Below are positions 1 through 32,000 of a stretch of DNA of 32,000 bases, one piece after another. The DNA comes from Candidatus Saccharimonadota bacterium. GTDB lineage: Bacteria > Pseudomonadota > Gammaproteobacteria > Enterobacterales > Enterobacteriaceae. Below the pieces are notes generated by a model. It was not told the DNA's origin, made no database searches, and saw only the letters and a list, made by a program, of their open reading frames with translations. Location: positions 1-32,000 of the forward strand of contig CP188088.1 of NCBI GenBank assembly GCA_049942965.1, in the 5' to 3' direction. Position numbers and translations under genes: made by a program. Every line of letters starts with the position of its first letter. Positions within the stretch are counted from its first letter, which is position 1.

Positions 1-183
1 TAAAAAAACCTTTTTATTTATGTTTAAATTACCTTCAATTATAAACTCAAATCAAAAAATAACATATACACTTTTTTTAAACAAATATCAAAAATAAATT
101 TTAAAAAGTACTTTATTTAGCCTTTATCTTTTTTTAAGATAAAAAAAAAAATAATAAGTACTATTATTAGGAAATTGAAAGCC

Positions 184-247
184 TGTGGATAACTATGTTT
201 AACCATTGATAAATAAAGCTTTTTTAATGTGGATTAACTGTGTATAA
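184..247 (-). promoter_or_regulatory. Cluster of three same-orientation DnaA-box-like 9-mers (TGTGGATAA 184-192, TGTGGATTA 228-236, TGTGTATAA 239-247; the reverse complements match TTATNCACA)
   Basis: Read directly from the sequence. Two boxes fit the TTATNCACA consensus perfectly (TTATCCACA, TTATACACA) and one has a single mismatch. All lie within 64 bp of an intergenic spacer upstream of yfgM. Function not demonstrated. Confidence 0.3.
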
Positions 248-403
248 CTAATTAATGTTTTCCTAAGTTTTATAAGTTATTAACAGATGAAATTTTTTTA
301 TTTTTTTATTTTTTTTTTGTCTCTTTCTTTTTAATATAAAAATAAAATGTATAATATAAAATATTATTAAAATGAAAAAATAACATATAGAAAGAATAAC
401 AAA

Positions 404-1035
404 ATGAAAAATATAATTTTCTTTATCAAAAAATATTTGCTTTCTAAAATGAACAGTAATGAAAAAAAAACACACTTAATAATTATGTTAATACTATCCA
501 TAGTTATATTAGTAACTACATTCATATGCCTAAAAAACTCAGAAAGAAAAAACAGTATTCTTGAAAACAAGAATCTATCAAATAATCAATATGAAAAAAT
601 AATCAAAAATTCGGATATAAAAAAAAAAAACATGAAATAACGAAATATATATTAAAAAATAAAAATGCATATTCTCTTTTAATAGGATTAAAACTATCAA
701 AAGAATACATAAAAAATAATGAACTAAGTCAATCTGAAGAAATACTAAATATACTAAAAGACATAACAAACGAAGAGAATTTAAAAAATATAATTAAATT
801 TAGAATACTTGATTTAGAAATTGAGCAAAAAGAAATTAACAAAGCAAAAAAAACAATTTCTGAAATTAAAAAAAAAGGTTGGGAAAATGTTTTTATGGAT
901 AAACAAGGTGACATATATTGTTTAGAAAATAAAAAAAAACTAGCTACAATTACTTGGAAAAGAAGCTTAAAATATCAAATTGATAATAAATCAAAAGAAA
1001 TAATAAAGATGAAAATACAAAAATTAAAAAAATAA
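404..1035 (+). pseudogene. yfgM: yfgM-like ancillary SecYEG translocon subunit (TPR-like, N-terminal TM anchor), interrupted by a frameshift in an A12 tract (619-630)
   Basis: ORF 404-640 encodes an N-terminal TM segment (THLIIMLILSIVILVTTFICL) and stops just after the A12 run. The other frame, open from 595 to the TAA at 1033-1035, reads ...KNKNAYSLLIGLKLSKEYIKNNELSQSEEIL...IKKKGWENVFMDKQGDIY...IIKMKIQKLKK. This aligns with E. coli YfgM (ENKNTYGALASLELAQQFVDKNELEKAA...IKGEGWAAIVADLRGEAL...MMQMKINNL). It sits upstream of der as in E. coli. One extra A restores a ~210-aa product. Confidence 0.8.
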
Positions 1036-1081
1036 AAATATTAAAAAAACTTAATATTACATTTTCTTAGAGAAAAAAATA

Positions 1082-2458
1082 ATGAATAAATTTATTATTG
1101 CAATAATAGGAAGACCAAATGTAGGAAAATCAAAACTATTTAATTTATTAACAGAAAATCATTCTTATTCAATAATAAACCAAAAAAAAAAATTTGGATC
1201 TATAACAAGAGATAGAAAATATGGTTTTTTAAAAAAAACCGAAAAAAATATAATTTTAATAGATACGGGAGGACTAAAAATAAATACAAAGATAGAAATC
1301 GAAAAAAAAATAAATGAACAAACTATGATTGCTATAAAAGAGTCTGATCTTATTTTTTTCTTGGTAGATGCTTATAAAGAAGATGTTAAAGAAAACAAAA
1401 AAATAGAAAAATATATTAAAAAAACGAAAAAAAAAACTGTTTTAATAATAAATAAAATTGAAAATTTAAACTTTGAAACAATATATTATGAAAAATTTGT
1501 TAATTTAAATTTCAAAAAAGTATTCCCTATTTCAGCTAAAAAAAAAATAGGAATTTCTAAATTAATAGAACAAACGATAGAAAATGAAATTAAAAAAAAC
1601 AAAACTAAAAAAAATAACTTTCTCAAAGAAGAGAAACCTAAAACTATACAAATAGGATTTATAGGAAGACCAAATGCAGGAAAATCAACTTTAATAAACT
1701 CATTAGTTAAAGAAAAAAGATTAATTACAGAAAACACTCCAAATACAACTAGAGATTGTATTTCTGTTCCTATAATTACTAAAGCACAAACATATAATTT
1801 GATTGATACAGCTGGAATTTGTAAAAAAAAAAAAAATAGTAATTCAGTTGAATTTTTATCAATAAAAAAAAGCTACAAAACTATAGAAAACAGCAATATA
1901 ATAGTTTATTTAATTGATTCACAAGAAAACATAACAAAACAAGATCTAAAAATACTAAGTTATTCTCAAAAATTAGGAATTCCAACAATAATACTAATTA
2001 ATAAGTGGGATTTAATAAAACCTAACGAAAAAAAAATTTTTAAAAAAATAACATATTCTAGATTGAAGCATTTTTCTAATTTTTGTGTACATTTTATTTC
2101 AGCTTTATATTATACCAATATAAATAAAATTTTAAATTTTTGTAATCAATTATTTTTTTTATCCAAGAAAAAAATTAATAGTTCTAAACTAACTAAAATA
2201 ATGTATTTAGCCACTAAAAAACATTCACCTCCTTTAGTTAAAAGAAAAAAAATAAGATTAAATTTCGCTCATCCTGGAGGTTATCAACCGCTTCGAGTTA
2301 TAATACATGGTTGTATGTTAGATAAATTAAATAAATCTTATAAAAAATATTTAAAGAACTTTTTTCAAGAAAAATTAAATATAAAAAATTCTAGTATTCT
2401 TTTTCACTTTAAAAATAAAAAAAATCCATATTTTTTAAAAAAAATTAAAAAAAAATAG
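1082..2458 (+). CDS. der: Ribosome-associated GTPase Der/EngA (two tandem G domains)
   Basis: 458-aa ORF with two P-loops (GRPNVGKSKLFN and GRPNAGKSTLIN), DTGG/DTAG and NKxD (NKIE, NKWD) motifs, and a KH-like C-terminus. Confidence 0.95.
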   Translation: MNKFIIAIIGRPNVGKSKLFNLLTENHSYSIINQKKKFGSITRDRKYGFLKKTEKNIILIDTGGLKINTKIEIEKKINEQTMIAIKESDLIFFLVDAYKEDVKENKKIEKYIKKTKKKTVLIINKIENLNFETIYYEKFVNLNFKKVFPISAKKKIGISKLIEQTIENEIKKNKTKKNNFLKEEKPKTIQIGFIGRPNAGKSTLINSLVKEKRLITENTPNTTRDCISVPIITKAQTYNLIDTAGICKKKKNSNSVEFLSIKKSYKTIENSNIIVYLIDSQENITKQDLKILSYSQKLGIPTIILINKWDLIKPNEKKIFKKITYSRLKHFSNFCVHFISALYYTNINKILNFCNQLFFLSKKKINSSKLTKIMYLATKKHSPPLVKRKKIRLNFAHPGGYQPLRVIIHGCMLDKLNKSYKKYLKNFFQEKLNIKNSSILFHFKNKKNPYFLKKIKKK

Positions 2459-2475
2459 TTCTTAGGAACTATTTT

Positions 2476-2811
2476 TTACTTTTCTTTTACATAATTTAAT
2501 GAATAAAAAGGTATTCTTATTTCTAGATTTTCATTGCCTATTTTAGCTTGACAGGCTAATCTACTAAATTCTGTAAGACCCCAAGCTTTATCTAATAAAT
2601 CTTCTTCTTTTTCTTCCATTTTAGAAAGTGAAGAAAATCCTTTTTCTACTATACAATGACAAGTACTACAAGCACATGATTTTTCACAAGCATGATCCAT
2701 ATTAATATTATGAGATAAGGCAACGTCTAATATAGTTTCTCCAGACTTTACAAAAATTATTTTTCCTTTGGGTAATATTACTTTATGTGGTAAAAAAACT
2801 ATTTTAATCAC
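2476..2811 (-). CDS. fdx: ISC-system [2Fe-2S] ferredoxin
   Basis: 111-aa ORF with the adrenodoxin-type cysteine pattern CEKSCACSTCHC...C. It lies directly downstream of hscA, as in the E. coli isc operon. Confidence 0.93.
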   Translation of the reverse strand: MIKIVFLPHKVILPKGKIIFVKSGETILDVALSHNINMDHACEKSCACSTCHCIVEKGFSSLSKMEEKEEDLLDKAWGLTEFSRLACQAKIGNENLEIRIPFYSLNYVKEK

Positions 2812-2927
2812 TTTATAACTCCTGAAATATAATGGTTAATTAAAAAATATTAATTTTATAAAAAATTTTTTGTTAAAAAAAACGATTTTTTTTAAAAAAT
2901 GTTAATATTTTCAAAAAAGTAATAATT

Positions 2928-4409
2928 TTAAATATTTTCATTATCAATGGTATTGATTATAACATTTTTTTTATTTTTGCTAATTTTATCTATTGCAGTA
3001 ACATGCAATAATCCATCATTATCGATTTTAAAATTAACAAAAATTCTATTGACTCCAGCTAATTGAGGAGTTATTCCTGATAATGAAAAACAAAATAAAG
3101 AACGGCAATTTTTGACTAATTTATCTTCTCCCTGTAAGATATGTATCTTAATTGAAGTTTGATTATCTTGAAAATTAGTAAAAACTTTGGTACATTCTGT
3201 TGGTAATTTTTCATTTTTTGTAATTATTTTTTCAACCATCCCTCCTATTACTTCAATTCCTAAAGATAAATGCAATACATCAATTAATAGAAATTTTTTT
3301 TGTTTATTTATATTTTCAGAAAGATTTTCAGAATGAATAGCAGATCCGATTACAACAGCTTCTTCTGGGTTAACAAAAAAAAGTGGTTCTTTGTTAAAAA
3401 ATAAAGCTATCTTTTCTCGAATAAGAGGAATATAAGTAGAACCACCTACTAATATAATTTCATTAATTTCATTTATCTGAACTTCAATAGATATTAATGC
3501 TTTTTTGCAAATTATAAGTGTTTTTTCTACTAATTTATTAATCAATTGATTAAATTCATTTCTAGTAATTTTTACTGAAAAATCTTGAATTTTAAATATT
3601 ACTTTTTCTTTAAAAGTTAGTTCTTTCTTTAAAGATTTTATTTTTAAAAATAGCTCTGCTTTAGTTTTTGAGTTAGTAAAAAATAAATGATATTTTTTAT
3701 ATATATATTTTAATAATAAAAAATCAAAATCATCTCCACCTAGATGGGAATTTCCAGTTGTAGTTAATACTTCAAAAACTTCATTTTCTAATTTTAATAA
3801 AGAAAAATCAAAAGTACCTCCTCCTAAATCATAAACAGCAACTAGTTCTGTTTTTTTTAGATTACATCCATACGCAACAGCAGCTGCAGTAGGTTCATTT
3901 AATAATCGTACATTTTTTAATCCAGCTAAAAAAGCCGATTGTTTAATTTCTTTTCTTTGTTTATTATCAAAATATGCTGGAACAGTTATTACTGAATGAT
4001 CAATTTCTTGTTTGAAAAAGTTTATTGCTCTTTCTTTCAAAATATATAAAATTTGACTAACAATACAAGAAACTTGTATATATCCTTGAATTGTTTTAAT
4101 ACAAATTTCATTGTTCTTGTTTTTTTTATACAAATACGGTAATTTAGGGTATAAAATTTTTATTTTCTTTTCTGATAATCCTACTAGTCTTTTTATAGAA
4201 AAAATTGTATTTTCTGAGTCTTGTTTATAGTTTTTTACTGCATTCCAACCAACTAAAATTTTATTTTTTTTATACTGAACAACTGAAGGCAATAATTTCT
4301 TACCATTTTCATCTTTTAAAATTTGAATTTTATTACAGAAATATCTTGCAACTAAGGAATTTGTCGTCCCTAAATCAAATCCAATACACAATTTTTTTTT
4401 TTTAGACAT
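2928..4409 (-). CDS. hscA: Fe-S cluster assembly Hsp70 chaperone HscA, C-terminally short (493 aa)
   Basis: Hsp70 signatures are present (GFDLGTTNS, VITVPAYF, DLGGGTFD, ILVGGSTYIP). Operon context is hscB-hscA-fdx. The protein ends just after the beta-sandwich (DNDGLLHVTAIDK...), about 120 aa shorter than E. coli HscA (616 aa). Confidence 0.93.
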   Translation of the reverse strand: MSKKKKLCIGFDLGTTNSLVARYFCNKIQILKDENGKKLLPSVVQYKKNKILVGWNAVKNYKQDSENTIFSIKRLVGLSEKKIKILYPKLPYLYKKNKNNEICIKTIQGYIQVSCIVSQILYILKERAINFFKQEIDHSVITVPAYFDNKQRKEIKQSAFLAGLKNVRLLNEPTAAAVAYGCNLKKTELVAVYDLGGGTFDFSLLKLENEVFEVLTTTGNSHLGGDDFDFLLLKYIYKKYHLFFTNSKTKAELFLKIKSLKKELTFKEKVIFKIQDFSVKITRNEFNQLINKLVEKTLIICKKALISIEVQINEINEIILVGGSTYIPLIREKIALFFNKEPLFFVNPEEAVVIGSAIHSENLSENINKQKKFLLIDVLHLSLGIEVIGGMVEKIITKNEKLPTECTKVFTNFQDNQTSIKIHILQGEDKLVKNCRSLFCFSLSGITPQLAGVNRIFVNFKIDNDGLLHVTAIDKISKNKKNVIINTIDNENI

Positions 4410-4435
4410 ATAAATACCTTAATTTGTTAAGTTAT

Positions 4436-4960
4436 TTATTTATTAAAATTACTAATTTCTTGAATTGCAGAATGTTTTATTTTCTTTAAAAAAAATAATT
4501 TATTTAATATAATCACAGCAATTATCCATTCTTTATTTATAAATTTTTTTTCAATTTTATGCAAATAAGAAAAAATTAAATCGTCAATTTTTTTTAAAAA
4601 AAAACGTATTGTTTTTTCGTTTTTTTTAGAAGATTTTTTAATATATTCCAATTCTTCACACAACTTCATATGTTTTTTTAAAAAATTTATATCAAATGGA
4701 ATATTTTTTTTTTCTTTTTCAAAATTTAAATAATTTATACGTATATAATATTCGGCTCTTTTTATAGGATCAATCAAAATTTTATAAGCATGATTAATTT
4801 TAATGGATTTGTTCATTAAGTTGGATTTTTTTATTTGATCTTCATCAATACAAAAGTCGGGATGATATTTTTTTTGAAGATCATAAAAATTTTTTGTTAA
4901 CTTTTTTTTATCTAGTTGAAATGAAACAGGTAAATTAAAAATTTTAAAATAATTTTTCAT
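4436..4960 (-). CDS. hscB: Fe-S cluster co-chaperone HscB (J-domain protein)
   Basis: 174-aa ORF with an N-terminal J domain (NYFKIFNLP...LQKKYHPD, HPD motif). It lies immediately upstream of hscA. Confidence 0.9.
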   Translation of the reverse strand: MKNYFKIFNLPVSFQLDKKKLTKNFYDLQKKYHPDFCIDEDQIKKSNLMNKSIKINHAYKILIDPIKRAEYYIRINYLNFEKEKKNIPFDINFLKKHMKLCEELEYIKKSSKKNEKTIRFFLKKIDDLIFSYLHKIEKKFINKEWIIAVIILNKLFFLKKIKHSAIQEISNFNK

Positions 4961-5011
4961 AAGTTTTATATTTTCTTGTTAAAGATTTTAAGACAATTTT
5001 TTTTTTATTTA

Positions 5012-7171
5012 ATGTCAGTCATGGGATCGATCTCTCATCGTACTTGCATCTATGATCAGTAGTAGAACTGACTGGCATCTATGTCAGTCATGGGATCGAT
5101 CTCTCATCGTACTTGCATCTTGATCAGTAGTAGAACTGACTGGCATCTATGTCAGTCATGGGATCGATCTCTCATCGTACTTGCATCTATGATCAGTAGT
5201 AGAACTGACTGGCATCTATGTCAGTCATGGGATCGATCTCTCATCGTACTTGCATCTATGATCAGTAGTAGAACTGACTGGCATCTATGTCAGTCATGGG
5301 ATCGATCTCTCATCGTACTTGCATCTATGATCAGTAGTAGAACTGACTGGCATCTATGTCAGTCATGGGATCGATCTCTCATCGTACTTGCATCTATGAT
5401 CAGTAGTAGAACTGACTGGCATCTATGTCAGTCATGGGATCGATCTCTCATCGTACTTGCATCTATGATCAGTAGTAGAACTGACTGGCATCTATGTCAG
5501 TCATGGGATCGATCTCTCATCGTACTTGCATCTATGATCAGTAGTAGAACTGACTGGCATCTATGTCAGTCATGGGATCGATCTCTCATCGTACTTGCAT
5601 CTATGATCAGTAGTAGAACTGACTGGCATCTATGTCAGTCATGGGGATCTCTCATCGTACTTGCATCTATGATCAGTAGTAGAACTGACTGGCATCTATG
5701 TCAGTCATGGGATGATCTCTCATCGTACTTGCATCTATGATCAGTAGTAGAACTGACTGGCATCTATGTCAGTCATGGGATGATCTCTCATCGTACTTGC
5801 ATCTATGATCAGTAGTAGAACTGACTGGCATCTATGTCAGTCATGGGATCGATCTCTCATCGTACTTGCATCTATGATCAGTAGTAGAACTGACTGGCAT
5901 CTATGTCAGTCATGGGATCGATCTCTCATCGTACTTGCATCTATGATCAGTAGTAGAACTGACTGGCATCTATGTCAGTCATGGGATCGATCTCTCATCG
6001 TACTTGCATCTATGATCAGTAGTAGAACTGTACTTGCATCTATGATCAGTAGTAGAACTGACTGGCATCTATGTCAGTCATGGGATCGATCTCTCATCGT
6101 ACTTGCATCTATGATCAGTAGTAGAACTGACTGGCATCTATGTCAGTCATGGGATCGATCTCTCATCGTACTTGCATCTATGATCAGTAGTAGAACTGAC
6201 TGGCATCTATGTCAGTCATGGGATCGATCTCTCATCGTACTTGCATCTATGATCAGTAGTAGAACTGACTGGCATCTATGTCAGTCATGGGATCGATCTC
6301 TCATCGTACTTGCATCTATGATCAGTAGTAGAACTGACTGGCATCTATGTCAGTCATGGGATGATCTCTCATCGTACTTGCATCTATGATCAGTAGTAGA
6401 ACTGACTGGCATCTATGTCAGTCATGGGATCGATCTCTCATCGTACTTGCATCTATGATCAGTAGTAGAACTGACTGGCATCTATGTCAGTCATGGGAAT
6501 CTCTCATCGTACTTGCATCTATGATCAGTAGTAGAACTGACTGGCATCTATGTCAGTCATGGGATCGATCTCTCATCGTACTTGCATCTATGATCAGTAG
6601 TAGAACTGACTGGCATCTATGTCAGTCATGGGATCGATCTCTCATCGTACTTGCATCTATGATCAGTAGTAGAACTGACTGGCATCTATGTCAGTCATGG
6701 GATCGATCTCTCATCGTACTTGCATCTATGATCAGTAGTAGAACTGACTGGCATCTATGTCAGTCATGGGATCGATCTCTCATCGTACTTGCATCTATGA
6801 TCAGTAGTAGAACTGACTGGCATCTATGTCAGTCATGGGATCGATCTCTCATCGTACTTGCATCTATGATCAGTAGTAGAACTGACTGGCATCTATGTCA
6901 GTCATGGGATCGATCTCTCATCGTACTTGCATCTATGATCAGTAGTAGAACTGACTGGCATCTATGTCAGTCATGGGATCGATCTCTCATCGTACTTGCA
7001 TCTATGATCAGTAGTAGAACTGACTGGCATCTATGTCAGTCATGGGATCGATCTCTCATCGTACTTACTGACTGGCATCTATGTCAGTCATGGGATCGAT
7101 CTCTCATCGTACTTGCATCTATGATCAGTAGTAGAACTGACTGGCATCTATGTCAGTCATGGGATCGATCT
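5012..7171. repeat. Tandem array of ~31 copies of a 69-bp unit (tgtcagtcatgggatcgatctctcatcgtacttgcatctatgatcagtagtagaactgactggcatcta)
   Basis: Period measured directly: tgtcag starts at 5013 and 5082, 69 bp apart. The unit has 30/69 G+C, against A/T-dominated flanks. Copies are identical apart from a handful of indels. There are no spacers, so it is not CRISPR-like. The three ORF-track entries 5081-5740, 5805-6389 and 6386-7189 are read-through of the repeat. Confidence 0.97.
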
Positions 7172-7326
7172 AACAATACTTCTTATTAAATAAATAGAAA
7201 AATTTTAACCAAAGTATTTTTAAAGTTTTTTAAAAATTCTAAAGTTCATCATAAATATTTTTATGAACATTTTAGAAATATATCTAAATTTCATTTAATT
7301 TAAAAAATTTCAATAAATTGTTAAAT

Positions 7327-7755
7327 TTATGATTTAGAATCAAATTGTTGGTTTTGTTTTATTTTTTTATTTTTGTAATCTAAAATTGCTGCTTTAATTG
7401 CATCTTCTGCTAAAATAGAACAATGTATCTTAACAGGAGGTAAATCCAATTCTTGGGCTATATTAACATTTTTTATATTTTTAGCTTCCTTCAAAGATTT
7501 ACCTTTAACTAATTCAGTAGCTAATGAACTAGCTGCAATAGCGGAACCACATCCATATGTTTTAAATTTTGCATCTTCAATTATACCTTCATTATTAACT
7601 TTAATTTGTAATTTCATAACATCACCACAAGAAGGAGCACCAACCAAACCATTTCCAATGTTTATATCTTTATTGGAATTAATATCATCTTCCGAAAAAG
7701 ATCCTACATTTCTAGGATTTTCATAGTGATCTATTACTTTTTTACTATATGACAT
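7327..7755 (-). CDS. iscU: Fe-S cluster assembly scaffold IscU
   Basis: 142-aa ORF with MSYSKKVIDHYENPRNVG, GAPSCGDVMKLQI, YGCGSAIASS and KIHCS motifs. It lies directly downstream of iscS. Confidence 0.95.
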   Translation of the reverse strand: MSYSKKVIDHYENPRNVGSFSEDDINSNKDINIGNGLVGAPSCGDVMKLQIKVNNEGIIEDAKFKTYGCGSAIAASSLATELVKGKSLKEAKNIKNVNIAQELDLPPVKIHCSILAEDAIKAAILDYKNKKIKQNQQFDSKS

Positions 7756-7781
7756 TTTTATCCTCGTTAACTGAGTTCAAT

Positions 7782-9002
7782 TTATTTATTCCATTTTATT
7801 GATTTTAAATCTATTCCTGATTTAAACATTTCCCATAATGGAGATAATTTACGTAAACGAACAATTGCTGAACGAACCGATTTGATTGTATAATCAATTT
7901 CTTCTTCAGTAGTAAACTTTCCTAAAGAAAATCTAATCGAACTATGTGCAAGTTCATCTTTTATGCCCATAGCTCTTAATACGTACGATGGCTCTAAACT
8001 AGTAGATGTACAAGCTGATCCAGACGAAACAGCTAAGTTTTTCAAGGCCATAATTAAAGATTCTCCTTCTACATAATTAAAACTAATATTTAAAATATGA
8101 GGAGAAGTAATTTCAAAACTGCCATTTAAATAAACTTCTTCTATGTCTTTTAAACCATTCCACAATTTATTTTTTAAAAAATTCAATTTTTTATATTCCA
8201 TAACAAAATTAATTTTTGCAAGTCGAAAAGCTTCTCCCATTCCTACAATTTGATGAACAGGTAAAGTTCCAGATCTCATTCCTCTTTCATGACCACCTCC
8301 ATGAATTTGAGCTGATAATCGTATTCTTTTAGGACTTCGACTTACATAAAGAGCTCCAATTCCTTTAGGACCATATATTTTATGTCCTGAAAAAGACATT
8401 AATCCTATATTTATTTTTTTTAAATTAATGTCAATTTTACCAATAGCTTGTGTTGCATCAACATGTAATACAACATTTTTTTCGTTACATATTTCTGATA
8501 TTTCGTTTATCTTTTGTATTACTCCTGTTTCATTATTCACAAACATAATTGAGACAAGAATTGTTTCCTTTGAGATTTTTTCTTCTATTTCTTTAGGATT
8601 AATTAATCCATTAGAGTCAGGATTAACATATGTAACTTTGAAACTATTTTTTTCTAAAAATCTACAAGTATCTAACACAGATTTATGTTCTGTATTACTA
8701 GTAATAATGTGTTTTCCTTTTTTTTGATAAAAATCACAGTATCCTTTTATAGCTAAATTATTTGATTCTGTAGCTCCAGAAGTAAATATTATTTCTCTAG
8801 GATCTGCATTAATTAATTGAGCTATAATATTTCTTGATTCGTCAACAGACTCTTCAGCTTTCCAGCCTAATACATGAGAACGTGATGCTGCATTTCCAAA
8901 AGTTCCATCTAAAGTTAAATATTTTATCATTTTTTTTACTATTAATGGATCCATGGGTGTTGTTGCTGCGTAATCTAAATATATTGGATTTTTATAATTC
9001 AA
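7782..9002 (-). CDS. iscS: Cysteine desulfurase IscS (PLP-dependent)
   Basis: 406-aa ORF with [29 protein letters not shown] (PLP-lysine region) and SSGSACTS (active-site Cys loop). Confidence 0.96.
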
Positions 9003-9169
9003 TTTTTTTTCCCTAATGGTTTTAAATTTTTTTAAAATTTAGAAATATTTTTTAATATAAATGAATATTTATAATTTAATGGAAACAATTTATTTGATTT
9101 ACTGTTGCAATTTTTTTATATAATTATTATATTATAAATTAATCAATTTGAAAAATTTTAAAAATTAAT

Positions 9170-9242
9170 AGGGGTATAGCTCAATAGGAAGAGTTTCGGT
9201 CTCCAAAACCGAAGGTTGTGGGTTCAATTCCCTCTACCCCTG
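9170..9242 (+). tRNA. trpT: tRNA-Trp (anticodon CCA)
   Basis: Cloverleaf read by eye: AGGGGTA acceptor arm, anticodon stem TCGGT/ACCGA with loop CTCCAAA, T-loop TTCAATT. Close to E. coli tRNA-Trp (AGGGGCG...CUCCAAA...CGCCCCUG). The 3' CCA is not encoded. Confidence 0.93.
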
Positions 9243-9282
9243 AAATAGTTTTGTTTGTAGCTCTTACACCAAAACAAGAAAA

Positions 9283-9315
9283 AATAATAAAAAATAAATC
9301 TTATTTTTTATTATT
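9283..9315 (+). terminator. Perfect 33-bp A/T palindrome (15-bp stem, 3-nt loop) followed by CTTTTT; candidate terminator after tRNA-Trp
   Basis: aataataaaaaataa-atc-ttattttttattatt was checked base by base. The stem is all A/T, so stability and function are uncertain. Confidence 0.3.
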
Positions 9316-9441
9316 CTTTTTCATTGCTTCTTAGCTTCTTAAAAAATCATTTTTTTTTTACAATTCTTAAATTAAACAATTTTTATATCCTTATATTAAT
9401 TGTTATATCCTTTCTTTGCTGAAAAATAATAATGAGGAAAA

Positions 9442-11304
9442 ATGCCAAGATATAGATCTTTTACTACCACGCATGGGAAGAATATGACTGGTGCAAGAGC
9501 ATTATGGAAAGCTACAGGAATGAAAGATTCAGATTTTGAAAAGCCAATTATAGCTGTTGTAAATTCTTTCACTGAATTTGTACCTGGTCATATTCATTTA
9601 AAAAAACTAGGATCATTAGTATCAAATGAAATAAAAGTTTGTGGAGGTGTTGCTAAAGAATTTAATACAATAGCTATTGATGACGGAATTGCTATGGGAC
9701 ATTCCGGAATGATGTATTCATTGCCATCTAGAGAATTAATTGCAGATTCAGTAGAATATATGATTAATGCACATTGTGCAGATGCTATGGTTTGTATATC
9801 AAATTGTGATAAAATTACTCCTGGAATGTTAATGGCATCATTACGATTAAATATTCCAACTGTATTTGTTTCTGGCGGTCCAATGGAAGCTGGAATACAA
9901 GAACACAAAAATAAAAAAATTAATTTAGTTGATGCAATTGAAATAAGTGTAAAAAATGTAAATAATAATGAAATTTCTCAAATAGAAAATTCTGCATGCC
10001 CTACTTGTGGGTCTTGTTCAGGATTATTTACTGCTAATTCGATGAATTGTTTAACTGAAGCACTGGGATTGTCTTTGCCTGGAAATGGAACATTATTAGC
10101 TACACACAAGGATAGAAAAGCACTATTCTTACAAGCAGGTCAAATTATTGTTCAAATAGCTAAATCTTGGTATGAAGAAAATAATCCGAATGTTTTACCT
10201 AGAAACATAGCTTGTGAATCTTCATTTAAAAATGCAATGACAGTTGATATTGCAATGGGAGGTTCCACTAATACTGTTTTACATTTATTAGCTGCTGCAA
10301 AAGAAGGAAAAATAAATTTTAATCTTTCTGATATAGATACATTATCTAAAAAAATTCCACACATTTGTAAAATTGCTCCTAGTAGTAATAAATTTCATAT
10401 GGAAGACATGCATAGAGCTGGTGGGGTTATGCGTATTTTAGGTGAATTGAATAAAGACAAGTTAATTGATACTTCTGTTAAAAATGTTTTAGGTATTACT
10501 TTGAAAGAAACTCTTAAAATATATAATATTTCTGATACAAAAAACAAAAATGTGATTAATATGTTTTTATCAGGACCAGGAGGTTACAGAACTGTAGTTC
10601 CATTTTCTCAAAATTTTAAATGGAAATCGTTAGATAATGATTCTAAAAGAGGTTGTATACGTTCTGTTGAAAATTCATATAGTAAAGAAGGTGGTTTAGC
10701 TATTTTATTCGGAAACATAGCAAAAAATGGTTGCATTGTAAAAACAGCAGCAATAGAAAAAAAAAATTATGTATTTTTGGGAAAAGCTAAAGTATATGAT
10801 TCTCAAGAAGATGCTGTTTACGATATATTAAATCATAAAATTAGGTTTGGAGATGTTATAGTTATACGATATGAAGGACCGAAGGGTGGTCCTGGAATGC
10901 AAGAAATGTTGTATCCTACTACATATTTAAAATCTATGAAACTAGACAGACATTGTGCTTTAATCACTGATGGAAGATTTTCAGGAGGAACATCTGGCAT
11001 ATCTATTGGACATATATCACCAGAAGCTGCTGACGGTGGAGAAATTGCTTTAATAAAAAATGGAGACTTAATCAAAATTGATGTTCCAAATAGAACTATC
11101 AATTTAGAGATTTCAGAATTAGAACTTTTAAATAGAAAAAAATATGAAGATTCTAAAGAAGAAAACTCATATCTACCAAATAGAAAAAAAAGAACGATTT
11201 CGAATTCTCTAAAAATTTATTCTTTGTTAGTTACTAGTGCTGATAAAGGAGCTATAAGAGATATCAATAAATTAAACAGATTTCTGAAGGAAAAACAATT
11301 TTAA
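9442..11304 (+). CDS. ilvD: Dihydroxy-acid dehydratase
   Basis: 620-aa [25 protein letters not shown] matches the E. coli IlvD N-terminus. [22 protein letters not shown] and GPGMQEML motifs are present. Confidence 0.97.
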
Positions 11305-11362
11305 GTTATTTATCATTTAATATTTTGTAAACTTATATATTTTAATATAATTTGAGAGGATT

Positions 11363-12841
11363 ATGAAAAATTATTTTAATACTTTAAACTTTAGGGAAAA
11401 ATTAATAGAACTACAAAAATGTCGTTTTATTAAAAAGAAAGAATTTTTAAATGGTTGTAATTATTTGAAAGGAAAAAAAATTGTTATTATAGGAGCTGGT
11501 TCACAAGGATTAAATCAAGGATTGAATTTAAGAGATTCTGGATTAGACGTTTCTTTTGCACTGAGAAAAGAATCAATTAAGAACAAAAATAATTCTTGGA
11601 AGCAAGCTATAAAATTTGGTTTTCTAGTAGATATTTATCAAAATTTAATACCAAATGCTGATTTAGTTATTAACTTAACTCCAGATAAACAACATTCGAA
11701 TGTCATCAAAGATATACAAGGATTGATGAAATATGGATCATGTTTAGGTTATTCTCATGGATTTAATATAATTGAAATGGGAGAAAAGATTCGTTCAGAT
11801 ATTACTGTTATTATGGTTGCTCCTAAATGTCCTGGAACAGAAGTAAGAAAAGAATATAAAAGAGGTTTTGGAGTTCCAACATTAATAGCTGTACATAATG
11901 AAAATGATATTAAAAAAAATGGAGAAAAAATAGCAAAATCATGGGCCTATGCTTTAGGAAGTCATAGAGCTGGAGTTTTGCTTTCTTCTTTTTCAGCTGA
12001 AGTTAAATCAGATTTAATGGGAGAACAAACGATTTTATGTGGAATATTACAATCAGGCAGTTTGATATGTTTTGATTATTTAGTGAAACAAGGGAATGAT
12101 CCTGCTTATGCATGTCAATTAGTTCAGAATGGATGGCAAGCTATTACAGAATCTTTAAAGTTTGGTGGTATTACTTTAATGTTAGATCGAATAACTAATT
12201 CTTCAAAAATTAGAGTTTGTCAATTATCTAAAAAACTAAAAAAAATTTTGTTGCCTTTATTTAGAAAACATATGGATGAAATAATTGAAGGTCATTTTTC
12301 TAAAAAAATGATAAATGATTGGAATAAGAAAGATAAATATTTAATTTCTAAACGAAAAGAAACAAAAAATTCTAATTTTGAAAATGCTAAATCTTATCGA
12401 GGTACTATATCAGAATCAGACTATTTTGAAAATTGTACATTTATGATAGCTCTTATAAAAGCAGGTGTAGAACTATCTTTTGAAATAATGGTAGAAACAG
12501 GAATTCTTGCGGAATCAGCTTATTATGAATCTTTACATGAATTACCATTAATTGCAAATACAATAGCAAGGAAAAGATTGTATGAAATGAATTTAGTTAT
12601 ATCCGATACTGCAGAATATGGAAATTATCTTTTTAGTGAAAAAGCAATTCCGATTTTAAAGGAATTTGTAAAAGAATTAAAATATGGGGATTTAGGAAAT
12701 AATGTTTTAAATATAAAAATTAGTAATTTTGAATTACATAAAATAAATAATGAAATATCTAAACACCCAATTGAAGTTATAGGAAGAAAACTCAGAAAAC
12801 ACATGACCAAAATGAAATCTATTTATGAAGAAGAAAAATAA
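11363..12841 (+). CDS. ilvC: Ketol-acid reductoisomerase (class II, long form)
   Basis: 492-aa [17 protein letters not shown] resembles E. coli MANYFNTLNLRQQL. Contains the Rossmann motif [17 protein letters not shown] and lies adjacent to ilvD. Confidence 0.96.
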
Positions 12842-13286
12842 ATTTTTAATTTACTTTTAGATTAATAACAAAATTAAAAATGAAATTTTATAAATTTTAA
12901 AAAATATTTCTGTTTTTTTTATTTTTTATTCGTTTTTAATTTTTTACATTTTTATCTTATTATTATTAATTTGATTAATTTAATATTTAAAATTTAATCT
13001 TAAAGTTATTATTTTTTTAAAATTTGTCTTGAATTATTAATAATAATTATTAAATTTTAGAAATTTTATTTTACATAATATAAAAGATTTTTTTAAAACG
13101 TTGGTTTTTTCTATATTAGAAAATTTTTTATAAAAATTTTAAATCTTAAAATTAAAAATAATTTTTATAAGTTTTATTGTTCCTGTTAAAAAAATTTTTA
13201 AAATTTATATTAAAATAGTCGTTTTATATTTGTTTCAAAAGTTATAAGTTGAACACTTATTTTTTAAAGTTAGGAAACATAAATTA

Positions 13287-13628
13287 ATGAAAAAAAACAA
13301 ATTAATTAATTTAAATGAAAATGAATTAGATGGATATATAGATTCCAAAAATCAATTATTAGTAATTGATTTTTGGGCAGAATGGTGTGCTCCATGTAAA
13401 CAATTATCTCCTATCTTAGATAGTATTGCTGATGAATACATTGATAACAATGATTTATTTTTAATAAAAGTTAACATTGATGAAAATAAAAAATCTGCCT
13501 TAAAATACGAGATAAAAAGTATTCCTACATTATTGTTTATTCGTGATAAACTAACATTAGATAGAGTTAGTGGTTTAATATCTAAATTTAAAATAAAAGA
13601 ACTAATTGAAAATTATTTAAAAAAATAA
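13287..13628 (+). CDS. trxA: Thioredoxin 1 (active site WCAPC instead of WCGPC)
   Basis: 113-aa ORF. DFWAEWCAPCK compares with E. coli DFWAEWCGPCK. It lies upstream of rho as in E. coli. Confidence 0.93.
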   Translation: MKKNKLINLNENELDGYIDSKNQLLVIDFWAEWCAPCKQLSPILDSIADEYIDNNDLFLIKVNIDENKKSALKYEIKSIPTLLFIRDKLTLDRVSGLISKFKIKELIENYLKK

Positions 13629-13648
13629 ATTGACATAAATTTAATTAT

Positions 13649-13686
13649 AGCGGTTTTGTTTAATAAAAACCGCTGGATTTTTTTTA
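13649..13686 (+). terminator. Rho-independent terminator downstream of trxA
   Basis: A 9-bp stem (agcggtttt / aaaaccgct) with an 8-nt loop, followed by ggaTTTTTTTTaTT. This is one of the few G/C-containing hairpins with a proper T-run in the window. Confidence 0.6.
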
Positions 13687-13779
13687 TTATAAAAGATATA
13701 ATTAAAAATATTAAGATAAAATATTAAATATATTTACATATCACGACTTACTTCAAGTTTATTTAAGAAATCCGCAATC

Positions 13780-15039
13780 ATGAATCTTACCGAGCTTAAA
13801 AATACTACAGTTTCTGAGTTAATTACTTTAGCTGAAAAAATAGGATTAGAAAATTTAGCACGTATGAGAAAACAAGATATTATTTTTTCTATTCTTAAAC
13901 AACATGCAAAAAGTGGAGCAGATATTTTTGGAAATGGTGTTTTAGAAATATTACAAGATGGATTTGGTTTTTTACGTTCTTCAGATAGTTCTTATTTGGC
14001 TGGACCAGATGATATTTACGTTTCTCCAAGTCAGATACGACGGTTTAATTTACGAACAGGAGATACTATATCAGGTAAAATAAGACCTCCAAAAGAAGGA
14101 GAAAGATATTTTGCATTATTAAAAGTAAATTTTGTTAATTACGATAAACCTGAAAATGCAAGAAGTAAAATTTTATTTGAAAACTTAACTCCCTTACATG
14201 CAAACTCTCGTTTAAGAATGGAACGTGGAAACGGATCTACGGAAGATCTTACTGCAAGAGTTTTAGATCTTGCTTCTCCTATAGGAAGAGGACAAAGAGG
14301 TTTAATTGTTGCCCCTCCAAAAGCAGGAAAAACTATATTGTTGCAAAATATCGCACAAAGTATAGCTTATAATCACTCAGACTGTGTTTTAATGGTATTA
14401 TTGATTGATGAGCGTCCAGAAGAAGTAACTGAAATGCAACGTTTGGTAAAAGGAGAAGTAATTGCTTCAACATTCGATGAACCTGCATCTAGACATGTTC
14501 AAGTTTCTGAAATGGTTATAGAAAAAGCAAAAAGATTGGTAGAACATAGAAAAGATGTAATAATTTTATTAGATTCTATTACTCGTTTGGCAAGAGCTTA
14601 TAATACTGTCGTTCCAGCTTCAGGAAAAGTATTAACAGGAGGTGTAGATGCAAATGCATTGCATAGACCTAAACGTTTTTTTGGAGCAGCAAGAAATGTT
14701 GAAGAAGGCGGTAGTTTAACTATCATTGCTACTGCATTAATTGATACTGGTTCTAAAATGGACGAAGTAATATATGAAGAATTTAAAGGTACTGGAAATA
14801 TGGAATTACCTTTATCTAGGAAAATTGCAGAGAAACGTGTATTTCCAGCAATTGATTATAATCGGTCTGGAACTAGAAAAGAAGAATTATTAACAATCCC
14901 AGAAGAATTACAAAAAATGTGGATTTTAAGAAAAATAATTCACCCAATGGGAGAAATAGATGCTATGGAATTTTTAATTAACAAATTATCTATGACTAAA
15001 ACGAATAGTGAATTTTTTGATATGATGAAAAGATCTTAG
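13780..15039 (+). CDS. rho: Transcription termination factor Rho
   Basis: 419-aa ORF, the same length as E. coli Rho. [15 protein letters not shown]..., Walker [22 protein letters not shown]. Highly conserved throughout. Confidence 0.97.
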
Positions 15040-15200
15040 AAAATATAAAGATAATATTAGTTGATTTTATTTTAATAAATGGTTAAAATTTTTTTAAATT
15101 AAATAATTTATGTTTATTTCTATCTAGAAAACAAAGTATATATAAATTATTTAAATGTTGTTAATTCAAAAAAATGAAGAAAATTAAAATTTTTTAATAA

Positions 15201-15276
15201 GCACCCGTAGCTCAGTTGGATAGAGCAATACTTTCCGAAAGTATAGGTTTCACAGGTTCGAATCCTGTCGGGTGTA
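15201..15276 (+). tRNA. argX: tRNA-Arg (anticodon CCG)
   Basis: GCACCCGTAGCTCAGTTGGATAGAGC..., anticodon stem ATACT/AGTAT with loop TTCCGAA, T-arm CAGGTTCGAATCCTG. Close to E. coli argX. CCA is not encoded. Confidence 0.92.
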
Positions 15277-15341
15277 AAAAATATATTACATATTATTTTT
15301 TTACTGCAAAAAAATAAAAAATATTTTTTTGAAGAAATGAT

Positions 15342-15415
15342 GGTGACTATAGCTCAGCAGGTAGAGCTCTGGATTGTGGTTCCAGTGGTCATGGGTTCGA
15401 TTCCCATTAGTCACC
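15342..15415 (+). tRNA. hisR: tRNA-His (anticodon GTG, with encoded G-1)
   Basis: GGTGACTATAGCTCAG... with an extra 5' G pairing to C73, anticodon stem CTGGA/TCCAG with loop TTGTGGT, T-arm ATGGGTTCGATTCCCAT. Close to E. coli hisR. Confidence 0.93.
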
Positions 15416-15475
15416 CAAAAATGTTTTTGTTTTTTTTATTATAAAATTCATAGATATTTAAATTATTTTACTGAA

Positions 15476-15549
15476 CGGCGAATAGCGCAGCTTGGTAGCG
15501 CAACTGGTTTGGGACCAGTGGGTCAGAGGTTCAAATCCTCTTTCGCCGA
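15476..15549 (+). tRNA. proM: tRNA-Pro (anticodon TGG)
   Basis: CGGCGAATAGCGCAGCTTGGTAGCGC, anticodon stem ACTGG/CCAGT with loop TTTGGGA, T-arm AGAGGTTCAAATCCTCT. Nearly identical to E. coli proM. CCA is not encoded. Confidence 0.93.
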
Positions 15550-15795
15550 AAAAATTTATTCATAAAAATGTTATTTTTTTTTTTTTTTTTTTGGTTTTAA
15601 AAAATTTTTAATTTTTAAATTAAATTATTTAAAAAAATTTTTTTATATTTAATAAATTTAACATTTTTTAAATATTGTTAAATTGTATTTTTTATTTATG
15701 AATTTTTTATTTTAGAAAATTTATTTGAGATTTTTATTTTTTATTATAAAAAATTTAGTGTTTTTATTACAAATAAAGTTATAACTAGTATGAAA

Positions 15796-16140
15796 TTAAT
15801 AAATTTCTTTAAAAATATTTTCATTACATTTATCTAAAAAAATTTTTTCTATGACTCTCCAAAAATTTTTTTTAGTTTTTTTGCATATCCAAGATTGATT
15901 GATTGAATTAAATTGAAAATGATATCCATTAATTTCAGTAGCAAGCCATACTTCTTGTATTGATGATTGTTTATTAATTAATATAAGATTTTTATCTTTA
16001 AAAGTTATTGTAAATATTTCATTGTTATATTGATAATCAATATCACTATTTTTACAATTATCTAATGAATTCTCTAACTTGGATAGTAATTCTTCTACTA
16101 AAGCAATATAGGTAGAATTAGTCATTTTGGTTTTTTTCAT
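15796..16140 (-). CDS. cyaY: Frataxin-like iron-binding protein CyaY
   Basis: 114-aa ORF. DIDYQYNNEIFTITFKDKNLILINKQSSIQEVWLATEINGYHFQF aligns with E. coli CyaY [45 protein letters not shown]. It is divergent from dapF as in E. coli. Confidence 0.9.
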   Translation of the reverse strand: MKKTKMTNSTYIALVEELLSKLENSLDNCKNSDIDYQYNNEIFTITFKDKNLILINKQSSIQEVWLATEINGYHFQFNSINQSWICKKTKKNFWRVIEKIFLDKCNENIFKEIY

Positions 16141-16188
16141 ATAGTTAATATTTTATTTTTTTATTAACATTTTATACTAGGATATTAA

Positions 16189-17040
16189 ATGAATAAAAAA
16201 AAATCAATAAAAAAAATTTATTTTTCAAAAATGCAATCATTAGGAAATGATTTTATGATTATAGATATGACTAAAAAAAAATATAACTTATCTACTAATG
16301 AAATAACATATTTGTCAAATCGAAATTATGGAGTTGGTTTTGATCAGTTGTTATTAATAGAGAAAACAAAAATAAATAATATTGATTTTTTTTATCGAAT
16401 TTTTAATGCTAGTGGAGAAGAAGTAGAACAATGTGGTAACGGAGTTCGTTGTTTTTGTTTTTTTTTATATAAAAAAAAATTAATAAAAAAAAGAATTATT
16501 TCTGTTATGACTTCAAAAATAAAAATGATTTGTAAAATTTTAGATAATTTTGAAATATTAGTAAATATGGGAAAACCTAATTTTATTCCTAAAAAAGTTC
16601 CATTTTTAGTTAATAAAGAAAAAAAAATATATTCTTTAAAAATATTAGAAGAAAAAATTTCTTTTAGTGTTGTTTCTATTGGAAATCCTCACTGTATTTT
16701 AATAGTAAAAAAAATAGATGAATGTAATATAAAAAAATTAGGACCTATTTTGGAAAGACATAGTTTATTTCCAAATAAAGTAAATGTTGGATTTGTTCAA
16801 ATATTGTCTAGAAGTAAAATTTTATTAAGAGTTTATGAAAGAGGTGTTGGAGAGACTAAATCATGTGGAAGTGGTGCATGTGCTGCAGTAGCGGTTGGAA
16901 TTTTAAGAGGATTGCTAAATTTTAATGTATCAGTAATATTAGAAGGAGGAATAATAAAAGTTTTTTGGAAAGGTTTGGGTCATTCTCTTTTTATGTCTGG
17001 TCCAGCAAATCATGTATATGACGGTTTAATATATTTGTAG
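16189..17040 (+). CDS. dapF: Diaminopimelate epimerase
   Basis: 283-aa ORF with FSKMQSLGNDFMIID, the first catalytic-Cys region EQCGNGVRCF and the second SCGSGACAA. Confidence 0.93.
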   Translation: MNKKKSIKKIYFSKMQSLGNDFMIIDMTKKKYNLSTNEITYLSNRNYGVGFDQLLLIEKTKINNIDFFYRIFNASGEEVEQCGNGVRCFCFFLYKKKLIKKRIISVMTSKIKMICKILDNFEILVNMGKPNFIPKKVPFLVNKEKKIYSLKILEEKISFSVVSIGNPHCILIVKKIDECNIKKLGPILERHSLFPNKVNVGFVQILSRSKILLRVYERGVGETKSCGSGACAAVAVGILRGLLNFNVSVILEGGIIKVFWKGLGHSLFMSGPANHVYDGLIYL

Positions 17041-17525
17041 AGAAATTGAACAATATGCGTAATAAATTTATAATTATTATAAAAAATAATTTTTTTTTAT
17101 TTATATAAAAATTATATATTCATATAAGACTTATATCAAATAGAAATTTTCAGTGTTTTTTTATAGAAATAATGTTTTTTAAAAAAATAGATTTATATCT
17201 ATGTAAAAATTAATATAAGAACAACTTAATTAAGTTTTTTAATTATTATTTTTTTTAAAGTTAGTTTACTTATCCTTCTTAACGTACTAAATCCGATATA
17301 ATCGATTTTTATTTGTTTTTTTCAAAAATTCTTCATTTTAAATTCATTATTCACTAAATATTCATTATTATAAAAAAAAATTATTTTGATAATTATATTT
17401 TTATTTTTTTATATATTAAATAGACTTATCTATTATAATTATGATAATAGTTTTTTTATTTTTATTTTTAATTTTCAACATTATCTGTTTTTTATATAAT
17501 ATTTCTAAAATAGAAAATCATTATT

Positions 17526-17587
17526 AATGATCTTAATAAATATCTCTTAAAATAATGAATGATCTTAATAAATGTCTCTTAAAATAA
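17526..17587. repeat. Direct repeat, two 30-bp copies at a 32-bp period (aatgatcttaataaat[a/g]tctcttaaaataa)
   Basis: Copies at 17526-17555 and 17558-17587 differ at one position. They lie within the long non-coding region downstream of dapF. Confidence 0.6.
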
Positions 17588-18600
17588 AACAACTAAAATT
17601 AGGTTTACTTATTTTGATGAAAAAATAAATTTTAAACAGTTATTTCTTTGAAATATATACATATAAATAAAAAAATTATTAATAATTTTTTAGCAAGATT
17701 AATAAAAAAATATTTTATCTATTTATTTTTTAAATATTAATTTCATTAATTTTTTGATCATGTTCTTTTTTCAGCTCCATAGTACTTTCATTTTTACTTG
17801 TTATGTTAAATAGTTTAAATTACAAAAAATTAATTTAAAAAAATTTTTTTAAAAAATTAAATGTTGTATCTTAACAAGATATTTTTTTTTTAGTTTTGTT
17901 TTTCAGTAGATTAATTTGTTATATTTTATGTCAATCAATAAATTTTTATTAAAATTAAACTAGGTTATATTTTCTTTCCATACATATATTTTATTGAAGT
18001 TTATTTTTTTTATTAATTAATAGTTATAAATGATCATTTGATTTTTAATTTTAGTTATTTATTATTTCTTCATTTAATTTTTATTATTTGAGAGGTAGCT
18101 TTTTTTAGTTGTATTGTACTTTTTTGATTATTTATTAAATTAGTTTAGAATTCTTTTATTTTTTTTTTTAATTTTAATTATTTTATTTTTATTTTTTTAT
18201 TAGACTTAGAAGCACTTATGAAATTAGTTTATAACAATCTTGAAAAAATCAATAGTCACTTTTTACTATTTTATTGTTTGTTTCTTTACAATTTTTTTTG
18301 TTTTTTTTTGTTTTGAGTTTTTTAGAAAATTGATAATTTTAAAGTTTAAATTATTTCTTTTTTTAAAATGTACATTTCAATTAAAAAAGAATCAAATATC
18401 ACAAAAATAAGCTTTTAAATATTCTATTATTACTTAAATTTTTTCTTCATGATTTTTTTTATTTTATGAATAAGTTTTAAAAAAAGGTTTTATATATAAA
18501 AATACTATAATTAATATTCCTTTTATGATCTTGACTAAATAAGCAAATTAAAGTAAAAGAGAGATTATGTAGATTTATAAAAATAGGATTAATAATAAAT

Positions 18601-20046
18601 ATGTCATCAATTCTACCAAATGATAATATAAGAAGACTGATAGATAATACAAGCAATTTTCGTAATTTTTCCTCTACAAATATAGATAAAGAAAGATTAA
18701 TAAGAAAAGAAAATAACAAAGTTAATAATTTAGAACAAAAAACTAATTCTTCAGTTATTGTGGATGATAATTTTGTTCCTTCTGATAATTCATTAATTTA
18801 TTCTGAATCAAATCCAACAAAAAATATAAAAAATGAAAATGTTGATTCTAACGACGTTACTTTAAATTTAGAGAATTTTTTAGTTCATTTTAATTCTTTT
18901 TTGTCTAAAGATATTATGAAACAAGGTTTTGAAAATATTTTTGATAACATTATTAATACTGATTTTATTAAAAATAATAACATTTTAGAAAATTTAGATT
19001 TACAAAATACAGACCAAACAAACACTAACGATAGTGATAAAATTAATAAAAATGATACTACTGTTGTTACTAATAATAATAGTTCTTTCAAAAATATTGA
19101 TAAACCAGTTTTCCACGCTAATATTGATGTATTATCGCATAATAAACCTCCTGTTGAGAAACAAGAAATTTCTGATAATAAAAACCAAAAAGAACAAATT
19201 AACAATAATAAAGATTCTATTACTAAGGACAAAAAAGAAGAAGATAAATTTAGTTTTCATACAAAATATGATGTTTTCTTAAAAGATCATGTTTCAATAG
19301 AAGAAATTAAAGACTATGTAAATAAAAATCATCGAGGAAGAATAAACAAAAACTATGATCATGATACTGAATTAACTGATGATTTTCCTGTTGATGATTC
19401 GTTGTCTAAATGTCATAATGATCAAGATCTAACAAGTGTTCAAAATTATTTTTTAGATAAGAATTCTAGTTTTAATACAAAAGATGGCTATTTACCTAAT
19501 TTTTCATTTGGGGATCCTAATGAAATTAGTTGGAAAGGACTTCGTTCATTAAATTTTTCAAAAGATAATTTAGATTATTCTAAAAAATTATATGAAAGAT
19601 ATGAAGGTCTAAAAGGTACTAGCTCGTTAGTTCCTGGATTCATGAATGATTATCAAGATGTAGATTTGAAAGTTAGTCATTATTTAGTACCAAATGAAAC
19701 AAGAGAAGAATTGTTTGAAAAATTTAAAAAATTACTTCCTGATTTAGAAACCAGACAAATGGTATCTACATATGCTAATCAAAAAATACTAGAACCTGCA
19801 TATTTAAAATTGACAAGTTTTGCTCCTGGTTTATTCCGTTATCCTCCAAAAAACATTTCTTTTTCTTATGAAGTTGAACCAACTCATCATGGTTTCTTAA
19901 GACTAATTGTTACTAATAAAACTAAGTTACATATTGTTAATTCAAATAATGAAGACAAAGATTTAACATTAGGTGTAAGAGCTTCAGTAATGTTAAGTAA
20001 ACATAGAATTCCTTGTATAAAATTTTTATATTATTTGCAAAAATAA
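18601..20046 (+). CDS. Hypothetical protein, 481 aa, acidic N/D/S/T-rich N-terminal two-thirds plus a more globular-looking C-terminal ~190 aa; no family recognised
   Basis: This is the longest ORF in an otherwise non-coding 3.2-kb interval. A weak AGGA lies ~14 nt upstream of the ATG. The only competing ORFs are short low-complexity ones inside it. I recognise no conserved motifs, and coding status rests on ORF length in a stop-rich AT genome. Confidence 0.6.
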   Translation: MSSILPNDNIRRLIDNTSNFRNFSSTNIDKERLIRKENNKVNNLEQKTNSSVIVDDNFVPSDNSLIYSESNPTKNIKNENVDSNDVTLNLENFLVHFNSFLSKDIMKQGFENIFDNIINTDFIKNNNILENLDLQNTDQTNTNDSDKINKNDTTVVTNNNSSFKNIDKPVFHANIDVLSHNKPPVEKQEISDNKNQKEQINNNKDSITKDKKEEDKFSFHTKYDVFLKDHVSIEEIKDYVNKNHRGRINKNYDHDTELTDDFPVDDSLSKCHNDQDLTSVQNYFLDKNSSFNTKDGYLPNFSFGDPNEISWKGLRSLNFSKDNLDYSKKLYERYEGLKGTSSLVPGFMNDYQDVDLKVSHYLVPNETREELFEKFKKLLPDLETRQMVSTYANQKILEPAYLKLTSFAPGLFRYPPKNISFSYEVEPTHHGFLRLIVTNKTKLHIVNSNNEDKDLTLGVRASVMLSKHRIPCIKFLYYLQK

Positions 20047-20118
20047 ATAAATATTTTGTATTTGAATTATTTAAATAAATTAATAAAAAAAATATAAATA
20101 TATTTTATGATATTAAAG

Positions 20119-20148
20119 ATCATAGTTCGATTTTTTCCGAACTATGAT
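20119..20148. other. Perfect 11-bp-stem hairpin (atcatagttcg-attttttc-cgaactatgat) in the spacer between the orphan ORF and epmA
   Basis: Inverted repeat checked base by base. It contains G/C pairs in an A/T-dominated spacer. There is no downstream T-run, so a terminator role is unproven. Confidence 0.35.
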
Positions 20149-20239
20149 ACACTGCATGAATAATATTTATTAAATATTTTTTGTATAAATAAAAAAAATC
20201 ATAAAAAAATCATAAAAATAAATTAATTAAAATAACCAT

Positions 20240-21235
20240 ATGAACATTTTATTTAAAAACATAAAACAAAGAGCTGAAATTATATCAAGTATAAGAAAAT
20301 TTTTTTTAAACTTAAACGTTTTAGAAGTAGAAACTCCTTCAATTTCTAATTATAGAACTACTGAAGTTCATTTAAGTTCTTTTAAAACTCATTTAGTTTC
20401 CGAAATAGAAAAAAAATCTCATTGCAAAAAAAAAAAAAAAATGTGGTTAATAACTAGTCCAGAATATCATATGAAACGAATGATTTCAGAAGGTAGTGGC
20501 GCAATATATCAAATTTGTCATAGTTTTAGAAATGGGGAAATCGGAAACTATCATAATCCAGAATTTACTATTCTAGAATGGTATCGTCCAAAGTATAATA
20601 TGTTCGATTTAATTGAAGAGGTAATTTTTTTTTTAAAAAAAATTTTACATTGTAAATTTGTAGAAACAATTTCTTACAGAAACATTTATCTTAACGTAGT
20701 TGGTATTGACCCTTTATTGGTTTCCAAAAAAGATTTAATAGAAAAATCTAAAAATCTTGGAATTCAAGATGATGTTATTTTTTCAAATATTAATTTAGAA
20801 AATAAAACCGAAATAAACAACAATCATTTATTAGAATTAATTTTCTCTTTGGCTATAGAACCTGTTTTAGGACTTAAAAATCCAATTATAGTATATCATT
20901 ATCCTGCTTCTCAGTCTCAAAATTCGACTATAAATTCTGATGATTCTAGGTTAGCTAATAGATTCGAAGTTTTTTTTAAAGGTTTAGAGTTAGGTAATGG
21001 CTGTGAAGAATTAACTGATTTTGATCGTCAAAAAGAAATTTTTGAAAATCATAATTTATCTCGAAAAAAAATAGGATTATCTGTGTATTCAATTGATAAA
21101 TTTTTTGTTAATTCACTTAAAAAAACTAATTTTTTATATTCTGGAATTGCTATTGGGGTAGATAGATTAGTTATGATTTTAACAAATTCAAAGAACATAA
21201 ATAATGTTCTTACTTTTCCAATTAAAAATAGTTAA
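20240..21235 (+). CDS. epmA: Elongation factor P--(R)-beta-lysine ligase (truncated class II LysRS paralogue; GenX/PoxA/YjeA)
   Basis: 331-aa ORF with class II aaRS motifs (TSPEYHMKRM, FRNGE...HNPEFTILEWY, GIAIGVDRLVM) and no anticodon-binding domain. Confidence 0.9.
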   Translation: MNILFKNIKQRAEIISSIRKFFLNLNVLEVETPSISNYRTTEVHLSSFKTHLVSEIEKKSHCKKKKKMWLITSPEYHMKRMISEGSGAIYQICHSFRNGEIGNYHNPEFTILEWYRPKYNMFDLIEEVIFFLKKILHCKFVETISYRNIYLNVVGIDPLLVSKKDLIEKSKNLGIQDDVIFSNINLENKTEINNNHLLELIFSLAIEPVLGLKNPIIVYHYPASQSQNSTINSDDSRLANRFEVFFKGLELGNGCEELTDFDRQKEIFENHNLSRKKIGLSVYSIDKFFVNSLKKTNFLYSGIAIGVDRLVMILTNSKNINNVLTFPIKNS

Positions 21236-21357
21236 TAAAAGATTTTATCTAACTTTAAATTAATTAATTTATTTTTAAATTATTTTAAAAAAAATTATCT
21301 GTAAATGAGATTTTTTTAAAAAAATAATCTATGAAAAAAATTTTATATATAACTAAA

Positions 21358-22116
21358 TTACCAATAGTTTTCTGTAGTAATATGTCCAGGTTTTCTTATT
21401 AAGTTTTTTGTTAATTTTTTTTCTTCTTGTAATATTTTTTTTGTTTCTCTAACCATGTTTGGATTACCACATAGCATTACGTGTGAATTTTTTGAATTAA
21501 TTTTTATTCCAACTTTTTCTTCCAAAATATTATTTTTAATTAAATTAGGTATTCTTTCTTTTAAGTATTTATTATGAAAAAATTTTTCTCTACTAATAAT
21601 TGTAATTATTTGTATTCTTCCTTTATTTTCTTTTTTTATTTTTTTTAATAATGGTAAATAAATTAAATCACTTTTATATCTTACTGCATTAACAACAATG
21701 ATTCTTTTAAATTTCGTTTTCCATATATTATCTTGTAATATCGAAATATAAGGACCAACTCCTGTACCTGTTGAAATCATCCATAAATTTTCACAACTTT
21801 TAATTTTATCTATTGTAAAAAAACCAAACGAATTTTTACTTATTAAGATTTTCTCTGATGGTTTTAAGTTATATAAATAATTAGTTAATTTTCCATTAGG
21901 AATTAATAGAATGTAAAACTCCAAATTTTTTTTTTTTGGAGGATTTACAAAAGAATAAGCTCTTTGAATAGATATTTTTTTGTTTTTATTATCAAAAATA
22001 GCTAATTTAGTAAATTGTCCTGCTATAAAAGGGTCAATAGAAGCATGAATAATTAAAGTAAATAATTTTTCATTCCATTTTTTTATTTTATATATTTTTC
22101 CAATTATCCAATTCAT
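21358..22116 (-). CDS. fpr: Ferredoxin/flavodoxin--NADP+ reductase
   Basis: 252-aa ORF. NWIIGKIYKIKKWNEKLFTLIIHASIDPFIAGQFTKL...QRAYSFVN aligns with the E. coli Fpr N-terminus (DWVTGKVTKVQNWTDALFSLTVHAPVLPFTAGQFTKL...QRAYSYVN). Contains the GTGVGP NADP motif. Confidence 0.92.
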   Translation of the reverse strand: MNWIIGKIYKIKKWNEKLFTLIIHASIDPFIAGQFTKLAIFDNKNKKISIQRAYSFVNPPKKKNLEFYILLIPNGKLTNYLYNLKPSEKILISKNSFGFFTIDKIKSCENLWMISTGTGVGPYISILQDNIWKTKFKRIIVVNAVRYKSDLIYLPLLKKIKKENKGRIQIITIISREKFFHNKYLKERIPNLIKNNILEEKVGIKINSKNSHVMLCGNPNMVRETKKILQEEKKLTKNLIRKPGHITTENYW

Positions 22117-22143
22117 TTTATTTTTTCTCTATTTTTTTGATAA

Positions 22144-22175
22144 TTACCTATCTTAACTGTTTTGAAGATAGGTAA
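22144..22175. other. 11-bp-stem hairpin (ttacctatctt-aactgttttg-aagataggtaa) between hslU stop and fpr start
   Basis: Inverted repeat read directly. There is no canonical T-run on the minus (transcribed) strand, so function is unknown. Confidence 0.3.
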
Positions 22176-22219
22176 AAAATATTCTAAAGGAATTGTCAAT
22201 TATTTTTAACATCTAATGA

Positions 22220-23563
22220 TTATAGAATAAATCTACTTAAATCTTTATTAAATACTAATTTATTTAAATGTTTTCCTACATAAGATGGATCTATTTTAAT
22301 TTCTTCATTTGAACTATATTTTTCTAATCCATAAAAAGAAATATCTTCCATTAATTTTTCTAATATTGTGTGTAATCTTCTCGCTCCTATATTTTCCATA
22401 GATTCATTTACTTTCCAAGCAGCTTCTGCAATAGCTCTTATTCCTTCTTTAGTAAAATTAATATTTATTCCTTCAGTTTTTAAAAGTGCTTTGTATTGAA
22501 CTGTAATAGAAGCATTAGGTTCTGTTAATATCCTTTCAAAATCTTCTATTGTCAATGCTTTTAATTCTACTCTAATAGGAAGTCGTCCTTGTAATTCTGG
22601 AATCAAATCAGCTGGAGTTGCAATTTGAAATGCTCCAGAAGCAATAAATAAAATATGATCAGTTTTTACCATTCCGTGTTTTGTAGAAACAGTACAACCT
22701 TCTACTAAAGGAAGCAAATCTCTTTGTACTCCCTCTCTTGAAACATCTGTTCCATTAGATGAAGAATTTCCTCTCTTACATACTTTATCTATTTCATCAA
22801 TAAATACAATTCCATGCTGTTCTACAGCATTAATTGCTTTTTGTTTTATATCTTCTAAATTGACGAGTTTGGCAGCTTCTTCTTCTACTAATAATTTCAT
22901 TGCATCTTTAATTTTTAGTTTTCTTCTATTTTTTTTTCTACCACTTAAATTTTGAAATAAAGATTGCAATTGATTAGTTAGTTCTTCCATTCCAGGAGGT
23001 GCCATAATTTCAACTCCAACAGGTATTGCAGCAATATTAATTTCAATTTCTTTATCTTTGAGTTGTCCTGCTTGTAGTTTTTTTCTAAATATTTGTATTG
23101 TAGATTCTAGTTTTTTTTCAGATTCATTTTTTTCCCAATTCTGCTTTGGTAATGGAACGAGCACATCTAATATTCTTTCTTCAGCTAATTTTATTGCTTT
23201 TTTTTTATTTTTTTTTATTTCTTGTATTCGAATCATTTTTATAGCTGAATCAGTTAAATCTCTAATTATTGAATCTACTTCTTTTCCAACATATCCTATT
23301 TCAGTAAATTTGGTTGCTTCTACTTTTATAAAAGGTGCATTAGCTAATTTTGCTAATCTTCTAGCAATTTCTGTTTTACCAACCCCTGTTGGTCCTATCA
23401 TTAATATATTTTTTGGGGTAATTTCATTTTTTAGTTCATTATTTAACTGCATTCGACGCCATCGATTCCTAAGCGCAATTGATACTGCTCTTTTTGCAGT
23501 TTCTTGACCAATAATGTATTTATTAAGTTCTTGAACAATTTCTCTAGGAGTCATTTCAGACAT
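22220..23563 (-). CDS. hslU: ATP-dependent protease ATPase subunit HslU
   Basis: The start is placed at the internal Met ([20 protein letters not shown], compared with E. coli [20 protein letters not shown]). This start lies 10 nt after the hslV stop with GGA upstream. Walker [16 protein letters not shown]. The 26-codon upstream extension in the ORF track would overlap hslV and is hydrophobic junk. Confidence 0.95.
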
Positions 23564-23573
23564 AGAGTGATCC

Positions 23574-24104
23574 TTACTTTTCTGAAGGTAATTCTTTAAT
23601 AAGAATATTATGATTAGTATATATACAAATATTTGCAGCAATATTTAATGATTTTTTTACTATTTCTGATGGTTCTAAATTTGTGTTATCCAATAATGCA
23701 CGAGCTGCTGCTTGTGCGAATGATCCACCAGATCCTATGGCAATTAAATCATCTTCTGGTTGTATAACATCTCCATTTCCTGTTATTATTAATGAATTTT
23801 TATTATCAGCAACAGCAAGTAATGCTTCTAATTTTCTTAAAATTCGATCACTTCTCCAATCTTTTGCTAATTCTATTGCGGATCTTTTTATTTGACCTTG
23901 ATATATTTCTAATTTTTGTTCAAAAAGTTCAAATAAAGTAAAAGCATCAGCTGTTCCACCAGCAAAACCAGCAATAATTTTGTTATGATAAAGTGATCTT
24001 ATTTTTTTTACATTGCTTTTCATAATTGTATTGCCTAAAGTAGCTTGTCCATCACCGCCAATAACTACTTTTTTGTTTTTTCTAAGACTTAGAATTGTTG
24101 TCAT
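23574..24104 (-). CDS. hslV: ATP-dependent protease peptidase subunit HslV
   Basis: 176-aa [23 protein letters not shown] compares with E. coli [20 protein letters not shown] (N-terminal Thr nucleophile). [14 protein letters not shown] is present. Confidence 0.96.
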
Positions 24105-24363
24105 AAATAAGATTTCTTTAAGTGTTTTTTTAAATTATTTTTTTATTAAAATTTGGTTAAATTTTAATAAAAAAATAAGCAGTTATCTTTTTCTATATTT
24201 TTTATTATTTAAATTTTATTTAGATTATAAAATTTAATCAATAATTTTTTTTTTAGATTTTTGTTTTGTTTTTAATAAATTCTTAGATTTTTATTTCAAA
24301 ATTAAAATCTATTTTTTTATTTAAATAAAAATAATTAATAATAAAAACATTAAAGGGTTTATA

Positions 24364-24567
24364 ATGAAAAAAAAAATTCATCCGAATTATAGCGAAGTTA
24401 TGGCTTTTTGTTCTTGTGGTAGTAAAAGAAAAATTTTTTCTACAATTGGAAAAAATATTCATTTAGATGTTTGTTCGGAGTGTCATCCATTTTACACCGG
24501 AAAACAAAGAAATGCTGATACAGGAGGTAGAATTGAAAAATTTAATAAAAAATTTAATTTTTTCTAA
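24364..24567 (+). CDS. rpmE: 50S ribosomal protein L31 (zinc-binding type)
   Basis: 67-aa ORF with [13 protein letters not shown]...[12 protein letters not shown]. Confidence 0.94.
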
Positions 24568-24592
24568 GTTCTAAAAATTTTTAAAAATTGTT

Positions 24593-24665
24593 AGCGGGGA
24601 ACGAGATTCGAACTCGCGACTTCAACCTTGGCAAGGTTGTACTCTACCAACTGAGTTATCCCCGC
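24593..24665 (-). tRNA. glyV: tRNA-Gly (anticodon GCC)
   Basis: The reverse complement reads GCGGGGATAACTCAGTTGGTAGAGTACAACCTTGCCAAGGTTGAAGTCGCGAGTTCGAATCTCGTTCCCCGCT. The anticodon loop is TTGCCAA. Close to E. coli glyV. CCA is not encoded. Confidence 0.93.
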
Positions 24666-24747
24666 ATAAAACATATAAATAAACATTATATGTTAGACAA
24701 TTTTTTTTTGCAAGATAGGTTTCTTTAAAGATTTTTCCTAAATTTAA

Positions 24748-25290
24748 TTAAAATTTAAAAAAATGTTTTCGATAGAATTTCAATTCTTCTATAGATTCAT
24801 AAATATCGATTAATGCCGAGTGAGTTTTTTTTTTTTTAGTTTTTATTTTTTTTGATTTCCATCGGAGCATTAATTCTTTAATTGTACTAACATCGATATA
24901 TCTATAATGAAAATATTGTTCTAGCTTTGGCATATATTTAAATAAAAACCTTCTATCTTGTGCAATAGTATTTCCGCACATTGGAGACATATTTTTAGGA
25001 ACCCATTTTTTTAAAAATTTAATAGTTAAATTTTCTGCTTGATTTTCATTAAAAGAACTATTTTTGACTCTTTTTATTAATCCATTTTTTTTATGCATTT
25101 TTAAAATTGGTTTTTTCATTTTTTTTATTTCTTTTTGTTTCTGAAAAATAGGAATTAGTGGTCCTTCATCTATTATTTTTAATTTACAATTAGTTATTAT
25201 AGTTGCTATTTCAAGTATTTTATTTTTTTCTGGATTTAATCCAGTCATTTCTAAATCTATCCAGATTAAATTTTTTTTATTGATTTTCAT
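24748..25290 (-). CDS. orn: Oligoribonuclease (DEDDh 3'-5' exonuclease)
   Basis: 180-aa ORF. [23 protein letters not shown] compares with E. coli [23 protein letters not shown]. The C-terminal H..ALIDI..S motif is present. Confidence 0.92.
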   Translation of the reverse strand: [180 protein letters not shown]

Positions 25291-25827
25291 TTTTTATTTT
25301 TTTTTTTTTTTTTTAATATAATAACATTTTAGATAAAAAATTTATTGTTAAAAATTTAAAATTGTTAATTAAAAGAAAATCATCTATTTTTTTTAAATAT
25401 TACTTTTTAAGAAAAAATAATTGAAATTAATTTTTTAAAACTAAATTTTTATTAATTTTTTTAATGTTGTTATATAAATAACAATATTTCAATGTTGTAT
25501 TGTTAGCAATTTTTTTTAAAAATATTTTTTTTTTGAGCAATTTTTTTTTAGAAAATTAACTTAGGATTTTTTTTTAAATACTAAAAAAACATTTTCTTAA
25601 GAAAAATCTTTTTTTTAAAATTTACTATTTTAATTTTTTGAAGAAATTTTTTCATTGATAAAAATAAAATTAGTATTTTTTTAAATAAATATAAATTTTA
25701 ATGATAAAATCAAAGTAAAAATAAAAAGAACTTCAATTTATAAAAAATAGAGTTTTTATGATTGCTAAAAAATATTTTTTAATTATTTAAAATTTGATTT
25801 TTTTAAATATTTTATGAGAACTAAAAT

Positions 25828-27483
25828 ATGAAATATATTGATCCTATTTCTACTCAGTCTTGGAAAAAATTAAAATTACATTTTAACGAAATGAAAAATA
25901 TTCATTTAAAAGATTTGTTTAAAGATGATTCTTCTCGTTTTAATAATTTTTCTTTTTTCTTTAAAAATAAAATGTTAATAGATTTTTCTAAAAATAAAAT
26001 TACGAAACAAACAATTACCTATTTGATACAATTAGCAAGAGAGATGAATTTAGAAGAAGAAATTCGATTAATGTTCGACGGTAAAAAAATTAATTTCACA
26101 GAAAATAGATCAGTTTTACATATTGCTTTAAGAGATAAAAATAAAAAATCTATTTTAGTAAATGGAGAAAATATTGTTCCTAAAGTAAATTATGTTTTAA
26201 AAAAAATGAAAAAATTTTCAGAAGAAGTGATTTCAGGTCATATCAAAGGATATACAGGAAAAATAATAACAGATATAGTTAATATTGGTATAGGTGGTTC
26301 GAGTTTAGGACCTAATATGATTATAGATGCTTTATCTCCATACAGAAATCATTTAAATATACATTTTGTGTCAAATATAGATGGTACACATATTAGTCAA
26401 GTTTTAAAAAAAATTAATCCGAAAACTACGTTGTTTTTAATAGCATCTAAAACATTTACCACAGAAGAAACAATGATTAATGCTTATACAGCAAGAAATT
26501 GGTTTTTAGAAAAAACAGGAAATATTCAATTTATTAGCAAACATTTTATAGCATTATCAATGAATTTTTTAGAAGTGGAAAAATTTGGAATAATACAAGA
26601 TTATTATTTTGAGTTTTGGGATTGGGTTGGAGGTCGTTATTCTTTATGGTCTTCAATTGGACTTAGTATAATACTTTCTATTGGTTTTAAAAATTTTGTT
26701 GATTTGTTATCTGGTGCAAATGCTATGGACAAGCATTTTTTGACTTCAGATTTGGAAAGAAATATTCCTGTTATATTAGCATTGATTGGGGTTTGGTATA
26801 ATAATTTTTTCAAATATGAAACAGAAGCTGTTTTTGCCTATGATCAAAATTTGCATAAATTAGCTACTTATTTACAGCAATTAAATATGGAATCTAATGG
26901 TAAATCAGTAAATAGAAATGGAATTAAAGTAAATTGGCAAACAGGACCAATTATTTGGGGAGAAGCAGGAACTAATGGACAACATGCATTTTATCAATTA
27001 ATGCATCAAGGAACCAAAATAATACCTTCTGATTTTATTGCTGCGGTAAATACACATAATAAATTACTTGATCATCATAAAAGATTGTTTTCTCACTTTT
27101 TAGCTCAAACAAAATCTTTAGCTTTTGGAAAATCTATAAAAGCATTAAAAGAAGAATTATTAAATGAAAAGATGGAAGTAAAAGAAATAGACCGAATGAT
27201 TCCATTTCGTATTTTTGAAGGAAACAGACCTTCTAATTCTTTTTTATTCGAAAAAATTACTCCATATAATTTAGGATTATTATTAGCTATTTATGAACAC
27301 AAAGTTTTTACGCAAGGAATAATATTTAATATTTTTAGTTTTGATCAATGGGGTGTAGAATTAGGAAAAAAAGCAGCAAATAATATTTTTAAAACTTTAG
27401 AATCAGATAAAATTTCTGATTCTATTGATTATGATTCTTCTACTAGAAATTTAATTAATACATATTTTTCTTGGATTAGTTAA
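25828..27483 (+). CDS. pgi: Glucose-6-phosphate isomerase
   Basis: 551-aa ORF with [35 protein letters not shown] and QLNMESNGK motifs. Confidence 0.96.
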
Positions 27484-27856
27484 ATGAACAAGTAAGTATA
27501 TTTTTCGGAAATATTTAAAATATTTAAAAAATTGATTGTTTGCTTATTTTTTATATTTATATTTTTTATATTTAAAGTTTTATCTTTTTATTAATTGATT
27601 TAAATTAAAAGTTTTTTTAATTATATATAAATATTTTTTAAAAATTTACATTTCAGTTCAGATTAAATCAATTAATTGATTTAATTTTTTTAATATATGT
27701 TTAAAACCTAAAATAGTTATGTTTTTGATTTTTTAATTTTTCATTAATAATTAGTTAAAAATTATTTAAATAAATGTCGATAGTATTTTGATTTTTTTAT
27801 AAGATTTCTTGTAAAAAGAAATTTCATATATTTTTTTAAAAGTAATAAAAAATTTT

Positions 27857-28807
27857 ATGAAGATGATAGATGAAAATAAATTGCCAGTCGTTGTATTTAT
27901 TATGGGAACAACGGCTAGTGGAAAAAGTAAATTAGCTATTCAATTATCTAACTTTTTTTCTTGTGATATTATTAGTGCCGATTCAGCTTTGATTTATAGA
28001 GGAATGGATATTGGTACAGATAAACCAGATGATAAAATTTTATTAAATTACCCTCATAAATTAGTTAATATTTGTGACCCAGTTGATATTTATACAGTAG
28101 AAAATTTTAGAAACGATGCTTTAAAAGAAATAGAAAAATCAATTTTTTTTAGAAATCGTATTCCTATTTTAGTTGGTGGAACAATGTTATATTTCAAAGT
28201 TTTATTAAACGGTTTATCTCCTCTTCCTAGTTCAAGTTATTTGTTTAAAACAGACAATAATATTAAATTAAATTCTCAATATTCACATGAGTATTTAAGA
28301 TCTATTGATCCTATTTCAGCTAATAGAATTCATAAAAACGATCAAAGAAGAACATTTCGTGCTATTGAAGTTTTTTTAAAATCTAAAAAAACTTTAAGTA
28401 ATTTATGTTCTAATTCTGTTCCTTATAATTTTCCATATACTGTTTTGCAGTTTTTTTTGTTTCCATTCGATAAAAATTCATTATTTAAAAAAATAGAATC
28501 TCGTTTTAAAAACATGTTAATTTCTGGTTTAGAATTAGAATGTAAAAGATTTTTTTCTAGAGGTGATTTAAATCCTAACTTACCTTCAATGAAGTGTATT
28601 GGATATAGACAAATGTGGAAATATTTTTTAAATGAAATAACGTATGAGGAAATGGTAAATAGTTCAATTATTGCTACTAAAAAATTAGCTAAGAGGCAAA
28701 TTACTTGGTCTAAACGATGGAAAAATTTATTTTTCTTAGATAGTAACAATTTCTTAGGTTCTTTACATTTTATCCGAAAAACTATAAATAAAATGATAAA
28801 AAAATAA
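27857..28807 (+). CDS. miaA: tRNA dimethylallyltransferase
   Basis: 316-aa ORF. [15 protein letters not shown]...[20 protein letters not shown] compares with E. coli FLMGPTASGKTALAI...[28 protein letters not shown] is present. Confidence 0.9.
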   Translation: [316 protein letters not shown]

Positions 28808-29140
28808 ATTTTTTGAAAATATTTTTTTTGGTTTTTGTTTATCTTTTAGATTTTAAAAGACATAAAAATATTTTTGTTTCATTTAGTACAAATAATTTTT
28901 TTTTATGTTTTTAATTAGTTAAATTTATCAAATATATTTAATAAAAAATTTAAAAATATTGTTTTAAATTGTTTTTTATGGAAAAATTTTAAAATATGTT
29001 CTTAATATGGAAAAAATTTTTGTTTGAATATTAAATTCAATATATTGATTATTAGTTATGAGAATGGTTGATAATTAATTTATTAAAAATTTTTCTTTTT
29101 TAAAAAAAAATTTATCTAATCATGAAATTAGGATGTTTAA

Positions 29141-30454
<1,314 letters not shown>

Positions 30455-30525
30455 AAAAAAAGATAATATAATTTATAAAAATAATTTTTGTATATTTTAA
30501 ATAATTATTATCAGGGGAAAATAGT

Positions 30526-32000
30526 ATGATAGTAGATTTCTACAAAAAAAAAAATAAAACAACATGCAATTCTTATTTAAATAAAAACTACGATTCTTTT
30601 TTGAATTTAGATTACTTAAAGAAGAAAAGAATAAAAAAAAAACAATAATATATTTTAAAAAACTTTCAAGAAAAAAAAAGTTGTTTATTAATAAAATAAT
30701 AAGGTTATTTAAAAAACATCAACAATTAAATTCATTTATAGAATCTCATTCTGATTTTTTTGAATCTTTAAACATTTTTATTGGAAGAATTATAGGGAAT
30801 CGAGATGGTTATGGATTTCTTAAAGTTAGTTCGTTAGAAAAAGATGTTTGGGTTTCTGTAAATCAAATGAAAAAATGTATACATGGAGATATTGTTTTAT
30901 CTTTTGTCAAATTAGATAAAAAAAGAAAAAACAGATTTAAAGCGATTATATTTTTTGTTTTAAAGGAAAACAAATCTTTAATCATAGGAAGATGTTCTGT
31001 TGAACGTAGTAATTCGTTATATTTTATTCCAAATGATGATCGTTATTCTTTTAGGATAAAAGTAAATACAAATACAAATAGAAAAAAACATTTGTTAAAT
31101 AATATGATTTTATCGGTTAGATTAATTAAAAGACCTAAAAATAATTTAGAAGCTATTGGAGAAATTGTTGAAATTTTTGGTAAAAAAATAAATACTGATT
31201 TGGCAATTGAAATTGCTTTGAAAACTCAATCAATTCCTTTTTTATGGAATCATAAGATAAATTCAGAACTGAAAAATATTTCTAAAAGTTTTTCTAAGGA
31301 AAAATATTTAAATAGAACTGATTTAAGAAACATTCCATTTGTAACTATAGACGATGAATCATCATATGATTTCGATGATGCTATTTTTTGTACTGAACTA
31401 GAAAAAAAAAAATGGAAAATACTGGTTGCAATTTCAGATGTTAGTCATTATGTTTTACCAGGAACTGAGATAGATAAAGAAGCAAAAAACAGAAGTAATT
31501 CAATATATTTTCCTTCAAAAGTTATTCCAATGCTTCCAGAAAAATTATCAGTTGATATTTGTTCTTTAAATCCTAAAGAAGATAGGCTTGTTTTGGTTTG
31601 TGAAATATATTTGTCTGATTCAGGAGAAATTATAAAATATAATCATTTTGAAGCAGTAATTAGATCTGTTTGTAGATTAAATTATTCTGAAGTATATCAA
31701 GTATGGAAAAAAGAAAGTAGTTGTTTGTCTGAAAAACATAAAAAAATAATGAATGAGTTAAACAATTTAAATAAATTATATATTTTTTTAAAAAATTCTA
31801 AATTTTTTAAAAACAGAATAATGTTTAATACAAATGATCCTGAATTTATTTTAGGAAAACACTCTAAGTTAATAAGTATTAATATTAAAAAAAGAAATTG
31901 TGTTCATAAATTAGTTGAATTTTGTATGATATTAGCTAATACAGTTTCTGCTATTTTTGTAAAAGAAAACAAAGAACCTGTTTTATTCAGAGAACATGCT
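30526..32000 (+). CDS. rnr: Ribonuclease R (VacB), 5' portion; interrupted by a frameshift in an A10 tract (30633-30642) and continuing beyond the window
   Basis: ATG at 30526 with GGGGA 8 nt upstream opens a 40-codon frame (MIVDFYKKK...DSFLNLDYLKKKRIKKKQ*) that resembles the E. coli RNase R N-terminus (DPFQ...REFILEHLTKREKP). The main frame is open from 30585 to 32000 and carries GNRDGYGFLKV, FVTIDDESSYDFDDAIFC, VAISDVSHYV, SIYFPSKVIPMLPEKLSVDICSLNP and HKLVEFCMILAN. It has no ATG before residue ~95. One extra A in the tract fuses the two frames. It is absent from the ORF track because no stop occurs before the window end. Confidence 0.88.

Follow-up and report, generated by a model that had tools for sequence, protein, structure and literature searches.

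The interval between iscU and hscB in Buchnera aphidicola of Tetraneura akinire (Nanopore assembly CP188088) holds a tandem array, which is best read as an old minisatellite specific to the Buchnera of Tetraneura aphids. Its sequence is far more constant than that of neutral DNA, and for this reason the array is probably doing something. We give an even chance to the explanation that this lineage-specific minisatellite has been kept by selection as a reiterated recognition site.

Throughout the text, the window is the whole stretch of DNA analysed, 32 kb in length. The features referred to below are as follows.

184..250, no strand: putative oriC DnaA-box cluster (TGTGGATAA, TGTGGATTA, TGTGTATAA), about 4.8 kb from the array; gidA is just beyond the window start
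2476..2811, minus strand: fdx, the final gene of the cluster; 111 aa with a Fer2 domain
2928..4409, minus strand: hscA, 493 aa, truncated at the C terminus; it covers positions 2-498 of the 599 in the HSP70 profile
4436..4960, minus strand: hscB, 174 aa; 100% identity to HscB of Buchnera aphidicola (Tetraneura akinire)
4961..5011, minus strand: AT-rich spacer from the array to the hscB start codon, 51 nt; about 80% identity to the T. sorini spacer
5012..7171, no strand: tandem array, 31 full 69-nt units and a 22-nt terminal partial unit; 43% GC; 89 GATC sites
5040..5054, minus strand: first of the invariant cores, of which each unit has one; plus strand GTACTTGCATCTATG, operon-sense strand CATAGATGCAAGTAC
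5218..5286, plus strand: representative canonical unit, one of 23 identical copies; bipartite, with sub-repeats ACTTGCATCTATGATCAGT and ACTGGCATCTATGTCAGT, 29/40 nt apart
5972..6070, no strand: variant unit 15, lengthened to 99 nt by an internal duplication of 30 nt between the two sub-repeats
7033..7080, no strand: variant unit 30, shortened to 48 nt by a deletion of 21 nt at ACT microhomology
7150..7171, no strand: terminal partial unit on the iscU side; the junction of GTATTGTT with AGATCGATCCCATGAC (operon sense) is common to the sister strain and T. sorini
7172..7326, minus strand: AT-rich spacer from the iscU stop to the array, 155 nt, 12% GC; 85% identity to the T. sorini spacer
7327..7755, minus strand: iscU, 142 aa, NifU_N domain
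7782..9002, minus strand: iscS, 406 aa; first gene of the cluster
15343..15416, plus strand: tRNA-His gene, possible source of the unit; its positions 5-65 are colinear with the plus strand of the unit

Structure and position of the array

The tandem array at 5012-7171 was detected by TRF with a period of 69 and matches of 98-99%. Splitting on the anchor ATGTCAGTCATGGG delimited 31 full units and the 22-nt partial unit at 7150-7171. Both results agree with an earlier sequence-only reading of this DNA, which had described about 31 head-to-tail copies of 69 bp with essentially no substitutions. We found that 23 of the 31 units are identical to the canonical unit, ATGTCAGTCATGGGATCGATCTCTCATCGTACTTGCATCTATGATCAGTAGTAGAACTGACTGGCATCT. 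The remaining eight are variants by indels only, and the number of base substitutions among the T. akinire units is zero. Besides the long unit 15 and the short unit 30, the variants include units 10, 11, 12, 20 and 22, with deletions of 1-3 nt in or near GATCGATC, and unit 2, with a deletion of 1 nt. Tandem repetition, without spacers, of a unit between 10 and 100 nt long (31 x 69 nt) places the locus among the minisatellites, or VNTRs.

The G+C content of the unit is 30/69. In 500-nt windows the GC fraction was 0.43 within the array versus 0.17-0.30 around it (the flanks have about 20%), as expected from the earlier description of a comparatively GC-rich unit in A/T surroundings. Elsewhere in the 32-kb window, TRF revealed no general proliferation of repeats.

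The array has iscS, iscU, hscB, hscA, fdx and der as neighbours. The gene order of the minus-strand cluster (fdx, hscA, hscB, array, iscU, iscS) bears out its earlier placement between hscB and iscU. The same reading had called this position the iscA slot. By position this is correct, but not as a cause of the insertion: in the outgroup Buchnera of Eriosoma and Floraphis, the slot between iscU and hscB contains spacers of 60 and 118 bp only. Since these outgroups already lack iscA, the array did not replace it, and we rejected the idea of an iscA remnant as well. The checked ORFs of the window are housekeeping genes, except for a few that had no family match.

The CP188088 record is a miniasm/Racon assembly of Nanopore reads polished with 75-bp reads (PMC12243488); because of this, the exact copy number and the small indels are uncertain, the latter possibly being residual read errors. 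The sequence-only reading had also considered an assembly or library artefact, and one could think of an adapter concatemer or a chimeric Nanopore consensus. The unit indeed looks 'hand-typed' (ACTGACTG, GATCGATC, AGTAGTAG), variation restricted to indels is typical for a Nanopore consensus, and polishing reads of 75 bp are unable to resolve a 69-bp repeat. However, independent assemblies from Illumina reads, from Nanopore reads and of a MAG all have contigs that end at the same two junctions, some 30 nt inside the array (Logan SRR33632138, Illumina; SRR32628560, Nanopore; MAG GCA_035718965.1; and many contigs of SRR7186xxx and SRR14373458). Both junctions are present in the Illumina-only and Nanopore-only assemblies of one sample, in unrelated samples and in the third-party MAG, while diverged homologous arrays occupy the same site in three other lineages. 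These observations refute an artefact of assembly, library or pipeline, to which we assign a negligible probability. The existence and position of the array are real; its copy number and small indels are approximate. Every short-read assembly of these genomes is broken at the array.

Related Buchnera and constraint on the unit

A comparison of the junctions in sister strains, which had been proposed in the sequence-only reading, was carried out and showed the array at the same slot with shared junctions. A close sister strain carries a homologous array between iscU and hscB with one fixed difference per unit from T. akinire, common to all four of the readable unit copies. In the Buchnera of T. 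sorini, the array is about 5.3 kb long (about 76 units) and has the same slot, the same iscU-side junction and four fixed differences; it contains 36 identical 69-mers and no substitution polymorphism. The Buchnera of T. ulmi has, in the same slot, an array with remodelled units of 38/76 nt that aligns colinearly with the related arrays across several units. At the orthologous iscU-hscB locus we thus count about 31 units for T. akinire and about 76 for T. sorini, while the T. ulmi record has at least 9 and a 20-N gap; these counts, taken from Nanopore or gapped assemblies, are approximate. With copy number ranging from at least 9 to about 76, any function of the array has to be dosage-tolerant. 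A further contig, P0010, was rejected as a new lineage, as it is a frameshifted Nanopore-read contig of T. sorini.

We conclude that the array arose once, after the split from the Eriosoma- and Floraphis-type lineages and before the split of T. ulmi, T. akinire and T. sorini, and that its junctions have been unchanged since. The suggestion of a very recent origin does not survive the finding of the array at the same slot in the Buchnera of T. sorini and T. ulmi. On the other hand, the suggestion that the array is actively homogenised or selected was supported both by species-specific fixed differences, a sign of concerted evolution, and by the retention of G/C sites beyond the neutral expectation. 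Zero substitutions were seen within the T. akinire or T. sorini arrays, compared with four fixed between these two and one fixed between T. akinire and its sister strain. Expansion, contraction and homogenisation would proceed by replication slippage or unequal sister-strand exchange, acting between units as well as between sub-repeats. Buchnera reportedly lacks RecA (Shigenobu et al. 2000).

For a neutral yardstick we used about 470 four-fold degenerate sites of six flanking genes, with the assumption of a stationary process. Among the four-fold sites occupied by G or C in T. akinire, 26 of 44 (59%) differ in T. sorini and 95% differ in T. ulmi; over all four-fold sites, T. ulmi differs from T. 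akinire at 25%. Within the unit, T. akinire and T. sorini are unlike at only 2 of the 30 G/C sites (binomial P = 2e-9 against 59%). In terms of all changes per unit, four were observed between these species versus about 21 expected, about five times fewer than at neutral sites. The AT-rich spacers adjoining the array have 80-85% identity between the same two species. The GC content of the array is 43%, 43% and 39% in three lineages, compared with 9% at the four-fold sites. T. akinire, the sister strain, T. sorini and T. ulmi all have the 15-nt core CATAGATGCAAGTAC without any change. The comparison of units covers these four lineages and five substitutions in total. Since a neutral consensus should track the per-site mutation rate, the difference between 2/30 and 59% rejects plain neutrality. 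Selection among genome copies in polyploid cells would leave the same footprint as functional selection at the level of the host.

Origin of the unit and competing readings

A blastn-short comparison of the unit with the rest of the window and with related loci gave chance matches of 9-14 nt only, one of which led to the comparison with tRNA-His. Read on the plus strand, the unit follows tRNA-His colinearly through the D arm, some of the anticodon arm, the variable loop and the T arm. For T. akinire, the colinear alignment score was 42, while dinucleotide shuffles scored 23.1 +/- 3.6 and 0 of 1000 reached 42; this comparison covered 5 of the 32 tRNAs of the genome. For the T. sorini unit, 5 of 500 shuffles reached the observed score, and for the T. 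ulmi unit the likeness was not significant. ARAGORN detected no tRNA in the array with default or relaxed (65% threshold) settings, and the Rfam model RF00005 gave no report at E <= 10 on a 173-nt stretch of it. The unit probably began as a fragment of a tRNA-His gene. In length, 69 nt, it is close to a tRNA. Arrays of tRNA genes, however, are sets of different tRNAs, whereas the copies here are identical fragments without an acceptor stem and without a cloverleaf.

The sequence-only reading had not recognised the unit as a member of any described repeat family, and this stands after searches of Rfam, plasmids, phages, E. coli genomes, metagenomes and proteins. Rfam searches of the window and of short stretches (gathering threshold and E <= 10) returned only chance matches to C/D-box snoRNAs, at 21 bits versus a threshold of 45. 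BLASTN of two to three units found no match in the PLSDB plasmids, the INPHARED phages or all complete E. coli genomes, and a scan for exact 24-mers found none in IMG/VR and the JGI metagenome contigs. The same scan of the GTDB genomes hit only the Buchnera of T. sorini and, in that complete genome, only this locus. Outside the array, neither the window nor the related loci compared contain the core motif. The absence of spacers, cas genes, transposase, terminal inverted repeats and target-site duplication, stated earlier, was the same on checking. We rejected a CRISPR array, as the units abut directly and no cas gene is among the checked ORFs of the 32-kb window. A mobile or foreign insert was also rejected: the window has no transposase-type ORF, there is no target-site duplication at the flanks (TTATTTAA before the array and AACAATAC after it), and no likeness to plasmids or phages was seen. 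The earlier suggestion of foreign DNA found no support here, with T. sorini Buchnera as the only GTDB match and the genome's own tRNA-His as the best likeness. The repeat is not mentioned in the genome announcement (PMC12243488) or in a related preprint, and we found no published description of the array in the searchable literature.

Direct reading showed stops in all three operon-sense frames of the unit, in agreement with the sequence-only reading, which missed that one plus-strand frame is open and yields a 23-aa repeat. One may then ask if the array encodes, on the plus strand, a protein with the repeat ...CQSWDRSLIVLASMISSRTDWHL..., its frame being broken only by Nanopore indel errors. 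The unit length (69 = 3 x 23) speaks for it, and so does a stop-free frame that is split by the 1-nt deletions into ORFs of 219, 194 and 267 aa. Yet one open frame among six is the chance expectation for a 69-nt unit at 43% GC, the changes from T. akinire to T. sorini in this frame are one synonymous and three non-synonymous, the 38-nt period of T. ulmi is not a multiple of 3 and has stops in every frame, and the repeat peptide has no homologue among 5.8 billion proteins. We regard coding as next to impossible. A reading at the level of RNA is quite unlikely: the units could be hairpins or processing sites of the isc-hsc mRNA that uncouple iscSU from hscBA-fdx in a REP/BIME-like manner, or a plus-strand transcript could give rise to tRNA-like small RNAs. 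Being inside an operon, the array is probably transcribed; a z-score of -3.4 was obtained for the plus-strand fold, tRNA-His aligns colinearly with the unit, and four of the five substitutions fall into loops of two hairpins (drawn by eye, post hoc). These two hairpins, however, prefer opposite strands; the z-scores of the sense strand are just -2.0 and -1.0; the RNAalifold covariation term is +1.69 (positive values being unfavourable), with one double change only and no covariation; and neither T. akinire nor T. sorini conserves the hairpin of T. ulmi. No Rfam family reached the threshold, and ARAGORN found nothing even when relaxed. The array has no terminator-like site. Promoter-like sites are fewer than expected from shuffles over the whole scanned region, and the sole match in the array is in the variant unit with the 21-nt deletion. 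Given the modest z-scores and the unfavourable covariation, a conserved RNA fold was rejected.

For a platform acting on DNA, the more specific version is an origin-proximal element that serves DnaA titration, SeqA/Dam sequestration or, like sopC or parS, as a centromere; we consider this unlikely. Three DnaA boxes, next to gidA, lie about 4.8 kb from the start of the array, and GATC occurs three times per unit, 89 times in the array. The T. ulmi unit has a perfect palindrome with 9-bp arms, TACTTGCAT-AG-ATGCAAGTA, inside 38-bp direct repeats. The sopC locus of the F plasmid is built of iterated direct repeats with an internal inverted repeat. As in sopC and iterons, the T. ulmi unit is a direct repeat of about 40 bp with a short inverted repeat, and the arrays have a conserved core of about 15 bp and copies in a single orientation. 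In contrast to those systems, no cognate ParB/SopB-like or Rep gene, nor any other gene of a partition protein, was found nearby, T. akinire and T. sorini have the palindrome in degenerate form, and the periods of 69 and 38 bp are not whole helical turns. Inspection of the unit showed no 9-mer similar to a DnaA box. Positions 1-1196 of the window (putative oriC) have no GATC, and outside the array GATC is found 61 times versus 57 expected; with no GATC in the putative oriC and a chance frequency elsewhere, a Dam/SeqA system at this origin is unlikely. Searching the literature on Dam/SeqA in Buchnera brought nothing useful. By eye, the motifs of IscR, DnaA boxes, IHF, sigma-32, sigma-54, boxA and CsrA (GGA) had no convincing match. 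The likeness of TGGGATCGA and TTGGATCGC to the I-sites of E. coli oriC is taken as a coincidence, because they are on opposite strands in T. akinire and T. ulmi.

The array may also be functionless or 'selfish': a chance duplication that persists by slippage. Its apparent constraint would then reflect biased turnover, or a better replication or retention of some of the many genome copies in a polyploid Buchnera cell, and neither symbiont nor host would benefit. Parallels would be the repeats of mitochondrial control regions and the GC-rich ori/rep arrays of yeast petite mtDNA. We think this possible, if doubtful. Sister species have copy numbers more than two-fold apart, a remodelling took the unit from 69 to 38/76 nt, the indel variants at microhomologies are typical of slippage, and no functional signal of a known type was found. 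The distance of the array to the DnaA-box cluster, 4.8 kb, makes an advantage in replication at least conceivable. On the other side of the balance, two G/C changes in 30 versus the 59% expected reject the plainly neutral form, and slippage alone has no obvious directional bias that would guard G/C bases. Deletion bias is strong in Buchnera and should have removed a useless block of 2-5 kb over the divergence of T. ulmi and T. akinire.

We prefer to see the unit as kept by purifying selection as a reiterated, sequence-specific recognition site. It would act neither as coding sequence nor as a conserved RNA fold, and could form a putative protein-binding platform either on DNA, 4.8 kb from oriC, or on the isc-hsc transcript. 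The core CATAGATGCAAGTAC does not vary, while the palindrome that surrounds it in T. ulmi has been retained by neither T. akinire nor T. sorini. We found no binding protein, promoter, terminator or known motif tied to the core. A tentative elaboration, which we hold to be rather less than probable, would make the array a cis-acting 'satellite' under selection, which started as a fragment of tRNA-His and was held GC-rich by selection through the Tetraneura radiation. It would be either an origin-proximal, reiterated recognition platform (for replication control, chromosome organisation, segregation or an advantage in replication or transmission among genome copies) or a reiterated recognition site on the isc-hsc transcript.

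Known systems and significance

Minisatellite (VNTR) loci occur in other endosymbionts, as in VNTR-105 and VNTR-141 of Wolbachia. These too are intergenic arrays with units of tens to about 140 bp, strain-variable copy number and homogenisation within a genome. The present array differs in being inside an operon and in its size, 2-5 kb or 0.4-1% of a 0.53-Mb genome. It also has twice the GC of the genome, a position conserved across species and a measurable purifying constraint. The intercistronic palindromic REP/BIME elements of Enterobacteria are likewise GC-rich relative to their surroundings, located between genes of one operon and provided with imperfect palindromes. However, REPs are dispersed over hundreds of loci in 1-12 copies, compared to one locus with 31-76 direct copies here, and RNAalifold found no conserved hairpin in the array.

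Repeats of animal mtDNA (including the repeat region of aphid mtDNA) and the ori/rep clusters of yeast mtDNA are of debated function, a replication advantage being one candidate. Those genomes are, like that of Buchnera, polyploid, AT-rich, non-recombining and maternally inherited, and they have lineage-specific concerted arrays, often near a replication origin and with tRNA-like or hairpin content. Here, on the other hand, we deal with a bacterial chromosome with a DnaA-dependent oriC and with an array within an operon, 4.8 kb from the DnaA boxes, for which a link to replication is hypothetical. In Portiera of Bemisia tabaci, 7-bp microsatellites spread over the genome were linked to the loss of replication/repair genes and to rearrangements (Sloan & Moran 2013, PMC3673631). 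The similarity is that there, too, an obligate endosymbiont of a hemipteran has tandem repeats in its enlarged intergenic regions (PMC3673631). The Portiera case differs from the single locus with a 69-nt unit described here, which has no accompanying general proliferation of repeats in the 32-kb window.

As a VNTR that evolves fast, the array could be of use in marking lineages of Tetraneura and of their symbionts. To our knowledge, Buchnera was previously thought to be essentially repeat-free; its genome is the textbook case of a static, deletion-prone, AT-driven genome without repeats. A tandem array of 2-5 kb that takes up 0.4-1% of the chromosome at twice the genome GC contradicts this picture. 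The array has held the same site while 95% of the neutral G/C sites changed, and it has evolved in concert without RecA. If the selected-satellite explanation is true, no functional satellite DNA would, as far as we have searched, have been described before in an obligate endosymbiont of insects. Either the array represents a new class of selected non-coding elements in reduced symbiont genomes, or selection among the genome copies of a polyploid symbiont cell can build and keep satellites, as in mitochondria. Either outcome bears on the workings of genome reduction.

Structure and setting of the array

The array at window 5012-7171 had a period of 69 nt with 98-99% matches (Tandem Repeats Finder). 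Cut at a 14-nt anchor, the sequence yielded 31 complete units and, at its end, a partial one of 22 nt; 23 units were identical and base substitutions were absent from all of them. The sequence-only reading, about 31 head-to-tail copies with practically no substitutions, was thus accurate. Indels were the sole kind of difference in the eight variant units.

Variant units of the array
Units 10, 11, 12, 20 and 22: 1-3-nt deletions within or adjoining GATCGATC
Unit 2: 1-nt deletion
Unit 15: 30-nt internal duplication
Unit 30: 21-nt deletion at ACT microhomology

All but one of the small deletions lay inside the GATCGATC motif (window 5632-5780 and 6347-6500). Nanopore basecalling that errs at GATC, possibly methylated, would leave such a pattern, which hints that the sites may be modified.

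The G+C content of the unit (30/69) stood out from its AT-rich surroundings, as had been noted: GC was 0.43 within the array compared to 0.17-0.30 around it in 500-nt windows. It had also been stated that every operon-sense (minus-strand) frame of the unit contains stops, which held for all three; the one open frame on the plus strand had been missed. The minus-strand order of the neighbouring genes, iscS, iscU, array, hscB, hscA and fdx, was as first described.

Genes around the array
7782-9002, minus strand, iscS
7327-7755, minus strand, iscU
4436-4960, minus strand, hscB
2928-4409, minus strand, hscA
2476-2811, minus strand, fdx
der, plus strand

Since rho is encoded within the window, an untranslated insert of 2-5 kb should be polar on hscBA-fdx, unless hscBA-fdx has its own promoter.

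The HscB of the window was 100% identical to HscB [Buchnera aphidicola (Tetraneura akinire)], and exact-protein look-ups led to contigs from SRR33632138 and SRR32628560, respectively an Illumina and a Nanopore run of strain CP188088 (PMC12243488). The CP188088 assembly was made with miniasm and Racon from R10.3/Guppy-4 reads and polished by Pilon with 75-bp pairs; repeats are mentioned neither in this genome announcement (PMC12243488) nor in a related preprint. Because 75-bp reads have no unique placement in a 69-bp repeat, the exact copy number and the small GATC-concentrated indels are approximate.

We examined Logan assemblies of the T. akinire sample, made from Illumina reads alone and from Nanopore reads alone, the third-party MAG GCA_035718965.1 (two contigs ending inside the array) and many contigs from SRR7186xxx and SRR14373458. 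All assemblies carrying the exact IscU or HscB/HscA protein ended ~30 nt inside the array, and the two junctions were the same throughout. A de Bruijn assembler breaks in this way at a genuine repeat. An assembly or library artefact, one of the options raised from the sequence, is contradicted by the recurrence of these junctions in independent Illumina, Nanopore and MAG assemblies and has a negligible probability; the array is real.

Arrays in related Buchnera

The lineage of the MAG and SRR7186xxx was a close sister of T. akinire Buchnera (98.9% nucleotide identity over six genes). Its unit had one difference (…GATGGCAGT… for …GATGCCAGT…), present in 4/4 readable copies. Among 185,579 GTDB species genomes, the exact unit 24-mer was found in one, that of T. 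sorini Buchnera (CP188087), at a single locus, where iscS-iscU are followed by an array of ~5.3 kb (~76 units) and then by hscB-hscA-fdx-der. One identical 69-mer accounted for 36 of these units, with no substitution polymorphism; the remaining units were indel-ridden, consistent with the 42x Nanopore coverage. The T. sorini consensus differed from the T. akinire unit at 4/69 positions, and the iscU-side junction was common to both.

In T. ulmi Buchnera (OZ060366.1) the iscU-hscB spacer was 528 bp long and held 38-nt units with a 32+44-nt variant, broken by a 20-N gap. Colinearity with the T. akinire array extended over several units, a 76-nt T. ulmi pair corresponding to one 69-nt unit. The gap (L015, the same chromosome, 9813-9832) in the public sequence makes the true array length of that genome uncertain; a short-read contig of the T. 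ulmi sample (L016) likewise begins at the array edge. The CATAGATGCAAGTAC block on the operon-sense strand, a 15-nt core in direct orientation, was invariant in 4/4 lineages, and CTACT and a GATCG element were likewise retained.

The iscU-hscB spacers of Eriosoma grossulariae and Floraphis meitanensis Buchnera (60 and 118 bp) contained no related sequence. Given these short spacers and the arrays in Tetraneura Buchnera, the array had a single origin in the Tetraneura lineage and has kept its position since, with variable copy number. It is therefore not very recent, as had been considered, homologous arrays occupying the same slot in T. sorini and T. ulmi. The suggestion that it fills the iscA slot was right as to the position between iscU and hscB; iscA was not displaced by it, being already missing from the outgroups.

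Several further features of this region were observed. The F. meitanensis spacer (locus L026, ~4385-4425) has a clean hairpin (AAACGTGTTGAAA…TTTCAACACGTTT), and an intercistronic stem-loop may have stood here before the Tetraneura array arose. Tetraneura Buchnera have an HscA with a truncated C terminus (499 aa in T. ulmi, 493 aa in both T. akinire and T. sorini), compared to 609-614 aa in Buchnera of E. grossulariae and of the Macrosiphini aphids compared; the window HscA (2928-4409, minus) covers HSP70 profile positions 2-498 of 599. The lineage that acquired the array appears also to have lost the helical lid of this chaperone. IscU (7327-7755, minus) has 142 aa in Tetraneura Buchnera vs 128-135 aa in Floraphis and Eriosoma Buchnera, with a lysine/asparagine-rich C-terminal tail past the NifU_N domain (…YKNKKIKQNQQFDSKS).

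Constraint on the unit and its possible source

Copies uniform inside each genome, together with fixed changes between genomes, show that the array is homogenised by concerted evolution. If this process were neutral, the consensus would be expected to change at the per-site mutation rate. The neutral yardstick came from the four-fold degenerate sites of six flanking genes, where G+C was 9%.

Four-fold degenerate sites differing from T. akinire
Sister strain: all sites 2.4%; no value for the G/C and A/T classes
T. sorini: all sites 13.6%; G/C in T. akinire 59% (26/44); A/T 8.9%
T. ulmi: all sites 24.6%; G/C in T. akinire 95%; A/T 17%

A neutral unit with 30 G/C sites would be expected to differ at ~21 positions between T. 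akinire and T. sorini; 4 differences were observed, just 2 of them at G/C sites (binomial P = 2e-9). The AT-rich spacers adjoining the array had only 85% and ~80% identity between the two. Unit GC was 43%, 43% and 39% in T. akinire, T. sorini and T. ulmi. Plain neutrality of the unit sequence is rejected: the unit is either under purifying selection or protected by some biased process. The proposal of an actively homogenised or selected array agrees with these counts and with the uniform copies and fixed differences.

A short BLAST match pointed to tRNA-His (window 15343-15416). The plus strand of the unit was colinear with tRNA-His positions 5-65 (D arm, part of the anticodon arm, variable loop and T arm), with no acceptor stem and no cloverleaf. 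The T. akinire unit scored 42, reached by 0/1000 dinucleotide shuffles (23.1 +/- 3.6, taking the best score over both strands of five of the 32 tRNAs in the genome); the remaining four of these five scored <=22. For T. sorini the score was 36, reached by 5/500 shuffles, and for T. ulmi the similarity was not significant. Derivation of the unit from a tRNA-His fragment is suggested by this alignment, though not proven.

Candidate roles of the array

A protein-coding repeat has next to no chance: the open plus-strand frame had 1 synonymous vs 3 non-synonymous changes from T. akinire to T. sorini, the 38-nt T. ulmi period is not divisible by three and each of its frames contains stops, and the repeat peptide had zero homologues among 5.8 billion proteins. 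An array of RNA elements is quite improbable. Fold z-scores were -2.0 (sense) and -3.4 (antisense) in T. akinire and -1.0 in T. sorini; the covariation term of RNAalifold over four lineages was unfavourable to a conserved fold, and Rfam yielded just sub-threshold C/D-box-like chance matches. The T. ulmi palindrome TACTTGCAT-AG-ATGCAAGTA was absent as a palindrome in T. akinire and T. sorini, where its right arm, part of the core, is kept. The array is neither a CRISPR array nor a mobile element, in line with the lack of such features noted before, and the earlier option of foreign DNA found no backing, the array not being recognisably foreign and having no match among plasmids, phages, E. coli genomes or JGI metagenome contigs. 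Nor, by the sequence scan, is it a promoter or terminator array.

Three DnaA-box-like 9-mers (TGTGGATAA, TGTGGATTA, TGTGTATAA) were located at window 184-250, and gidA begins just past the window start. The cluster is a probable oriC, so the array would start ~4.8 kb from it; isc-hsc transcription runs in the direction of this origin. GATC occurred three times per unit and 89 times in the array. A Dam/SeqA role found no support, as GATC was absent from the first 1.2 kb of the oriC region and at chance frequency outside the array (61 vs 57 expected). An origin-linked DNA element is unlikely.

Other parts of the window also drew attention. Between der and oriC, Buchnera of T. ulmi and Eriosoma have a gene for a TPR_21 protein of 203-208 aa; the sister MAG retains 132 + 78 aa, and the window (404-640, plus, and ~640-1080) just a 78-aa ORF that matched no family, probably a decaying pseudogene. 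Window 17041-18600, ~1.5 kb of 13-14% GC with no ORF >=100 aa and a 32-nt tandem duplication (17526-17587, 96% match), resembles an extended non-coding region or a defunct gene, in a genome that is compact elsewhere. The 481-aa ORF at 18601-20046 (plus) matched no NCBIfam or Pfam family at the cut-offs applied; it is a gene that evolves fast or has degenerated, or else an ORF that arose by chance in AT-rich DNA.

Tandem arrays as a kind of feature are already known, also in endosymbionts such as Wolbachia, with its VNTRs, and Portiera. Those of Portiera are 7-bp microsatellites (PMC3673631). The unit matched no described repeat family, as first thought; in the searchable literature we found no description of the array or of a comparable constrained GC-rich satellite in Buchnera.

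Buchnera lacks recA, so turnover of the array would proceed by RecA-independent slippage or unequal sister exchange, and the 30-nt duplication of unit 15 fits misaligned internal sub-repeats. A less probable reading that still deserves weight is a satellite that has no function or is 'selfish', and that may be favoured among the genome copies of a polyploid cell. Selection would act on the unit sequence itself and not through a fold or an encoded protein. The best reading, held with middling confidence, is a constrained, reiterated recognition site, which a protein may bind on the DNA or on the transcript.
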